Position numbers and translations under genes: made by a program
NCBI GenBank assembly: GCA_946409645.1
Contig: CAMJXE010000004.1
Coordinates: forward strand, 11,420-75,419
Length of the DNA stretch: 64,000 nucleotides
Source of the DNA: an uncultured Bacteroidales bacterium
GTDB taxonomy: Bacteria; Bacteroidota; Bacteroidia; Bacteroidales; WCHB1-69
Reading direction: 5' to 3'
Part shown: piece by piece, positions 1 through 64,000 of the stretch
Position numbering within the stretch: position 1 is the stretch's first letter
Layout of the letters: the number at the start of each line of letters is the position of its first letter
Notes under the pieces: generated by a model
Databases searched by the model: none
Told to the model about the DNA's origin: nothing
Seen by the model: the letters and a program-made list of their open reading frames with translations, nothing else

Positions 1-81
1 TTAAAAAACTCTTAATCACTATTCAACTTTAAGGCTGCAAAAATAAAAAAATAAAGCTTACGAAGGATATGAAAAAAAGAG

Positions 82-89
82 TATATTTG
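82..89 (+). promoter_or_regulatory. Bacteroidetes -7 promoter box (TATATTTG) for yceD-rpmF
   Basis: Matches TAnnTTTG, 20 nt before the ATG at 109. Confidence 0.7.
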
Positions 90-108
90 CACCCCAAAAA
101 ATATTGCG

Positions 109-663
109 ATGGAAGAGAGACAATTGCGTAGCCAATTTAAGATTAGAATCTCAGGAATTGAGCTCGGAAATCATTGTTTTTCAATAGATTGCAATAAAGA
201 GTTCTTTGAACTGGCAGGCATTGATCAATTGGAGGATGGCCATTTGAATTTGCGGATTGAGATGGAAAAATCTGAGAAAATGGTCGATTTCCATTGTCAC
301 TTTGAGGGTGAAGTTGTAGCCGAATGCGACCGTTGCCTCGCCCCCGTAACCCTGCCGATGAACTTCAATGAAAGACTGCTCGTGAAGTTGGTGTCCGAAA
401 ATTACCACTCCGAAGAGGAACAGGAAGATGACATTTGGATGATGGATGAAAACACCTACGAAATCGACCTCTTTCATTTCGTGTATGAGTCTATTGTGCT
501 CGCACTGCCCATCCGCATCGTCCATGAGGATGACGCTGACGGAAATCCGACTTGCGACCCCGAGGTAATGCGCCGCTTGGAAGGGATGAACACGGAAAAC
601 ATTGATAATGAACAAGAGACAGATCCCCGATGGGATGCACTCAAAAATATTAAACTGGATTAA
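109..663 (+). CDS. yceD: DUF177/YceD family protein
   Basis: CDRCL motif, LALP and DPRW..L C-terminal motifs, directly upstream of rpmF. Confidence 0.9.
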   Translation: MEERQLRSQFKIRISGIELGNHCFSIDCNKEFFELAGIDQLEDGHLNLRIEMEKSEKMVDFHCHFEGEVVAECDRCLAPVTLPMNFNERLLVKLVSENYHSEEEQEDDIWMMDENTYEIDLFHFVYESIVLALPIRIVHEDDADGNPTCDPEVMRRLEGMNTENIDNEQETDPRWDALKNIKLD

Positions 664-685
664 TAACAATAAAAATTAAATAGAT

Positions 686-874
686 ATGCCACATCCGAAA
701 AGAAGACATTCTGCTATCAGAAGAGATAATAGAAGAGCTAACGATTTCATCACCGCTCCTCAGCTGACCACTTGCAGCCATTGCGGTGCGCCCATCCTCA
801 CCCATCGCGTATGCCCTGAGTGCGGTTATTACAGAGGCAAACAAGCCATCGAAATCGGTAACGCTGCTGAATAA
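686..874 (+). CDS. rpmF: 50S ribosomal protein L32
   Basis: MPHPKRRHS start, CSHCG...HRVCPECGYYRG zinc ribbon. Confidence 0.97.
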   Translation: MPHPKRRHSAIRRDNRRANDFITAPQLTTCSHCGAPILTHRVCPECGYYRGKQAIEIGNAAE

Positions 875-951
875 ACATCCACGTAGATGTTTCACAAAAT
901 CACAAACGGATGACGTAAGAAATTATGTCATCTTTTTGAGTTTATTGAAGT

Positions 952-1530
952 ATGGAACTTATTTTTGCCACTCACAATGTGCATAAAGCTGAGGAAGTAC
1001 GCGCTATCCTCGGTTCAAATTATCACATCAAAAGCTTGCACGAAATTGGCTGTCCTGACATTCCAGAAACCGCTGACACATTGAAAGGCAATGCTTTACA
1101 AAAAGCGCAATACGTGTTTGACCACTACCACGTTAACTGTTTTGCCGATGATACGGGCTTAGAAGTCGAAGCCTTGGATGGTCGTCCTGGTGTCTATTCC
1201 GCACGCTACGCCGGAGAAGGCTGCACCTATCAGGACAATGTCCTTAAAATGCTGGAAGAAATGCGCGGTGTCACCAACCGAAAAGCCAGCTTCAAGACGA
1301 TCATCGCACTGATTCTTGACGGAAAACAGTATTTCTTCGAAGGCCGAGTTGACGGGGAAATTCTGACCGAACAACGCGGCTCCGACGGTTTTGGCTACGA
1401 TCCTATCTTCAAACCGCTGGGGTTCAGACAGACATACGCTGAAATGTCCGCGATGTCCAAAAACACCATCAGCCATCGCGCTCGTGCAATGCAACAGCTT
1501 AAGACATTCCTCATGGAATACACAAAATAA
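952..1530 (+). CDS. rdgB: Non-canonical purine NTP pyrophosphatase (RdgB/HAM1)
   Basis: [32 protein letters not shown] and SHRARA motifs. Confidence 0.95.
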
Positions 1531-1545
1531 TCTGATATTTCCACC

Positions 1546-1573
1546 GTAGAGACGCAAATTTCCGCGTCTCTAC
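1546..1573. repeat. GTAG-type REP-like palindrome
   Basis: gtagagacgc-aaatttcc-gcgtctctac; perfect 10-bp arms between convergent rdgB and rimM. Confidence 0.85.
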
Positions 1574-1583
1574 AATCCCTATT

Positions 1584-2108
1584 TTATTGTAGATATAACT
1601 CCACCAATCCTTCAGGAGTGTGAACGTGTAGAATTTTGTTCTCACGATCCACATTCGTAATAAACTGTTGACTGGCGGGGATGAGAATTTCCTTTCCGTC
1701 ATGATCAACCCGCATCAGCGGATTATTGGAAAGTTCCATAAAATCCTGACATACGCCAATTTCACCCAATCTTTCGTCTATTACCTTAAAGCCAATCACT
1801 TCGTGGAAATAGAATCGGTTGCCTGTAAGTTTCGGAAGGTTGCTGATGGGCAAGTAGAGCTCGGTTTGCACAAACTCTTTCACATTGCTCATATCGACAT
1901 CTTGCAGTTTTACAATGAATTGGTTATTGCCTCTATATTGCAGATTTTCAATCATATATGGAAGCATTTCGCCGTCGGTTTCAATAAAGACAGCGTTGAG
2001 GTCGAGGTAGCGTTCGCAATCATCGACATCAAAAAAGGCGCACAACTCGCCTTTCAATCCGAAAGGTTTCGTTAGTGCGCCTAAGTAGTAGAAGTTTTTG
2101 TCTGCCAT
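1584..2108 (-). CDS. rimM: 16S rRNA processing protein RimM
   Basis: KPFGLKGE, FYFHEVIGF and EILIP motifs; follows rpsP. Confidence 0.95.
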   Translation of the reverse strand: MADKNFYYLGALTKPFGLKGELCAFFDVDDCERYLDLNAVFIETDGEMLPYMIENLQYRGNNQFIVKLQDVDMSNVKEFVQTELYLPISNLPKLTGNRFYFHEVIGFKVIDERLGEIGVCQDFMELSNNPLMRVDHDGKEILIPASQQFITNVDRENKILHVHTPEGLVELYLQ

Positions 2109-2128
2109 GATAGTCAGGCGGATAAAAA

Positions 2129-2704
2129 CTATTCAGCAGCCTGTTCTACTTCAGCTGCAGGAGCATCCTCAGCAGCTTCGGCAGCGGCTTCTGCTGCAGC
2201 GGCTTCAGCGGCCTCTTGAGCGGCTTTCGCTTGAGCAGCGGCAGCCTCAGCAGCCTTAGCGGCCACTTTTGCGGAGATGGCTTCCTTGACTTTCGTCTCA
2301 GCGGCCAAACGCTCTTTCACGACTTTGCGTTTAGCTTCGCGCTCTGCATTCTCGACATCTTTCAGTTTGGAGTTTTTCTCCTGCTTCCAAGCATCGAATC
2401 TGCGTTGAGCTTCGTTCTCGCTGAACGCGCCTTTCGCTACACCGCCTTTAAGGTGCTTCATCATGTAAACACCTTCGCGTTTGAGAATCGAACGGGCCGT
2501 GTCAGAAGGAGTAGCACCTGATTCGAGCCAATACAACGCTCTGTCGAAATTGATGTTGAGAGTTGCGGGGTTGGTCAGCGGGTTGTAGGTACCCAGGTCC
2601 TCGATGAATCGTCCGTCACGGGGTGCTCGACCATCCGCAATTACAAGGTGGTAGAAGGGTTGGTTCTTCTTACCGCGTCTTTGTAATCTGATTCTTGTTG
2701 CCAT
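2129..2704 (-). CDS. rpsP: 30S ribosomal protein S16 with Ala/Glu-rich C-terminal extension
   Basis: RIRLQRRGKKNQPFYHLVIADGRAPRDGRFIE; the long tail is usual in Bacteroidetes. Confidence 0.97.
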   Translation of the reverse strand: MATRIRLQRRGKKNQPFYHLVIADGRAPRDGRFIEDLGTYNPLTNPATLNINFDRALYWLESGATPSDTARSILKREGVYMMKHLKGGVAKGAFSENEAQRRFDAWKQEKNSKLKDVENAEREAKRKVVKERLAAETKVKEAISAKVAAKAAEAAAAQAKAAQEAAEAAAAEAAAEAAEDAPAAEVEQAAE

Positions 2705-2740
2705 AAAATTTAATTTTTTAGTTTGTTAAAAAAAAGTCGG

Positions 2741-2748
2741 CAAAGATA
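2741..2748 (-). promoter_or_regulatory. -7 promoter box (TATCTTTG) for rpsP-rimM
   Basis: caaagata on the + strand upstream of rpsP. Confidence 0.7.
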
Positions 2749-3017
2749 CACTTTTTTTGGATTCGCCGTTCTTGAATTTTAAATACTGTTTCGTGTAGTT
2801 TTTCGTTCATTTGTTGCGTTCTTATGAATAAAAGGTGAATAATCATAGCATAACCCTTTATCTGAATACTTCAACTTTCTGCCAGCGCCCGCAAGATGTT
2901 GGGCGCTGACTATTTTAAACGAAAACATTCACCGTCGGCTTTTCTAACGTCTCCTTTTTTTAACCTGAATGATTCACACTACTTTGACTTTGACCATTAA
3001 CATTGACTAATCTCCGC

Positions 3018-3059
3018 TGCCTATTGCCTATTCCCTATTCCCTATTGCCTGTTCCCTGA
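3018..3059. repeat. Heptamer tandem repeat T(G/C)CCT(A/G)T x6
   Basis: tgcctat tgcctat tccctat tccctat tgcctgt tccctga. Confidence 0.85.
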
Positions 3060-3245
3060 TAAAGAAAGTTTGTATGAATAGAACAGGTTAAGTATTTTGA
3101 ATATATGCAAGATGGTGTTTGGGGTCTGTTTACTGATTGTGATGAAAAGGAGGAATTAATGTGTGTTTGATATAAGTTAATTATTTAAAAATGAATAATA
3201 TAAAGGTACTTTATGTATCTCTGCATCTTCAAATCCAAAACACAA

Positions 3246-3282
3246 ATCGCTGCCGACACTCCATTCAAGTGACGGCAGCGAT
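3246..3282 (-). terminator. Probable intrinsic terminator of gcvP
   Basis: atcgctgccg...cggcagcgat inverted repeat just past the gcvP stop, T-rich tail on the - strand. Confidence 0.7.
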
Positions 3283-3308
3283 AAGGTATTAAAAATAGAA
3301 GTTCAGCC

Positions 3309-6167
3309 CTATTCGCTCAACACGCAAACGAGATTTCTATCGCCGTAAGCGTCGTCGATCTTGCCGACGGTCGGCCAGTATTTCTCGGTGTGTGGAAGCG
3401 GGAAGGCAGCTTGCTTACGGGTGTAAGGACGATCCCATTCGTCTGCACAGACCACATCCATGCTGTGAGGAGCGTTCTTGATGAGGTTGTTGGCCTTGTC
3501 TGCTTTGCCCTCTTCAATGTCGCGGATCTCTTGACGGATAGCAATCATGGCGTCGCAGAAGCGGTCAAGTTCGCTCAACGGTTCGCTCTCGGTAGGTTCT
3601 ACCATCAAGGTGCCGTGTACCGGAAAAGCCACTGTGGGAGCATGGAAACCATAGTCCATCAGACGTTTGGCGATGTCACCCACCTGCACACCTGCGCTTC
3701 TGTCGAAAGCGTTGCAGTCGAGAATCATCTCGTGTGCACACATGCCTTGCGTGCCCGTGTAAAGGATCTTATAGTCCTTCTCTAAACGAGCGCGCATATA
3801 GTTGGCGTTCAGGATAGCCGTCTTGGTGACTTCTGTCAAACCCTTGCCGCCCAGCATCTTGAGGTAAGCGTAAGTGATCGGGATCAGATATGCGCTGCCG
3901 TAAGGAGCTGTAGCTACTTGGCTGCCTTGTTCACCACCGACCTTCACCGTAGCGTGGTTGGGCAAGAACGGGACGAGCTTTTCGCACACACCGATCGGGC
4001 CTACGCCAGGACCACCACCGCCGTGAGGCATAGCAAAAGTCTTGTGCAGGTTGAGGTGGCAGACATCCGCGCCCATGGTGCCGGGAGAGGTCAGGCCTAC
4101 CTGTGCGTTCATGTTCGCACCATCCATATAGACCAGACCGCCGTTCTCGTGGATGATCTTGATGATTTCGAGGATGCCTTCCTCAAATACGCCGTGCGTG
4201 GAAGGATAGGTAATCATCAAGCAGGAGAGGTTGTCCTTGTATTGTTCCGCTTTGGCACGCAAATCGTCGATATCAACCTCGCCATGCTCGGTAGCCTTCA
4301 CCACGACGATCTTGTTGCCGGCTTTGGCGGAAGAGGCTGGGTTGGTGCCGTGTGCGGAAGAGGGGATCAAGCAAATGTTGCGGTGACCCTCGCCGCGGCT
4401 GAGGTGATAGTTGCGGATGACGGTCATTCCGGCATATTCACCAGCGGCGCCGGAGTTCGGCTGCAAGGAGACGGCTGCGAAACCGGTGATCTTGGCCAAC
4501 CAGTTGCACACTTCGTCCAACATTTCGCGATAACCCTCGACTTGGTCGGCGGGAGCGTAGGGGTGAATGTTGCAGGTTTCGGCCCAGCTCAGCGGCAGCA
4601 TCTCGGCAGCTGCGTTGAGCTTCATGGTACAGGAACCCAGCGGAATCATCGCGCGGTTCAGTGACAAATCCTTGACTTCCAACATCTTCATATAACGCAT
4701 CATCTCGGTCTCGGAATGATATTGGTTGAAGATTTTATGTTGCATGAACGGGCTCTTACGAATCAGCTCAGCGGGGATGTGCAAGTTGGGAACTCCGCAT
4801 CTGCCGTCGCAAACGTGCGGGGTGAACGGTTTTCCGGCGGCGATGGCCAGCACTTCGAGGATGTTGTTGACATCGTCGTGGGTGACGGTCTCGTCCAAGG
4901 AAATCGTGAAGCAACGCTCGCAGTGGTAGCAGAGGTTGATCTCCTTCGACAGGGCCACCTTCTTCACGTCCTCGCAGGTAATGCCTTCGGGCGTTTCGAG
5001 GCAGAGGGTGTCGAAGTAGTTTTCGTTATACTGTTTGAAGCCGTATTTTGCTGCTTCCTCAGCGAGAACACCAGCTAATACGTTGATTTTCACAGCTTTG
5101 TTTTTCAGTCCCTCGGCACCATGCCACATGCCGTAGAAGCCGGCCATGATGGCGGTCAAGGCGCTGGCGGTACAGATGTTGGAGGTTGCGCGCTCGCGTT
5201 TGATGTGCTGCTCGCGAGTCTGCAACGCCATACGAACGGCGCGGTGGCCTTGGGCATCGACGGTCACACCAATGATACGGCCCGGCATCTGGCGCAGGAA
5301 CTCCTCGCGGCAGGCGTAGAAGCCAGCGGCAGGGCTGCCATAACCCATCGGGATACCGAAACGCTGGGTGGAACCGGTCACGCAATCGGCGCCCCATTCG
5401 CCCGGAGGCGTGAGCAACGTAAGTGCCATTAAATCAGTGGCAACGCCCACAAAAATATTCTTGTTGTGTGCCTTCTCGACCCATGTACGGAAATCATGGA
5501 TGCCGCCCCAGTAGTTCGGGTATTGGACCATAGCACCGAAGAAAGTCTCGTCGAGTTCCACCTGATCAGGTTTTCCGATGACCAACTCGATGCCTTGAGG
5601 GGCAGCGTTGGTCTTCATCACGCCAATGCAATGCGGGAACACGCCTTCGGCTACGAAATATTTCACCACATTGTTTTTCTGTTGCTCGCGGCTGCGGCTA
5701 CGGAAGAACATCAGCATCATCTCGCCGGCTGCAGTAGCATCGTCCAACATGGAAGCATTGGAGAGCGGCATAGCTGTCAGACTGCTAATCATCGTCTGAT
5801 AATTCAGCAACGCCTCAATACGACCTTGAGAAATTTCAGCCTGGTAGGGAGTGTAAGAGGTGTACCAACCCGGATTCTCGAAAATGTTTCGCAAAATCAC
5901 CGCAGGGGTGTAGGTGTTGTAGTGACCCATACCGATGTAGGAGCGGTAAATTTTATTTTTCGCCATCAAACCATGAATGTGGTTGAGATATTCACCTTCA
6001 GTCATGCCGTCAGGCAAATCCAGCGGCTTCGGCAGGCGGATGGCGGCGGGAACCGTCTTTTCAATCAGTTCATCTAATGTTTTCACGCCAATGACATTCA
6101 GCATTTTCTGTTGCTCATCGGCGGCGGGACCATTGTGTCTGCACACAAAATCATCTTTTATTATCAT
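3309..6167 (-). CDS. gcvP: Glycine dehydrogenase (decarboxylating), P protein
   Basis: SYTPYQAEISQGR, MIPLGSCTMKLN and HLNLHKTF (PLP lysine) motifs; ATG at 6167 preferred over TTG at 6179. Confidence 0.97.
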   Translation of the reverse strand: MIIKDDFVCRHNGPAADEQQKMLNVIGVKTLDELIEKTVPAAIRLPKPLDLPDGMTEGEYLNHIHGLMAKNKIYRSYIGMGHYNTYTPAVILRNIFENPGWYTSYTPYQAEISQGRIEALLNYQTMISSLTAMPLSNASMLDDATAAGEMMLMFFRSRSREQQKNNVVKYFVAEGVFPHCIGVMKTNAAPQGIELVIGKPDQVELDETFFGAMVQYPNYWGGIHDFRTWVEKAHNKNIFVGVATDLMALTLLTPPGEWGADCVTGSTQRFGIPMGYGSPAAGFYACREEFLRQMPGRIIGVTVDAQGHRAVRMALQTREQHIKRERATSNICTASALTAIMAGFYGMWHGAEGLKNKAVKINVLAGVLAEEAAKYGFKQYNENYFDTLCLETPEGITCEDVKKVALSKEINLCYHCERCFTISLDETVTHDDVNNILEVLAIAAGKPFTPHVCDGRCGVPNLHIPAELIRKSPFMQHKIFNQYHSETEMMRYMKMLEVKDLSLNRAMIPLGSCTMKLNAAAEMLPLSWAETCNIHPYAPADQVEGYREMLDEVCNWLAKITGFAAVSLQPNSGAAGEYAGMTVIRNYHLSRGEGHRNICLIPSSAHGTNPASSAKAGNKIVVVKATEHGEVDIDDLRAKAEQYKDNLSCLMITYPSTHGVFEEGILEIIKIIHENGGLVYMDGANMNAQVGLTSPGTMGADVCHLNLHKTFAMPHGGGGPGVGPIGVCEKLVPFLPNHATVKVGGEQGSQVATAPYGSAYLIPITYAYLKMLGGKGLTEVTKTAILNANYMRARLEKDYKILYTGTQGMCAHEMILDCNAFDRSAGVQVGDIAKRLMDYGFHAPTVAFPVHGTLMVEPTESEPLSELDRFCDAMIAIRQEIRDIEEGKADKANNLIKNAPHSMDVVCADEWDRPYTRKQAAFPLPHTEKYWPTVGKIDDAYGDRNLVCVLSE

Positions 6168-6303
6168 ATTGACTATCAATTTGTTATAAATACAATCGTT
6201 CTAAAATTTAAGAAAGGCAAAAGTACATAAATTATAAACAAATACAAGTGATTAAAATATTAAATGTTATATTCGCAAGTAAATGGGTTTAAACAAAAAA
6301 TAG

Positions 6304-6311
6304 TATCTTTG
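6304..6311 (+). promoter_or_regulatory. -7 promoter box for pyrE
   Basis: TATCTTTG. Confidence 0.7.
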
Positions 6312-6349
6312 CGCAATTTATTTTTGATACAAATTAAATTTAAAATACT

Positions 6350-6925
6350 ATGAATGAAGAACATAACAATTCTGTTATTGAAGAACTGAAGCAGTCGGAA
6401 GCATTGCTTGAAGGTCATTTCTTACTCTCATCGGGTCGTCACAGCGACCGTTACTGCCAGTGTGCCAAGTTGTTGCAGTACCCTGACAGAGCAGAGCGCG
6501 TGATTGCGAAAATCACGGAACAGGTGAAAGACTTGCACATCGACATGGTGGTGGGACCGGCAATGGGCGGCATCATCGTGGCTTACGAACTGGGCCGTCA
6601 GTTAGGCGTTCCCGCCATTTTCACGGAGCGTGTGGATAACGTGATGTGCCTACGCCGCGGCTTCGAGGTGAAACCTGGCATGAAACTGCTCATTTCCGAA
6701 GATGTGGTCACCACCGGCAAATCCTCTCTCGAAACTATCGAAGTACTGAAATCCTTTGGTGCTGAGGTAATTGGTGTGGCTTGCATTGCCGACCGAAGCG
6801 ATGGAAGCTTCCCTTATCCCGTCTATAGTGCGACCAAACTCAACATTCAAAACTGGGCTGTGGAGGATTGTCCGCTCTGTAAACAGGGTCTCCCCTTCGT
6901 GAAACCCGGCAGCCGCAAGATGTAA
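6350..6925 (+). CDS. pyrE: Orotate phosphoribosyltransferase (short Thermus/Clostridia-like type)
   Basis: [19 protein letters not shown] and the PRPP loop EDVVTTGKS. Confidence 0.93.
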
Positions 6926-6931
6926 GACGTA

Positions 6932-7009
6932 TGATTTGTGACTTGTGATTATCGTCAATCGACGACTTAATCTTTATGTCTAAAGTCAAAAATCACAAGT
7001 CATAAGTCA
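6932..7009. repeat. Inverted heptamer-repeat hairpin between pyrE and atpH
   Basis: tgatttgtgacttgtgatt (6932-6950) pairs with aatcacaagtcataagtca (6991-7009), 17/19 plus two G-U pairs. Confidence 0.8.
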
Positions 7010-7018
7010 AAAAAATAG

Positions 7019-7026
7019 TATATTTG
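7019..7026 (+). promoter_or_regulatory. -7 promoter box for atpHAG
   Basis: TATATTTG, 20 nt before the atpH ATG. Confidence 0.7.
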
Positions 7027-7046
7027 CCGCGCTTTAAAAATCATAG

Positions 7047-7604
7047 ATGAAAAACCCAAAATTATCCAGTAGATACGCCAAAGCATTATTCGACTTTGCA
7101 GGCGAGAAAAATCAGATTGAAGAAGTTTACAGTGATCTCAAACTGTTTGCGGGCACGCTGAAAGAGAACCGCGAACTACAGGTGCTGTTGCGCAATCCTG
7201 TGGTGCCTTCCAACCAAAAGCACCAATTCTTCGAGAGCGTTTTCAATGGTACGATGCATGACATCACCTATCAGTTTTTGGACGTTCTGCTGAAGAAAAA
7301 GCGTGAACCAGCGTTAGACACCATTTGCGAAGAGTTTTTCAATCTGTATAACCAATCTCATAACATTAAGACTGCGACCATCGCCACTGCCAGTCCGCTT
7401 AGCGAACCGTTGAAAGCCAAGATTGTGGCTATGCTCTCCGAACAGACTAACGCCACCATCGAACTCCATGAAATTGTGGACTCCCATCTCATCGGTGGAT
7501 TCATCATCAAGATGGATGACTATTTTATGGACTCCAGCATCTTACACAAAATCAATAAATTACGTCAAGAATTTTCACAAAATAATTTTCAAGTACAATT
7601 CTAA
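7047..7604 (+). CDS. atpH: ATP synthase F1 delta subunit
   Basis: SRYAKALF start, LIGGFII motif, upstream of atpA. Confidence 0.95.
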   Translation: MKNPKLSSRYAKALFDFAGEKNQIEEVYSDLKLFAGTLKENRELQVLLRNPVVPSNQKHQFFESVFNGTMHDITYQFLDVLLKKKREPALDTICEEFFNLYNQSHNIKTATIATASPLSEPLKAKIVAMLSEQTNATIELHEIVDSHLIGGFIIKMDDYFMDSSILHKINKLRQEFSQNNFQVQF

Positions 7605-7616
7605 ATCCGCATATAA

Positions 7617-9206
7617 ATGGCAGAAATAAAACCCTCAGAAGTTACATCCATACTGCGCCAACAATTAGAGAATTTCAACCAAAAATCCGAAATGGAAGAG
7701 GTTGGAACCGTTTTGTTGGTCGGCGACGGTATCGCCCGTGTCTATGGTCTGCAGAACGCCCGCTCTGGCGAATTGGTGATCTTCAACACCAAAAACGGCG
7801 ATGAAATCACCGGTATCGCCCTCAACCTTGAAGAAGACAACGTGGGTGTCGTGCTTTTGGGCGACTCCAAATCGCTCAACGAAGGCGACATCTGCAAGCG
7901 CACAGGTCGCATCGCCTCCATTCGTGTTGGCGAAGGTCTGCTGGGCCGCGTCATCAACACCTTAGGTCAGCCTATCGATGGCAAAGGAGACATTGAAGGT
8001 GAGCTCTACGAGATGCCCATCGATCGCAAGGCTCCAGGTGTCATCTTCCGTCAACCTGTGAAAGAACCGCTGCAAACCGGTATCAAGGCTGTCGATGCCA
8101 TGATCCCCATCGGCCGTGGTCAACGCGAGCTCATCATTGGCGACCGTCAGACCGGTAAGACGGCTATCGCTATCGACACCATCATCAACCAAAAGTCATT
8201 CTATGATCAAGGCAACCCCGTATATTGTATTTACGTTGCCGTAGGTCAGAAAGGATCATCCGTGGCCTCTTTGGTAAAGACGCTCACCGAACGCGGGGCA
8301 ATGCCTTATACCATCGTGGTGACTGCCACTGCTTCCGACGCTGCCGCCATGCAGTTCTACGCACCTTTCGCTGGTGCAGCCATCGGTGAATTCTTCCGCG
8401 ACACTGGCCGTAACGCCCTCATCATCTACGACGACCTGTCGAAACAAGCCGTGGCTTACCGTGAGGTCTCGCTGCTGCTCCGCCGTCCCCCCGGACGTGA
8501 AGCTTACCCCGGTGATGTCTTCTATCTCCATTCCAGACTGCTGGAGCGCGCTGCCAAAATCATCGAATCCGATGAGATTGCCTCCCAAATGAACGATCTG
8601 CCTGCCTCGCTGAAACCCCTTGTAAAGGGTGGCGGCTCCCTGACGGCTCTGCCTATCATTGAGACTCAAGCAGGCGATGTGTCCGCATACATCCCCACTA
8701 ACGTGATTTCCATCACCGATGGACAGATTTTCTTGGAGACATCCCTGTTCAACGCTGGTGTGCGTCCTGCCATCAACGTCGGTATCTCCGTGTCTCGCGT
8801 CGGTGGTAACGCTCAAATCAAATCCATGAAGAAGGTGGCTGGTACATTGAAGCTCGACCAAGCACAATACCGCGAGATGGAATCCTTCGCTAAGTTCGGC
8901 TCTGACGTGGATGCCGCCACGCAATTCGTCCTTGACAAGGGCGTACGCAACGTGGAAATCCTCAAACAGCCGCAATACACGCCGTACAAAGTGGAAGAAC
9001 AAATCGCTATCATCTTCTGCGGTTCCCGCGGACTGTTGCAGAAGGTTCCCGTTTCGAACATCCGCAATTTTGAGACGGAATTCATCTCCTTCATGCACAC
9101 ACATCATCAAGATACGCTCGACATTCTTGCAAAGGGCACGATCAATGATGAAATTATGCAAAAACTGACGGACGCTTGTGCTGAGGTGGCCAAAAAATAC
9201 GAATAA
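7617..9206 (+). CDS. atpA: ATP synthase F1 alpha subunit
   Basis: [18 protein letters not shown] Walker [22 protein letters not shown]. Confidence 0.98.
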
Positions 9207-9208
9207 TT

Positions 9209-10084
9209 ATGGGTAACCTGAAAGAAATCCGCACGCGTATCACCTCGATTGAATCTACGCAGAAGATCACCAGCTCCATGAAGTTAGTGTCGGCTGCAAA
9301 GCTTCGCCGTGCCCAAACCGCCATCCAGCATCTTCGTCCTTACTCTCAGAAGCTGAACGAAATACTGAACAATTTAGCCGATTCCAACACGGGTGGCGAA
9401 CAGCTTCCTCTCTTCGAAGCGCGTGATCCCGAAAAGATTATTATCGTGGTCATCACCTCCAACAAGGGGCTTTGCGGTGCGTTCAACTCGAACATTGTGA
9501 AAGCCGTCAACCATTTGGTGGCGGAAAAATATGCCGCCCAACATGAGGCTGGTAACGTACAATTGGTCTGTTTCGGCAAAAAAGGCAAAGATCAACTCAA
9601 CAAATTCTATCCTGTGCTGTACTACAACGAAAAACTGCTCGACAGCCCCGACTTCGCCGAAACCTCCGATGTAACCGATGATTTGGTGCAACGTTTTATT
9701 CATCACGAAGTGGATAAAGTCGATATCGTATATAACCAATTTCTAAACGCCGCCACACAACAGGTTACGGTGGAAGATTATCTTCCTGCGACCTCAATGG
9801 CCGACGACGAAAAGAAAGTGACTAACGACTATATCATCGAACCTTCAGCAGACCAATTGTTGAAAGAGCTGATTCCTAAAATTTTACGCACACAACTGTA
9901 TAAAACGCTCTCCGACTCCATTGCATCGGAACACGGTGCCAGAATGACCTCCATGACCAAAGCCACTGACAACGCCACGGAGATTCTTCGCGAGTTGCGC
10001 CTGAAGTACAACAACGCCCGCCAATCTTCCATCACCAACGAGTTGATTGAGATTGTAAGTGGAGCCAACGCACTAAACGGATAG
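9209..10084 (+). CDS. atpG: ATP synthase F1 gamma subunit
   Basis: QKITSSMKLVSAAK, KGLCGAFN, ARQSSITNELIEIVSG. Confidence 0.98.
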   Translation: MGNLKEIRTRITSIESTQKITSSMKLVSAAKLRRAQTAIQHLRPYSQKLNEILNNLADSNTGGEQLPLFEARDPEKIIIVVITSNKGLCGAFNSNIVKAVNHLVAEKYAAQHEAGNVQLVCFGKKGKDQLNKFYPVLYYNEKLLDSPDFAETSDVTDDLVQRFIHHEVDKVDIVYNQFLNAATQQVTVEDYLPATSMADDEKKVTNDYIIEPSADQLLKELIPKILRTQLYKTLSDSIASEHGARMTSMTKATDNATEILRELRLKYNNARQSSITNELIEIVSGANALNG

Positions 10085-10101
10085 CATACAATATTATAAA
10101 T

Positions 10102-10133
10102 AAAAAAGGGACGGATTTTTCCGTCCCTTTTTT
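10102..10133. terminator. Bidirectional intrinsic terminator atpG/cdaA
   Basis: aaaaaagggacgg-loop-ccgtccctttttt between convergent genes. Confidence 0.9.
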
Positions 10134-10157
10134 GGTACTTGTTATTCATCTTCAACC

Positions 10158-10952
10158 TTACTCGTTCGTAAGAATTTCTTCCAACATTTGCCGTAAAGCC
10201 GAGGAAGTGAGATCACGAGTCATCTTACCGCCATAACAGAGAGATATGTTGCCCGTTTGCTCGGAGACAACTACCGCCACGGCATCCGTAAACTCCGTGG
10301 CACCCAAGGCAGAACGGTGACGCAAACCCACCTCTTGGGGCAGGTCACGACTCTTCGACACTGGCAGAATACAACGTGCCGCCATAATTCGATGGTCTTT
10401 GATGATCACAGCTCCATCATGTAACGGACTGTTTTTGAAGAAAATATTCTCTAAAAGCTCTGCGGAAGGCTTGGCATCAATTTCCTCTCCTGTACTCAAG
10501 AACTCATCCAAGGGCGTTTTTCGAGCAAAAATAATCAAAGCACCTGTCATAGTAGTTGACATGTGCCGACAAGCCCTTTTTACCGCCAAAATCTCCTCTG
10601 AGTATTCAGAATGCTTGTTCTGCTTGGAAAACCGGTCACTGAAGAAGCGCATCAGTCGTCCATCGCCAATATAGAGGAAAAACTTACGTATTTCGGGTTG
10701 AAACAAAATGATGATGGCGAGCACACCTACGTTGATGAGCTCGCCCATCAAATCGGAAAGCATAGTAAAATGGAAAAAAGATACCACCTCATAAATCACG
10801 AAAATCAATGCCAACACCCAGAAAATCTTCACAGCAGCCGTGCCTTTCGTCAGCTTGTAGAGCTCGAAAAGCAGAATAGCTACAATCAGGATGTCCAAGA
10901 CATCAATGATTCGGAAATTGATAAAATTGAAAATGGCAGCAAGTTCCATCAT
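10158..10952 (-). CDS. cdaA: Diadenylate cyclase CdaA (three TM helices + DAC domain)
   Basis: FQPEIR, SPLHDGAVII, GLRHRSALG and VSEQTG motifs. Confidence 0.95.
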   Translation of the reverse strand: MMELAAIFNFINFRIIDVLDILIVAILLFELYKLTKGTAAVKIFWVLALIFVIYEVVSFFHFTMLSDLMGELINVGVLAIIILFQPEIRKFFLYIGDGRLMRFFSDRFSKQNKHSEYSEEILAVKRACRHMSTTMTGALIIFARKTPLDEFLSTGEEIDAKPSAELLENIFFKNSPLHDGAVIIKDHRIMAARCILPVSKSRDLPQEVGLRHRSALGATEFTDAVAVVVSEQTGNISLCYGGKMTRDLTSSALRQMLEEILTNE

Positions 10953-10964
10953 ACTCTTAAAGAA

Positions 10965-11867
10965 TTATGCCATCAAGGCAGCCAATGCAATAGAATACAT
11001 TTTCGTTTTGGCACTGTCACCACGAGAAGAGAGCACGCATGGCACTTTTGCACCCTTCAGCAGTGCGCCCAGTTCGGCGTGACTGAACTTCGTACAGCAT
11101 TTGTAGAATACGTTGCCCGTCTCGATGTTCGGGAAGAGCAGACAGTCGGCGTCGCCGGCCACTTCGCTCTTGAACTTCTTGATTTCCACCGTCTCCTTGT
11201 CGATAGCGAGGTCCAAAGAGATAGGACCCTCGACGGAGACATTGCCCAATTGACCGCGGTTGCCCATGGCAGCGAGGAGCGCAGCGTCAACGCAAGCCTG
11301 CATACCCACGGACATCTGCTCGGTAGCAGCCAGGCAGGCCACTTTCGGTTTTTCAATACCGAGAGCATTAGCCGTTTCGACCAAATATTTGAGAATAGCT
11401 TGTTTCTCCTTAAACTCAGGAGCGGGGATCACGGCCACATCGCCCACGATGAGTAATTTATGGTAGGCCGGGTTCTCAATCACAGTCACATGCGACAAAG
11501 TGGCCTTCGGAGGGCAGAGACCCTTCTCCTTGTTCAGGATAGCGCGCATATATTTGTCGGTAGGCAGCAGACCTTTCATCAGAATCTGGCCCTCGCCGGC
11601 GTTGATGAGTTCGCAGCTCTTTGTGGCAGCCTTCGTATCCACATATTCGGGCACGATGGTGAACTTCGACATATCAAAGCCATGCTCTTTGCACACTTTC
11701 TCGATTTCCTCGGGGTTGCCGACGAGAGTGGCATCGATCACGCCTAATTCCACAGCGGCATATACAGCCTCGATGGTGTGCGCATCGTTGGCATTGGCAG
11801 CCACCAATCTTTTTCTCGGTTTTGATTTTACTAATTCTACTAATTGGTCTAATTTCGTGATAGCCAT
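10965..11867 (-). CDS. Phosphate acyltransferase (phosphate butyryltransferase-like, PTA/PTB family)
   Basis: ILMKGLLPT, EGPISLDLAI, PNIETGNVFYK and SSRGDS motifs. Confidence 0.9.
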   Translation of the reverse strand: MAITKLDQLVELVKSKPRKRLVAANANDAHTIEAVYAAVELGVIDATLVGNPEEIEKVCKEHGFDMSKFTIVPEYVDTKAATKSCELINAGEGQILMKGLLPTDKYMRAILNKEKGLCPPKATLSHVTVIENPAYHKLLIVGDVAVIPAPEFKEKQAILKYLVETANALGIEKPKVACLAATEQMSVGMQACVDAALLAAMGNRGQLGNVSVEGPISLDLAIDKETVEIKKFKSEVAGDADCLLFPNIETGNVFYKCCTKFSHAELGALLKGAKVPCVLSSRGDSAKTKMYSIALAALMA

Positions 11868-11895
11868 AATGTTACAATTTAAATGTTTGAAAGTG

Positions 11896-11903
11896 CAAAG
11901 ATA
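11896..11903 (-). promoter_or_regulatory. -7 promoter box for the acyltransferase-cdaA unit
   Basis: caaagata on the + strand. Confidence 0.7.
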
Positions 11904-11914
11904 TAATTTTTTTC

Positions 11915-11940
11915 GGTTACACGGTTACACGGTTACACGG
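11915..11940. repeat. Octamer tandem repeat GGTTACAC x3
   Basis: ggttacac ggttacac ggttacac gg. Confidence 0.9.
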
Positions 11941-11944
11941 TGTT

Positions 11945-11971
11945 ATTGAGACTCCATCATTGCGTCTCTAC
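11945..11971. repeat. Degenerate GTAG-type REP-like copy
   Basis: attgagact-ccatcattg-cgtctctac; right arm intact. Confidence 0.6.
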
Positions 11972-12066
11972 AACACCCACCAAACGTTATTCTTCATAAA
12001 CAATGACCGCGCCCACCCATCCCCTTTCATTCATCATTTAACATTCACCATTCTACATAAAAATAG

Positions 12067-12074
12067 TATCTTTG
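12067..12074 (+). promoter_or_regulatory. -7 promoter box for ahcY
   Basis: TATCTTTG upstream of ATG 12113. Confidence 0.7.
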
Positions 12075-12112
12075 CACCCTCTAATTCCCGAACAAATAAA
12101 ACTTATAATAAT

Positions 12113-13522
12113 ATGATAGACAATAATTTGAAATACAAAGTCGCCGATATGAATTTGGCGGAATGGGGACACAAAGACATTGATGTCTCCCAAAAAGAGA
12201 TGCCAGGTTTGTTGGCTATTCGTGAGAAATATGGTGACACCAAACCTTTGAAGGGTGTACGCATCATGGGCTCGCTACACATGACCATCCAAACTGCTGT
12301 ATTGATTGAGACTTTGACGCATCTGGGCGCGGAAGTGCGCTGGTGCAGCTGTAACATCTTCTCCACGCAGGACCACGCCGCTGCCGCCATCGCCGACAAC
12401 GGTGTCTCCGTCTTCGCTTGGAAGGGCGAAAGCCTCGAAGATTACTGGTGGTGCACCGTGAACGCCCTCTCTTTCCCTGGCGGCAAAGGTCCGCAACTCA
12501 TCGTCGATGACGGCGGTGACGCCACGCTACTCATCCACCTCGGTTGCAAGGCCGAAGACGACCCGACGGTCCTCGACGCCGAACCCGAATCCCACGAACA
12601 AGCTGTGATTTTCAACACGTTGAAGCAAGTGCTGAAGGAAGATCCGCACCACTGGCACAACATGGTGAAGGAAATCAAGGGCGTGTCGGAGGAGACCACC
12701 ACAGGCGTACACCGTCTCTACCAAATGATGGAACGCGGTGAACTGCTCTTCCCTGCCATCAACGTCAATGACTCTGTGACGAAATCCAAATTCGACAACA
12801 AATACGGTTGTCGCGAATCTTTAGCCGACGGCATCAAGCGCGCCACCGATGTGATGGTGGCCGGCAAGGTGGTCGTCGTGTGCGGTTACGGCGACGTCGG
12901 CAAGGGCTGTGCGCAGGCTATGCGTTCCTACGGCGCCCGCGTCATCGTCACCGAGGTCGATCCCATCTGTGCATTGCAAGCCGCTATGGAAGGCTTCGAG
13001 GTGAAAACCGTGGAAGATGCGCTCGACGAAGGCAACATCTACGTCACCTGCACAGGCAACTGCGATGTCATCACCGTCGATCACCTTAACAAGATGAAAG
13101 ACCAATCCATCGTTTGCAACATTGGACATTTTGACAACGAAATACAGGTGGAAATATTTGAGAATCAACCAAATATCAAGAAGCGCAATATTAAGCCGCA
13201 GGTGGATGAATACATCTTCCCCGATGGACACTCCATTTTCATCCTCGCCGAAGGCCGTCTCGTGAACTTAGGTTGTGCCACTGGTCACCCCTCGTTCGTG
13301 ATGAGTAACTCCTTCACAAATCAAGTGATGGCTCAACTCGACTTATGGCAACACGACTATAAAGTGGGGGTCTATAACCTGCCGAAGCATTTGGACGAAG
13401 AGGTCGCCCGTCTGCATTTGGGCAAGATTGGAGTCAAGTTGACCACCCTCACCCAAAAACAGGCCGACTATATCGGTGTCAAGGTCGAAGGCCCGTTCAA
13501 GCCGGATACATATAGATATTAA
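12113..13522 (+). CDS. ahcY: Adenosylhomocysteinase
   Basis: [44 protein letters not shown]; the true start is ATG 12113, downstream of the promoter. Confidence 0.97.
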
Positions 13523-13529
13523 TATTGTT

Positions 13530-13557
13530 GTTGAGACGTAGCGCACAACGTCTCTAC
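13530..13557. repeat. GTAG-type REP-like palindrome
   Basis: gttgagacg-tagcgcacaa-cgtctctac, 7 nt after the ahcY stop. Confidence 0.8.
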
Positions 13558-13580
13558 CGATAAGACAACAACGTTATAAT

Positions 13581-13618
13581 AGGACGGGGTGATGAAAATT
13601 TCACCTCGTCTTTTTTTT
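13581..13618 (+). terminator. Intrinsic terminator of ahcY
   Basis: ggacggggtga...tcacctcgtc stem followed by a T8 tract. Confidence 0.8.
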
Positions 13619-13700
13619 GCCTTTCGTAGCAAAAAAATTGTATCTTTGCCCTGCTTTTTGCAGAAGATTATATTAAGTAACTCTAATTAAATAATTGAAT

Positions 13701-14897
13701 ATGAAAATATTAGTCCTTAACTGCGGTAGTTCCTCCATCAAGTATCAATTGTTGGAGATGGAACCGCAACCTGAATTGTTAGCTAAAGGTCTCGTAGAGC
13801 GCGTCGGTTTGGAAATGGGTGAATTCACCCACAAACCTGTCGGTAAAGAGAAATGCTACGTGCAAACTCCTATCCCAACTCACGAAGAAGGCATCAAATT
13901 GGTTCTCAACATGTTGACCGATCCTGAGCACGGTGTCATCAAATCCCTCGATGAGATTGGTGCAGTAGGTCATCGCGTGGCGCACGGCGGCGAATTTTTC
14001 AAAGAAAGCGTGGTCATCGGCGACAAAGAGCGCGAGGAAATCTCCAAACTATGTGCTTTAGCCCCCCTGCACAACCCCGCCAGCCTCACCGGCATCGATG
14101 CCATGAAGAAGCTCCTCCCCAATGTGAAACACGTCGGCGTGTTCGACACCTCTTTCCACCAAACCATGCCTGAAGAAGCATTCTTGTACGCACTTCCTTT
14201 CGAATACTACAGCGAGAAGAAAATCCGTCGTTACGGTTTTCATGGCACCAGCCACAAGTATGTTGGCCCGAAGGCCGCTGAACTGGTCGGCATCCCTTAC
14301 GAGAATTCCAAAATCATCAGCTGTCACCTCGGCAACGGCGCCTCCATCTGCGCCATCAAGAACGGCAAATCCATCGACACCTCCATGGGATTCACCCCAG
14401 TCGAAGGTCTGGTGATGGGTACCCGCGTGGGTGACCTCGACGCTGGTGTCCTGCTCTATATCATGGACACGGAAGGTCTGAACACCAAGGAGATGAATGC
14501 GCTCATCAACAAGAAGAGCGGTCTGCTTGGCATCTCCGGCAAGAGCGTCGATATGCGCGACATCCGCGCTGGTCGTGATGCTGGCGACGAACGTAGCACT
14601 GATGCCTTCAATATGTTCGCATACCGCGTACGCAAGTACATCGGCGCGTATGCCGCAGCAATGGGCGGCGTTGACGTCATCCTCTTCACTGGTGGCATCG
14701 GCGAGAACGCCTGGTTCCAACGTGAAAAAATTTGCGAAAACCTGGAATGGCTTGGCGCAAAACTCGATCCCGAAGCCAATCAGAAATATTGCGGCGAGGA
14801 CGGCATCATATCCACTCCCGACTCCACCACGAAACTGGTGGTCGTCACTACAAATGAGGAGTTGGTGATCGCAACTGACACTTACAATTTACTGTAA
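13701..14897 (+). CDS. ackA: Acetate kinase
   Basis: LVLNCGSSSIK, GHRVAHGG, RYGFHGTSH, FTGGIGEN; promoter TATCTTTG at 13641. Confidence 0.97.
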   Translation: MKILVLNCGSSSIKYQLLEMEPQPELLAKGLVERVGLEMGEFTHKPVGKEKCYVQTPIPTHEEGIKLVLNMLTDPEHGVIKSLDEIGAVGHRVAHGGEFFKESVVIGDKEREEISKLCALAPLHNPASLTGIDAMKKLLPNVKHVGVFDTSFHQTMPEEAFLYALPFEYYSEKKIRRYGFHGTSHKYVGPKAAELVGIPYENSKIISCHLGNGASICAIKNGKSIDTSMGFTPVEGLVMGTRVGDLDAGVLLYIMDTEGLNTKEMNALINKKSGLLGISGKSVDMRDIRAGRDAGDERSTDAFNMFAYRVRKYIGAYAAAMGGVDVILFTGGIGENAWFQREKICENLEWLGAKLDPEANQKYCGEDGIISTPDSTTKLVVVTTNEELVIATDTYNLL

Positions 14898-14913
14898 TAG
14901 AATCTTTATAGAT

Positions 14914-14952
14914 AAAAAAACGGGTTGATCAAATGGTCAACCCGTTTTTTTT
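14914..14952. terminator. Bidirectional intrinsic terminator
   Basis: aaaaaaacgggttga-loop-tcaacccgttttttt between convergent genes. Confidence 0.9.
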
Positions 14953-14971
14953 CACATTCTCGAGACAAAGA

Positions 14972-17245
14972 TTACTTCTTTTTGAGATATTCGTCGATGG
15001 CTTTGGCAGCACTTTTACCTGCACCCATAGCGAGAATGACCGTTGCCGCACCGGAAACGATATCACCACCAGCAAAGACCCCTTCACGAGAGGTAGCTCC
15101 TACCTCATCCGCCACAATGCAACCATGATTGTTGACATCCAAACCTTGTGTAGTGGTGTAAATCAATGGGTTAGGCGAAGTTCCGATAGACATGATCACC
15201 ATATCGGTCTCCAAGACAAACTCTGAACCGGGAATTTTCACTGGACGACGGCGACCCGATTCATCCGGTTCGGAAAGTTCCATACGCACGCACTCCATAC
15301 CGCAAACCCAACCTTTGTCGTCTCCAATAATTCTTACAGGATTTGTAAGCAATTGGAAATCAATACCTTCTTCTTTGGCATGGTGTACTTCTTCGCGCCG
15401 CGCCGGCAGTTCCTCTTCAGAACGACGATAGACGATATGCACTTCTGCACCAAGACGAATGGCCGTGCGCGCGGCATCCATAGCTACATTGCCGCCTCCC
15501 ACCACTGACACCTTCTTACCGACGAAGTTCGGGGTCTCATATTTTTCTTTATAAGAGAACAACAGGTTATTTCGGGTTAAAAACTCATTGGCAGAAACAA
15601 CACCGCATAAATTCTCACCCTCAATATTCATAAAATTGGGAAAACCAGCACCCGAAGCGATAAAAACAGCATCATAGCACCATTTGTTCATTAAATCGTC
15701 CACCGACATAGTGCGACCGATGACCACATCACTTTCGAAGCGCACTCCGAGATTTTTGATAGTCTCAATTTCAGGTTTCACGATGTCTTTTTTTGGCAGA
15801 CGGAACTCCGGAATACCATAGACAAGTACACCGCCAAACTCGTGAAGTGCCTCATATACAGTAACATCATAACCCATACAGCGGAGTTCCTTGGCGCAGG
15901 TCAGACCTGCTGGACCACTGCCCACCACTGCTACTTTCTGGCCTTTACGCACCGAGGGTTTCTGCGCCACGATGTTGTTCTTCATCGACCAGTCACCGAT
16001 GAACCGTTCCAGTTTACCGATGGCCACAGGCTCTCCTTTGCGACCAAGAATGCACTTACCTTCGCACTGGCTCTCCTGCGGACAAACGCGACCACACACG
16101 GAGGGCAGGGCAGTATCTTCACGAATCAATGTGGCAGCTTTGTCGAACTTACCGTCCTTGATAAGAGAGATAAAATCAGGGATACGGATATGTACCGGAC
16201 AGCCGTTCACGCACTGCGGATTCTTACAAGTCAGACATCGGCGAGCCTCTTCCACCGCCTCTTCGGCATTGTAGCCGAAACAAACCTCCCTAAAGTTTGA
16301 ACAACGCACCTCGGGCGCTTGCTCGCGCACAGGCACGCGTGATTTCGGTGGAAGAGCTTCATGTGCGATACCGCCGATATGACATTGGTGATTCTCCCTT
16401 AACTCTTCTTCTTCCAACAACTTACGACCTTCAACATGGTCATACATGGCCTGACGGTGCATACACTCGTCGAAATTGATGAGGGAAGCGTCAAATTCGG
16501 GGCCATCAACACAGGTGAATTTTGTTTGACCACCGATTTGCACACGGCACGCGCCGCACATTCCCGTTCCGTCCACCATCAACGAGTTGAGACTCACCAC
16601 GCAGGGAATCCCTAATTCCTTGGCTTTCAATGACACGAATTTCATCATGATCATCGGACCGATTGCTGTGATTTCATCGTAACGTCGGCCTTCCTTGTGT
16701 ACCAAATGATCCAACATGTCGTTCACTGTGCCCTTGAAACCCATAGAGCCATCGTCAGTGGTAATATACAAGTTGTTGGTAATCTTACGGAACTGCTCTA
16801 TGTAAAAGAGCAGGGAGGCATTGCGGGCCCCGATGATGACATCGCATTCCAATCCGTGTTGTGACATCCACTTTACCAATGGAAAGACTGGTGCGATGCC
16901 AACACCTCCCGCTATGAAACAGTACCGAGACCGACGTAACATGCCAATCGGGCGGTGGATAAAGGCCGATGGATTCCCCAACGGTCCCACCACATCATGG
17001 AAAAAACCGCCAACGGGATATGAGACAATTTTCCGCGTTGAAACGCCTATTGTTTTGATAACCAAAGTGATAGTTCCATCGGGCAGAAAAGTATCGCTGA
17101 CGGTTAATGGAATGCGTTCAGCGGTTTCGTTCGCTTTCACAATGACGAACTGCCCAGGCAGCACTGACTGCGCAATTTTCGGGGCTTCCACTTCCATCAG
17201 GAAAGTGTCCTTGCCTAATTCTTCCTTTTTGACGATTTTATACAT
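14972..17245 (-). CDS. Fused NfnA/SudB + NfnB/GltD-like flavin-FeS oxidoreductase (often annotated PyrK/glutamate synthase small subunit fusion)
   Basis: N-terminal half: PGQFVIV, ERIPLT, MVDGTGMCGACR, CVDGPEF. C-terminal half: RCLTCK..CVNGCP, CGRVCPQE..CE, GSGPAG, GGGNVAMD. Confidence 0.9.
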   Translation of the reverse strand: MYKIVKKEELGKDTFLMEVEAPKIAQSVLPGQFVIVKANETAERIPLTVSDTFLPDGTITLVIKTIGVSTRKIVSYPVGGFFHDVVGPLGNPSAFIHRPIGMLRRSRYCFIAGGVGIAPVFPLVKWMSQHGLECDVIIGARNASLLFYIEQFRKITNNLYITTDDGSMGFKGTVNDMLDHLVHKEGRRYDEITAIGPMIMMKFVSLKAKELGIPCVVSLNSLMVDGTGMCGACRVQIGGQTKFTCVDGPEFDASLINFDECMHRQAMYDHVEGRKLLEEEELRENHQCHIGGIAHEALPPKSRVPVREQAPEVRCSNFREVCFGYNAEEAVEEARRCLTCKNPQCVNGCPVHIRIPDFISLIKDGKFDKAATLIREDTALPSVCGRVCPQESQCEGKCILGRKGEPVAIGKLERFIGDWSMKNNIVAQKPSVRKGQKVAVVGSGPAGLTCAKELRCMGYDVTVYEALHEFGGVLVYGIPEFRLPKKDIVKPEIETIKNLGVRFESDVVIGRTMSVDDLMNKWCYDAVFIASGAGFPNFMNIEGENLCGVVSANEFLTRNNLLFSYKEKYETPNFVGKKVSVVGGGNVAMDAARTAIRLGAEVHIVYRRSEEELPARREEVHHAKEEGIDFQLLTNPVRIIGDDKGWVCGMECVRMELSEPDESGRRRPVKIPGSEFVLETDMVIMSIGTSPNPLIYTTTQGLDVNNHGCIVADEVGATSREGVFAGGDIVSGAATVILAMGAGKSAAKAIDEYLKKK

Positions 17246-17247
17246 TC

Positions 17248-17371
17248 GTTTACTGTTTGTGGTTTACTGTTTGCGGCCCCTCACTTCGTTTCGCTTGCGG
17301 GGCTGGTTCCCCACACTGCGCTTCGCTTGTGTAGGGTTAATTGCACTTCGTGCGTTTTGCCTCTCCGAGGC
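17248..17371. repeat. Multi-hairpin intergenic element
   Basis: 14-mer tandem (gtttactgtttgyg x2), two related hairpins with cttcgcttg-type loops, then gcac-ttcg-tgc and gcct..aggc. Confidence 0.6.
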
Positions 17372-17401
17372 TGCTCAAGGAACAATAATATAATAATGCC
17401 T

Positions 17402-18604
17402 CTATCTGAGGGATCCTACGATTGCGTCCGCCAATGCCTCCAACTCAGCTCGTTGCGTCTCTTTCATCGCAGACTTGAAGGTAATGGCGGGTTCGAGGAC
17501 CGTGGTGTTCTTCATTTCGCCGAGGATGGCTTTGATAGCGTTACCAGAAACGGGAGCCCAAGATCCATTCTCAATTACAGTGAAGGTGCGATTCTGAAGC
17601 AGATGTGCCTTGATATCAAGCAGATAGTTCTCCATTGGCGGGTATAAACCGCCGTTGTATGTAGGAGCAATCAAGACAATGTGGCTACAGCGGAAAGACT
17701 CTGACACCAAGTAAGATACGTGTGTTGCCGAAACATCATACATCTGGATGTTTCGACAGCCTTTGTCGGCCAAAAGACCAGACAGCACAGTTGCCACGGA
17801 TTCCGTATGACCGTACATAGAACCATACACGATAAGGATTTCCTTGTCTTCGGGTTCATAGCGACTCCATTTGTCGTATTTTTCGATAAATTTCCCGAAA
17901 TCCTTGCGCCAAACCGGGCCGTGCAGCGGGCAAATCATGGCAATGTCGAGCGTGGCGGCCTTCTTCAACAGGTTCTGCACCTGAACACCATACTTTCCTA
18001 CAATATTAGTATAATAGCGGCGAGCTTCGTCCATCCATTCACGATCGAAATTCATCTCATCAGCATAAAGATTGCCGCTAATGGCACCGAAAGTACCGAA
18101 AGCATCAGCGGAGAAGAGCACCTTATCGGTAGAGTCGTAAGAAACTAACACTTCTGGCCAGTGTACCATCTGAGCACCTACAAAATTCAGCGTATGCTTA
18201 CCTGTATTTAGTGCATCTCCTTCCTTAACAATCTGGATTTGAACACTTTCCGAAAGATTCATAAATTGCTTGATAAAACGAGAAGCCTGCAAACTGCAAA
18301 CCATGACGGCATTGGGCCAACGCACCAAAACCTCTTGTAATGAAGCTAAATGATCGGGCTCGACATGGTGAATAACAATATAGTCGAGCGTTCTTCCTGT
18401 CATTACAACAGTCAGATTTTCAATAAATTGCGCACTCACTGCTTGGTCAGCAGTATCCAAAAGCACTGTCTTTTCGTCGAGCAACACATAAGAATTGTAC
18501 GATGCTCCGCGCGGGACGGGCATCATATTTTCAAAAAGGGCCAACCGTCTGTCGGAAGCACCTATGTACCATAAATCCTGTGTAATCTGTCTTGATGTAT
18601 TCAT
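17402..18604 (-). CDS. fprA: FprA-family flavodiiron protein (MBL + flavodoxin)
   Basis: GASYNSY, HHVEPDH, HWPE, FSADAFG, CPLHGP, YGSMYGHT; start moved to ATG 18604. Confidence 0.93.
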   Translation of the reverse strand: MNTSRQITQDLWYIGASDRRLALFENMMPVPRGASYNSYVLLDEKTVLLDTADQAVSAQFIENLTVVMTGRTLDYIVIHHVEPDHLASLQEVLVRWPNAVMVCSLQASRFIKQFMNLSESVQIQIVKEGDALNTGKHTLNFVGAQMVHWPEVLVSYDSTDKVLFSADAFGTFGAISGNLYADEMNFDREWMDEARRYYTNIVGKYGVQVQNLLKKAATLDIAMICPLHGPVWRKDFGKFIEKYDKWSRYEPEDKEILIVYGSMYGHTESVATVLSGLLADKGCRNIQMYDVSATHVSYLVSESFRCSHIVLIAPTYNGGLYPPMENYLLDIKAHLLQNRTFTVIENGSWAPVSGNAIKAILGEMKNTTVLEPAITFKSAMKETQRAELEALADAIVGSLR

Positions 18605-18799
18605 ATTTCTATATATATAACATAAATTGTCTAAAAAAGATTTGCTCTTTTTATCAAAAACCGAACGGCAAAAATACAAAAATCTCCTGAAACAAATAAA
18701 ATTTAAATATATGAACAAAGACTAATTTGGAATTATTTTTTTTGTATTTTTGCGGCAATATTATTAAAAGGAATAATTATAATTAAAATTCAATAAAGT

Positions 18800-21094
18800 A
18801 TGAAGAAATTTACTCTATTAGCATCGTTACTGATGTTCGTAATGTTGAGCTACGCGGTGAACGTAATCCCCGTAGAAGATGCTATGCAAGCATCCAAGAA
18901 CTTCCTCACCGAGCGTGTTGGAGCCACAAAAGCCAATCAACTTAACCTTGTGCTGGCTGAAACGGAATATTCCGAAGACGGCACTCCTGTCACCTATCGT
19001 TTTGATGTTGGTGATAAAGGTTATATCATTGTTTCCGCTACAGATTTAGCTAATCCTGTTTTGGCTTTCTCTTTGGAAAGCAATTACAAAAAAGGCATCG
19101 GTGCTGATTTATTCATGGAACGTTATGCCAAGGAAATGGCTTATTTGATGAGCAATCCTTCTGCTGCTCTTCCTGTTCGTAATTCCTGGAACCACTATTT
19201 AGCTTCCGACTTCACCCCTTATTCCCGTGCCAAAGGTGCCCCTTGCGTAGAGCCGTTGATTACCACGAAATGGGATCAAGGTCTGTATTATAACGCCATG
19301 TGTCCCACTAACCCGGGAGTCGGTTACTCTATGGATGGTCGCTCATACGTGGGTTGTGTGGCTTTGACAATGGCCAACATCCTTAATTACTATCGCTATC
19401 CTGACCACGGTTACGGCTCAGTCTATTATATTCCTCGTGAATATGACGACGATGGCAATTTGATTTACACCTACCCCGCTCAATATGTCAACTATGGTAG
19501 TGCCTCCTACGATTACGATGCCATTGCAAACAGTCTGGACAAATACGACGGTATGTTGGCTAAATTATTGTACCATTGTGGTGTCGCCGTACGTATGAGC
19601 TATGGATCTGACGGATCCGGTTCCCAATCCCAATATGCTATGGAAGCTCTGCAAGACCGCTATTTCTTCAATGATAATGCTCAATTTAAGTCCATCGAAG
19701 ATGTCACTGGCGGCACTGATACATTGTTATACCTTTGGGTGAACATTGCCAAGGAAGAGCTGGATCAATATCGTCCGTTGTTCTTCTCCGGTCAAAGCCA
19801 AACCGCAGGCGGTCACGCTTGGATTGTGGACGGCTACATCACCATTAACAATGCTGTCTATTTCCACGTCAACTGGGGATGGGGTGGCAGTGGCAACGGT
19901 TACTTCCTCATCAACAACCAAGTTTCTCAAAGCTTCGGCAACTTCAACTATAATAACTCCAACTCTATGATGACAAAACTGATGCCCGACAGTGCTCAAA
20001 TCGCTAAACCCGCTGAGAGCTCCAAACGCGTTACTGCAGCCTTCGGTACTATCAGCGACGGTGCCGGCAACATGAAATATGCCCAAAACTCCAACCGCAG
20101 ATGGGTGGTCTCCTGCCCGAACGCTTCTTCTTATAGATTCCAATTCTCCAAACTCAAAGTCAAACAAGGCGATAAGGTCAAAATCTATAACGGCGGCACT
20201 GAGGCTTCTGGCGTGAAGAAAGAATACTCTGGCAGCTATCTGATGGCTGCGTGCAACGACTATTCAAGCCTTGGCGATGCCATCCATGCAGACTATGAAG
20301 GTGAAGCTCTGCCCGCTGCCCTCACGGTGAACGCCGACAGCGTATTGATTGTTTTCACCTCCACAGCTAACTCCGCAACTGACTACGGTTTCGTTCTCGA
20401 CTACGAAGCAACCCTCAACAACTCTAACAAGTGTTCGAACAAGACCTACACCGATCAAACAGCTGTCATCACCGACAAGGCTAACAACGCCACTGACGAT
20501 GATGAATATCGCGCTTCTGTTATCTGCGAACACACCTTGAATTTGCAATTCTGCGACAAACTCGTCTGCGCTTTCCAAAAATTCGATTTGAAAGAAGGTG
20601 ACTTTATCGATATCTATACGCAATCCGCCGTCAACAGCAACAGTAGAACTATGGTAGCTCATTTTGACTGCGATCATCCTGCCACTGTCGGTGAAGTTTT
20701 CAACTTCAATACCAACCTCTTCAACGTGGCGGGCAACCCCATTGGAAGATACATCATCCGTTTTGCTTCTGACAACAAGGATCAAGGTAGCGGTTTCGAG
20801 TTGACATACTTCGGTATCCAAACTGGCCTCAATAATTTGGAAAATGTCAATGTCAGCCTTTATCCGAATCCTGCAACCACTTTCATGAATATCAAAGTGA
20901 ATGCTGAGGAAGCACAGCAATTCAGTGCTAAAGTAGTGGATATGATGGGCAAAACCGTTTATGTTGATCAATTCGATCACAACGGTGGCACAAGCCTTTA
21001 TCAAATTCCTGTGGACAATTTGGCTAAAGGCGTTTACTTCCTCCATTTGAACAACAGCAACGGCAGCACCGTTCAAAAATTCATTGTGGAATAA
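18800..21094 (+). CDS. Peptidase C10 (streptopain family) with prodomain, two CUB-like domains and T9SS C-terminal domain
   Basis: Signal peptide; GCVA (Cys), GHAWIVDGY (His), HVNWGWGG (Asn); YPNPA...KGVYFL...KFIVE CTD. Confidence 0.9.
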   Translation: MKKFTLLASLLMFVMLSYAVNVIPVEDAMQASKNFLTERVGATKANQLNLVLAETEYSEDGTPVTYRFDVGDKGYIIVSATDLANPVLAFSLESNYKKGIGADLFMERYAKEMAYLMSNPSAALPVRNSWNHYLASDFTPYSRAKGAPCVEPLITTKWDQGLYYNAMCPTNPGVGYSMDGRSYVGCVALTMANILNYYRYPDHGYGSVYYIPREYDDDGNLIYTYPAQYVNYGSASYDYDAIANSLDKYDGMLAKLLYHCGVAVRMSYGSDGSGSQSQYAMEALQDRYFFNDNAQFKSIEDVTGGTDTLLYLWVNIAKEELDQYRPLFFSGQSQTAGGHAWIVDGYITINNAVYFHVNWGWGGSGNGYFLINNQVSQSFGNFNYNNSNSMMTKLMPDSAQIAKPAESSKRVTAAFGTISDGAGNMKYAQNSNRRWVVSCPNASSYRFQFSKLKVKQGDKVKIYNGGTEASGVKKEYSGSYLMAACNDYSSLGDAIHADYEGEALPAALTVNADSVLIVFTSTANSATDYGFVLDYEATLNNSNKCSNKTYTDQTAVITDKANNATDDDEYRASVICEHTLNLQFCDKLVCAFQKFDLKEGDFIDIYTQSAVNSNSRTMVAHFDCDHPATVGEVFNFNTNLFNVAGNPIGRYIIRFASDNKDQGSGFELTYFGIQTGLNNLENVNVSLYPNPATTFMNIKVNAEEAQQFSAKVVDMMGKTVYVDQFDHNGGTSLYQIPVDNLAKGVYFLHLNNSNGSTVQKFIVE

Positions 21095-21114
21095 TCTATA
21101 CAATATATATATAT

Positions 21115-21143
21115 AGGCGGCCTGAAAAGACCGCCTTTTTTTT
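21115..21143 (+). terminator. Intrinsic terminator of the C10 protease gene
   Basis: aggcgg-cctgaaaaga-ccgcct followed by a T tract. Confidence 0.8.
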
Positions 21144-21221
21144 GTGCGTATTCGGAATTTATGTACATTTGCAAACGAGTTTAAGATAATATCAAAATAT
21201 TAATAATCAATACTTTACAAA

Positions 21222-22919
21222 ATGAAACAGTTAATCGAATGTGTTCCTAATTTCAGTGAAGGCAGAAACCAAGACATCATCAACCAAGTGGCCGACGTGA
21301 TTCGTCAGGCAGAAGGCGTGACATTGCTGGATGTGGATCCCGGCGCCACCACCAACCGCACAGTCGTCACCTTCGTGGGCGAACCGCATTATGTGGTCGA
21401 TGCCGCCGTCAAGCTCATCGCCAAGTGCCAAGAACTCATTGACATGCGCAACCACCACGGCGACCATCCGCGCTTCGGTGCCACCGACGTGTGTCCGCTT
21501 GTGCCCATCGCCAACATCACGATGGAAGAGACCGTGGAATATGCCCGCCAGCTGGCTGAAAGAGTCGGCAAGGAGCTGAACATCCCCGTCTATTGCTACG
21601 AGAACGCCGCGTTCAAGCCCGAGCGCCGCAACCTCGCCAACTGCCGCCAGGGTGAGTACGAAGCCCTAAAGGAGCGCATCACTTCCAAGGAGTGGAAGCC
21701 CGACTTCGGCCCCAACAAGTTCACGGAGAGCGTCGCCAAGAGCGGAGCCACGGCCGTGGGCGCCCGCGACTTCCTCATCGCCGTCAACTACAACCTCAAC
21801 ACCACCTCCACGCGCCGCGCCAACGCCATCGCCTTCGACGTGCGCGAAAAGGGCCGTCCGAAACGCGAGGGCAACAAGATCACCGGCAAGAAAGTGCTCG
21901 ACGAGAACGGCAACGTGGTGATGATTCCCGGCACGCTTAAGGGCACCAAGGCCATCGGCTGGTACATTGAGGAATACGGCATCGCCCAAGTCTCGATGAA
22001 CATCACCGACATCAACGCCACCCCGCTACACGTCGCCTTCGATGAGGTGACCGCCAAGGCCGCCAAGCGCGGTATCCGCGTCACCGGCGCCGAAATCGTG
22101 GGTCTCATCCCCAAGAAAGTGCTCATCCAAGCCGGCAAATACTACCTCGCCAAACAGAAACGCTCCCTCGGCATCGACGAGAAGGAGATGGTGAAGATTG
22201 CCGTGAAATCGATGGGTTTGGACGACCTCAAACCCTTCAACCCCGAAGAGAAAGTCATCGAGTATCTGCTTGAGAAAGAGGATACTACGCCAAAGTTGGT
22301 CAATATGACCTGCACCGGTTTCGCCAACGAGACGGCCTCCGAAAGTCCGGCTCCCGGCGGCGGCTCCATCTCCGCCTATATGGGCTCCCTTGGCGCCGCC
22401 CTCGGCACGATGGTCGCCAACCTCTCCTCCCACAAACCCGGCTGGGACGACAAGTGGGCATATTTCTCCGAATGGGCCGAAAAGGGTCAGTTGGTGAAAG
22501 ATCAGCTGCTTGCTCTCGTGGATGAGGACACCAATGCCTTCAACGTGATTATGAACGCGTTCGGAATGCCGAAGGGCACGCCCGAAGAGAAGGAAGCCCG
22601 TTCGCAGGCCATCCAGGACGCCACCAAATACGCCACCGAAGTGCCGATGCGCACCATCGAGACCTCCTTCAAGGTGTTCGAGATCTGCGAAGCGATGATC
22701 AACAAGGGCAACCCCGCCAGCGTCTCTGACGCCGGTGTCGGCGTGCTTTGCGCCCGCGCGGCCGTCCACGGCGCCTACCTCAACGTCAAAATCAACGCCT
22801 CCTCGCTGAAAGACAAGGAGTGGGCCGAGATGATGATCAACAAGGCGCACGACTACGTGGTCAAGGCCGACCAAATCGAACGCCGCCTGATGAAGAAGAC
22901 GGAGAAGGTGATCGGATAG
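21222..22919 (+). CDS. ftcD: Glutamate formimidoyltransferase / formiminotetrahydrofolate cyclodeaminase (fused FTCD)
   Basis: ECVPNFSEGR, HPRFGATDVCP, GARDFLIA(V)N; cyclodeaminase PAPGGGS and SDAGVG. Confidence 0.95.
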   Translation: MKQLIECVPNFSEGRNQDIINQVADVIRQAEGVTLLDVDPGATTNRTVVTFVGEPHYVVDAAVKLIAKCQELIDMRNHHGDHPRFGATDVCPLVPIANITMEETVEYARQLAERVGKELNIPVYCYENAAFKPERRNLANCRQGEYEALKERITSKEWKPDFGPNKFTESVAKSGATAVGARDFLIAVNYNLNTTSTRRANAIAFDVREKGRPKREGNKITGKKVLDENGNVVMIPGTLKGTKAIGWYIEEYGIAQVSMNITDINATPLHVAFDEVTAKAAKRGIRVTGAEIVGLIPKKVLIQAGKYYLAKQKRSLGIDEKEMVKIAVKSMGLDDLKPFNPEEKVIEYLLEKEDTTPKLVNMTCTGFANETASESPAPGGGSISAYMGSLGAALGTMVANLSSHKPGWDDKWAYFSEWAEKGQLVKDQLLALVDEDTNAFNVIMNAFGMPKGTPEEKEARSQAIQDATKYATEVPMRTIETSFKVFEICEAMINKGNPASVSDAGVGVLCARAAVHGAYLNVKINASSLKDKEWAEMMINKAHDYVVKADQIERRLMKKTEKVIG

Positions 22920-22929
22920 TAGAGACATT

Positions 22930-22959
22930 TGTAGAGACGCGCCATGGCGCGTCTCTACA
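22930..22959. repeat. Perfect 30-bp palindrome, GTAG-type REP-like
   Basis: tgtagagacgcgccatggcgcgtctctaca is its own reverse complement; preceded by a half-site gtagagac at 22919-22926. Confidence 0.95.
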
Positions 22960-22974
22960 GAACCGTTAAAATAA

Positions 22975-23026
22975 AAAATGCCGCTGTGGAAATGCGCTTT
23001 GGCGCGGATTCACAGCGGCGTTTTTC
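22975..23026 (+). terminator. Probable terminator after ftcD
   Basis: aaaaatgccgctgtg...cacagcggcgttttt. Confidence 0.7.
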
Positions 23027-23084
23027 TATTCACTGCTCACTATTCCATGAAAAAAGTATTTTTGCAAACTTTAATATTCATTCT

Positions 23085-23810
23085 ATGCGCAAACTCTTTT
23101 TATTAGCAATCTATTTGTTCTATTCCTGCCAAACTCTTTTATGTCAGGAGCGTGACTATCATTTGGACAAGGACAACATGTCGTTTTTCAAGGAGGCAGA
23201 ATTGGTGGTGGAGGGGCGTTTTTTGAAGCCCTTGCACGCCTACGCGGTGAAAGATGCTGACGGCAAGGAGCATTATTACGGCATTTGCCCCGTTATTGCC
23301 TACCGTGTCTTCAAAGGCAATGCCAAACCTGGTGACACCATATATGTGACAAGAGAGGGGGAGTCATTAGGAGGAGCAATAGCTTCTCCATACGATGATA
23401 CCCGCGGATATGTTAATGAAGCGGGAATTCATATTATTGAAGATGTCTTATATGTAGCTCCCGTAATAGCACGATCGAAAAACGTTCATCATATTCTCGA
23501 TCACTTTCGGACAGATTGTGTAATGTTCTTCAAAACATCCACATATCCCAAGACAAATGGCACTCGATATGACACTTTAACACAATATCAATACCTATAT
23601 CCTTTTGTTTTCTATGACGAGGGAACAAAATTGTACGTCTCGGAGGGTAAGTTCGCAGGTTTGAATGACACCCTGTTTAATTCCCGGCGTGAATTGTATG
23701 ATTTTATGATTAAAGCCGGGGGATATGACCTGTCTGTTATCCAACCTGATACCTCTCAAACTCCATCCGCGAAGAAAGGAGTAATGGTCAAAAAGTTTGT
23801 GAAACAATAG
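23085..23810 (+). CDS. Hypothetical secreted protein
   Basis: MRKLFLLAIYLF signal-like start after promoter TATTTTTG (23057); no family recognised. Confidence 0.65.
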   Translation: MRKLFLLAIYLFYSCQTLLCQERDYHLDKDNMSFFKEAELVVEGRFLKPLHAYAVKDADGKEHYYGICPVIAYRVFKGNAKPGDTIYVTREGESLGGAIASPYDDTRGYVNEAGIHIIEDVLYVAPVIARSKNVHHILDHFRTDCVMFFKTSTYPKTNGTRYDTLTQYQYLYPFVFYDEGTKLYVSEGKFAGLNDTLFNSRRELYDFMIKAGGYDLSVIQPDTSQTPSAKKGVMVKKFVKQ

Positions 23811-23945
23811 CATTTTCTTACGGAATCATCATATCTGGTTCGGACGAGCACTGCCTCAAAGACATACAGCTTTGTTTAAGTTTTTTTCTGTCTACGTATA
23901 TTCGTAATTTATGTACACTTGCCGCTATTCTTAAAAACCGATTTT

Positions 23946-24641
23946 ATGAAGCGCCTTTTCTATAGCATTTTTTTCACAATAATTCTCTTCTTTATTCCCA
24001 TAGAAGTTTCGGCTTCTGCCATTGCTGTTGAAGTTCATGACACCATATACAAACCTGGAAACATCTTTATATTCGAAGCAAAAATTGACTCCGTTTCTAA
24101 GAACACACACCATTCCTGCTATATTGTCATGCGTGTTTTGGACAAGGAAATGTATCATCAAGGGGTGATCACGTATGACTATTACGACTCTCTGCCTGAT
24201 GATCTCGCAGCATTGGATTCGACCTCTTCGATTGACCAAACCGGTTTCATTGAGACTACGGAGATTTTGGAAAACAGCAAACTTTTGTGGATTCATCCCC
24301 CGAGAACGCACGGTTTTGGTCTTCTCCAATATTATCCTTTTCCTGAAATACGCTATCCCGTTAAAATCGGGAAAAAATACAAGCGTTCCTTCCTTTCATT
24401 CAATGATCCCCTATGCCAATGCACCTTGCTCTTGCGGTACAAAATGCAATATTTGTCTTATTCCCAATGGAAATACCAGAACCGACTTGTAGAGATTTGC
24501 GAACAAAGCGGTTTTGCAAAGTCAAAAAGAGGTTCATTCTCTGTCACTTATCGATATAACGAACGGTTAGGGCTTGTGGAGGCGATTTACGATTACAATA
24601 ATGAAGTTCGGATACGTTTGTCTTTGATTAATGTGTTATAG
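23946..24641 (+). CDS. Hypothetical secreted protein
   Basis: MKRLFYSIFF...ASA signal peptide; WIHPPR...PFP motif; family not named. Confidence 0.7.
   Translation: MKRLFYSIFFTIILFFIPIEVSASAIAVEVHDTIYKPGNIFIFEAKIDSVSKNTHHSCYIVMRVLDKEMYHQGVITYDYYDSLPDDLAALDSTSSIDQTGFIETTEILENSKLLWIHPPRTHGFGLLQYYPFPEIRYPVKIGKKYKRSFLSFNDPLCQCTLLLRYKMQYLSYSQWKYQNRLVEICEQSGFAKSKRGSFSVTYRYNERLGLVEAIYDYNNEVRIRLSLINVL
24561..24631 (+). repeat. 71-bp direct repeat, copy 1
   Basis: 61/71 identical to 25256-25326; encodes the C-terminus of the 23946 ORF. Confidence 0.9.
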
Positions 24642-24741
24642 CAGATAAACAGTAGCGTGTCTTCAGCACGACGCGGCCAGAAAGGATCGTTTGGGATTTG
24701 AAAAAAGTGTATTTTTGCCGATGCTATTTTAAAACTTCATT

Positions 24742-24957
24742 ATGAAAAAGAAACCATATCAAACAAAAGAAAAAACAGTGTCTTGTGTAGAGGAAGCGGC
24801 GGTTGCTTACGGTCAGCAAATCATTAATGGAAACGATAGTGTTTCGACAGAGTGTCTATCCTTTGATACTGCACCTTGCAAGTCAAATCGATTGACCGTT
24901 TCGGAATATTTTGATGAAATCAGAACCGTACTGAGAAAAAAGTATGAGAACGTATAA
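24742..24957 (+). CDS. Putative antitoxin
   Basis: 71 aa with VEEAAVAYG motif, overlaps the toxin start by 14 nt, own promoter box at 24710. Confidence 0.7.
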   Translation: MKKKPYQTKEKTVSCVEEAAVAYGQQIINGNDSVSTECLSFDTAPCKSNRLTVSEYFDEIRTVLRKKYENV

Positions 24958-25252
24958 AGTTGAAGTGGATCCATCTGCAAGGGCTGATATTGAAGTACTT
25001 ACATCCTGGCTACAAGCGAGAATGACACTTGAAGGTGCAGAAAAGTATTTGGATGCCATGTTTAACGAAATATTATCGCTCTCTGTTTTCGCCGGTTTTT
25101 ACAAACCGAGCCAATACGCTGACATTCGTCGCTATCACCCAAAAGCATGTCGCATGGTGTCCCATAACAAAAAGTGGGTTTATATATTTCATATTGAAGA
25201 GGAAACGGTTGTTGTAAATCGTTTAAGACCAGCACGGTTAATAACAAAATAG
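24944..25252 (+). CDS. ParE/RelE-family toxin
   Basis: YKVEVDPSARADIE...L...I.SL..F; WVYIFHIEEETVVVNRL; 102 aa. Confidence 0.8.
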   Translation: MRTYKVEVDPSARADIEVLTSWLQARMTLEGAEKYLDAMFNEILSLSVFAGFYKPSQYADIRRYHPKACRMVSHNKKWVYIFHIEEETVVVNRLRPARLITK

Positions 25253-25255
25253 TGT

Positions 25256-25360
25256 GAACGATTAGGGCTGTTGGAGGTTATTTATGACTACAATAATGTT
25301 GTTCGGATACGATTGTCTTTGATTAAAACATTTATTCCAAAGCCGAAGAAAGATGGGTGA
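25256..25360 (+). pseudogene. 3' remnant of a paralog of the 23946 gene (contains direct repeat copy 2)
   Basis: Reads ERLGLLEVIYDYNNVVRIRLSLIKTFIPKPKKDG* versus ERLGLVEAIYDYNNEVRIRLSLINVL*. Confidence 0.75.
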
Positions 25361-25401
25361 TGGTGGAAAGCGACTTCGGCGGGATATAAAACGCACCCCA
25401 G

Positions 25402-25452
25402 CTTCAATAACCAATAACCTATAACCTATAACCATTAAAATTGTATCTTTGC
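25402..25452 (+). repeat. 51-bp direct repeat with ATAACC(T/C) heptamers and -7 promoter box, copy 1
   Basis: 49/51 identical to 27415-27465; ends in TATCTTTGC. Confidence 0.92.
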
Positions 25453-25475
25453 ACTCTCTAAAAATCGGTCGGAAT

Positions 25476-27023
25476 ATGAAAATACTACCCATAGGAATAC
25501 AGACTTTTGAGAAAATACGTTCAAACGAATATGCGTACGTGGACAAAACAGTCCTCCTTACCCAGTTGGCTAAAGGGGGATATTACTTCCTGTCGCGTCC
25601 TCGCAGGTTCGGCAAAAGCCTCTTGCTCTCCACGCTGAAAGCCTACTTCCAAGGCAAGCGGGAGCTGTTCGAAGGTTTGGCCATCGCCGAATTAGAGAAA
25701 GATTGGAAGAGCTACCCCGTATTGTATTTAGACTTGAACACTGGGAATTACAACTCCGCAGGGGCTTTGGAGGAGCGCCTTGGCTATATTCTTTCCGAAT
25801 GGGAGGAGGAATTTGCCATTGTTCCGGAAAAGACTCAGTCTGTGGCCACAAGATTTCAGGTGGTGATTAAGCATGCGACGAAAACCACGGGACAACAGGT
25901 GGTCATCTTGGTGGACGAGTACGACAAGCCACTGCTGCAAGCCATTGACAACGAACCGCTGCTGACGGAGTTCCGCAACATCCTCAAGGGTTTCTATTCC
26001 AACCTCAAGACCTGCGACGAACACATCCGCTTCGCCTTCCTCACCGGTGTGACCAAGTTCTCGCACGTCAGCATCTTCAGCGACCTGAACAACCTGCAGG
26101 ACATCTCGCTCAACAATGCATACGCGGACATTTGCGGCTTCACCGAGGAGGAAATCCGGCAGACTTTCGCCCCTTATATACAGAAATTCGCGAAACAGGA
26201 GCAGGTGGATGAGGATGCGATAATGGGAAAGTTGAAGGCCAGGTACGACGGCTACCACTTCTCGCCGGATATGTCAAAAGATGTCTATAACCCATTCAGT
26301 GTGCTGAATGCGCTGAGCAGCTGCCAGTTGCAAAACTACTGGTTCTCCACCGGCACCCCGACGTTCTTGGTCAAATTGCTGAAAGACGGGCAGTATAAGA
26401 TTCAGGATCTTTCGGAAGGGGACATTACAGCCACCGACCTTTCCGGTAAGGACTCCCTTTTCACCGAGCCTGTGGCGTTGTTGTATCAGACGGGTTATCT
26501 GACGATTAAGGGCTTCGACAAGGATTTTGACAGCTACAGTCTCGGATTCCCCAACAAAGAGGTGGAGTTGAGTTTCCTGCGTTTCCTGCTGCCGAAATAT
26601 GTGGGCGGCACGGAAAACCGGTCGAGTTTCTACATCGAGCATTTCGTGCGCGACCTGCGGAAGGGCGATATCGACAGTTTTATGGAGCGGATGACGGCCT
26701 TCCTCGGCGACACCCCCTACGAGATGATCCGCGACTGCGAGAACCACTTCCAGAACGTGCTGTTCACCGTCTGCCGGCTGATGGGTTACCACACCATTGC
26801 CGAATACCGCACCTCACGCGGGCGCATCGACATGGTGGTGAAGACCGACAACTACACCTACGTCTTCGAGTTCAAATTCGACAAATCGGCGCAAGAGGCA
26901 CTGCAACAGATTGACACCAAAGAGTATATGATTCCTTTCACCGCCGACGGCCGCCAAATCGTCAAGATCGGGGTGAACTTCTCGAAAGAGACAAGGAACA
27001 TCGAGGGCTGGGAAGTGCGGTAA
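25476..27023 (+). CDS. AAA-ATPase-like protein with C-terminal PD-(D/E)XK nuclease domain
   Basis: LPIGIQTFEKIR, SRPRRFGKSL, LVDEYDKP, GRIDMVV...VFEFK...ALQQI..K.Y. Confidence 0.93.
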   Translation: MKILPIGIQTFEKIRSNEYAYVDKTVLLTQLAKGGYYFLSRPRRFGKSLLLSTLKAYFQGKRELFEGLAIAELEKDWKSYPVLYLDLNTGNYNSAGALEERLGYILSEWEEEFAIVPEKTQSVATRFQVVIKHATKTTGQQVVILVDEYDKPLLQAIDNEPLLTEFRNILKGFYSNLKTCDEHIRFAFLTGVTKFSHVSIFSDLNNLQDISLNNAYADICGFTEEEIRQTFAPYIQKFAKQEQVDEDAIMGKLKARYDGYHFSPDMSKDVYNPFSVLNALSSCQLQNYWFSTGTPTFLVKLLKDGQYKIQDLSEGDITATDLSGKDSLFTEPVALLYQTGYLTIKGFDKDFDSYSLGFPNKEVELSFLRFLLPKYVGGTENRSSFYIEHFVRDLRKGDIDSFMERMTAFLGDTPYEMIRDCENHFQNVLFTVCRLMGYHTIAEYRTSRGRIDMVVKTDNYTYVFEFKFDKSAQEALQQIDTKEYMIPFTADGRQIVKIGVNFSKETRNIEGWEVR

Positions 27024-27141
27024 AATTGTACTTTCTGCCGGGAATATTCATTAAAACCGACTTCATAAAACACCTGTTCCACAGCATTTTCCTGTTGGCC
27101 AGCCTTCGTCTTGGCAAGTTCCAGACATAGAAGGGAGTAAG

Positions 27142-27301
27142 CAAGTATTTGGCAAGGCTCAAGCAAGGCTCAGGCAAGGGGTTGTACCCTCATTTCTTCG
27201 ATAGTTCTTCGATAGTTCTTCGATGAATTATCGAAGAACTATCGAACAAGTATCGAACAACGAAGGACTCTGACACTTGGTTGACCCTTGCCAAATACTT
27301 G
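27142..27301. repeat. 160-bp nested inverted-repeat element (MITE-like)
   Basis: 16-bp perfect terminal inverted repeats caagtatttggcaagg/ccttgccaaatacttg; internal 11-mer arrays in opposite orientation. Confidence 0.8.
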
Positions 27302-27414
27302 GGAAGAGCGATGCAGATACGAAACAAACCGTATCGTATAAAATATAAAGAACATTTGATAACTTTGCAGCGTCATATTCCAGATTTTGCCTAACAATCT
27401 CACAGCCAATCCAA

Positions 27415-27465
27415 CTTCAATAACCCATAACCTATAACCCATAACCATTAAAATTGTATCTTTGC
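27415..27465 (+). repeat. 51-bp direct repeat with -7 promoter box, copy 2
   Basis: 49/51 identical to 25402-25452; upstream of the GT4 gene. Confidence 0.92.
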
Positions 27466-27510
27466 CGTCCGAACAGAACGTCCGGCATTTTAAGTCGTAA
27501 TATTGTCGAA

Positions 27511-28677
27511 ATGAAGATATTAGTGGTCCTTTCCCGCATCCCCTTCCCGTTGGAGAAGGGCGACAAGCTGAGAGCTTACTACCAGATCAAGGAGCTGTCG
27601 AAATGGCATGACCTCTATCTGGTGGCGCTCTACAACCATAACGTGCCGGCAGAAGCGATGCGCGAACTGGCCCCGTATTGTCGCGAGGTGCACTTCTTGA
27701 AGCAGCACCCTGTCCGCAGTGCCTTCAACATGGCCGGTGCCCTGTTGACTGGCTTGCCGGTGCAGTGCGGCTATTTCTACAGCCAACGCAACCACAAGCG
27801 GATCGACAAGATCATCCAGGAGGTGCAACCCGACCGGATCTACTGCCAACTCTTCCGTATGGCGGAGTACGTGCGTCACTGCAGAATCCCGAAAGTACTT
27901 GACTATCAAGATGCTTTCTCCAAAGGGATGGAGCGTCGGGCGCAGAAAGCCTTCCCTCTTTTCCGCCCCGTCATGCGCATGGAGGCACGCCGCATCGCTC
28001 GCTACGAGACCGATATCTTCGATGATTTCGAAGGCAAGACTATGATTACAGCTTTGGATCGTGATTATATACAACATCCTATGCATAAGGAGATTGTGGT
28101 AATTCCCAATGGGGTCGATTTCGAAAAGTTCAGTCACCCTGAGGTGCCGAAAACCCACGACCTTATCTTTTCGGGCAACATGAACTATCCACCAAACGTG
28201 GATGCTGCCGTCTATTTAGCCAAGGAAATATTCCCCGAGTTGCAAAAGCGCCATCCGCAGCTAAAACTGATGATTGCCGGTGCGGATCCTGCGGCTAAAG
28301 TTCGCGCCCTTCGGAACGAACACATCACTGTCACCGGTTGGGTGCCCTCCATGACCGACTGTTACGCGCAATCGCGCATTTTCGTCGCCCCAATGCGATT
28401 AGGAACAGGCCTGCAGAACAAGCTGTTGGAGGCCATGTCCATGCGTCTGCCCTGTGTCACCTCCCCTTTGGCGTCCAAACCTTTGGATCCCGCTGCAAAA
28501 GAGGGTGCTGTTGCCGTATGCAACACCACCCTGCAATACGTTGATACTATAGACCGGCTGCTCTCAGACTCGGTATATTATCAAAAAGTTGCAGAAAAAG
28601 GATATTCCTTTGTCCTTGAACATTACGATTGGACGAACGCAACACTCAAATTGTCAGAACTGCTAAAAAAGTCCTAA
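27511..28677 (+). CDS. Glycosyltransferase family 4
   Basis: PFPLEKGDKLR, VIPNGVD, FSGNMNYPPNVDA, GTGLQNKLLEAM. Confidence 0.9.
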   Translation: MKILVVLSRIPFPLEKGDKLRAYYQIKELSKWHDLYLVALYNHNVPAEAMRELAPYCREVHFLKQHPVRSAFNMAGALLTGLPVQCGYFYSQRNHKRIDKIIQEVQPDRIYCQLFRMAEYVRHCRIPKVLDYQDAFSKGMERRAQKAFPLFRPVMRMEARRIARYETDIFDDFEGKTMITALDRDYIQHPMHKEIVVIPNGVDFEKFSHPEVPKTHDLIFSGNMNYPPNVDAAVYLAKEIFPELQKRHPQLKLMIAGADPAAKVRALRNEHITVTGWVPSMTDCYAQSRIFVAPMRLGTGLQNKLLEAMSMRLPCVTSPLASKPLDPAAKEGAVAVCNTTLQYVDTIDRLLSDSVYYQKVAEKGYSFVLEHYDWTNATLKLSELLKKS

Positions 28678-28726
28678 AAAAATGGATAAAGGAAAAACCA
28701 TTATCCACTTTTATATCAACTAAAAA

Positions 28727-29977
28727 CTATTTATTTTTCTCAATCTTATAGCCAACTGTGGCGAAGAAGAAGATGTACGCGTAACTGACGAACAACAGGG
28801 CGTAGGCAGCGTGGCGGTTCACCGCGTCTGCGATATGGCCGTAAACCAGCGGCATTATGGCGCCGCCTACGATGGCCATCACCATCAGGGCAGAGGCGAA
28901 CTCGGTGTGGTTACCCAAATCGCGGATGGCCAGCGGCCAAATGGCCGGCCACATGATGGCATGTGCAAAGCTCAGACAGATAATCGCGATGATGGAAACG
29001 ATACCGGAGGTCATCAATGCCACCGTAACCAAAACGACAGAAAGCAGCAATTGTATGATCAGCGCGTGGCGTTGAGAAATCACTTTGGGGACAAACAGGA
29101 TTCCGCATATATAGCCCACCAGCAGCGCAATGAGCGCGTAAACTCCGAAATAGTGCGAAACCGATGTAGGGATGCCGTAATAATCGCCGTAAGGAATCAG
29201 CGTGTCGATGGCGATGACTTCCGCGCCGACGTAGAAGAAGATAGCCAGGACACCGAGCCACATATACGGATAATTGAAAATGCTGGTTTTATGGCCGTCA
29301 ACGGTTTTCTCCTCTTCGATGATTTCGGGAAGATGCGCTGTTTTGATGAAGAGCACCAACGCGATCAGCACGGCGGTCATGATGAGATAAGGGACAATCA
29401 CGCCGTTGGAAAGCTGTTGCAGCATAGCCTCTTTTTCAGGACCGGCAGGCGCCTTCTTGATATTCTCAATCAACTGCTCTTTGCCGGCAAACAGGGCGTT
29501 GTAGAGAATCAGGATGCCGATCATTCCGGCCACTTTGTTGCAAATGCCCATGACACTCATACGTCTTGCCGCCGATTCAATCGGACCGATGACCGTGACG
29601 AACGGGTTGCTGGCGGTCTGCAACAGCGACAAACCGCTGCCCTGCAGGAACAAACCGAGCAGGAATATCGGATAGCTGCGCATCTTCGCACCAGGAATGA
29701 ACATCATGCAACCGATGGCCATGATGACCAAACCTAAGGCCATACCGTTGCCGTAGCCTGTCTTCTTCAACACGAAAGAGGAGGGAATCGACATCACAAA
29801 ATAGGCGATGTAGAAGGCGAACGTGACAAAATAGCCCTGCACTTCTGTTGTCAATTCGCAAGAAGTGCGCATATAGGGAATCAAAATGTTATTGAGCCAT
29901 GTCACGAAACCGAATACGAAAAACAACGATCCGATGACGAACATGCTGTACGCCGTACTTTTCTTTTTATCTTCCAT
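28727..29977 (-). CDS. MFS glucose/galactose (FucP/GluP-type) transporter
   Basis: FFVFGFVTWLN, LQTASNPFV, FFYVGAE, MAIVGGA. Confidence 0.92.
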   Translation of the reverse strand: MEDKKKSTAYSMFVIGSLFFVFGFVTWLNNILIPYMRTSCELTTEVQGYFVTFAFYIAYFVMSIPSSFVLKKTGYGNGMALGLVIMAIGCMMFIPGAKMRSYPIFLLGLFLQGSGLSLLQTASNPFVTVIGPIESAARRMSVMGICNKVAGMIGILILYNALFAGKEQLIENIKKAPAGPEKEAMLQQLSNGVIVPYLIMTAVLIALVLFIKTAHLPEIIEEEKTVDGHKTSIFNYPYMWLGVLAIFFYVGAEVIAIDTLIPYGDYYGIPTSVSHYFGVYALIALLVGYICGILFVPKVISQRHALIIQLLLSVVLVTVALMTSGIVSIIAIICLSFAHAIMWPAIWPLAIRDLGNHTEFASALMVMAIVGGAIMPLVYGHIADAVNRHAAYALLFVSYAYIFFFATVGYKIEKNK

Positions 29978-29989
29978 AATGACAGGTAC

Positions 29990-30613
29990 TTACTTGATTA
30001 ATTTCATCAGTTCCTCCTTTTTGGCGTCATATTCCTCTTGGGTGATAATCTGGAGGTCTAATTTCTCTTTCCACTTTTTCAACTCCTGCAAAGCGGCTTC
30101 GGAGGCTGCCTCTTCCTGACTGGCTTTGACGACAATCTCCTTTGTGGCGATGGCCTCCTCAAAATTGGTGCAAGCCAGACCGCCACGGTTCAGCACGAGA
30201 TAAATTTTGCAACCGGATGTCATTTTGTTGAAACCGTCAACAGGCAGACATTGGATTTTCTTGATGGTGGCCACACCACCGGCGCGGTTTTCCACACGCT
30301 CAGCAGCCTCCCGGTCAGCACGGCGGTCTGCGGACGATGCATTTTCATTTTCCGCAAACGCATTCACCCAACTGCCCGTGACATCCTTAAAATAGAGATA
30401 ATACTTGCCATTGGTAGGATAACCGTAGGTGATGGTGGAACCGATGGTATAGGTGACGCCATCGGAAGCCACGTATGCCGTGATATTGTCTCCGGCTTTT
30501 TTGCCAGTCAGTTCCTTGGCCGACTTCTGTTCCTGAATGTCTTGATAAGTTACGGTTTGCGCATTGGCAAACAGGCATAAACCTACAAAAAAAAAGGTAA
30601 AAATCTTTTTCAT
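29990..30613 (-). CDS. Secreted protein with C-terminal SHOCT domain
   Basis: Signal peptide MKKIFTFFFVGLCLFANAQ; LKKWKEKLDLQIITQEEYDAKKEELM. Confidence 0.85.
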   Translation of the reverse strand: MKKIFTFFFVGLCLFANAQTVTYQDIQEQKSAKELTGKKAGDNITAYVASDGVTYTIGSTITYGYPTNGKYYLYFKDVTGSWVNAFAENENASSADRRADREAAERVENRAGGVATIKKIQCLPVDGFNKMTSGCKIYLVLNRGGLACTNFEEAIATKEIVVKASQEEAASEAALQELKKWKEKLDLQIITQEEYDAKKEELMKLIK

Positions 30614-30896
30614 AACTTGGAATCTTCCATTATTTATTGCTTTTCGCTGCTGCCAATTTCGGTGCAAAGTCCGTTAAACATCAAGCTTGGCAAACAGCGC
30701 GGCAAAAATAAAAATAATTTCCATTGACAGGATGCAAAAAATCCGACATGACGACACCACCGATATCAGGGAAAAAATTGTGTAAATTTGCAGGGTTGTT
30801 TGCCTATCTTGTTGCTGAACGGATTTCACACCAAAATCGGCGACAAAGTGAAGAAGTAAAACTAATTAAATTATCGATGATCAAAAATATAGAACA

Positions 30897-31109
30897 ATGA
30901 AAAAAATGAAGTTATGGGCGCTTGTCGCCACCATCATCTTAAGCGTCGCGACCCTCACCGGCTGCAAGAAGGACAATTCAAATAACAACCAGTGGGGCGC
31001 TGAAACGCTCACCATCAAGGTGAAAAATTCCTCTGTTGAGTTGATTATGAAAAAAGTGGAAGGTGGGGATTACTCAATGAAGTATATGTACGAAAACCAA
31101 GATAAGTAA
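30897..31109 (+). pseudogene. Truncated lipoprotein, probably the start of an FGE-sulfatase/SUMF1 domain
   Basis: Lipobox LTGC; ETLTIKV...LIMKKVEGGDYSM resembles the SUMF1 start, then a stop after 70 aa. Confidence 0.5.
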
Positions 31110-31146
31110 TAAACGACGACCTGTTTCCTGGCCAAATATTATCACG

Positions 31147-31581
31147 ATGAGTAGGAGCAATCTGGCGCGACGAATCACTTGGCATGTTATCGTAATCATG
31201 TCGCTCTTCAATGTACTGATCATTGGAGCCATACTCGTGTTTGTTTTTAGAGTATCTCTCGTGAACAGCGACATGCGCGGACAATATGTCGTCGATGGCA
31301 TAGAAGGAAAGATAGAGTCAACGCTATGGGCCGTGCATGTCGGAGCTGCCAACAGCCGTGACGAGATAGAGAGAAACTTGGAAAGCCCAGAACAAGTCTT
31401 TGATGCCTTGGAACGCGAAATTACCGTGAACCGATTCATGGGTTGCTTTGCCGCCTTCGAACCTGACTACTTCAAAGGTCAGGGTCGCTGGTTTGAAGCC
31501 TACATTTATCATACCGACAGTACTCGTCTTAAACGCCAGCAGATAGGCTCGCCAAGCCACGACTACTTTGAATTTATCTAA
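31147..31581 (+). pseudogene. N-terminal fragment of a Cache-domain sensor (SpoIIE/PP2C or kinase type)
   Basis: One TM helix, then GCFAAFEPDYF..GRWFEAY...QIGSPSHDYF; stops inside the sensor domain. Confidence 0.6.
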
Positions 31582-31711
31582 ATCTGTATAAAAATGGGCG
31601 CAGATTCATTTGTCTTTATGCGTAAAATCAGCTGACGAACCTCTTCATACAAACCGCCAAAATCATTATCGTCAACATTATTTATTCATTAACCCCTCTG
31701 CAATAAAAACA

Positions 31712-32053
31712 ATGACCGAAACGAAAATATACGTAGGGATGAACGATGCCGCAAGCAAGCAGCAAGAATATAACACGGAAATGTATATCAAAGTCATGAA
31801 GTACGTGTGCCAAAGTCACCGTGTCTCATTCTCGTTTGTCATCACAGAAGGCGGATTTTTCCACGAAAATGGCGACTATACACAGGAACAGACCCTCGTC
31901 CTGTCACTGATTGATGCTAAGAAGCATGTAGCAGAAGACATTGCGAGAGATCTCTGCGCCTTTTTCCATCAGGAAAGTGTTATGATAACGGAAAGTATGG
32001 TCAGGGCATATTTTGTCCAGGAAAATCTTAAGCCAAATAACAAACAACAGTGA
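31712..32053 (+). CDS. DUF3574-like small protein
   Basis: KIYVGMND...EGGFFHENG...I...L...FHQESVMI. Confidence 0.6.
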   Translation: MTETKIYVGMNDAASKQQEYNTEMYIKVMKYVCQSHRVSFSFVITEGGFFHENGDYTQEQTLVLSLIDAKKHVAEDIARDLCAFFHQESVMITESMVRAYFVQENLKPNNKQQ

Positions 32054-32390
32054 TGAAAAAAACGGAATTATCCGTTTGAGTTATACGGAAAAAATTTATT
32101 TTTGCCGCATCTTTATAATGTGTTTTACATGAGGTAAAGATATGATTATTCTCCACATATTTAGGGTTGACGAACGCCAGTGCAATCTCGCTGTGCAAAC
32201 GTAATTGAAGAAAAAACGCTTGCCCGTGTTCCTATTTTTTCTATTGATGCGAAAAAACATTCAATACGGGAATACAGTGGGTAAAACCTTTAAATAATAG
32301 AATTGAAAGAGATTAAGGTTCGCTTGTAATACCTGAAGTGGATGCGTTTTGAATAAACAAGTTAAAAAATAAATAATAATTTTTTTCATT

Positions 32391-33752
32391 ATGGTACATG
32401 ATTTATACATTTTGATGATTACGGCTGGTGTGGTCAGTCTTTTGTTTAAATTATTGAAACAGCCAGTAGTGCTGGGTTATATCGTTGCCGGTGTTTTGGT
32501 AGGCCCATATCTATTCGGCGAAACCTTTGTGAATGCAGAGAATGTAGAGGCATGGGGTAATATCGGTGTGCTGTTCGTGTTGTTCTGCATCGGTTTGGAG
32601 TTCCGTCTCAAGAACCTCATCAGCAGTGGCAAAGTGGCGGCAATAGGCGCACTTACCATCATCCTGGGCATGATGGTCTTGGGCTTCGGCGTGGGACAGT
32701 ATGCCGAATTGGACATGATCAACTCCCTCTTTCTGGCAGGTATGCTCTGCATGTCAAGTACGACTATCGTAATGAAGGCAATCGATGAAGCAGGCCTGAC
32801 CAAGGAGCGTTTTGTCAAGGGTGCGACGAGCATTCTTATCGTGGAGGATGTGGTAGCGGTAGTACTGATGGTATTGCTCTCCAGCATAGCTATCAAGCAT
32901 CAGTTTGAAGGTGCCGAACTGCTTAGAAAAGTGGGCGTTTTGGCAATCACACTCGCTGGATGGTTCATCTGCGGAATACTGATTATCCCGACACTACTGC
33001 GCAAAGTCAGACCCTATCTGAATGACGAGACACTTATCATCCTCGCCTTGGGTCTGTGCTTAGGCATGGTGCTGACGGCAGAGGAAGCAGGGTTTAGCAG
33101 TGCACTCGGCGCTTTTGTTATGGGTTCTATCCTTGCCGAGACGGTGGAGTCGCATCGTATCGAAAAGCTGATGACACCGCTGAAGAATGTCTTTGCCGCT
33201 ATTTTCTTCGTCTCTGTGGGCATGCTGATCAACCCGACCTCGTTGGCGGAATATTGGTCAAGTATCCTGTTAGTATGCGTGGTGATTATCATCGGCATGA
33301 TTCTCTTTGGCACTTTGGGCTGCTGGTGGGGTGGCGAAACGATGCGCGACGCAATGTTAACCAGCTTCTCGTTCGTGCAAATAGGCGAGTTTTCGTTCAT
33401 CATCGCTTCTTTGGGCACCAGCTTAGGCGTTCTTCACCCAGCTATCTATCCTATCATCGTGGCATCCAGTGTGGTCACCACCTTCCTCACCCCCTATATC
33501 ATGAAAGCAACTGTGCCATGCTATAATTTCTTCTACAACCACGCATCAGCGAAATTGCGCGCCAAAATCGACCAACGTGAACAGCTGGTGGCAGAAGCAG
33601 AGACAGTTACCCAATCCGAAGAGTCACATGCTTTGGCAGACAAGGCACGCCATGCCGTCCGGAACACCTTCCTCACAAAGCGTCTCGTCGAATTGTTTAT
33701 CAAGAATATGAGCGCTAAAGACGAAAACAAATCTGAAACAAACGATAACTAA
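32391..33752 (+). CDS. Cation:proton antiporter (CPA2 family)
   Basis: KQPVVLGYIVAG, FCIGLEF, MSSTTIV, IVEDV, FFVSVGM, QIGEFSFII. Confidence 0.92.
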   Translation: MVHDLYILMITAGVVSLLFKLLKQPVVLGYIVAGVLVGPYLFGETFVNAENVEAWGNIGVLFVLFCIGLEFRLKNLISSGKVAAIGALTIILGMMVLGFGVGQYAELDMINSLFLAGMLCMSSTTIVMKAIDEAGLTKERFVKGATSILIVEDVVAVVLMVLLSSIAIKHQFEGAELLRKVGVLAITLAGWFICGILIIPTLLRKVRPYLNDETLIILALGLCLGMVLTAEEAGFSSALGAFVMGSILAETVESHRIEKLMTPLKNVFAAIFFVSVGMLINPTSLAEYWSSILLVCVVIIIGMILFGTLGCWWGGETMRDAMLTSFSFVQIGEFSFIIASLGTSLGVLHPAIYPIIVASSVVTTFLTPYIMKATVPCYNFFYNHASAKLRAKIDQREQLVAEAETVTQSEESHALADKARHAVRNTFLTKRLVELFIKNMSAKDENKSETNDN

Positions 33753-33804
33753 ACCCCAAGACTTCTTGTTTCCTGAATCAAACAATAAAGGAGAAAAATA
33801 AGGC

Positions 33805-36800
33805 GTGAGCAAAAAAAGTCTGCTCTGGAAAATACCATGCATCCTTTTAGGTGTCATCATGGGAATGGTACTGTTACTGTTGATTACCGTAACGGTTATT
33901 CTGGTGTCGCCCAAAGCCCGCACGGCTGTCCTGCAGAAATGCGTGACAGAAATCAATGAGCTGACCGACCTGGATGTGGATCTGGGACGACTCTACCTTT
34001 CCCCTTTCCATCATTCTCCAATGATTCTCTATCGCGCCTACAAGGGCGTGGAAGAATTGCCAATACACATTGAAATAGATAGTCTCTATATAGGTCATCG
34101 CGGTCAGGACACGCTGATTTATGTGCATGGTTTGCGTTTGCAAGGTTGTATGAAGAAACCGGGGACTGGGGTGCCGAAAGACGATTTTCTGGCCCGTACT
34201 ATCGTGGTTGACCAACTGCTGTTGGACCAAACAACGCTCCATTCCGACACTTTGATAGAAGCGGTAGGCATCGACGCTATCGTTAAACATCTGCATGTAA
34301 AGAGTCCGGGGCTCAACATCGCCAAAGGAGACTACCCGCTGCACGGCTTGAAGCTTGCAGATGCGTTTGTGGGCATTGCGCTGCGCGACACCGAGAGCGA
34401 CACCGATGACACCACCTCTACCCCAATGGCCTTTGAAATACCCGATGGCGAGTTGAGCAATGTGCGCTTCGTGCTCAATCCGAGAGGGCTGGATTTACGT
34501 GCCGGCTCTTTAACCACAAACGTGTTGGCGGATGTAGGAGGCGACCTCTACGATGTACGCCGCCTGAATATCGGGAATGCTTCGCTCACACTCGGAACAC
34601 TGCACCTGCCTTTTGATACCATCTATGGAGATGCGTTGGTGGATCTGAACACCGATCTGATTAACTCAAACCAATTACATGTCCGTTCCGACTCGTTTGG
34701 GGCTAAAGCGGATCTAATGGCCACTACACTGAATATGGAGACGATGCGGGTGGATCTGGTAGGCAATGCCGATTATCAAGGCAATAGGGCTACTTTGAGT
34801 GGATTCTATGATATCGATGATGAGATATATGATTTGCTGGTGAATGTTGAGCAAGTGAACCTGAGCCCGTTCCTCAAAGACAGTACCCACGTGGAATTGG
34901 CAGGCGAAATACATGCTCAGGGCAAAGGAATTGACCCTCATTCTCCCGCGATGAAATGCAAAGTGGCTATGAACCTGCCCCATTGCGTCTATAATCAAAT
35001 CAATGTTTCTGGTCTCATTCTTGATGCCGAACTGGCTGACAAAACAGTGGCCGGAAATCTGCATTTGCCGGTTAACATGACGGATCGTGACCTGAAACTG
35101 ACGGCAGAGACGAAACATCGGTTCCGTATATCAGACTTTTTTTCAGTCGATCGGATAAACGTGGACTACCATTCGCAGATGAAAAATGTGATAGCAAAAG
35201 TGGCGGGCGAAAACTATGACATCGACTATCTGGATCTTGACTTCACTACAGATAGCACCACATCGTTGAATCTGGCTACTCAGGGACTCTCCATCGAAGC
35301 ACAAAGCCCGATGCATCTGCTCCGGTTGGTGGACGTTGTTCAACCATTGCTGGGACTTGTCTCCGACACAACGTTCATCAAATCCATCACCTCGCTGCAG
35401 GATTTGACGATGCTGGACACCCTCCATCGACTTATACCGGACTTAAAGGCGGATATAGTGTTGGAGCAAGGCAGTCCTATCCAGGCCATTATCGAACGGA
35501 ATGGATTGAACATAAACGAGTTGAACATGTCGCTAACGTCTGATTCCCTCCTGTCGGAACTGATATTGGATGCTTCCATCCCATACATTGACCATTCGGA
35601 CAACGACAGTGCGGGGTTGCACTTACCTGCTGCGGCCGCGGCAATGAAGGTAAGCATGACGGAAGGCAAGACCACTGTCTCGCTCAACGCCAACACCAGC
35701 ATCACCGATGGTGTGATGAATGTGAACGGGCTCTGCACTGATGCTGCGTTGCAACTCTATTTGGAACGAAACGGACGCGATCTGAACGGGACGGGACATC
35801 TTGCCCTGGACAGTCTTTTTTACGACGAAATGGACCTTGGAAACCGGACGGCCGACATTTGGATTGCGCCATCGAAACTGTATGAGAATGCCATCCGGGC
35901 AGATTTGCGGTTGGACGATATCCCGCTTGAGCTGGTGAATAACATCCTTAATATGGAAGACATCGATTTGGATGGCATCGTTCAAGCTAAGGCTAGCGCA
36001 GACGGTTTGCCTGCACAAGTGGACCTCTCTGCCGAAGTGCGACCGTTGGATGTGACGGCTCTCTACAAACCTTACGATGTGAGGTTTAATCTGGGGGAAA
36101 CGCCTATCATGATGGAACATAACAATGTGAAGCTCAAAGATGTACACATCTATAGCGCCGATGGCTCCTATCTGTCGCTGAACGGCGGCTTGGATCTCAA
36201 CACCATGCTCCTGGATGTAGATCTGGCTGCCGACAATTTCGCCCCGGTGAAACTGGAACAGAATGGTGCTTTCCCTGTCTATGGCGACTTGGCAACCGAT
36301 GTCCGCGGAAAAGTGAGTGGACCGCTGGACAGTATCCATGCCGACGTAGATGTCACGATTCTGCCCACTACAGATCTCACCTATCCGATTGATGAGAAGA
36401 ATTTGGCACAATTCAAACCGTACGGTACAGTCAACCTACAATACAACACCACTGGAGGGGCGCTTAAATATGGCGGTACAATTCATGTGGACGAAGGATT
36501 GGTTCGTTTTTCGCCCAAGCTATATCCCATGATACCCTTCCATGTGGATTCGGGAAGCACTGTCACCCTCAACGGTCCATTAGGCCAAACTATACTGAAC
36601 CTCTCTGCTTCGCAACAGGTGAAAGCAGACGTGCAATCGGCGGGCGAAGAAACACGCCGTGTGACTTTCAACACGGGCGTGCGCGTAAAGGGCATACTCG
36701 ATTCGGTAGGACTTACCGCCATCGGTTTCTTCCTCGAAGCGCCTGATGACGAAATCATCACGCGCGAACTCGCCTCCATGGATGAGGATACTCGCGAAGG

Positions 36801-38610
36801 TATTGCAGCGGCATTGTTGGCTACCGGAATGTATATGGGCGAAAGCAATGAGGCAGCACATAAGGATGGATATGCCTTGTCCAGCATCATTAACAGCCGT
36901 ATCAATGCGGCTATGGCTAATTCCAAGGTGGGAAAGGTAATCGATATTGATGTCAGTAGCGGACAAACCGTGCATGCGTCTGGCAAAACCAATGACATGA
37001 ATATCGCCATCAGCAAAACCCTGTTTGACGATAGGCTGCGCATCACGGTCGGCTCTACCATCTCTGACAATCCAGAGGTCAATAAAGCCAATGGATTGCT
37101 CAGTCGTATTTCCGCAGACTATAAACTGACGAAATCAGGGAATGCATTTCTCCGGATGTTCTCCCAGCGCGATTATGACAACATCTTTGAAGGTGAACTC
37201 ACTAAATCTGGTATAGGTTCGGGAGTTACCAAGCAATGGAAACGCAACCAATTCTTACAATCTTTGGGCGATTCTATCACACGTACATACAGCTTCACGG
37301 CGGATGCGGATGTGGCCTATCGTTCCAACAACAGTATCGGCCCTAACATCACTCTATCCCATTCGATGAAGAACCTCTTGGGACGTGGGGAGACATTCTT
37401 GGTCAAAGGCTATGGAGCATACTATTGGTCGCTACGCGAACGACATCCTGAGGATCCGAAAACATCCAACACCTACAAATTCGGTATCGATGCCGCGCTC
37501 ATCTTTCCGTATCTGCACTGGGTGGGAAACAACAATCCCGATGGCGATACCCGCTACCGAATCGGATACAAATATGAGAACATAGCAGGTGGATACGGTG
37601 TTCACAAGTTTTCCGGAGCCTTCTCGTATTTCATCCGTTCGTCTCGTTATATCACGCATGTCTTCACCCCCGCCTCGCTCTCTGTGGTTAGAGTGAAGGC
37701 CGAATCGCCGGAACTGATTAATGAAGCCGTCAATCGTCCGGAACTCCTAAAACTGCTTTACGGAAACGAGTTTATTCCCTCCATCGGCTATGGAATCACC
37801 TATAGTGATTACCGCACCAAACGGCGGGTCAACACCATGATTGACTTTGAAATCAAAGAAGCGGGTAACCTGACTAACGCCATCTATTGCATCTTTGGAC
37901 ACAAATGGTCTGAGCATGACAAACCGATTGGCAAAATCCCATATAACCAGTTCGTCAGGTTGACGGCCGAGCTGTGGAATAAGTTCAACCTGACAGATCG
38001 GATATGCATCGCAACGCGTCTTTTCGCAGGTGCTAATATTCCGTTGGGGAACTCCTTCGAATCTGCTCCCCTTTCAGAAGCCTTTTATGCCGGTGGCCCT
38101 AACAGTTTACGCGCGTCCGAGCCCTACGCCTACGGACCAGGAAATTTCCATAGCACCAAATATAACCAGAACTTTTTCCATGCCGGTGATGTAAAACTCG
38201 AAGCCAACATCGAGTTACGCTTCCCTCTCGTTTGGAAACTCTATGGCGCCGTTTTCCTCGATGCCGGCAACGTATGGAACTGGTATAACGTCTCCGACAT
38301 CCTTAGCAGCGAAGAATATGCGTTGTTCGTCGAAAGAATGGGAATAACTGAAGAACTGCAAAATGGAATTATCGGGAATCCCAATATCGCGAAACAGATA
38401 GCTTTAGGTACAGGCGCAGGAATCCGCCTCGACATCGACGGACTCGTTATTCGCTTGGACTTAGGTGTCGGCATCCACGCACCTTACCAGACCTACAAAT
38501 ACACCAAGGAAGGCACTCAAGATCTCACACGGCCAATCAACACCTATTACAACATGCCTTCTGTACTGGATGGCCTGCGCTTCAACTTCAGCATAGGATA
38601 TCCGTTCTGA
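33805..38610 (+). CDS. TamB/AsmA-like protein fused to a C-terminal Omp85 (TamA/BamA-type) beta-barrel
   Basis: N-terminal TM anchor; beta-rich body; TamB-type end LFDDRLRITVG...ADYKLT...FEGELTKSG; then KNLLGRGE, FYAGGPNSLR, GDVKLEANIELRF, FLDAGNVW, GTGAGIRLD, SIGYPF. Confidence 0.85.
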   Translation: MSKKSLLWKIPCILLGVIMGMVLLLLITVTVILVSPKARTAVLQKCVTEINELTDLDVDLGRLYLSPFHHSPMILYRAYKGVEELPIHIEIDSLYIGHRGQDTLIYVHGLRLQGCMKKPGTGVPKDDFLARTIVVDQLLLDQTTLHSDTLIEAVGIDAIVKHLHVKSPGLNIAKGDYPLHGLKLADAFVGIALRDTESDTDDTTSTPMAFEIPDGELSNVRFVLNPRGLDLRAGSLTTNVLADVGGDLYDVRRLNIGNASLTLGTLHLPFDTIYGDALVDLNTDLINSNQLHVRSDSFGAKADLMATTLNMETMRVDLVGNADYQGNRATLSGFYDIDDEIYDLLVNVEQVNLSPFLKDSTHVELAGEIHAQGKGIDPHSPAMKCKVAMNLPHCVYNQINVSGLILDAELADKTVAGNLHLPVNMTDRDLKLTAETKHRFRISDFFSVDRINVDYHSQMKNVIAKVAGENYDIDYLDLDFTTDSTTSLNLATQGLSIEAQSPMHLLRLVDVVQPLLGLVSDTTFIKSITSLQDLTMLDTLHRLIPDLKADIVLEQGSPIQAIIERNGLNINELNMSLTSDSLLSELILDASIPYIDHSDNDSAGLHLPAAAAAMKVSMTEGKTTVSLNANTSITDGVMNVNGLCTDAALQLYLERNGRDLNGTGHLALDSLFYDEMDLGNRTADIWIAPSKLYENAIRADLRLDDIPLELVNNILNMEDIDLDGIVQAKASADGLPAQVDLSAEVRPLDVTALYKPYDVRFNLGETPIMMEHNNVKLKDVHIYSADGSYLSLNGGLDLNTMLLDVDLAADNFAPVKLEQNGAFPVYGDLATDVRGKVSGPLDSIHADVDVTILPTTDLTYPIDEKNLAQFKPYGTVNLQYNTTGGALKYGGTIHVDEGLVRFSPKLYPMIPFHVDSGSTVTLNGPLGQTILNLSASQQVKADVQSAGEETRRVTFNTGVRVKGILDSVGLTAIGFFLEAPDDEIITRELASMDEDTREGIAAALLATGMYMGESNEAAHKDGYALSSIINSRINAAMANSKVGKVIDIDVSSGQTVHASGKTNDMNIAISKTLFDDRLRITVGSTISDNPEVNKANGLLSRISADYKLTKSGNAFLRMFSQRDYDNIFEGELTKSGIGSGVTKQWKRNQFLQSLGDSITRTYSFTADADVAYRSNNSIGPNITLSHSMKNLLGRGETFLVKGYGAYYWSLRERHPEDPKTSNTYKFGIDAALIFPYLHWVGNNNPDGDTRYRIGYKYENIAGGYGVHKFSGAFSYFIRSSRYITHVFTPASLSVVRVKAESPELINEAVNRPELLKLLYGNEFIPSIGYGITYSDYRTKRRVNTMIDFEIKEAGNLTNAIYCIFGHKWSEHDKPIGKIPYNQFVRLTAELWNKFNLTDRICIATRLFAGANIPLGNSFESAPLSEAFYAGGPNSLRASEPYAYGPGNFHSTKYNQNFFHAGDVKLEANIELRFPLVWKLYGAVFLDAGNVWNWYNVSDILSSEEYALFVERMGITEELQNGIIGNPNIAKQIALGTGAGIRLDIDGLVIRLDLGVGIHAPYQTYKYTKEGTQDLTRPINTYYNMPSVLDGLRFNFSIGYPF

Positions 38611-38633
38611 TGGAAAACATCAGAAGTCACCAG

Positions 38634-39290
38634 CTAACGTTGTTTTAATTTCTGAATCGTTTCTTCTGGGTTTTCGGATTTGAAAACAGCGTTGCCAGCC
38701 ACCACCGCATCGGCCCCGGCATTGATAATATCTTTCATGTTATCCACATTCACACCTCCATCCACTTCGATGAGCGCATTCGAATTGTTGCGTTCTATCA
38801 TCTTGCGTAGTTCGCTAATGCGATGCAACGAGCGAGAAATAAATTTCTGTCCGCCAAAACCAGGATTAACAGACATAATCAACACCAAATCAAGATCTTG
38901 TATCACATCTTCCAAGCTTGAAACCGGTGTATGGGGATTCAACGCCACACCAGCTAACATATCATTCTCCTTGATTTGAGCAATGGTACGGTGTAAATGT
39001 GTACAAGCCTCCCAATGCACTGTAAGCAAATCACAACCAATCTCTTTGAAAACCTGAATATAACGTTCTGGTTGCACAATCATCAAATGCGTGTCCAATG
39101 GCTTCTCTGCCAATTGTCGCACGGCTTTGATTACTGGCATTCCAAACGAGATGTTCGGGACAAAGACACCGTCCATCACATCCAAATGAATCCAGTCGGC
39201 CTCTGAACGGTTCAACATCTGAATTTCCTCTCCCAAGCGGTTAAAATTAGCTGACAACAGGGATGGGGCAATAATCGGTTTCACACACAT
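38634..39290 (-). CDS. rpe: Ribulose-phosphate 3-epimerase
   Basis: IAPSLLSA, IHLDVMDGVFVPN, MSVNPGFGGQ, IEVDGG; ATG 39290. Confidence 0.97.
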   Translation of the reverse strand: MCVKPIIAPSLLSANFNRLGEEIQMLNRSEADWIHLDVMDGVFVPNISFGMPVIKAVRQLAEKPLDTHLMIVQPERYIQVFKEIGCDLLTVHWEACTHLHRTIAQIKENDMLAGVALNPHTPVSSLEDVIQDLDLVLIMSVNPGFGGQKFISRSLHRISELRKMIERNNSNALIEVDGGVNVDNMKDIINAGADAVVAGNAVFKSENPEETIQKLKQR

Positions 39291-39340
39291 TTCTTTAAAT
39301 ATATTTTTAGACCACAATAATAACAAATGTTCAAATATTA

Positions 39341-41470
39341 TCACATTTTAATCTCTAACTCCTGATCCCCGTATCGGAAGATGAAAATGCCTCCCAAATG
39401 CTCAAACCGCTGCCGTTCCTCCACGAATGTCTGGAAAAACTCATCATCAATTGTAAATGATACGTATGCGGATTTTCCTGCCGGAATATAAACGCGCTCG
39501 AAGCCCACGAGTGTTTTCTGAAGCCCTCCTTTATCCCCTTTGTTGGTCAGGTAAAGTTGCGCCACCTCTTCGCCATCACGCTCGCCAGTATTCTCGATTC
39601 GGAAGATGAATTTGCGCGTTCGCGGGTCGTATTTTCCATCCGTATGTTTGAAATCGGTATAGCTCAAGCCATAACCAAAAGGATATAGCGGACTCTCTGT
39701 CATGAAGCGATAAGTGCGACCTTTCATTTCATAGTTTTCGAACAGTGGTAACGAATTCTTTGAACTGTAAAACGTTACAGGCAATTTTCCACTGGGGTTC
39801 ACTTTACCGAAAAGCACATTAGCCGTTGCCGTTCCTGCCGCCTGACCGCCATACCAAGCCGCCAATATCGCATCTGTATTCTTATCCTCCCAATCCAACG
39901 CCACAGCACCGCCAGAACAGAGCACAAAGACAATTGGTTTACCCATTTTCTTTATCTTTGACATCATATCTCTCTGAACCTGAGGCAATTCGATAGAAGT
40001 TCTATCGCCGCCATGAAAACCTTCCAATTCCACCTTCAACTCTTCTCCTTCCAAATCTGGAGAGAGGCCGCCTACAAAAATCACCAAATCGCACTTGGCG
40101 ATTCGCTGGTCAAAATCACGTGGCAATCGATATTTTCTGTCCACGTGATGACATGCCGTATCAAAATATACTTTAGGACGAATATTAGTAGGTAACTGAT
40201 TGATATAATTTACGATACCTTCCTTTATTGTGACGGCATGACGAGGTGTTCCGTTGTAATTTCCGCACAACATGACCGAATCCCCGGCATTGGGTCCAAT
40301 GATGGCGATGCTTTTGTATTTTTCGGGTTGCAACGGCAAAATCGAATTGCGATTTTGGAGCAAAACAATGCTTTTTTGCGCCACTTCAAGTGCCATTTTT
40401 TCAAACGCCACTGTGTCGGGGATGTTTTGGAAAGGTTGTTCATTATCGAACATGCCTAATGAGAAGCGAGCTTTCAAAACCTTAAACACATGTTTGTCAA
40501 TAACTTCTATAGGAATTAGGCCTTGCTTAACAGCCTCCTTCAAGGCATCTTGTCCGCTCCCGCATTCCAAATCGACCACAGAGCCGAACGCAGCAGCGGC
40601 CGCTTCGGACGCGGTGGCGTGCGTCTTGTGCCGAGGAATCACCGTGTCACGCTCCCAGCAGTCGTTCAACGCCCAACAATCCGTAACGAACAATCCGTCG
40701 TAACTCCAACGATTGCTTAAGATATCCACCAACAGATTCTCGTTAGTACAGCAGGGCACCCCATTCAATCGGTTGTAGCCGCACATCACCATGGCCACAT
40801 CCGTATTGCCCACAATGTATTGAAATGCAGGTAGATATGTTGTCCAAAAATCGTATCCTCCCACCTTTGCATCAAAGGAATGGCGAATGGCCTCCGGACC
40901 GCTATGCACTGCGAAATGCTTCACGCAGGCCAATGTTTTGTAACGTCCATTCTCCTTCTGCTGCAGTCCATTTACGCACGCAGCACCCATACGGGCGGTC
41001 AAATACGGATCTTCGCCGTAGGTCTCCATTCCCCTACCCCAGCGCGGATCACGGAAAATATTGATATTCGGCGCGAAAAAGGTAAGCCCCGTATTGTCGT
41101 CATGCCTTCCTGCTTTTTGCGAACGATAATATTTCATCCGCGCCTCTTCAGCAACCATGGAAAACATATTCTCTACCAATTTCGCATCGAAAGTGGCAGC
41201 CAATGCCGTGGGCATAGGATAGACCGTGGCATAACCGTTCCGAGCAACCCCATGCAACGCTTCGTTCCACCAACTGTATGCCGGAATCCCCAAACGCTCA
41301 ATCGCAGGATTACGATGCTCCATCATGCCTAATTTCTCATCCAATGTGAGCTGATTTAGAAGCAGTTGCGCTCTTTCATCATCGGAAAGTTTCGAGTTGC
41401 GGAAATCCTGCTGAGCTGTCGCAAAAATGACGAAAAGGACACCTATAATGCTGACGAATAATTCTTTCAT
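39341..41470 (-). CDS. Glycoside hydrolase family 3 (beta-glucosidase/xylosidase) with Fn3-like domain
   Basis: WWNEALHG, NIFRDPRWGRGMETYGEDP, KHFAVH, VTDC, WYGGQ, GYGLSYT. Confidence 0.93.
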   Translation of the reverse strand: MKELFVSIIGVLFVIFATAQQDFRNSKLSDDERAQLLLNQLTLDEKLGMMEHRNPAIERLGIPAYSWWNEALHGVARNGYATVYPMPTALAATFDAKLVENMFSMVAEEARMKYYRSQKAGRHDDNTGLTFFAPNINIFRDPRWGRGMETYGEDPYLTARMGAACVNGLQQKENGRYKTLACVKHFAVHSGPEAIRHSFDAKVGGYDFWTTYLPAFQYIVGNTDVAMVMCGYNRLNGVPCCTNENLLVDILSNRWSYDGLFVTDCWALNDCWERDTVIPRHKTHATASEAAAAAFGSVVDLECGSGQDALKEAVKQGLIPIEVIDKHVFKVLKARFSLGMFDNEQPFQNIPDTVAFEKMALEVAQKSIVLLQNRNSILPLQPEKYKSIAIIGPNAGDSVMLCGNYNGTPRHAVTIKEGIVNYINQLPTNIRPKVYFDTACHHVDRKYRLPRDFDQRIAKCDLVIFVGGLSPDLEGEELKVELEGFHGGDRTSIELPQVQRDMMSKIKKMGKPIVFVLCSGGAVALDWEDKNTDAILAAWYGGQAAGTATANVLFGKVNPSGKLPVTFYSSKNSLPLFENYEMKGRTYRFMTESPLYPFGYGLSYTDFKHTDGKYDPRTRKFIFRIENTGERDGEEVAQLYLTNKGDKGGLQKTLVGFERVYIPAGKSAYVSFTIDDEFFQTFVEERQRFEHLGGIFIFRYGDQELEIKM

Positions 41471-41499
41471 ATCGTTATTAATCTATTATTTTTGCTTTT

Positions 41500-41516
41500 T
41501 AGAGACGCTTCTCTAC
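41500..41516. repeat. Internally deleted REP-like copy
   Basis: tagagacgc-tt-ctctac. Confidence 0.45.
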
Positions 41517-41529
41517 AATGCATTCAATA

Positions 41530-43281
41530 TTATTGAATTATCAGTTTTTTCGTGATAAATTGTCTATTATGTTGGAAATGAAGCAAATACATTCCCTTTT
41601 TAAGATGATTCGTGTTGATGTTCTGATTTCCAGGGGTGGCCATGCCGCTCATCACCATCTTTCCGTCAGCAGTAAGCATTGTCCAAGCAAATTCCTCTTC
41701 TGTCGGATTGTCTATCGTGAAATAACCTTGCGTAACCGGATTCGGAGTTAGGTTAATTTTCGTTAATTCGTTCTCGGGAACATCACCTCCAATAATGACA
41801 TGTACCACGTAAGTGCGGGTAGATTGATGGGGTGTAGCAGCTGTATAGAGCACATTATAATTAATATAATCACCCAAAAAGTCCTGAGCTTCAGCCTCGT
41901 CAGGTGTGACAGTCACATACAAAGGTTTGGTAATGGTCGGATAAATATGCCTCAAATCAGGAATCACGCATCCCACATAAAAGAATATAGAATCATCATC
42001 CGTGATTTCGCCAAACATGTCCCCATAGGTAGAAAGTGCCTCTGGATTGTTTTCCATAAGAAAGTCAAAACCCATAATTTCGGGCTCTATCACATATATT
42101 GGCTGGAAACTGACTAATCCGTACGACGGGTTATCCACTTGATGGAAAATCACCGCCTCGGCAGCCGCTTCATTGTCGCAACCCCAATAGTTGCCCACGG
42201 CATTCATATTGCTGTTGGCATTGTTATACAACTCGTAATCAACTCCGCCATTTCCGTTGTTATACAACACGTTATAGCCAGGATCCTCCGTCGTGCCCAT
42301 ATCCACATGATGATAATAAATCGCCGTAACACCCCAAAGGTTACCCGTGATGAGATTATGGCGCAGCTTAGCAGCACACGTCGTGTCATAACCATAAATA
42401 CTGATTCCACTGCCGCCATTGTTTGGCGCAACCTCTAAATCATTGTCAACAAATTGGTTATTGGTGATTATAGAGGAAATACGGTAGCCATTTTGCGTGT
42501 AACCGTAGCGGTTGTGTGTAATGACATTGCCTTTTACGACGACATTTGTGACACCCGTATTATACAGGTTCATAATAGCAATTCCGCCCGACATGTTGCT
42601 GGCCACACCCTCAATGCGGTTGTCAATAATGCGAATCGTGTCTGTTGTGCCTGGACCGATATTGATTTGCGGGGTGTTGGCATTATCTAATACATTGTTA
42701 TAGAATACATTATTGATAATTGTTGGACAGCCGTCGGTATTCACGGCAGACTGGATCGCACATGCTTGATTGTCGTGAAAATAGCTGTTTTCAATCACGG
42801 GATGACAGTTCATATAACTAATCACGTGATTGGAAAAATGGTCAAACTCACAGGAAGAAATCCTTACCGCGCTATTTATCAACATAATACGTTGACAGTA
42901 TTGAACGTGTATATTAGACAAGAAACAGGAATCAGCATCTTCGAAGCGCAGTTCGAAAAAATTACTTTGCGTGTAATCTCCTTGGATGAGCAGCGGTTGC
43001 GTGCGTTCTTGTGTCAACAATGCACCGGAAATGGTAATAGTCACACCATTATCCACCAAAACAGCAACATCGTCGGCCTCAAGAAGCAGGGTGTCATTAG
43101 CCTCAAGAGTCACATTTTGTGTAATTCTAAAAAGGTGAGGTGAAATGATCTGAACAGAATTTGGCATGATTCCCGCAAGCGATGTTAACGTGTACTGCCC
43201 CCCAAGCGTAACATTGGTTGGATTTGCAATCACTTGATTTCCAAATACTAATGCCATCAATACGTAGAAAATTTTTTTCAT
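41530..43281 (-). CDS. T9SS-secreted protein with right-handed parallel beta-helix
   Basis: Signal peptide; Asn-rich I.NN repeats; PNPV...LKKGMYLL...KKLIIQ CTD. Confidence 0.85.
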   Translation of the reverse strand: MKKIFYVLMALVFGNQVIANPTNVTLGGQYTLTSLAGIMPNSVQIISPHLFRITQNVTLEANDTLLLEADDVAVLVDNGVTITISGALLTQERTQPLLIQGDYTQSNFFELRFEDADSCFLSNIHVQYCQRIMLINSAVRISSCEFDHFSNHVISYMNCHPVIENSYFHDNQACAIQSAVNTDGCPTIINNVFYNNVLDNANTPQINIGPGTTDTIRIIDNRIEGVASNMSGGIAIMNLYNTGVTNVVVKGNVITHNRYGYTQNGYRISSIITNNQFVDNDLEVAPNNGGSGISIYGYDTTCAAKLRHNLITGNLWGVTAIYYHHVDMGTTEDPGYNVLYNNGNGGVDYELYNNANSNMNAVGNYWGCDNEAAAEAVIFHQVDNPSYGLVSFQPIYVIEPEIMGFDFLMENNPEALSTYGDMFGEITDDDSIFFYVGCVIPDLRHIYPTITKPLYVTVTPDEAEAQDFLGDYINYNVLYTAATPHQSTRTYVVHVIIGGDVPENELTKINLTPNPVTQGYFTIDNPTEEEFAWTMLTADGKMVMSGMATPGNQNINTNHLKKGMYLLHFQHNRQFITKKLIIQ

Positions 43282-43432
43282 ATTTCCCTATTTTTTGAAT
43301 TGGCAAATGTACTAAAAATGAGGGAATTCCACTTCAATGAAGGCATAAAAAAAATGTCGGGTGGCGATCGCCCTCGAAATATGAGAAAACACAACATATT
43401 GCATTGGTTTTACAAAAGCAACTTATAGATAA

Positions 43433-44191
43433 TTAACGGGACAACATCTCCATAAATGCCTTTTTGAAAGACCTTGACAACTCGAAATGTGTGTTCTTGT
43501 CAATGATAACCCTGTTTTTGACCACTTTCTTTACCTTATCCAAGTTCACCACAACGGATTTATTGATTTTTTGAAACTTCGACTTCGGGAACTTGGCATA
43601 AAACATTTTCAAATTACTGCGGAAATATTTCCGTTCACCATCCTCAAATACCACACACACTTGGTTTCCGACCTTAGTGAAATAGGATACCTCGTCGAAA
43701 ACAATACGAATCGTCTCATCGTTGCGAGTTCCATGGATGAAGACCGATTTAGCCGCAGGCTCCTCTGAATTGTAGAGCACATTATCTTCCTCTACTTTCT
43801 GTAATACGCGTTGATCCACTTTGTTATAGGTTCCATAAATGTTAAGAATTTTACCCATAATGCTGTTCAAATCCTTCTTCTTGAATGGGGCACAAAAAAT
43901 TTCAAAAAACCCCATACTAAGATGTTGTTTCAATTTTTTTACACTAATTGAGTCGCAAAGTCCCACAACAAATGGAGGTTTTCTGACATCTCGAAGGACT
44001 TCAGCATACTCCATATCCAAGAAGAAAATAGTGGGCTGATGATTGTTTAAATACTCTATAGCCTCTGCCGCAGATTGACAAACGGATGCGACATTTAACG
44101 AGTAATAATTTGACAATAAGTCTTTTAACATCATTACCCTGACATCATCATGGGTAAGAATAACAACCTCAAAATTCATATTCACTTTCAT
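43433..44191 (-). CDS. LytTR-family response regulator
   Basis: Receiver-like N-terminus (FLDM); LytTR domain F.KINKS.VVN...LSRSFKK. Confidence 0.85.
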   Translation of the reverse strand: MKVNMNFEVVILTHDDVRVMMLKDLLSNYYSLNVASVCQSAAEAIEYLNNHQPTIFFLDMEYAEVLRDVRKPPFVVGLCDSISVKKLKQHLSMGFFEIFCAPFKKKDLNSIMGKILNIYGTYNKVDQRVLQKVEEDNVLYNSEEPAAKSVFIHGTRNDETIRIVFDEVSYFTKVGNQVCVVFEDGERKYFRSNLKMFYAKFPKSKFQKINKSVVVNLDKVKKVVKNRVIIDKNTHFELSRSFKKAFMEMLSR

Positions 44192-44480
44192 AATTATTTG
44201 CTTTTATATGTAAAAGTAAGTAATTTAATCATTAAAGATGCTTTCCAAAACAAAAAAAGTGACGAACAGCCACTTTTTGCATCTTTTTTTGACAATTTAT
44301 TAACAAAAAATGCCGTTATTTAAACAAAAATGACAATTTGCAATTTCTTGCAAAAATTTTGCAATATTTAGTAATAAATATCCATTTTTGCAACAAATCC
44401 GACTTATAAAAAGGTTGTGAGTACATTTTTATACTCATGTGAGTGTTGTGAATGAAAAAATCATCGAAAAAGAAATAATA

Positions 44481-45701
44481 TCAATTGATGGGATAAAATT
44501 TACGTAATGTTTGCTCTTCGTTAAATAAAAGCAATCTCAATGAATCCATTTGTTGAATGGACATTTGTTGGAATGACATTTCGGGCGTGAACCACCTCGG
44601 AACCCGCTGGGACATCCATTTCGTCATGTTCTGATAAAGAGCAACGGATTCCTCAACGCTATTTTGTTTGAATTTTGCACGCACGAATTGTAGAATACGT
44701 AAACCGTCCGCCTTTTGGTGAAACGCTTTTTTAAAATGCGGGAAATCGGACACGTTATTGCGAATGGTGTACCAAATATCCTCTTGATGGTTGTCTTTTT
44801 GCAAAAACGAAAGAAATTCATTGTCTTTTGGAGAGAAATTCCCATCGTAGAGGTCTTCGAGATGTTGATATGCTTCCCGTATCGGCACAAAACAACTATG
44901 AGGATAGAGGGGATAGCTCTCCCAAGTCCCACGTACACCAGCCCTCATAGCGGGACCTGTTCCGAAAGGGACTCTGTCGGAATACCGACCTGCCGGACGA
45001 ACATATTCTCTGTTAAAAAGACTTAATCCTCCCATTTTGCAGAATTTCTGCACCAAATAGAAATCCTCACCGCTCTGCAAGGGGGTTATGTTTCCGATTT
45101 TACGTAACGCGCTCACCCGCATCGCGATAGCAGACCCAAGAGCCGTAAATCCGTATGGACTATTGATTTTCAGTAAATTGATAGCATAATTTCGCATGTA
45201 AAGCTCATACCTCAACATAGCCCGTACACGTGTTTCATCATCTTGTTGCAATGGATGAAAATAGGGTACCGCCAATGCATTCATACGGGGATGGGTAGCG
45301 AAATTCTCGACCACAGACTCCAAATAGTGAGACCCCACCAAAGTGTCCGCATCCAAACTCACAATGATGTCATCTGAATCTGATTCGGACAATATTCTGT
45401 CAAACAATGCTTTACGCGCAAATCCAACACCTTGTTGTTTTCCCTTCCATCCTAAACCTAAAGAAGAGTAATCTAAAATATGTAGTGTTAAAAAATTATA
45501 ATTCTTCAAGTAAGCGATTAGCTGTTGGTTGCGCTGGCATATTAATAAAAGAGCCGGATCACTCCAGTATCGATCCGGCTGATTTACACACACATATACT
45601 TCAAATGGGGAAAAAGTCTCTTGTTTTGTAAGCGCATCCAACGTGGCCGGAAGATAATCCAGCTCGTCCATCGCAGGAATGGCAACCCGAATAGTCGGCA
45701 T
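44481..45701 (-). CDS. GT-A/GT2-like glycosyltransferase
   Basis: VAIPA, GVGFARK, SLDADT (DxD), GEDFY. Confidence 0.75.
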   Translation of the reverse strand: MPTIRVAIPAMDELDYLPATLDALTKQETFSPFEVYVCVNQPDRYWSDPALLLICQRNQQLIAYLKNYNFLTLHILDYSSLGLGWKGKQQGVGFARKALFDRILSESDSDDIIVSLDADTLVGSHYLESVVENFATHPRMNALAVPYFHPLQQDDETRVRAMLRYELYMRNYAINLLKINSPYGFTALGSAIAMRVSALRKIGNITPLQSGEDFYLVQKFCKMGGLSLFNREYVRPAGRYSDRVPFGTGPAMRAGVRGTWESYPLYPHSCFVPIREAYQHLEDLYDGNFSPKDNEFLSFLQKDNHQEDIWYTIRNNVSDFPHFKKAFHQKADGLRILQFVRAKFKQNSVEESVALYQNMTKWMSQRVPRWFTPEMSFQQMSIQQMDSLRLLLFNEEQTLRKFYPIN

Positions 45702-46079
45702 CTACTTGACAGTGATGGTTACGTCGCGAGTGCGCACCGCCTCGTTAACATTGTCGCGAGCATATACAAAGTGTAACGTTTGCGTTCCTTTCTTTTCCGC
45801 CTCGAATTTCCAATATCGGGTACTGGGAGCGCCTACCATGCCTTTAGGCGCATTGCTCGTGTATCGGTCACCAACACTTTTCACCACATTGATTTCATCT
45901 TCGTTGACCAATTGCCACCAATAACCCGTAGATGCGTTGGTGACGAACTGAATTTCGCAAGACTGGCCAACTTTAAGTTCAAATTCGTTCGTTTCTTTGT
46001 CGATAGAAACCAACTTTTGTTGCGTTCTGCAACCTACAAATAAGGATATCATCACACTAAAATAAAGGATTTTTTTCAT
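45702..46079 (-). CDS. Protease inhibitor I42 (chagasin-like) lipoprotein
   Basis: Lipobox FVGC; NASTGYWW, GMVGAP, W.F.A..KG...LHFVYAR. Confidence 0.88.
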   Translation of the reverse strand: MKKILYFSVMISLFVGCRTQQKLVSIDKETNEFELKVGQSCEIQFVTNASTGYWWQLVNEDEINVVKSVGDRYTSNAPKGMVGAPSTRYWKFEAEKKGTQTLHFVYARDNVNEAVRTRDVTITVK

Positions 46080-46190
46080 TTTTTCTACTTTTTTTAGTGG
46101 CAAAAATACAATTTTTATAGATAGACCTTTTTCTTCGATGAAAATTTAAGTACACAAGATTATTTTGCTTTTGGACTCGGAACCTTACAC

Positions 46191-46979
46191 TTACACAAAG
46201 CGCTTTTTGACCAAATCCATGATAAAATTAGGCATCAGGAAGTACATCAACAGGAAAAAATAGTTGATTGGGCCTGGAATTTTGACTCTGCGGCCATGTA
46301 AATTGGCTCTTACGGCGCGTTTAGCAATCTGTTCCGGCGACATCATTATCCCAAATCTGCGAAGATGTCTGCGAGTTTCTTTGGGCAAATTATAAAGATC
46401 TGTATCGACTGCTCCCGGACAAATACAAGTCACTTTCACACCATAATGACTTAATTCAGAGTGGAGTCCTTTCGAGAATCTCAGCAGATAGGCCTTTGTG
46501 GCTTGATAAACCGAAATGGCTGGCACACTCAAATACGCTGTAATGGACGCTGCGTTGATAATGAATCCGCAACGCCGATCTTTCATGTCCTTGCCAAACA
46601 GCGCGCACAAATCTGCCGGTGTGGTGCAGTGCAGCATTGTCATCTTGTGAGTCAGGGCCATCGGTGTTTCCACCACTGCCCCGAAATAGTACATTCCTGC
46701 GTTGTTGACCAGCACTTCCACTATCAGATGCTCACTTTGGCAGTAATCATACAATTCCTGCGCCGCATTAGGCATGGTCAAATCCTGAAAGCGGGAGAGT
46801 ATCTGTTGCTTTGGGAACATGGCTTGCAACTTCTCTTGTGCTTGAGCATTCAAATCTTCCCGATTACTGACAATCAATATGTTATAACCTTTCCGTGCCC
46901 ACTCTTCCGCGTAGGCATAACCAATACCGGAACTTCCGCCAGTAACCAATGCAAAAGCTTTCTCTTTTAAATCACTCAT
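46191..46979 (-). CDS. Short-chain dehydrogenase/reductase
   Basis: VTGGSSGIG, LVNNAG, YQATK, CPGAVDT. Confidence 0.92.
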   Translation of the reverse strand: MSDLKEKAFALVTGGSSGIGYAYAEEWARKGYNILIVSNREDLNAQAQEKLQAMFPKQQILSRFQDLTMPNAAQELYDYCQSEHLIVEVLVNNAGMYYFGAVVETPMALTHKMTMLHCTTPADLCALFGKDMKDRRCGFIINAASITAYLSVPAISVYQATKAYLLRFSKGLHSELSHYGVKVTCICPGAVDTDLYNLPKETRRHLRRFGIMMSPEQIAKRAVRANLHGRRVKIPGPINYFFLLMYFLMPNFIMDLVKKRFV

Positions 46980-47025
46980 ATTTAATTCGTTTATTATGTA
47001 TCTAAAAACCAACTGCGAAAGGCCA

Positions 47026-48228
47026 TTACGATAACATTCTTTGTGCTTTTATAACAGCCTCCACCAATTTATCTGCATCTTCAATTGTATTATATAAGGC
47101 GAACGAGGCGCGAACCGTGCCAGGAATAGCAAAATGTGTCATTATCGGTTGGGTACAGTGGTGCCCTGTTCGTACTGCAACGCCTTGATGATCAAGAAGA
47201 ACACCCATGTCGTATGGATGGATGTTGCCGACAAGGAACGAAATGACACCCGTTTTTTGCTTCGCCTCCCCAATAAATCTCATCCCTTCAATCTGGGAAA
47301 GTTTCTCGGTAGTGTAGGACAGCAGTTCCTGCTCATAGTTTGCAATTTTCTCTAAACCAACACTTTGTATATACTCAATTGCTTTGCGCAGACCAATAAC
47401 ATCACCTACTGACGGTGTACCTGCTTCAAACTTGAACGGCAGGTCATTATAGGTCGTCTTCTCGAAAGTCACATCCTTGATCATCTCGCCTCCGCCTTGA
47501 TAGGGTTTCATTTCATTAAGCCATTGAGCTTTACCGTACATTACACCGATACCCATCGGAGCGTACATTTTATGTCCAGAAAAACAATAAAAGTCGCAAT
47601 TTAGAGCTTGCACATCCACGGGACAATGCGCCACCGCCTGAGCACCATCAACGAGCACAGGCACGTTATGGCTGTGCGCAATGCGGATAATCTCCTCTAT
47701 CGGATTGACTGTGCCAAGCGAGTTGGAGACGTGCGCCACCGCCACTATTTTAGTACGCTCGGTTATCAAAGTCTCCAAATCGTTGATTATCAATTCGCCT
47801 CGGTCGTTAAAAGGCAACACCTTGAGTTTGGCATTTCGCTCCTCGCATACCAATTGCCAGGGCACAATATTGGAATGATGTTCCATTTCGGAGACGATGA
47901 CCTCATCTCCCTGGCGCAGATAGGTTCTGCCAAAGGAGGAAGCCACGAGATTGATGGACTCCGTGGCACCGCGTGTAAAGACAACCTCCTGCGTGGTAGG
48001 GGCATTGATGTACTGTCGCACAGCTTCGCGTGCCATCTCAAACTCGTTGGTGGCTATTTGGCTAAGACAGTGCACCCCGCGATGGATGTTACTATTGATG
48101 CGATTGTAGTAATCGCTTAACGCATCTATCACAAGCTGAGGCTTTTGCGTGGTCGCGGCATTGTCCAAATAGATTAAAGGCTTGCCATAGACCTGTTCGT
48201 TCAATATGGGAAAATCGGATCTATTCAT
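47026..48228 (-). CDS. sufS: Cysteine desulfurase, SufS/CsdA type
   Basis: YLDNAATTQKP, EHHSNIVPW, FSGHKMY, RTGHHC. Confidence 0.95.
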   Translation of the reverse strand: MNRSDFPILNEQVYGKPLIYLDNAATTQKPQLVIDALSDYYNRINSNIHRGVHCLSQIATNEFEMAREAVRQYINAPTTQEVVFTRGATESINLVASSFGRTYLRQGDEVIVSEMEHHSNIVPWQLVCEERNAKLKVLPFNDRGELIINDLETLITERTKIVAVAHVSNSLGTVNPIEEIIRIAHSHNVPVLVDGAQAVAHCPVDVQALNCDFYCFSGHKMYAPMGIGVMYGKAQWLNEMKPYQGGGEMIKDVTFEKTTYNDLPFKFEAGTPSVGDVIGLRKAIEYIQSVGLEKIANYEQELLSYTTEKLSQIEGMRFIGEAKQKTGVISFLVGNIHPYDMGVLLDHQGVAVRTGHHCTQPIMTHFAIPGTVRASFALYNTIEDADKLVEAVIKAQRMLS

Positions 48229-48736
48229 GAAACTGTGAATTATCGTTATCTTCTGTGTTTATTTGATGATTGATGGTATTATTATCTTGATTATCAAATG
48301 GTTTCATAAAGCGCAACTGAGTAGCATACATCAAAACCCACAACACGGAGGAGATGATTCCGTTCATATTCATGGCCGCCATCCCGCCGATGACAAAATT
48401 AAGCACGCAAAACTCAAGGATTTTGCCAATCGTGTAAACGTGAAACCCCGCTTGATTCAACTTCACCAGCAGCAAAAACGCACCTATGAACAGCATGGTC
48501 TCCACTAAGGTGAGCAGCAAATACTGCCAACTAGTGATGGAAGTATATAACGAAAGAATCTGCTCTGCCTGATCTGCGGTGAACATCTTCGTTTCTTTGA
48601 TAATTTCCATGGATTTCAACATATAATCAGGGGCAATGGCCCAACTGATGTAAGAGATAGCGGAAAAAAAGGCACCCACCATCGTCATGATGCCCAAAAT
48701 CCATAGAATTGGTGTTCTTTTTGGTTGATTATCCAT
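48221..48736 (-). CDS. Hypothetical membrane protein
   Basis: Several hydrophobic segments; sits in line between tilS and sufS. Confidence 0.75.
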   Translation of the reverse strand: MDNQPKRTPILWILGIMTMVGAFFSAISYISWAIAPDYMLKSMEIIKETKMFTADQAEQILSLYTSITSWQYLLLTLVETMLFIGAFLLLVKLNQAGFHVYTIGKILEFCVLNFVIGGMAAMNMNGIISSVLWVLMYATQLRFMKPFDNQDNNTINHQINTEDNDNSQFHE

Positions 48737-48742
48737 TATTTG

Positions 48743-50089
48743 CTAATTATATTTGTGATTGAACCCTCCTAACGCTCTTGAAAGAGGGCGTAACTTATAA
48801 CACTCGGCATTTGTTTTCGTCACTTTAAACCGATCATCAGAACGCCAACCGACAATCCAAACAATTTGATTATCAGCACATAACAGACGAATTCTTTCTT
48901 TCGTGAAACGGTCGATTTTGTGATTGGTGAAGAAATCGCTGAGCTTTTGCCGCCCCTTGACCCCAAGAGGATAAAAATAGTCACCCTGCTGCCAAGAACG
49001 GATTTGCAACGGAAACGTCAATTTCTCCTTCGGGACATATAAGATATCGGGATTCTTATCAAACGTCATATCTTTCTGATATTCAAACTCTTCAATATCA
49101 AAATATTGTTTTAATTGTTCTAATGATTCGATGTTGACAATAGCTTTTTCTGCTTTTTCTTTTGGTTGAACAATCAGGAAATCCCTATCTATCAATAAGA
49201 TATACTTTTCTGAAAAAAATTGTTTACCCGATTGGAAAGAAACATTTTCCGCCAGTTTCTCAATGACCTCAGGAGGAAAATCAAAATCGATAAGTATCTC
49301 ATATAAAACAAGTTCCTTATCGTTACTCTGCTCAAGCAGAGAACGATTAATCAGATATTGATGATCCTTTTGTTGAAGAACTCTACGCTTTTCTTCCCCT
49401 ATATGTTTCTGATAATAAATATATTGTCTTTGCAGAACTGTTCGTGAATGAGCATTGGTGTGCAAGAACTGCGGATTAAGCACTTCCATTTGAGGAATAA
49501 CGGAGTGACGTATGCGATTACGGGCTATGGCTTCGTCGTGATTGGTATAATCCTCTAAATATTCAACATGGTGATTTTCAGCATATTGACGGATTTCATG
49601 TGCTGTAAAAATCAGCATAGGCCGAATGACTTTGCCATTCACGGGAGGAATGCCGCAAAGCCCTTTCAAACCAGTACCGCGGCAGAGATTGAGAAGCACT
49701 GTCTCGGTAGCGTCAGTGGCTTGATGGGCGGTAACAAGATGGTCGAAATCAGCGGAAACCTCTGAAAACCAATCGTAGCGAAGTTCGCGAGCTATCATCT
49801 CCACCGATTTCCCGGAATTTTTCTGCACACCAAGGGTATCAAATTCGCGCAAGAGGAATGGCACTTGCCATTTTTCGGCTACTTGCTGTACAAAACGCAT
49901 ATCACGGTTTGAGTCGTCACCACGAAGATGGAAGTTGCAGTGCGCCATCGCGAAGCGAATTCCCGCCTCATGGAACAGTGTCGCCGCGACCATCGAGTCT
50001 GCGCCGCCGCTCACCGCCAAGAGGTAGTTTTTTTGCAGTGCCTCCTCGCCCGCCAATGTTTGTAATTCCAGCAAAAAACGTGATATCAT
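48743..50089 (-). CDS. tilS: tRNA(Ile)-lysidine synthetase
   Basis: AVSGGADS, HCNFHLRG, ARELRY, TAHQ, RNRIRH, C-terminal R..Q.GD domain. Confidence 0.95.
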   Translation of the reverse strand: MISRFLLELQTLAGEEALQKNYLLAVSGGADSMVAATLFHEAGIRFAMAHCNFHLRGDDSNRDMRFVQQVAEKWQVPFLLREFDTLGVQKNSGKSVEMIARELRYDWFSEVSADFDHLVTAHQATDATETVLLNLCRGTGLKGLCGIPPVNGKVIRPMLIFTAHEIRQYAENHHVEYLEDYTNHDEAIARNRIRHSVIPQMEVLNPQFLHTNAHSRTVLQRQYIYYQKHIGEEKRRVLQQKDHQYLINRSLLEQSNDKELVLYEILIDFDFPPEVIEKLAENVSFQSGKQFFSEKYILLIDRDFLIVQPKEKAEKAIVNIESLEQLKQYFDIEEFEYQKDMTFDKNPDILYVPKEKLTFPLQIRSWQQGDYFYPLGVKGRQKLSDFFTNHKIDRFTKERIRLLCADNQIVWIVGWRSDDRFKVTKTNAECYKLRPLSRALGGFNHKYN

Positions 50090-50092
50090 CGC

Positions 50093-51067
50093 CTATGATT
50101 CCAGTTCAGAACGAACTTTGAAATATCGTCTGATTTCCATCTGCATATACTCGAACGAGCCGAAATTGACCGTTTTAGGCACCTCTTCCTTTCGCATCAT
50201 CACCATACCTGAACCAGTAACGTCAACATAAGGAGTGATATCTGCCTCCACGGCGAATGTCAATTCTAAATCACGAACGGTCACGCGGTCGTAACCACTG
50301 CTAACCTCCTCATACAGAATGCCGTTCTCTTCACAAAAAGCTTGCAACTGCGGAACGGTCGCATCCCACATTTCCGGCTTTTCATTCGCATTAAAGAAAA
50401 AAATCACGGCATTGAAGTCGGGCAAAGTATCCACAATTTCAGATTTCTCGAAGCGCCCTTGGTCATTGATGAAAAACTGCTCCACAACTTTCGATTTGCG
50501 ATGGAATTTTTCCGGGTCACGAATGAAATCCTGCTTGGTAGCTTTCGAAACAGAGTGTATCCATTCGTACTCTTTGGTGGTACGGAATTGTCCATCCACG
50601 GTGCGTAGTGTCTGCCAAATTTCGGTCTCCAACTCCTCGTCGCGCTGGTTGGCGATACTGACTGCCACGGGCAGCACGTCAAGAATGCGCTGGGTGCCGA
50701 ATCCGGAAGTTACGACAAGATAGTTCCACTCGCGGTTTTCAGACTGCACCAGCCATAGTTCTCGGCCTTCTGGGAGCCGTTCTACGCACTCCACGCCCCA
50801 CTCTTTCGGAAAATCGGCCTTTGCGCTCCATTTCTTCCCTTGAAAGTCCCTCGACTTTTCCAAGAAAGATTCCAACACCTCTTCCTGAATTGGATAAAGC
50901 GTAGTCTGGCTGTGAACATCCGCAAACAAAGTGTCGCGGATCACCTCCATGGGGTAGATGACCGATTCTTCTGGACTGTCATTTTGATTATTTCTTCTTG
51001 ATAAACAATTAGTTAGAAGAAAAATCAGCGTAAAGCATAAAAAGGCGGTTAAATGGTTTTTCTTCAT
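50093..51067 (-). CDS. Hypothetical lipoprotein
   Basis: MKKNHLTAFLCFTLIFLLTNC lipobox-like start; promoter box at 51081-51088. Confidence 0.75.
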   Translation of the reverse strand: MKKNHLTAFLCFTLIFLLTNCLSRRNNQNDSPEESVIYPMEVIRDTLFADVHSQTTLYPIQEEVLESFLEKSRDFQGKKWSAKADFPKEWGVECVERLPEGRELWLVQSENREWNYLVVTSGFGTQRILDVLPVAVSIANQRDEELETEIWQTLRTVDGQFRTTKEYEWIHSVSKATKQDFIRDPEKFHRKSKVVEQFFINDQGRFEKSEIVDTLPDFNAVIFFFNANEKPEMWDATVPQLQAFCEENGILYEEVSSGYDRVTVRDLELTFAVEADITPYVDVTGSGMVMMRKEEVPKTVNFGSFEYMQMEIRRYFKVRSELES

Positions 51068-51191
51068 CTTAAATTTTTTGCAAAGGTACATAAAATTTCA
51101 AAAATGGCGTATGGAAAAATTGTACCTTTGCTTTTGTTCCTCTCAAAGAGAATATTACGTAAAAATAATTAATAATCAAACCGTTACAAAG

Positions 51192-52403
51192 ATGAAAAAT
51201 ACTTTATTACAACGTTTCAGCAAGTACATTTCCTACGCCACCACTGCTGATCCAGAGTCAGAAACCTATCCGAGCACCCAAGCATTACTCGACTTTGCCG
51301 ATGTGATGGTGGAAGAGTTGAAAAATATTGGTATGCAAAATGTTACGAAAGACCAACACGGTTATGTAACGGCGCTGCTTCCCTCCAACACCACGGAAAA
51401 ACAGCCTGTCATTGGATTTATGGCCCATTTAGACACCGCCCCTGACATGCCCGGTATTGCAGCGCCCGTCATCATCCCCAACTACGATGGCGGCACTATT
51501 GTTTTAGACAAGGAATCCAACACGGTACTCTCACCCGAGGAGTTTCCAGAACTATTGGATTACAAGGGGTTAACGATTCTTACCACGGACGGTAAAACGC
51601 TTCTCGGCGCCGACGACAAAGCCGGTGTGGCTGAGATTGTCTGCGCCATGGAGTACCTTATCCAGCACCCGGAAATCAAGCACGGCGATATCAAAGTGGC
51701 CTTCTCACACGACGAAGAAGTCGGAAACGGCGTGAAATTCTTTGACGTAGAGGCTTTTGGATGTGATTTCGCTTACACCATGGACGGCGGTGCCATTGGT
51801 GAGTTGGAGTTCGAAAATTTCAACGCTGCCGGTGCCACTATCCATATCCAAGGGAAAAATATCCATCCGGGTTACGCCAAAAACAAGATGGTGAATTCTC
51901 AGCTTATCGCTATGGAACTCAACACTTTACTTCCCGCAGCGCAACGTCCCGAACACACGCAGGACTACGAAGGGTTCTTCCTGCTCACCCGCATCGACGG
52001 CACAGTAGAGGAAACGAAGATGTCGTACATAATCCGAAACCACGACAGAGCACTTTTCGAATCACAGAAAAAATTCATGCAGGACATTGTCAACTTCCTG
52101 AATATCAAATATAACAACTGCGTCACCTGTGAGATTAAGGACCAATACTACAATATGCGCGAGAAGGTGGAACCTGTCTATTATGTGGTAGAACGTGCGG
52201 TAAAAGCGATGAAAGAGGCCGATGTGGAACCTGTCATCGTACCCATCCGTGGAGGTACCGACGGCGCGAACCTTTCGTTCCGTAATTTGCCCTGTCCCAA
52301 CATCTTCGCTGGCGGCCACAACTTCCACGGCAAATACGAATATGTACCTTTGGAGTCGATGGTAAAGGCCACGGAAGTAATCATCAATATTGCAAAGTGT
52401 TAA
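51192..52403 (+). CDS. pepT: Peptidase T
   Basis: HLDTAPD, LGADDKAG, DEEVG, PIRGGTDG, NFHGKYE; ATG 51192 downstream of promoter TACCTTTG at 51123. Confidence 0.96.
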   Translation: MKNTLLQRFSKYISYATTADPESETYPSTQALLDFADVMVEELKNIGMQNVTKDQHGYVTALLPSNTTEKQPVIGFMAHLDTAPDMPGIAAPVIIPNYDGGTIVLDKESNTVLSPEEFPELLDYKGLTILTTDGKTLLGADDKAGVAEIVCAMEYLIQHPEIKHGDIKVAFSHDEEVGNGVKFFDVEAFGCDFAYTMDGGAIGELEFENFNAAGATIHIQGKNIHPGYAKNKMVNSQLIAMELNTLLPAAQRPEHTQDYEGFFLLTRIDGTVEETKMSYIIRNHDRALFESQKKFMQDIVNFLNIKYNNCVTCEIKDQYYNMREKVEPVYYVVERAVKAMKEADVEPVIVPIRGGTDGANLSFRNLPCPNIFAGGHNFHGKYEYVPLESMVKATEVIINIAKC

Positions 52404-52420
52404 TCTCCAAGCAGATTACA

Positions 52421-52455
52421 AAAAAGGCGCGAACGTTACATTCGCGCCATTTTTG
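52421..52455 (+). terminator. Intrinsic terminator of pepT
   Basis: aaaaaggcgcgaa-loop-ttcgcgccattttt. Confidence 0.8.
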
Positions 52456-52501
52456 TTTGAATAAGATACTCAAAAAAATTATATTTTTGCGCCCCCAAAT
52501 C

Positions 52502-52573
52502 GGTCCTGTAGTTCAATGGATAGAACGAAAGTTTCCTAAACTTTAAATTTGGGTTCGATTCCCAGCGGGACTA
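52502..52573 (+). tRNA. tRNA-Arg (anticodon CCT)
   Basis: Acceptor GGTCCTG/CGGGACT, anticodon stem AAAGT-TTCCTAA-ACTTT, TTCGA T-loop; CCA not encoded. Confidence 0.95.
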
Positions 52574-52577
52574 CGAC

Positions 52578-52606
52578 GTAGAGACGCAATTTCATTGCGT
52601 CTCTGC
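52578..52606. repeat. GTAG-type REP-like palindrome
   Basis: gtagagacgcaat-ttc-attgcgtctctgc, 4 nt after the tRNA. Confidence 0.85.
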
Positions 52607-52644
52607 ATTTTTATCGCAATTCCTCCTCTTTCATCGTCTCATCG

Positions 52645-53211
52645 TCAAAAATCATACCCCACCATCTCCCCGTGCGGGTGAATGATGGTGTAACGCGTGA
52701 ACCGCTCGTCGGCGTCGAAACCGTCACCGTAATTCACGGAACCGTCACGCTTGACCTGCTTTACCGACTTTGTGGAGTAGATGACCCGCCTCCGCTGGTC
52801 CCAAATCACCTCATCCGTTATCACTGAATCACCGTTCGCCAAATCAAAAATGACCACGTTGTCTGTAGCTTTGAACAAGTTGTTATTGATCTGACAGGCA
52901 TAACCAGCTGTGATGATCGCCTGGCGACGACCATAATCATTAAACGAAATGATGGAAATGCCCTCAGGACAATCAACATAGGAGGTGTCGTCACTATTAT
53001 ATCGATTCAACATAGGCGTAGTCACGATGAAACTGGTTCGGGCGGAATCGCTGACGGTAATCGTCATATTTTCAGCGGATTCGTCTGGAAACTTGCCCTC
53101 GTATTCCAACAGCTGCGTTTTACTACCTGAGGATTTACAAGCAGCAAAAAGCATCATAATGCACGAGGCGATTATGATGCTTTTGATGATGTATTTAAGT
53201 CTAAATGACAT
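52645..53211 (-). CDS. lptC: LPS export periplasmic protein LptC
   Basis: Lipoprotein-like N-terminus; ITAGYA, A.DNVV, T.EVIWDQ, YG.GF.ADE; conserved position after coaX-OMP-TPR. Confidence 0.85.
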   Translation of the reverse strand: MSFRLKYIIKSIIIASCIMMLFAACKSSGSKTQLLEYEGKFPDESAENMTITVSDSARTSFIVTTPMLNRYNSDDTSYVDCPEGISIISFNDYGRRQAIITAGYACQINNNLFKATDNVVIFDLANGDSVITDEVIWDQRRRVIYSTKSVKQVKRDGSVNYGDGFDADERFTRYTIIHPHGEMVGYDF

Positions 53212-53217
53212 TCTGGA

Positions 53218-54669
53218 TTATCTCACAGTCGTATTCTCTTGAATCCAGCAACCCACATGGTAGGAATCGCCAGAGTTCATACCGCGTTTGAAGAGTTCTT
53301 CCTTACTGGGAAATCTCAGTTTAGAACGTTGTTTGTTGGCATCATCTGCGCAGCTGGGATCCACGGCAGCGGCTTTCGCATATTTGTCGGCAGCAGCCCA
53401 GGCGTATCCGCCAGGAACCTTTTCGTCGCCACATCTGCCACCAGAGTTAGCATAAAGATCGCCAATCAAGATATAAGCCTTGCCCATATTAGGTCTCGCT
53501 TTCAATGCATCGTAAGCAGATGAACGAGCTTCGGAGAAAGAACCTTTCATACGATAAGCCAGTGCCAACATGTAGTACGCTTCAGCGGTTTGTTCGTGAG
53601 TTTCACTCAATTTGGCAGCTTCTTTGAAGTATTCAATAGCTTCGGTAAGTTCCTCAGCTGATTGGTTCTGCGCATAGTTCTTGAAGGTGAGGTTACCCAT
53701 CATGAACGCGGTGTTGCGGCTCGGACTGGCTTTGTGCAAAATTGCCAAACCGTCTTGGAACACTTGGCTGTTGGTGCAACCGCCCTTGAACATGGTGTTC
53801 ACCATTTTGCTGACAGCGGCCAAATCGCCCTTGATGTCATCGAACTTCTTGGTGTAAAGCATATCCAGAACTTCGCAAGAAGCGTATGGAGTCACAGCGT
53901 TGTTGACCTTGGCCAATGTTTTGCGATAGTTGACGATGAGCTTCTGCTGACGGGTGGTGTCTTGGATGTATTTCTTGGCTTGCTTGTCGAAAGCCATGCG
54001 GTCCAATTCGCCATTGTCCAGCTTCTTCTGAAGCTCTTCCAAAGCATCGGCACTGGTTTCGTAAGCCTTCGTGGCATTAAGGATAGAGAGGTCAATGTAG
54101 TCGGTAGCACGCTCGTAAGCTTCAACCACAATAGAGGTGTCTCTCTTAGCTTTGGTCATGTTCTCTGCCAATTGGAAGTATGCATCCCAAACAGCAGGTT
54201 GGGTGTTCTCTTTCTCCATTTCCACAGATTGCACAAACCAATCGAAAGCCTTTTCATACTCGGTTTTTCTGTAGCGGATGGTGTTGTAAGCCTTCAAACC
54301 CAAACCAGAACCTGGAGTAAACTTATCAGGGAAATAGGTGCTACGAACATCAAAAGTGTACATCAAAGAGTCGATGAGCAACTCACGACGTGCGGAATCT
54401 TTTTCGTCCTTGATCAGATTCTGGAACATCGTCTGAGCATTGGTGTAGATGCCATCCCATGAGCACGGACTGTGTTGGATAACATATTGCCATGCTTCGT
54501 ATGCATCTGCGTATGCTTTGGCATTGTAAAAAGTACGGAAGTTTGTGATTTGTTCAAGGCATTTCAATGAATCAGCCTCATTGGCTCCGTAAGTGAAGGA
54601 GCAGGGTTTCTGAGCGAAGATAAAACTACCGCTGACAACCAATGCGATGATAGCTACAATCTTTTTCAT
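53218..54669 (-). CDS. Secreted TPR-repeat protein
   Basis: Signal peptide, helical TPR-like repeats, Y.VGCWIQE.T.VR end. Confidence 0.8.
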   Translation of the reverse strand: MKKIVAIIALVVSGSFIFAQKPCSFTYGANEADSLKCLEQITNFRTFYNAKAYADAYEAWQYVIQHSPCSWDGIYTNAQTMFQNLIKDEKDSARRELLIDSLMYTFDVRSTYFPDKFTPGSGLGLKAYNTIRYRKTEYEKAFDWFVQSVEMEKENTQPAVWDAYFQLAENMTKAKRDTSIVVEAYERATDYIDLSILNATKAYETSADALEELQKKLDNGELDRMAFDKQAKKYIQDTTRQQKLIVNYRKTLAKVNNAVTPYASCEVLDMLYTKKFDDIKGDLAAVSKMVNTMFKGGCTNSQVFQDGLAILHKASPSRNTAFMMGNLTFKNYAQNQSAEELTEAIEYFKEAAKLSETHEQTAEAYYMLALAYRMKGSFSEARSSAYDALKARPNMGKAYILIGDLYANSGGRCGDEKVPGGYAWAAADKYAKAAAVDPSCADDANKQRSKLRFPSKEELFKRGMNSGDSYHVGCWIQENTTVR

Positions 54670-54703
54670 TTTTTTTCGTTTTTTATAGGGTTATAACTTA
54701 TTA

Positions 54704-55984
54704 TTAATCTAACTTAACTCTTTGGTACCAACGTTCTTGTAAGGTAAAGCACAAAGCGACGCGAAAGTAGTTCTGACGTACCAAGTTGTTGGCCAGCGTT
54801 CCTATTTTTCCATATTCGAACATGAGGTTTATCGACGAGTGGGTGTTGAACGTAGTGAGTGGAACACCTACGCCAATACAGACTCCGAATTCGGAAATAG
54901 GTTTATTGTGCAATCTCAATTCTCCGGTGGAATATTTTCCGCCTAAACGGAAAGTCATTTTTTTAAAGAACTTGTTGGAGAATGGATCGGGGATATATTG
55001 GAAGCCAACAGAGGTGGTAATGGAGTTATGCAGTGAATCGGAAGGCTTCATAAACTGGAAGTTATCCCAATTACGCCAAGTCACATCGGCTGCCACAGTC
55101 ATCTTGTTTTTGTAGGTGTAACTCAATCCGCCACCCACCGACTGCGGGATATTCAACCTGCCCTGCACACCGTCTTCATAAAGAATAGTGTCATACGAGG
55201 AGGTGGAAAGATAGCTCCCTGAATAGGAGTTCACCAACAGTTTCTCTTGTGCCCAAATGTAGGCAGTGTTGCCATATACTGCACCCAATCCAACACGATG
55301 ATTTTCACCCACATTGAACATATATTGAATACCAGCATCGAGATAGATGCCTTTGACTTGATAGGCATTGCTGATAAATGTGTTAAGGTAGTTATCCCCA
55401 CCAAAATCAGTGTTTCGATAAGAGAAAATGGTTCCGAACATGTAACTGGCATTCAATCCGATACTTAAACCTTTGCATATCTTGAAGGCATTGCCCCAAT
55501 AGAGTTGATAGACACCGCCCGATCCGCTGTAAGCGTAATCTACCTCCCCGATGTTGTCTATATGTTCACTTGTCTCGATATCATAGCCCACGGAACTGAA
55601 AGGCAAAATTCCAAGACTGGTGCGCCAATGCCGTGTGACGGGCAAACCGATTGCTAAATAGCCTGGTTGGGCGTAAGTGTTCTGTTGTGTCTGGGAATTC
55701 TGGGCCAAATTGGAGATGAAGACGGAAGCCCCCACATCTGCCACTAACGACAGGGAATCAAAGGATGCGTAAGAGGCAGGATTTCGGAAATTGATGTAAT
55801 ATGGATTCTGCATAGCATACGACACTCCTCCCATTGCATCCAATATGCCATTGGAGGAACGGTTAAGAACTCCTATGCCATAACTGGAATAGGGCGAATT
55901 GATTTCGTTTTGCCCCTGTGCAGAAAAGAAGAAGAGGGCACAAAACAAAAACATCCATACTATATGGTCAACCTTCCGAAACAT
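54704..55984 (-). CDS. Outer-membrane beta-barrel protein (FadL/PorV-like)
   Basis: NSPYSSYGIG, MGG, NPAS start; alternating beta-strands; ERW end. Confidence 0.75.
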   Translation of the reverse strand: MFRKVDHIVWMFLFCALFFFSAQGQNEINSPYSSYGIGVLNRSSNGILDAMGGVSYAMQNPYYINFRNPASYASFDSLSLVADVGASVFISNLAQNSQTQQNTYAQPGYLAIGLPVTRHWRTSLGILPFSSVGYDIETSEHIDNIGEVDYAYSGSGGVYQLYWGNAFKICKGLSIGLNASYMFGTIFSYRNTDFGGDNYLNTFISNAYQVKGIYLDAGIQYMFNVGENHRVGLGAVYGNTAYIWAQEKLLVNSYSGSYLSTSSYDTILYEDGVQGRLNIPQSVGGGLSYTYKNKMTVAADVTWRNWDNFQFMKPSDSLHNSITTSVGFQYIPDPFSNKFFKKMTFRLGGKYSTGELRLHNKPISEFGVCIGVGVPLTTFNTHSSINLMFEYGKIGTLANNLVRQNYFRVALCFTLQERWYQRVKLD

Positions 55985-56699
55985 TCAGTTTTAATATTTT
56001 ATGCAATCCGAGCAGAATCGGATTTTGGGCGGCAAAGATACGTTTTTTTATGAAATTTCGAAGCAGTTCTGAATCACCCCCTGAAAAAATCACTTTCAGG
56101 GACGAGAAATCCTGCTCGTAGCGGGCAATCAGACCGTCAATTTCGCTGGCCATACCTAATATCACACCCGAAAGAATGGACTTTTGCGTGGTGTCTCCAA
56201 TCATAAAATCTATATTTTCAGGTTCCACAAACGGTAAACGCGCGGTGAAATGCGACAACGCTTGGAAGCGCATCCGCAATCCCGGAGAGATACTTCCTCC
56301 TAAATATTCGCCCTCTGCATTCACAAAATCCGCGACCAAACAGGTGCCCGCCATGATGGACAAAACATGGGAATGAGGATATAATGTACTGGCACCCACA
56401 GCATTGGCGATACGATCTGTACCCAATGTCTCCGGAGTGGCATAGCGCATCGTGATGGGCAAACGACATCGGTGATTGAACCAGACCAGCTGCGTGCGCA
56501 CCGACAACCACGCCATCGCCTCCGCCTCCTCGGAACCCACCGACGACACTATTGCACGTCCGAAAGCATACTCCGCAAACAGCTCCTCCAAAAACGACAC
56601 CGTCAGCTGTTTCTCGTAAAAGAGCTGAACCAATTCACCCTCCTCCGAACAAACCGCCACCTTCCGTAACGTGTTCCCGATGTCAATCACTAAATCCAT
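55968..56699 (-). CDS. coaX: Type III pantothenate kinase
   Basis: IDIGNT, TLGTDR, GGSISPG, SGGD. Confidence 0.95.
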   Translation of the reverse strand: MDLVIDIGNTLRKVAVCSEEGELVQLFYEKQLTVSFLEELFAEYAFGRAIVSSVGSEEAEAMAWLSVRTQLVWFNHRCRLPITMRYATPETLGTDRIANAVGASTLYPHSHVLSIMAGTCLVADFVNAEGEYLGGSISPGLRMRFQALSHFTARLPFVEPENIDFMIGDTTQKSILSGVILGMASEIDGLIARYEQDFSSLKVIFSGGDSELLRNFIKKRIFAAQNPILLGLHKILKLNVSEG

Positions 56700-56729
56700 A
56701 ATAGTTAGCAGTTATGTGTACTCCTCACA

Positions 56730-56754
56730 ACTTGAAACTTGAAACCTGAAACCT
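56730..56754. repeat. Heptamer tandem repeat AC(T/C)TGAA x3.5
   Basis: acttgaa acttgaa acctgaa acct between pdxA and coaX. Confidence 0.75.
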
Positions 56755-57766
56755 ACGCATTCATCGCTCTATTTCTCAGAATATCAACTGCCAAATAGAT
56801 AGCGTTCCGCATGGATTGCGGATCAGCGATGTTCTTGCCAGCTATGTCGTACGCAGTGCCATGCGCGGGAGAAGTGCGCACGATCGGCAATCCGGCGGTG
56901 AAGTTCACACCTCCATGGGTCAACAACTTGAAGGGGATAATTCCTTGGTCATAATACATGGCCAGCACGGCATCAAAGCGAGTGTAAGAGCCTGAAGAGA
57001 AGAATCCCTCGGCAGAGAATGGCCCAAAGGCATTGATTCCGTTATGAAATGCTTGATTTACAGCAGGTTGTATTGCTGACTTTTCCTCTTCACCGAGTAC
57101 ACCTTCATCACCGCAATGCGGATTCAGTGAAAGCACTGCAATCGTAGGATTGTTCAAGGCAAAGTCCTGCTTCAGCGACTGGTTCAGAATCTCAATTTTC
57201 TGAAGCACCAACTCTACCGTCAAATCTTCGGACACCTTCTGAAGCGGCATCGGGTTGGTGACAAAGCCCACACGAAGGTTTTCAGCGACCATCATCGCCA
57301 TCGCCGGATGCTCTTTTCCGCCGAAATAGTGCTCAAAAAATCCCGTATGCCCTGGGAATTTAAACTTTTCAGATTGGATATTGCTTTTGTTGATGGGGGC
57401 GGTCACAATGGCATCGATCAACTTATTCTTCAGATCACGTCCGGCGGCATACAAGGAACGTTCGGCCATCTGACCCGCGATTTTGGTGGAAGTTCCCAAA
57501 TCCAATTTCACCTCATCCTCGTATAAATTGATGAGATTGGGGCGTTTGGTGGAGAGCTGCTCCGCCGTTTTGGTGAACTGGAACGAAAAATCCGACATCT
57601 CCATATACTTTTTATGATAGGATGCCACCTTAGAGAGCCCATACACCACTGGCGTACACATCTCCATTATCCTACTGTCACTCAATGATTTGATAATCAC
57701 TTCATAGCCGATACCATTGATATCGCCTTGCGTAATGCCGATTGTGAAATTCTTATTTTCAGCCAT
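56753..57766 (-). CDS. pdxA: 4-hydroxythreonine-4-phosphate dehydrogenase
   Basis: GITQGDINGIG, TAPINK, FPGHT, LNPHCG, MYYDQG, RTSPAHGTA. Confidence 0.93.
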   Translation of the reverse strand: MAENKNFTIGITQGDINGIGYEVIIKSLSDSRIMEMCTPVVYGLSKVASYHKKYMEMSDFSFQFTKTAEQLSTKRPNLINLYEDEVKLDLGTSTKIAGQMAERSLYAAGRDLKNKLIDAIVTAPINKSNIQSEKFKFPGHTGFFEHYFGGKEHPAMAMMVAENLRVGFVTNPMPLQKVSEDLTVELVLQKIEILNQSLKQDFALNNPTIAVLSLNPHCGDEGVLGEEEKSAIQPAVNQAFHNGINAFGPFSAEGFFSSGSYTRFDAVLAMYYDQGIIPFKLLTHGGVNFTAGLPIVRTSPAHGTAYDIAGKNIADPQSMRNAIYLAVDILRNRAMNA

Positions 57767-57889
57767 ATCCTTTGTTTTAATCAGGCTGCAAAAATATAAA
57801 TTTTTATCCTATTCACAGCATATTGAACAGTATTCCTTTCAAAAAGGAAAGAAATGTCACAAAAAGGTCGAAAAGACGTACAACGTCCT

Positions 57890-59692
57890 TTAACCCAACA
57901 TGATGTAAAGATCGGGATATTGGTGTGGCGATTCGATTCTGTGACGGGTTAGAGCGAAAGCCATCGTCAGAGTACCGATACGACCGCAATACATGTTGAT
58001 GGTCAGGATAAGTTTGGCCATCCAATTCCAGTTGGCACATTCGCCAGTGGAAAGGCCGCATGTGGTGAATGCCGACGAAGTTTCAAACAGCGCATGTAAC
58101 AGCTGTACATCCGGTTGCACCACCGTGAGCAAGAAACAGGAAATCAGTATGAAAGTTGCGGACATCATGATGATAGTGGTCGCCTTCTCTACCATTGACG
58201 GAGAGATGGCCCTATGACCGAATTCGATGTCTTTCTTACCCTTTACCGTGGCAACCACAGATTTGAAGACTATGAACAATGTGGTGGTTTTGATGCCACC
58301 GCCCGTGGAACTCGGAGAGCCGCCAATAAAAATCGCCACCAATATCAGAATGATGGTAGAAACATGCATCATATTGATATCCAACACATTGAAACCTGAA
58401 GTTCGACATGTGACTATCTGAAAAACGGAGGTAAAAATCTTATTTCCAAACCCATCAATGTCCTTTAACACCCCGTTATATTCTATCAGGAAAAAAAGAA
58501 AGGTACCGATGATGATGATGGTAAAAGTGACATAAAGCACGATTTTTGTTTGTGGCATCAGGGATTTCCAATGATATTTATTACGCTCACGGATGTAACG
58601 ATAGCTGAAGAAGTCGCGAATGGTGACGAACCCGATGCCACCGAGAAAGACCAGCATCATAATGACCATCTGCGGGAAATAACTTCCAGGTACACCTAAA
58701 TTCAGCAAACTGTCGTCAATGAGCACAAAACCGCCGTTATTAAAGGCCGAAACCGTATAAAATATCGAGAAAAAAAGGTTCTGTTTGTCAGAAAGGAAAA
58801 AACCTGTCGATTTCCAATAGGTGAACAGAAACGCCACGCCGGCGGCTTCAATGATAAAGGTGGTGAGCACAATGCTGCGCAACAAACCTACCGAATCAGA
58901 AAGACGGTCTGTGGACATCATATCACGAATCATGTACTGGTAGCGCAAACCTACCAACGACCGGGACAAGAACGTGGAAAAGAAGGTTGCGAAAGAGAGA
59001 ATGCTCATTCCTCCTAACTGTATGAGTACCAATATCACAACTTGACCTTTGAAGGTAAAACATTCGGGGGTGCTCACCACAGTAAGCCCTGTGATACAGC
59101 TGGCACTGGTAGCCGTGAACAGTGCATCAATGAAAGAGATTCCCTGCGTAGTCATACGCGGCATCAAAAGCAAAATGGTACCAATGGCAATGAGAAAAAG
59201 GAATGATGCCACCATCAAAATAGGCGGACTGAGATGGTATTTTCCCAATGAACTACTCGCCTTGGCCAACTCCATCAATACGATAATCAAAAAGTAGAAT
59301 TGTATGAAAATCAGATAGATATTCTCAAAATTATGCGCATCAACAATATCAATATGGAAGACATTTATGGAAATAAACTGTATGATAAGCACAAGGATAA
59401 TCAAAAATTCGAACCACGATTGCTTGAGATGCTCTTTTCGATGTAGCGAATAATAAAATAGAACGAAATATTTGGCCACATAAAAGAAAAGACTAAGATG
59501 TATTATCCATCTAATCAGATTCTTAACGAATGGTGTGATGTAGAGGCCGTGGTAACAGAAAATGCATGCGATGGTTACGATGGAAATCACCAAACTACAC
59601 AAACGCAAGGTCCGCTGAATGCGATCCTTGTTATTGACAATGTGAATACGCGCCTTGCCGTTATACTCGTCGTGATTTCCGAAGAAAAGCAT
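57890..59692 (-). CDS. trkH: TrkH/KtrB potassium uptake membrane subunit with extra N-terminal TM region
   Basis: TSASCITGL, LIQLGG, FNNGGF, CRTSGF, GGSPSSTGGGIK, FTTCGLS. Confidence 0.93.
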   Translation of the reverse strand: MLFFGNHDEYNGKARIHIVNNKDRIQRTLRLCSLVISIVTIACIFCYHGLYITPFVKNLIRWIIHLSLFFYVAKYFVLFYYSLHRKEHLKQSWFEFLIILVLIIQFISINVFHIDIVDAHNFENIYLIFIQFYFLIIVLMELAKASSSLGKYHLSPPILMVASFLFLIAIGTILLLMPRMTTQGISFIDALFTATSASCITGLTVVSTPECFTFKGQVVILVLIQLGGMSILSFATFFSTFLSRSLVGLRYQYMIRDMMSTDRLSDSVGLLRSIVLTTFIIEAAGVAFLFTYWKSTGFFLSDKQNLFFSIFYTVSAFNNGGFVLIDDSLLNLGVPGSYFPQMVIMMLVFLGGIGFVTIRDFFSYRYIRERNKYHWKSLMPQTKIVLYVTFTIIIIGTFLFFLIEYNGVLKDIDGFGNKIFTSVFQIVTCRTSGFNVLDINMMHVSTIILILVAIFIGGSPSSTGGGIKTTTLFIVFKSVVATVKGKKDIEFGHRAISPSMVEKATTIIMMSATFILISCFLLTVVQPDVQLLHALFETSSAFTTCGLSTGECANWNWMAKLILTINMYCGRIGTLTMAFALTRHRIESPHQYPDLYIMLG

Positions 59693-60387
59693 TACAGGTT
59701 GATTTTGATGAAGTTATCTATATCGCGATCTTTGCCGAACAGCACGAACACATCATCTTTCCGAATGACCGTAGAGTTGTCGGGTACACCGATAATATGT
59801 TGTTTCATAGTAAGTTCCTTGTTTTCGATTTCCTCAAAATTGCGACGAATGGTGACCAAACTCAAATGGTGATTGTCGCGGAAATTGATGTCACCGAGTG
59901 TCAGACCTTCGAGGCGATTGGGTGCAATGATGGAAGCGATGCGGTACTCGTCTGGCATCTGCAAGTAAGAGAGAATGTTGGGATTACTCAATCGCTCAGC
60001 TAACATTGTTGCTAACTCCTCCTCTGGCGAAAGAAATTCGGTAATGCCCATCTTTTCCAAAATAGTTTGTTGGTGAGCACCTTTAATACGACAATATATC
60101 TTACTGATACCTAAGTCTATAAGATTAGAAATGCAGAGTAATCGCTCCACAAAGTCATCTCCGATAGCCACAATAACTGCATCGAAATCCTTAATGTTTT
60201 CGTTAAGCAAGGCACGCTTGTCGGTAGCATCCGTGCAGACAGCATACGCCACATCATCACTGATATTCTGCACTTTTTTCATGTCCTTGTCAATGACCAA
60301 CACCTCGAAGCCCTTCTCCGATAATGCCAGACTGATGGCCTGACCGAACTGTCCTGCGCCGATGACGGCAAATTTCTTTTGTGACAT
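59692..60387 (-). CDS. trkA: TrkA/KtrA regulatory subunit
   Basis: VIGAGQFG RCK-N domain plus RCK-C; TAATG overlap with trkH. Confidence 0.93.
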   Translation of the reverse strand: MSQKKFAVIGAGQFGQAISLALSEKGFEVLVIDKDMKKVQNISDDVAYAVCTDATDKRALLNENIKDFDAVIVAIGDDFVERLLCISNLIDLGISKIYCRIKGAHQQTILEKMGITEFLSPEEELATMLAERLSNPNILSYLQMPDEYRIASIIAPNRLEGLTLGDINFRDNHHLSLVTIRRNFEEIENKELTMKQHIIGVPDNSTVIRKDDVFVLFGKDRDIDNFIKINL

Positions 60388-60431
60388 AATCCCTATATTT
60401 AAGCAAGGCGGCGAAAATAAAAAATTTTCGA

Positions 60432-62906
60432 CTACTTTTTCATTTTTACGACAGTAATACCAGCGCCGCCCAGCTCTAACATCTCGTCGTGAAACTCCGC
60501 AACCATCTGTCTTTTAGTAAGATACTGTCTTACAACGCTGCGTAAAATACCATTACCTTTACCATGTAAAATTCGTAAATTTTGTATTCCTAACATCTCG
60601 GCCTCGTCCAAATACTCCTCCAGATTATGCACCATCTCTTCGGCACGCTGCCCACGCACATCCAGTGTACTGTTGAAATTGGAGAGTTTTTTGTTGAGGG
60701 CATCGGCTATGGAGCCAGTGTTGAACTGCGACACATGTCCACGCTCTACATTTCGTGCCTCCTTTTTGCTAATTTTGACGAGTTTGTCAAGTTTGGTACG
60801 GAAGTTCACCGAATGGAAGGATATCATTACGTCATTGCCATCGATTTGAGTTACCTCTCCAGCAATCTGTGAATCAGGAAGATATACAGAATCACCCACG
60901 TGGATGGTCTTGTCCATCACCTCCTCAGACGAAGGTTTCCTCTCCACAGGTTTACGTTTGTGGATGGGGATAATTGGCTTCACAGCTTCCGCCTCGGCCT
61001 TTTCCACATTCTCAATTTCCTTTTGCAGCTCCTTCTTGAAAACCTGCACTTCCTGCCGTGCCTTCTTGGTCTTTTCGGTATCGGCCTTCGACTCTTTGAT
61101 TTCGCGAATGGTATTCTCAATAATCTTGTTAGCACTATCTACAATGCTGTTAGCTTGATTCTTAGCTTTAGCCAGGATTTCTTTGCGTTGCTTGTCGAGT
61201 TGCGCGAACTTTTCAGCATATTCGTCAATCATGGTTGCTAATTGGTCATCGGCGGCCCGCACCATCCTGAGTTTCTGCTCAGTTTCGATTTGCGTGATTT
61301 CAATCTCCTCTAATTTCCGTTCGTAATCGATTTGCGCTGTACCAGATTTTTGAATTGCATTGTCAATAATATGCGGATTCAGTCCAATGTGGCGGGCGAT
61401 TTCGTAAGTGAACGAACTGCCCGGTTTACCCATCTTAAGTATGTAAAGTGGAATTAACGCATTGGTGTCGAACAACATAGCACCATTTTCTGCTTCGGGA
61501 TGCGTGTCGGAAAACATCTTCAGATTGCCGTAATGCGTCGTGATGATGCCGAACGCTTTCGTGTCGTAATAGTGCTCCAAAATCGATTCCGCCAACGCGC
61601 CACCCAATGTAGGCTCGGTACCGCTACCGAACTCGTCAATCAGGAACAGCGACTTCGCGTTCAATTGCTCATCCATTACTTTAAGATTCTGCAAATGAGA
61701 ACTATACGTACTCAAATCATTATCTATGGACTGCTCGTCGCCGATATCGATGAAAATGCTGTCGAAGATGCCCATGTCGGAAGTGCTAAGCATGGGGACC
61801 GGCAATCCGCACTGCATCATATATTGCAGTAAACCAACACTTTTCAGGCACACAGACTTACCGCCGGCGTTAGGTCCGGAGATGATCAAAATCCGCTTTT
61901 CGGGGTTCAACTTAATGTCGAGCGGCACCACCTCCTTATGGTTTTTCTTGTAATTGAGATAAAGCAACGGATGCTTCGCTTGATACCACTGTACCAGCGT
62001 TTGGGGGTGGATGTGAGGTACAGAAGCGTCAATATCGATGGCGAAGAGGGCTTTCGCGCGAAGGAAATCGTAGCGACCCATCAGCTTCTGCGCATCCAAG
62101 AGGTCATCAATAAGCGGACGAATGGTGTCGGAAATTTCGGTCAGGATGCGGATAATCTCGCGTTGTTCGGCATTTTGCAGCTCTTTGAGTTCGTTGTTGG
62201 CATCGAAAACCTCGGTAGGCTCGATGAAAACGGTCTGTCCGGTGGCGGACTCGTCGTGTACAAAGCCGCGCAGCCGGCGTTTGAACTGCGCCGAAACGGG
62301 GATACAGAGTCTGCCATTTCGGATGGTCATCTCGGCATCCTCCTTCACGATACCGTCCTGTTTGGCGGCGGAGAGAATCTTGCGAATCTGACGATCGGCG
62401 TCGCGGGAGATGCGGTTGATGGCCCCTTTGATGTGCGCTAACTCGTCGGAGGCGTTGTCGCGCATCTGCCCTTTGTCGTCCATAATGCGGTTGATGGCGG
62501 ACATGAGGTCGCGTTGCAGCGGCATCTCCGCACACATCGACCAGAGCCTTGGATAGCGATTTTCCTCGTGGCGTACCTTGAAATAGACGAAAATCTTGGT
62601 CATCGACTGCACAAAACCGCGCAGACATGCCAATTCGTCCAATTCAATGTAGGTACCGTCGATGCGCAATCGTTTCAGTACCTCGCGAAGGTCGTAGAAA
62701 TCCTGCGCTGGAAAGGGCTCGTCGAAGAGCAGCAGTTGACGGAACTCCTCCACCGACTCCAACGCGGGCATAATCAGCAGCATGTCGGTCATGAACTGCA
62801 TCTGATCCACTGCCTCCGCGCCCTGTGGGCTCAAGCAGTGGGCCAAAATGAGCCGCCGCACTATATCAAAACCTATTTTCTCCTCAAAATTCTCCGGGTA
62901 GAGCAT
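60432..62906 (-). CDS. mutS2: Endonuclease MutS2 (with Smr domain)
   Basis: HDESATGQT, SGPNAGGKS, DEFGSGTEP, TTHY, LDVRG...ILHGKGNG. Confidence 0.96.
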   Translation of the reverse strand: MLYPENFEEKIGFDIVRRLILAHCLSPQGAEAVDQMQFMTDMLLIMPALESVEEFRQLLLFDEPFPAQDFYDLREVLKRLRIDGTYIELDELACLRGFVQSMTKIFVYFKVRHEENRYPRLWSMCAEMPLQRDLMSAINRIMDDKGQMRDNASDELAHIKGAINRISRDADRQIRKILSAAKQDGIVKEDAEMTIRNGRLCIPVSAQFKRRLRGFVHDESATGQTVFIEPTEVFDANNELKELQNAEQREIIRILTEISDTIRPLIDDLLDAQKLMGRYDFLRAKALFAIDIDASVPHIHPQTLVQWYQAKHPLLYLNYKKNHKEVVPLDIKLNPEKRILIISGPNAGGKSVCLKSVGLLQYMMQCGLPVPMLSTSDMGIFDSIFIDIGDEQSIDNDLSTYSSHLQNLKVMDEQLNAKSLFLIDEFGSGTEPTLGGALAESILEHYYDTKAFGIITTHYGNLKMFSDTHPEAENGAMLFDTNALIPLYILKMGKPGSSFTYEIARHIGLNPHIIDNAIQKSGTAQIDYERKLEEIEITQIETEQKLRMVRAADDQLATMIDEYAEKFAQLDKQRKEILAKAKNQANSIVDSANKIIENTIREIKESKADTEKTKKARQEVQVFKKELQKEIENVEKAEAEAVKPIIPIHKRKPVERKPSSEEVMDKTIHVGDSVYLPDSQIAGEVTQIDGNDVMISFHSVNFRTKLDKLVKISKKEARNVERGHVSQFNTGSIADALNKKLSNFNSTLDVRGQRAEEMVHNLEEYLDEAEMLGIQNLRILHGKGNGILRSVVRQYLTKRQMVAEFHDEMLELGGAGITVVKMKK

Positions 62907-62996
62907 ATCAGTCTATCGTACTTTTAAAATGGCGGCAAAAGTACGAATTTTTGGGTTAGATTTGGTACGGCATGTCTATTCATTTTTAATAATTTG

Positions 62997-64000
62997 CTAC
63001 TTCTTTATCACCGCTTTTATCGGATTGATGAACTTGTCCAGCAATCTCAAGTCTTCGGTGATGATTTCCGCCGTGCCTGTCATTTCCTGGCTGAAAGTCA
63101 ACTCCTTACCGTATGTGGTGACCAGATTCTCCGGAAACTCCACCTCAAGCATGTAGGCTTTGGTGTTTTCATCCACCTGCACGGGGACCATCGAGATGTT
63201 CCGTATGCACACCTTGACCATGCCGTATTCCAGATACGGGAAATTGTCCAATTTGACGTTGACGGTCTGCCCGACCTTGACCTTGCCCGCGCCCTGCTGC
63301 GGAAGCAGGATCTTGCCTACCACCTGCGTGTTACCGTCGGGAACCACGGTCACCAACACCTCACCCGCATTCACATTCTGGTTTTTTTGCCAGTACTTGG
63401 TGAACGTGACTTTTCCATCGCATGGGGCAACCAGCAGATAGGTCTGTTCCCATTGTCGTATTTGGGCGGCAAGTTGCTCCTTGGCAGTAGTCAGGGCTGA
63501 TGTCAGCTGCTGTTCTTCGTCAATGCGCTGCTGCTCCAGGTCAAAGATGCTCTGTTCGGATTGCAGGATGCTCATTTGTTGGTTGTCAACACTCATCTTT
63601 GACGATTCAAGGGACGACAGTTGTTGCAGCAGACTGTTTCTTGCCGACTGGTAATCCACCAAGGAAAGTGCCGCATTGCTGTATAGCGTCGAATCAACTT
63701 CGAACAGCTTTTGTGCCGTGGCTAATTGTTTTCTGCTGATGTTCAGCTGGTTGACGGTTTTTTGTAGCAGGTTCTTCTGGGCAGCAATTTGTTTTCGGAT
63801 GACCGCGATTTTGCGATTATGGTAGTCCGTTTCCACAAAATGGCGGTAATCGGTCAGGGCATTGTCGAAGGCGGTGTATGCCGATTGGATTTCCCCCAAT
63901 TGTAGAGACGTGCCATGGCGCGTCTCTACGGCCAACGTATCCAATTCATCCAACATCCGTTTCACCGCCATCACATCCTCCAATTTTGCGGGATTGCGAA
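62997..64000 (-). CDS. HlyD-family secretion adaptor (5' end outside the window)
   Basis: The frame stays open to the window edge (RNPAKLEDV); long coiled coil, LVAPCDG, GKVKVGQ.V.VKL..FPY.EYG, M.G.AEIIT. Confidence 0.92.
   Translation of the reverse strand, partial: RNPAKLEDVMAVKRMLDELDTLAVETRHGTSLQLGEIQSAYTAFDNALTDYRHFVETDYHNRKIAVIRKQIAAQKNLLQKTVNQLNISRKQLATAQKLFEVDSTLYSNAALSLVDYQSARNSLLQQLSSLESSKMSVDNQQMSILQSEQSIFDLEQQRIDEEQQLTSALTTAKEQLAAQIRQWEQTYLLVAPCDGKVTFTKYWQKNQNVNAGEVLVTVVPDGNTQVVGKILLPQQGAGKVKVGQTVNVKLDNFPYLEYGMVKVCIRNISMVPVQVDENTKAYMLEVEFPENLVTTYGKELTFSQEMTGTAEIITEDLRLLDKFINPIKAVIKK
63902..63929. repeat. GTAG-type REP-like palindrome inside the HlyD CDS
   Basis: gtagagacgtgccatggcgcgtctctac, 27/28 identical to 22931-22958. 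Confidence 0.92.

Follow-up and report, generated by a model that had tools for sequence, protein, structure and literature searches.

A single-chain fusion of TamB2 and TamL2 in Bacteroidales that may bridge the inner and outer membranes

The TAM and other envelope-spanning proteins

TamB is a bridge protein anchored in the inner membrane, and TamL is its outer-membrane barrel partner. The first description of the TAM was as a module for assembling autotransporters; the POTRA domains of both BamA and TamA handle substrates. The route of phospholipids to the outer membrane is debated, as is whether the TAM serves mainly as a lipid conduit or as a protein insertase. A bridge and a barrel on one chain are familiar from LptD, in which an N-terminal lipid-carrying beta-jellyroll precedes a C-terminal barrel; LptD belongs to another superfamily, has a 26-strand barrel, carries LPS and falls short of the inner membrane. 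In the E. coli system, cryo-EM of TamAB revealed that the last strand of TamB pairs with beta1 of TamA, the two remaining separate proteins (PMC12800296), and this “hybrid barrel” was proposed in 2026 as the working state (PMC12800296, PMC13119328). Complexes in which TamA-beta1 and TamB-betaS are locked by a disulfide still complement (PMC13119328), and the loss of POTRA domains is not trivially tolerated, since deletion of TamA POTRA2 is lethal in the E. coli assay strain (PMC12800296). The Bacteroidota hold a second version of the system: in F. johnsoniae, the stop codon of tamB2 overlaps the start codon of tamL2, which follows it (Fjoh_1899/Fjoh_1900), and both genes can be deleted (Giovannercole et al. 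2025, PMC12045153). Two further points of comparison are the Dma anti-sigma factors of Bacteroidota, single polypeptides anchored in the inner membrane whose C-terminal portion lies in the outer membrane (2024, PMC10927553), and the POTRA-less “noNterm” class of Omp85 proteins (Heinz & Lithgow 2014).

Here we describe a gene, found in a 64,000-nucleotide stretch of DNA from an uncultured rumen/gut Bacteroidales bacterium (the window), whose product joins a TamB-type bridge directly to a TamL-type barrel, with the docking domains deleted. The fusion shares with E. coli TamA-TamB a signal anchor, a putative beta-rich arm, a predicted set of helices with six strands after them, and an Omp85 barrel of 16 predicted strands, although sequence similarity between the two is very low. 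Whereas the E. coli TAM relies on POTRA docking and noncovalent strand pairing, and needs POTRA2, the fusion has a covalent link and no POTRA; the strands that pair between the E. coli chains (last TamB strand, TamA beta1) are predicted to be adjacent in the fusion, with a 4-residue turn between them. Canonical Bacteroidota TamL and TamB, which are essential in F. johnsoniae, belong to the same superfamilies as the fusion, and the TamB Pfam domain exceeds its cut-off in the canonical protein as in the fusion. The Dma anti-sigma factors differ in their domains and signaling function, and homology to the fusion was not detected. The “noNterm” proteins likewise lack POTRA, and the fusion adds a TamB arm N-terminally.

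Architecture of the fusion and its joint

The fusion gene occupies positions 33805..38610 on the forward strand of the window, with a GTG start and a TAA stop, and encodes a single-chain TamB2-TamL2 protein of 1601 aa. Translation of its 1601 codons revealed no internal stop, bearing out the uninterrupted reading frame of the initial annotation, and every motif quoted there is present in the chain (RLRITVG, SADYKLT, DNIFEGELTKSG, FYAGGPNSLR, GDVKLEANIELRF, FLDAGNVW and the terminal GYPF). The start position is kept across homologues, with the consensus MxKKxLIWKIPC. A Pfam scan placed PF04357 and PF01103 on the same chain and returned no POTRA at E<=1. The order along the chain is the one proposed initially: an anchor, then the arm and C-terminal domain of TamB, and last the Omp85 barrel.

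The chain begins with a basic stretch and a hydrophobic segment of ~25 residues (aa 1-35, 33805..33909, forward strand), followed by the conserved Pro36. In a Kyte-Doolittle scan, aa ~9-35, preceded by KK, is the sole segment of the fusion above 1.6, and no lipobox is present, which together point to a signal anchor. The fusion N-terminus aligns by hhalign with that of TamB2 (LLYiPPVQ), including the TamB N-terminal motif Pro36, and the fusion is thereby predicted to carry the inner-membrane signal anchor of the TamB family. Next comes a TamB2-like periplasmic arm (aa 36-864, 33910..36396, forward strand), in which no Pfam match was found and which is homologous to TamB2 throughout: in an alignment of fused and split TamB2 profiles, fused aa 1-1159 matched TamB2 2-1557 (hhalign, probability 100%). 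The fused arm is ~450 aa shorter than split TamB2, with at least 13 deletion blocks. The modelled stretch aa 700-980 is predicted by AF2 to be entirely beta, with pLDDT mostly at 72-93.

The arm leads into a TamB (DUF490) C-terminal domain (aa 865-1121, 36397..37167, forward strand), whose PF04357 match covers profile positions 141-368 of 381 and, at 51.2 bits, lies well above the curated threshold of 22.4. BLASTP aligned fusion aa 907-1126 with residues 1258-1485 of the canonical TamB of the same genome at 21% identity. According to DSSP of the AF2 model, helices at aa 983-1039 precede six C-terminal TamB beta-strands (aa 1047-1151, 36943..37257, forward strand). A phmmer comparison of the TamB C-terminal part with PDB sequences matched none of the solved TamB chains and gave just chance armadillo-repeat hits; the equivalence of the strands to those of E. 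coli TamB is drawn from the matching count of two helices and six strands and from the ends of the Pfam profile. On this basis, the last TamB strand (aa 1132-1151) is predicted to correspond to TamB beta6, the beta-signal-like strand. In members of the TamB family, a free C-terminus docks in a separate Omp85 protein; in the model of the fusion, aa 1132-1151 is instead internal and continues into the barrel.

At the joint (37198..37323, forward strand), AF2 and DSSP place the last TamB strand (aa 1132-1151), a turn (aa 1152-1155) and an 18-residue strand (aa 1156-1173), so that the order along the model is helices, six TamB strands, the 4-residue turn, the 18-residue strand and 16 barrel strands. 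The model was built with a 34-sequence alignment and has a mean pLDDT of 80 (68-87 across the joint block); an earlier single-sequence run on aa 850-1601 had given a pLDDT of 30. The strand assignments and the shortness of the turn, 4 residues, lead to the prediction that the joint is a long beta-hairpin running into barrel beta1 rather than a flexible linker. TamB2-homologous sequence continues until ~aa 1151 and TamL2-homologous sequence begins at ~aa 1156. On either side of the joint lie EGELxKxGxG, a motif of the TamB2 tail, and YRSNxxxGP, with which the TamL2 barrel starts. The linker of ~15 aa in the initial annotation is thus almost nonexistent; its other claim about this region, that no POTRA separates the two parts, stands, with ~4 residues between the TamB2- and TamL2-derived sequences. 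Length variation among the fused proteins (28-38 aa) is confined to the predicted turn, at the hairpin tip, and the hairpin base is invariant at G1130, K1134 and G1136 on one strand and at R1173, S1174 and N1175 on the other.

The remainder of the chain is a POTRA-less Omp85 barrel of the TamL2 type (aa 1156-1601, 37270..38607, forward strand) with 16 long predicted strands, identified by Pfam, NCBIfam, AF2 and Foldseek. PF01103 matches aa 1381-1601 with 54.2 bits (cut-off 24), and the NCBIfam profile lipo_TamL (NF052279) aligns aa 1154-1601 with its positions 328-747 of 747, that is, with the barrel half only, at a score of 321.6, below the cut-off of 400. The TamL barrel begins at aa 365-530 in the split loci, and the fusion has neither the lipoprotein signal peptide and lipidated cysteine nor the three N-terminal POTRA domains that define TamL (Heinz et al. 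2015). The top Foldseek matches of the model are TamA and BamA barrels (8us4, TM 0.71; 4n74, TM 0.67), at 13-15% identity. Taken with the barrel tree, the model and these matches identify a TamA/TamL-type 16-strand barrel with kin encoded beside tamB. The features of Omp85 proteins (16 strands, loop-6 lid and C-terminal aromatic beta-signal) are found through Pfam, motifs and model: the lid motif FYAGGPNSLR at aa 1427-1436 (38083..38112, forward strand), its partner motif FLDAGNVW at aa 1484-1491 on a later strand (same DNA strand), and the C-terminal beta-signal strand with terminal GYPF (38575..38607, forward strand). When 15 diverse fusions are aligned, G1430, G1431, R1436, F1484, A1487, G1488, N1489 and W1491 are invariant, as are N1594, F1595, G1598, Y1599, P1600 and F1601 at the C-terminus.

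Origin, distribution and accessory status

The origin of the fusion was traced with 22 fused loci (L015-L036), 56 split tamB->tamL loci and the two copies of the source genome. In the barrel tree, and also in the tree of the TamB part, the fused proteins form one clade with one state change (SH-aLRT 100), nested among adjacent tamB->tamL pairs of Bacteroides, Prevotella, Parabacteroides, Muribaculaceae and others. These trees indicate that the fusion arose once, for the 22 fetched fused loci and the two copies of the source genome, and that its ancestor was a pair of neighboring tamB->tamL genes of the tamB2-tamL2 type. The split pairs (L037-L094, e.g., in Bacteroides ovatus, Alloprevotella tannerae and Butyricimonas synergistica) have the same gene order, with the TamB-like gene first, an arm homologous to that of the fusion throughout, and a barrel 32-36% identical. 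In contrast to them, the fusion is one polypeptide that lacks the TamB2 tail, which is basic, and ~385 TamL2 residues comprising the signal peptide, the lipid anchor with its cysteine, and three POTRA domains. It was created by a single deletion in an ancestor of the rumen and gut Bacteroidales clade, which left the last TamB2 beta-strand joined directly to barrel strand beta1.

More than 650 protein clusters of ~1600 aa, from many studies, share this architecture; full-length fusions form ~16 clusters at 50% identity and persist down to 37% identity. Within its own genus, the fusion is patchy (~19 of 50 species), and it is patchy in the family too. The joint itself is covered by contigs X3 and X5, from independent DNA runs, which span 36900-37600 with no differences and no gaps, and by sheep-gut metatranscriptome contigs spanning 37019-37345 and 37130-37341, again with no differences; the junction is real. 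The initial annotation knew of no description of the architecture. In that respect the literature searches agree, as they returned no published description, and term searches found none in PMC12045153, Heinz 2014, Heinz 2015, a 2024 TAM review and a 2026 preprint; metagenome databases of rumen and gut nevertheless contain it in many entries, filed under generic names.

A second copy of the fusion lies on contig C27 of the same genome. Between C27 and C4, the contig of the window, only a 6.3-kb segment with the exchanger and fusion genes matches (blastn, 81% identity). We considered that C27 might belong to a co-binned relative and rejected this, given that the rest of C27 has no counterpart on C4 and that G101, another species of the genus, also has two copies; the C4 and C27 copies are therefore best read as paralogues. 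The exchanger is a Na+/H+ exchanger gene (Pfam Na_H_Exchanger) at 32391..33752 on the forward strand of the window, and it also sits beside the C27 copy, having been duplicated together with the fusion gene. By tblastn, it adjoins the fusion in 9 of the 22 fused loci, all within a close clade, and its position varies between either side of the fusion gene. This distribution led us to reject the exchanger as a functional partner, and its adjacency is probably synteny, outside the machine.

The source genome also encodes separate canonical TamB, TamL and BamA; the canonical TamL, which has POTRA domains, and TamB lie at separate loci on contigs C36 and C22. The barrel of the fusion is 24-27% identical to TamL of the same genome. 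In this genome, the fusion takes the place of a split tamB2-tamL2 pair. Because these separate genes are present and the distribution is patchy, the fusion is a TamB2/TamL2-type paralogue with accessory status, not the sole TAM of the cell, and in this it resembles the F. johnsoniae TamB2-TamL2 pair, which is likewise accessory.

Possible mechanism and competing explanations

We consider it likely that the gene encodes an accessory single-chain TAM, derived from a tamB2-tamL2 pair, that spans the envelope and holds a permanently tethered hybrid barrel, a reading parts of which we infer. The signal anchor would stay in the inner membrane, the TamB arm of ~1100 residues would cross the periplasm, and BAM would insert the 16-strand barrel into the outer membrane via the GYPF beta-signal. 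Since the pairing of TamB-beta6 with barrel beta1 would be a covalent hairpin, the hybrid state would be permanent and POTRA docking unneeded, and the fusion would work alongside canonical TamB, TamL and BamA. The initial annotation suggested that a covalent link takes over from POTRA docking, and this fits the origin, since the deletion took from the ancestral TamL precisely its signal peptide, its lipobox and its POTRA region. The fusion is probably a lipid conduit. In LptD, a lipid-carrying groove domain stands directly N-terminal to barrel strand 1, and by analogy this suggests delivery at the seam; Foldseek places LptD structures at ranks 43 and 46, with long but weak alignments. Several observations count against the overall reading: depletion of canonical TamL in F. 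johnsoniae reportedly gave no clear change in lipid composition (PMC12045153), deletion of TamA POTRA2 is lethal in the E. coli assay strain, and the fused arm is ~450 residues shorter than that of split TamB2.

It is tempting to go one step further and picture a “stapled hybrid barrel”, in which a covalent hairpin sits at the lateral seam and the barrel neither closes on itself nor templates the beta-signals of other proteins, with no POTRA or lipid anchor needed. We hold this model-based version tentatively, as a possibility somewhat short of even. If it were true, evolution would already have done the locking experiment, and the hybrid barrel would be the working state of the TAM; its core job would be lipid delivery rather than the insertion of barrel proteins, and the main role of POTRA in the TAM would be to hold TamB in place.

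Alternatively, the fusion might mainly assemble or secrete particular outer-membrane or surface proteins, in which case the barrel would serve as an insertase, and the TamB arm would be a track for chaperoning or a strut for coupling energy. This would suit the original description of the TAM as an autotransporter assembly module and the invariance of the loop-6 GGPNS(L/I)R and (F)xDAGNVW strand motifs, and depletion of TamL in F. johnsoniae reportedly affected the levels of outer-membrane lipoproteins more strongly than it affected lipids (PMC12045153). However, the substrate-handling POTRA domains are wholly missing, the beta1 edge required for beta-signal templating would be occupied because the preceding strand is joined to it covalently by the predicted 4-residue turn, and there is no conserved neighboring substrate gene, the Na+/H+ exchanger alone recurring; we regard an assembly role as unlikely.

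Very unlikely, in our view, is that the fusion transports nothing and acts above all as a tether or sensor between the two membranes, for envelope spacing or vesiculation. Bacteroidota have other polypeptides that reach both membranes, among them the Dma anti-sigma factors, which control vesiculation (PMC10927553), TamL depletion in F. johnsoniae reportedly led to hypervesiculation (PMC12045153), and the gene is accessory and patchy; yet the whole TamB arm and the C-terminal domain of the family are retained and conserved where a simpler spacer could have been substituted, and a passive anchor would have no need of the catalytic motifs of Omp85, all of which are invariant here. Finally, the view that the single reading frame is an artefact, whether two genes wrongly merged during assembly or sequencing or a pseudogene in decay, has next to no probability and is refuted. 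Nothing in its favor was found: although the source genome is a draft of 147 contigs with an estimated contamination of 4.75%, and the gene is broken across two frames in the relative G144, the fusion recurs in the clusters described above, independent DNA and RNA contigs cross its joint unchanged, and, relative to the split loci, the fusion lacks ~1.2 kb that encode the N-terminal part of TamL, which exceeds the loss of a stop codon.

Returning to the single-chain TAM, a conserved and transcribed natural protein appears to fix the hybrid-barrel pairing covalently while dispensing with POTRA. It would offer a ready-made minimal TAM on one chain for structural and complementation work, and a tractable variant of the poorly understood TamB2/TamL2 paralogues of Bacteroidota. 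It also raises a question of biogenesis, namely, how BAM folds a barrel that is tethered N-terminally to the inner membrane through ~1100 residues. With its predicted topology, the fusion would be the second case in Bacteroidota of a polypeptide reaching both membranes, after the Dma anti-sigma factors, and it could help reveal the workings of the TAM machine.

Reading frame, domains and junction of the fusion gene

The fusion gene occupies positions 33805-38610 of the window (+). It begins with GTG and runs for 1601 codons in one frame, uninterrupted by any stop, which bears out the uninterrupted 1601-aa ORF proposed in the initial annotation; every motif quoted there was also found in the translation. 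A Pfam scan of the fused protein placed a TamB domain (PF04357) at aa 865-1121 (51 bits) and an Omp85 domain (PF01103) at aa 1381-1601 (54 bits), each exceeding its curated cut-off, and returned zero POTRA matches even at E≤1, so that DUF490 and Omp85 do share one chain from which POTRA is absent, as had been anticipated. The NCBIfam TamL lipoprotein model aligns through its barrel half only (aa 1154-1601 against positions 328-747 of 747), with a score of 322, below the family cut-off of 400. Only one strongly hydrophobic segment of about 25 residues was detected, at aa ~9-35; it is preceded by lysines and carries no lipobox, and from its sequence it looks as expected for a TamB signal anchor.

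The fusion junction is real. Contigs of independent metagenome runs span positions 36900-37600 with 0 differences and 0 gaps, and the stop codon or frameshift sought across the joint was not found. At ≥99% identity, contigs of sheep-gut metatranscriptomes account for most of the gene and cross the junction at 37019-37345 and 37130-37341. The gene thus appears to be transcribed as a single unit, with the caveat that metatranscriptomes can contain DNA. A search of 5.8 billion proteins yielded more than 650 relatives; among the 120 listed, nearly all are ~1600 aa long, share 71-97% identity and come from many sources, and they are entered in databases generically, for instance as Bacteroidales “TamB domain-containing protein” or “BamA/TamA family outer membrane protein”. 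Other full-length fusions, whose existence the initial annotation had left open, came up when cluster representatives were searched exhaustively by HMMER with aa 850-1601: they form ~16 clusters at the 50% identity level, are 1507-1620 aa long and as little as 37% identical, and were followed by separate TamL-like (~770-860 aa) and TamB-like (~1450-1690 aa) proteins. The fused architecture is therefore real and conserved. We found no mention of such a TamB-Omp85 fusion in the literature searched, and it is apparently undescribed.

Descent from the split tamB2-tamL2 pair

A locus scan with one genome per species returned 80 loci. In 56 of them, the two halves are adjacent genes on the same strand, a TamB-like protein of 1500-1680 aa followed immediately by a TamL-like protein of 770-930 aa (Bacteroides ovatus, Alloprevotella tannerae, Butyricimonas synergistica, Parabacteroides segnis, Muribaculaceae, Alistipes and others). 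The same layout is known from Flavobacterium johnsoniae as the tamB2-tamL2 pair, whose stop and start codons overlap and whose members are both deletable (PMC12045153). The halves share one frame in another 22 loci, hosted by rumen and gut Bacteroidales MAGs, many labelled Paludibacteraceae, and also by Candidatus Cryptobacteroides, Candidatus Cacconaster and a Bacteroidaceae MAG. Two loci titled Clostridium sp. CAG:217 and [Ruminococcus] lactaris (L062 and L086) carry tamB/tamL sequence of Bacteroidales type; in the tree, the former has a Bacteroidaceae contig as its neighbour, and both contigs have probably been binned or labelled wrongly.

Among known systems, the Bacteroidota TamB2-TamL2 pair is the nearest. 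Homology to TamB2 extends from end to end of the fused arm (aa 1-1159; probability 100% in profile-profile alignment), and the fused protein retains the TamB2 end motif …RLFxxxDYxNIxEGELxKxGxGV…, followed after ~25 residues by the TamL2 barrel-start motif …YRSNxxxGP…, which sits at residue 365-530 in split TamL2 proteins. Relative to the split pair, it has lost the basic TamB2 tail (15-85 aa) and ~385 aa of TamL2, namely the signal peptide, the lipidated cysteine and three POTRA domains. The arm is, moreover, ~450 residues shorter than split TamB2 (L037-L094); the missing residues are spread over 13 or more blocks, most extensively around fused aa 264-324, 626-694 and 861. In maximum-likelihood trees built separately for the barrel and TamB parts, the fused proteins all group in a single clade (SH-aLRT 100 in both), requiring one change of state; none of 500 label shuffles reached as few. 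The barrel tree places this clade inside the split pairs, with two Prevotellaceae MAG pairs as sister. The simplest reading of the sequences is a single fusion event.

Copies, neighbours and distribution

In the source genome (3.09 Mb, 147 contigs), a second fusion gene on contig C27 (L010:4060-8898, +) encodes 1612 aa, 78% identical to the window copy. A Na+/H+ exchanger gene precedes it (L010:2640-3983), 91% identical to the one adjoining the window copy (32391-33752). The likeness between the two contigs is limited to this 6.3-kb two-gene segment, at 81% nucleotide identity; we thus rejected a co-binned strain and, on sequence grounds, read the C27 copy as a paralogue. Another species of the genus (G101) likewise has two fusion copies. 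An exchanger (74-78% identical) adjoins the fusion gene in nine of the 22 fetched fused loci (L016, L017, L021-L025, L027 and L036; the second copy L010 is additional), upstream in some and immediately downstream in others, always on the same strand. Elsewhere in the window lie a protein of 583 aa bearing the C-terminal sorting domain of type IX secretion (Por_Secre_tail; 41530-43281, -), which fits a Bacteroidota genome, and a 147-aa ORF (31610-32053, +) that resembles the S-adenosylmethionine lyase family only weakly, below threshold (21 bits; cut-off 28).

The source genome separately encodes BamA (contig C15), a canonical TamL with POTRA and Omp85 (789 aa, contig C36) and a canonical TamB (1522 aa, contig C22); with the canonical proteins the fused protein shows only 21% identity in the TamB domain and 24-27% in the barrel. 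It also holds a PlpD-like patatin-Omp85 protein of 776 aa (contig C120; L013:1127-3457, -) and two short Omp85 frames (505 and 483 aa, contigs C73 and C5). The fusion is patchily distributed over 151 genomes sampled from the same family: it occurs in about 19 of 50 congeneric species and in a few species of three other genera, while fusion-free species have canonical TamL only; the fusion gene is thus accessory. In G144, of the same genus, it occupies two overlapping frames (1009 and 615 aa; C64:24657-25079 and 25073-26899), which suggests a frameshift or sequencing error.

Predicted joint and proposed mode of action

An AlphaFold2 model of aa 700-1601 (34-sequence alignment; mean pLDDT 80, pTM 0.60) predicts, in order, a beta-rich arm, helices (aa 983-1039), six strands (aa 1047-1151), a turn of four residues (aa 1152-1155), a strand of 18 residues (aa 1156-1173) and fifteen more long strands, the last ending at aa 1598; these and the 18-residue strand make up the 16-strand barrel that had been expected. 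The two helices plus six strands before the predicted barrel resemble the cryo-EM structure of the E. coli TamB C-terminal domain (PMC12800296), and the best Foldseek matches in the PDB were TamA and BamA (TM 0.67-0.71 for barrel-only TamA entries). The far ends of the joint carry invariant residues, G1130, K1134 and G1136 on one strand and R1173, S1174 and N1175 on the other, while the spacing from G1136 to R1173 varies from 28 to 38 residues among fused proteins, with all indels at the predicted turn. In the model and alignment, this is a hairpin-like pattern, its base fixed and its tip free.

Although the fused protein passes both Pfam thresholds, it departs from TamL in three features (lipid anchor, POTRA domains and curated score) and from TamB in the free C-terminal strand, and it is accordingly better classed as a fused derivative than as a member of either family. 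In outer-membrane proteins, the last strand ends at the periplasmic face, where beta1 starts; given this topology, a hairpin would be geometrically natural after removal of the POTRA domains. By analogy, the best mechanistic model is E. coli TamAB, in which TamB's final strand and TamA beta1 pair at an open lateral gate and earlier TamB strands lie in the lumen (PMC12800296), and in which complexes with this interface locked by disulfides still restore function (PMC13119328). There, the pairing strands belong to two chains, whereas in the fused protein they are consecutive and joined by the predicted tight turn, so that it may represent a permanently tethered hybrid barrel. Its barrel would be inserted by BAM via the invariant GYPF beta-signal, while its N-terminus would remain in the inner membrane. 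Since the beta1 edge would be occupied, templating of other barrel proteins seems unlikely. Instead, lipid may be carried over the periplasm by the arm and released to the outer membrane at the barrel seam.

Follow-up and report, generated by a model that had tools for sequence, protein, structure and literature searches.

How does a palindrome that lies free in one part of a bacterial genome come to be read as ten codons of a secretion adaptor gene in another? The question is raised by a window of 64,000 nucleotides (the whole stretch of DNA analyzed here, C4:11420-75419) from a genome of 3.09 Mb in 147 contigs with 48% G+C. A first-pass annotation of this window had noted that a 28-bp palindrome at 22931-22958 recurs, with one mismatch, in an HlyD open reading frame, and had proposed that a mobile-type repeat in a variable loop of a secretion adaptor had become part of the open frame.

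A palindromic repeat in the frame of an HlyD-family gene

The adaptor gene, its repeat copy, and the related sequences of the window are located as follows (window coordinates unless a contig is named).

62997..64000, minus strand: HlyD-family periplasmic adaptor, 3' 333 codons of 440 aa, start at C4:75738
63902..63929: 28-bp palindrome of the GTAGAGAC-N12-GTCTCTAC family inside the HlyD-family gene, plus-strand core GTGCCATGGCGC
63900..63929, minus strand: ten repeat-derived codons, V-E-T-R-H-G-T-S-L-Q, adaptor residues 131-140, sequence read directly
22931..22958: free perfect copy of the same subfamily as the HlyD copy, core GCGCCATGGCGC, 11 bases past a stop codon
22919..22926, plus strand: lone 5' arm GTAGAGAC, its first G completing the TAG stop of the upstream gene
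1546..1573: family member, core GCAAATTTCCGC
13530..13557: family member, one arm degenerate (GTTGAGAC), core GTAGCGCACAAC
52578..52606: family member of 29 nt, core GCAATTTCATTGC

A scan of the window, which holds five family members, located the recurring palindrome, GTAGAGACGTGCCATGGCGCGTCTCTAC, at 63902-63929, one mismatch away from the free copy GTAGAGACGCGCCATGGCGCGTCTCTAC at 22931-22958, as annotated. A chance origin of this 27/28 match had been judged very unlikely, in agreement with 100 dinucleotide shuffles that gave zero matches to the 28-bp palindrome. The translation of the minus-strand ORF (62997..>64000) reads ...LDTLA-VETRHGTSLQ-LGEIQ..., confirming the annotated position of the peptide VETRHGTSLQ directly before LGEIQ, in codons 63929..63900. 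The annotation had also described a removable 30-bp unit at 63901-63930; its excision does leave TLA joined to LGEIQ, but the unit lies one base off these codons.

The host adaptor and its loop

The adaptor gene starts 319 bases beyond the end of the window, and its whole 440-aa frame is free of internal stops; the product contains an HlyD_3 domain (PF13437, E 2.3e-14). The start lies 67 bases from the contig end, and in the present assembly the exporter gene is beyond that end. In the ortholog L022, a 765-aa gene with Peptidase_C39, ABC_membrane, and ABC_tran domains is located upstream of the adaptor and ends 3 nt after the adaptor ORF start. Directly downstream of the adaptor in the window is a MutS2/Smr-type 824-aa gene (60432-62906, minus strand). 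Downstream of the L022 adaptor are instead genes for an alpha/beta hydrolase and for a GDSL-like lipase; conservation thus does not extend to the 3' context of the adaptor.

An AlphaFold model of the adaptor (36-row alignment, mean pLDDT 77.5) shows a membrane helix, beta strands at residues 62-107, a short helix at 113-125, a coil at 126-141 (pLDDT 61-70), and three long helices at 142-294 (pLDDT above 90; the first at 142-164), followed by a beta-barrel. The top fold matches returned by Foldseek were EmrA (4tko, 2e-16), MacA (3fpp), and HlyD (5c22), and MexA and AcrA were also retrieved. The protein resembles the HlyD/EmrA/MacA adaptors in its HlyD_3 domain, N-terminal membrane helix, lipoyl and beta-barrel domains, and long alpha-helical hairpin; it differs from the solved members in that sequence identity is just 12-16%. 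From the coil at 126-141 in the model and the C39-peptidase ABC exporter next to the L022 ortholog, we infer that the repeat-derived residues sit in a predicted disordered loop of a putative peptide-exporter adaptor. Residues 126-141 can be marked accordingly as a permissive loop of this protein.

Structure and copy number of the repeat family

The consensus unit of the family is T-GTAGAGAC-N12-GTCTCTAC-A, with a length of 30 bp. Within five mismatches of the 28-mer, the genome contains 49 copies; when any core is allowed, the pattern of GTAGAGAC, 12 nt, and GTCTCTAC occurs in 110-121 copies over the 3.09 Mb. The 8-bp arms are constant, and the 12-nt core is variable (60 types) yet palindromic, with 27 copies being perfect palindromes and 35 having one mismatched pair. 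The main cores are GCGCCATGGCAC (21 copies, plus 3 that are fully symmetric), GCGATTAATCGC (10 copies), GTTGCGCGCAAC (8 copies), and GCAAAATTTTGC (4 copies). That the single mismatch of the HlyD copy is a defect could be ruled out, since no variant of the family is more frequent than the T/G-asymmetric form (21/110 copies); this single G-T asymmetry is all that distinguishes the two orientations of the repeat. About 58% of the copies have T at -1 and A at +1, and nothing is conserved farther out.

Every canonical copy begins with GTAG and ends with CTAC, i.e. has the 'double foot' form. An inverted-dimer arrangement (REPIN/BIME) was not found, as just 8/110 copies have a neighbor copy within 150 bp; a unit with a double foot could, however, represent a dimer that has collapsed (Quentin et al. 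2018, BMC Genomics 19:475, PMC6006769). The lone arm at 22919-22926 and the copy at 22931-22958 form a half-copy plus full-copy arrangement. An intragenic inverton was not found either: the arms abut the 12-nt core and leave no invertible segment. On both strands, frame 1 of the repeat reads VET...SLQ and frame 3 reads RD....VST, while frame 2 hits TAG. Because the unit measures 30 bp and two of its three frames are stop-free, it causes no frame shift and leaves the frame open in two-thirds of cases.

In a sample of 151 genomes from across the Bacteroidales, 60 contained the family, with cores that are lineage-specific and arms that are unchanged, and the reversed-pattern control gave 0 in every one of the 151 genomes.

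RAYT-like genes associated with the family

The PF01797 (Y1_Tnp) profile missed the candidate transposase of the family; the NCBIfam RayT model NF047646 found three genes in the genome, with scores of 52-55 bits that lie below the 80-bit cut-off of the model.

C24:9036-9608: RAYT-like gene, 187 aa, motifs NHIH, WQ, and YIVTNV, with NF047646 as its best family match (E 5e-14)
C21:21859-22668: RAYT-like gene, motifs NHFH, WQ, and YIRENP, with a low-complexity insert of about 50 residues between HuH and WQ
C122:7163-7597: RAYT-like gene, partial (cut by the contig end), motifs WQ and YIWNNP, internal copy GRDNACVVST

The C24 gene is accompanied by identical GTAGAGACGCGATTAATCGCGTCTCTAC copies (GCGATTAATCGC core) located 103 nt upstream, across the stop codon, and 207 nt further (+780). 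The resulting REPtron extends over C24:8932-9842, and the GTAG foot of the downstream copy contains the TAG stop of the RAYT-like gene. A fourth, internal copy is in frame between NHIH (85) and WQ (153) and reads CRDAINRVST, corresponding to residues 104-113 of the 191-codon stop-to-stop frame, or 100-109 of the 187-aa protein. The C122 gene is preceded by (GN)n and serine-rich runs.

The same REPtron arrangement is found in a relative (G002:C3, L111), there with the CCATGG core of the HlyD-copy subfamily, and likewise in G169:C1; internal copies within the RayT-like gene also occur in G002:C3 and G004:C30. Family copies lie beside or inside further RayT-like genes (L116, L118, L132, L139, and L141; genomes G169, G004, G005, G135, and G073), and coordinates place them by RayT-like genes in G008, G142, G101, and G100. 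In the present assembly, no RAYT was found with CCATGG-core copies on its flanks; the HlyD copy may therefore be a relic that can no longer move. The family is associated with a small clade of putative RAYT-like tyrosine (HUH-Y1) transposases, which, by their motifs, may belong to subclass 2.4.

A PF01797 gene at C2:44902-45207 was considered as the family transposase and rejected. It is an IS200-like Y1 gene with the motif YIENQAEHH (subclass 1.2 of PMC6006769) and a one-base frameshift before YGAFSYS, and the hairpin cluster adjoining it is unrelated. This cluster of about 600 bp (C2:45210-45800) is made of different GC hairpins (TGTCCCGCAGGGACA plus GGTAGAA); in the relatives L077 and L078, the same C2-type cluster units contain the exact word GTCTCTAC. 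The 32 Y1 genes (PF01797) of relatives were also discarded, as all have the Y...Q..HH motif and none is flanked by the family. Family presence correlates with PF01797 hits (56/60 vs 55/91, Fisher p 3.6e-6), a correlation that is probably confounded and was not used.

Genomic placement and other intragenic copies

Genes were mapped with our own rough hexamer model trained on long ORFs, which gave 2475 genes and 87.7% coding sequence. On this rough map, 43 copies have a unidirectional placement, 17 convergent, and 4 divergent; 18 lie over 3' ends, 4 over 5' ends, and 23 are intragenic. The extragenic copies are at a median of 32 nt from the upstream stop versus 84 nt to the next start. This distribution is the classical REP pattern: mainly extragenic, gene-downstream, and rarely divergent. 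The 18 copies overlapping 3' ends (e.g. C14:12333, C17:31718, and C52:1971) supply the last residues or the stop codon of the gene, the latter being the TAG within the GTAG foot.

A strict test, asking for same-frame hexamer coding signal over 150 nt on both sides, was passed by 8-10 of 109 copies versus 57% of random positions, so that genes contain fewer copies than expected by chance, though some do carry them. The intragenic share amounts to about 20% of the copies, and about 14 genes contain some 20 copies that are bordered by Pfam domains on either side. The first-pass annotation had called for a search for further exapted copies, and these show that the HlyD copy is not singular. The Pfam-confirmed hosts, in which copies are found in or between domains, are an alpha-2-macroglobulin (A2M), AcrB (two copies), LpxB, the EPSP synthase AroA (two copies and a degenerate third), thiamin pyrophosphokinase (two copies), Ogt, a THUMP methyltransferase, an ECF-sigma/WG-repeat fusion (three copies), and two T9SS-tail proteins. 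The orientation given by the G-T asymmetry showed no bias relative to transcription (9 vs 11). In the 462-codon ECF-sigma/WG-repeat fusion (C5:18164-19549), all three copies are in the VET..SL frame, and one is located between sigma regions 2 and 4.

AroA (C31:4392-5666) carries repeat-derived peptides in three loops: FVETCHGESLQ, IETQDFASLH, and CRDAARSVSA. Among 120 AroA orthologs (62-96% identity), many cores are found at each loop position, in either open frame, and the loops also include double copies, half copies, and empty-site alleles. One empty/filled pair, from proteins that are 85% identical, was compared at the nucleotide level (TCTG-GG-CAA vs TCTG-TAGAGACGCGATTAATCGCGTCTCTA-CAA); in this pair a clean 30-bp footprint was not found, the filled allele differing by +24 nt and a changed codon.

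The HlyD site across orthologs

An ortholog search retrieved 120 adaptors with 66-100% identity, nearly all of which have VET-xxx-(A/T)SLQ or a recognizable remnant at the HlyD site. The event is not particular to the present genome: nearly all of the orthologs have the hairpin or its remnant, and the HlyD copy is old and common to the whole clade. The core peptides of the orthologs are HGR (49), QNF (32), CHG (11), and others, with at least 15 core types; 67 orthologs have one or two extra 'ASLQN(G/S/D)' units, giving 1-3 SLQ units across the set. At the DNA level, orthologs from species-representative genomes show perfect palindromes with the same arms and the cores GCAAAATTTTGC, GTGCCATGGCGC, or GCACGGCCGTGC, each followed by an 18-bp duplication of the 3' arm.

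Between genes whose 200-bp flanks are 90-97% identical, 6-7 of the 12 core positions differ, with the cores still palindromic, and genes that are merely 74% identical can have one common core. Replacement thus affects the core as one block and does not follow the gene tree; parsimony on a quick ML tree of the ortholog set counted 38 core-type changes. The core at the HlyD site is not always the one most abundant in the genome: G003 has HGR and G004 has AAAATTTT at this site, each present just once in its genome. These two cases rule out that the HlyD core tracks the most abundant core of the genome, and they weaken simple within-genome conversion as the swap mechanism.

Family counts in ten ortholog-bearing genomes are 174, 73, 51, 27, 14, 25, 31, 4, 0, and 0. 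The two genomes with zero family copies (G009 and G010) have an HlyD gene without an intact hairpin; more precisely, the site is decayed in one (G010, L028), and the other (G009, L035) has no repeat-derived sequence. The segment thus decays where the family is absent. Orthologs with 43-64% identity have unrelated sequence at the HlyD site and no VET..SLQ peptide, and neither peptide motif is present in 138 representatives of distant homologs (33-54% identity). A repeat-derived peptide was expected, on the first-pass reading, to be missing where the repeat is missing, and this holds for both the orthologs at or below 64% identity and the family-free genomes. In the 138 distant homologs, the segment between the anchors K120 and G142, which takes in part of helix 113-125, measures 15-46 residues (median 27), compared to 21 in the query. 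Because the loop spans such a range, a 10-aa insertion and a same-length overwrite are both compatible with the data.

In the ortholog L027 of a horse-gut relative (G005:C59:5523-5550), the arms of the HlyD copy are GTACGGAC and GTCCATAC, i.e. both sides are changed and pairing is largely kept. These odd arms do not define a separate subfamily, as this is the sole such copy in 11 genomes. The compensating changes suggest that the palindrome is also maintained locally, e.g. by hairpin-templated correction. In a distant HlyD homolog (P0123), the loop equivalent to 121-141 contains a 40-residue run of PLVHSST-like units, which, judging from its sequence, looks like a different short DNA repeat at the same permissive site in another lineage.

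Origin and persistence of the in-frame copy

The HlyD segment is very probably a 'double-foot' GTAG-type REP that has long been present in frame, is predicted to be translated, and lies in a permissive loop; as a kind of event, it is real but ordinary. The original proposal of a mobile-type repeat that forms part of the open frame in a variable loop of a secretion adaptor is well supported by the family count, the REPtron, the loop, and the C39-exporter neighbor.

We propose single-strand transposition by a RAYT as the way in which the element would have arrived. A copy that inserts at a permissive protein loop would leave the gene open, and hence persist, because the unit is 30 bp long and two of its three frames are free of stops. 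In the PCAT-associated HlyD-family adaptor, the copy would occupy the loop between the short helix and the coiled-coil hairpin and contribute ten neutral residues, with no function for the adaptor assumed. Later replacement of the core could take place if the GTAG/CTAC feet stay substrates for RAYT cleavage and strand transfer; an alternative route would be template switching between copies. The specific idea that RAYT-like transposases exchange double-foot REPs in place, through retained cleavable GTAG/CTAC feet, is tentative, and we consider it rather unlikely. If true, dozens of proteins, some of them essential enzymes, would have in their permissive loops long-lived, ever-changing 10-residue cassettes with an intact frame, and RAYTs would have an activity, the in-situ replacement of REPs, that has not so far been attributed to them.

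Other explanations start from the same observations. The hairpin could be kept for a function, for example if its mRNA structure controlled the pace of translation or the stability of the transcript in the exporter-adaptor operon, and its likeness to the intergenic copies would then reflect a shared host function. A palindrome at one codon position in orthologs down to about 66% identity, an RNA fold of -17.8 kcal/mol for the segment, and the compensating arms of G005, in a copy without relatives in that genome, are consistent with such a role. However, family-free genomes have a decayed site (G010, L028) or one devoid of repeat-derived sequence (G009, L035), and unrelated loops of AroA and other genes behave in the same way. 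In addition, the mRNA strand corresponds to the C-A mismatch form rather than G-U, and orientation is unbiased (9 vs 11). We therefore regard a functional hairpin as improbable. It is similarly hard to credit that the swaps and 18-bp expansions were selected, in the style of a contingency locus, to diversify an exposed periplasmic loop under a pressure such as phage or bacteriocin. Turnover of the same kind is seen in the three loops of the cytoplasmic AroA and in the RAYT gene, neither of which should be under such pressure, and the loop is unconserved and length-variable throughout the adaptor family. What invites this explanation is the presence of at least 15 core types and 1-3 SLQ units among the 120 orthologs, the decoupling of core type from gene phylogeny, and the 38 parsimony changes, although the latter come from a quick tree and strain recombination can inflate such a count.

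An assembly artefact, in the form of a false join at a short repeat or a collapsed repeat placed within the gene, might be suspected in a metagenome-assembled genome of 147 contigs, in which 67 bases separate the gene from a contig end. At usual k-mer sizes, however, a graph error cannot produce a 28-bp repeat that comes back to the same gene in frame. Since more than 100 independently assembled orthologs (ENA, JGI, NCBI, and Logan) show the same architecture, we give misassembly virtually no weight.

Reading the segment as an old, in-frame REP copy has consequences beyond the adaptor. In these uncultured rumen Bacteroidales, the REP/RAYT system has a large-scale influence on protein sequence: about a fifth of the genome copies are predicted to be translated, and the proteins hit include AroA, LpxB, AcrB, and the transposase itself. 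For annotators, VET...SLQ and RD....VST peptides in Bacteroidales proteins are to be taken as repeat-derived loops, not as motifs. For the mobile-DNA field, orthologs with different cores at one codon position represent a natural data set, which could separate in-place REP replacement by RAYTs from template switching between copies.

Comparison with known systems

In-frame palindromes had been attributed mainly to Rickettsia by the first-pass annotation, which proved too narrow: REPs in frame are also known from other organisms, according to the accessible part of one survey (PMC3733652), and the double-foot type is known within RAYT genes (PMC6006769). In that part of the survey (Di Nocera, De Gregorio and Rocco 2013, BMC Genomics 14:522), intragenic GTAG/CGTC REPs are mostly gene-downstream, with a minority in frame in genes of known function, and are judged to be tolerated rather than functional; the top intragenic counts are those of Opitutus terrae and Rickettsia conorii. 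Compared with the portion accessible, the present family is similar in consisting of short palindromes that lie mainly downstream of genes, some of them in frame. It differs in being of the GTAG type, whereas only CGTC-type repeats are given there for Bacteroidetes. Repeated repeat-replacement at one fixed codon position across many orthologs is not described in the same portion of PMC3733652.

The family also resembles the Rickettsia palindromic elements (RPEs), which are selfish palindromes found in frame in many genes, essential ones included, as extra loop residues. RPE-1 has a length of about 100-150 bp, the RPE host is an obligate intracellular alpha-proteobacterium, and we know of no transposase linked to RPEs. 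In contrast, the unit described here has 30 bp and a linked RAYT-like gene, and it comes from a free-living rumen bacterium. RPE-1 is likewise presented as a longer palindromic insertion in the accessible part of PMC3733652.

The family matches the double-foot GTAG REPs of RAYT subclass 2.4 (PMC6006769). This subclass corresponds to Bertels group 4, has the motifs NH[IFV]H, WQ, and YIxNNP, and occurs in Cyanobacteria and Bacteroidetes together with double-foot REPs (5' GT[AG]G and 3' C[TC]AC), which are also found in frame inside the RAYT gene. By description, our family shares both feet on one palindrome, the occurrence in Bacteroidetes, and NH[IFV]H plus WQ; it also shares the REP in frame inside the RAYT gene, located in C24 between the HuH motif and the Y motif. 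It departs from subclass 2.4 in that the best gene copy has YIVTNV instead of YIxNNP (the two other copies have YIRENP and YIWNNP), in that the RayT-model scores are under the cut-off, and in that about a fifth of the repeat copies lie inside other genes. The element, at 28-30 bp, is also short relative to the long REPs of PMC6006769.

A search for the arm sequence and the derived peptides, with partial literature coverage, returned only unrelated primer matches. In summary, REPs in frame (accessible part of PMC3733652) and the double-foot REP type (PMC6006769) are already known. What we did not find described in this partially covered literature, and consider notable, is the long-term turnover at fixed intragenic sites, in which the core of the repeat is replaced as a block.
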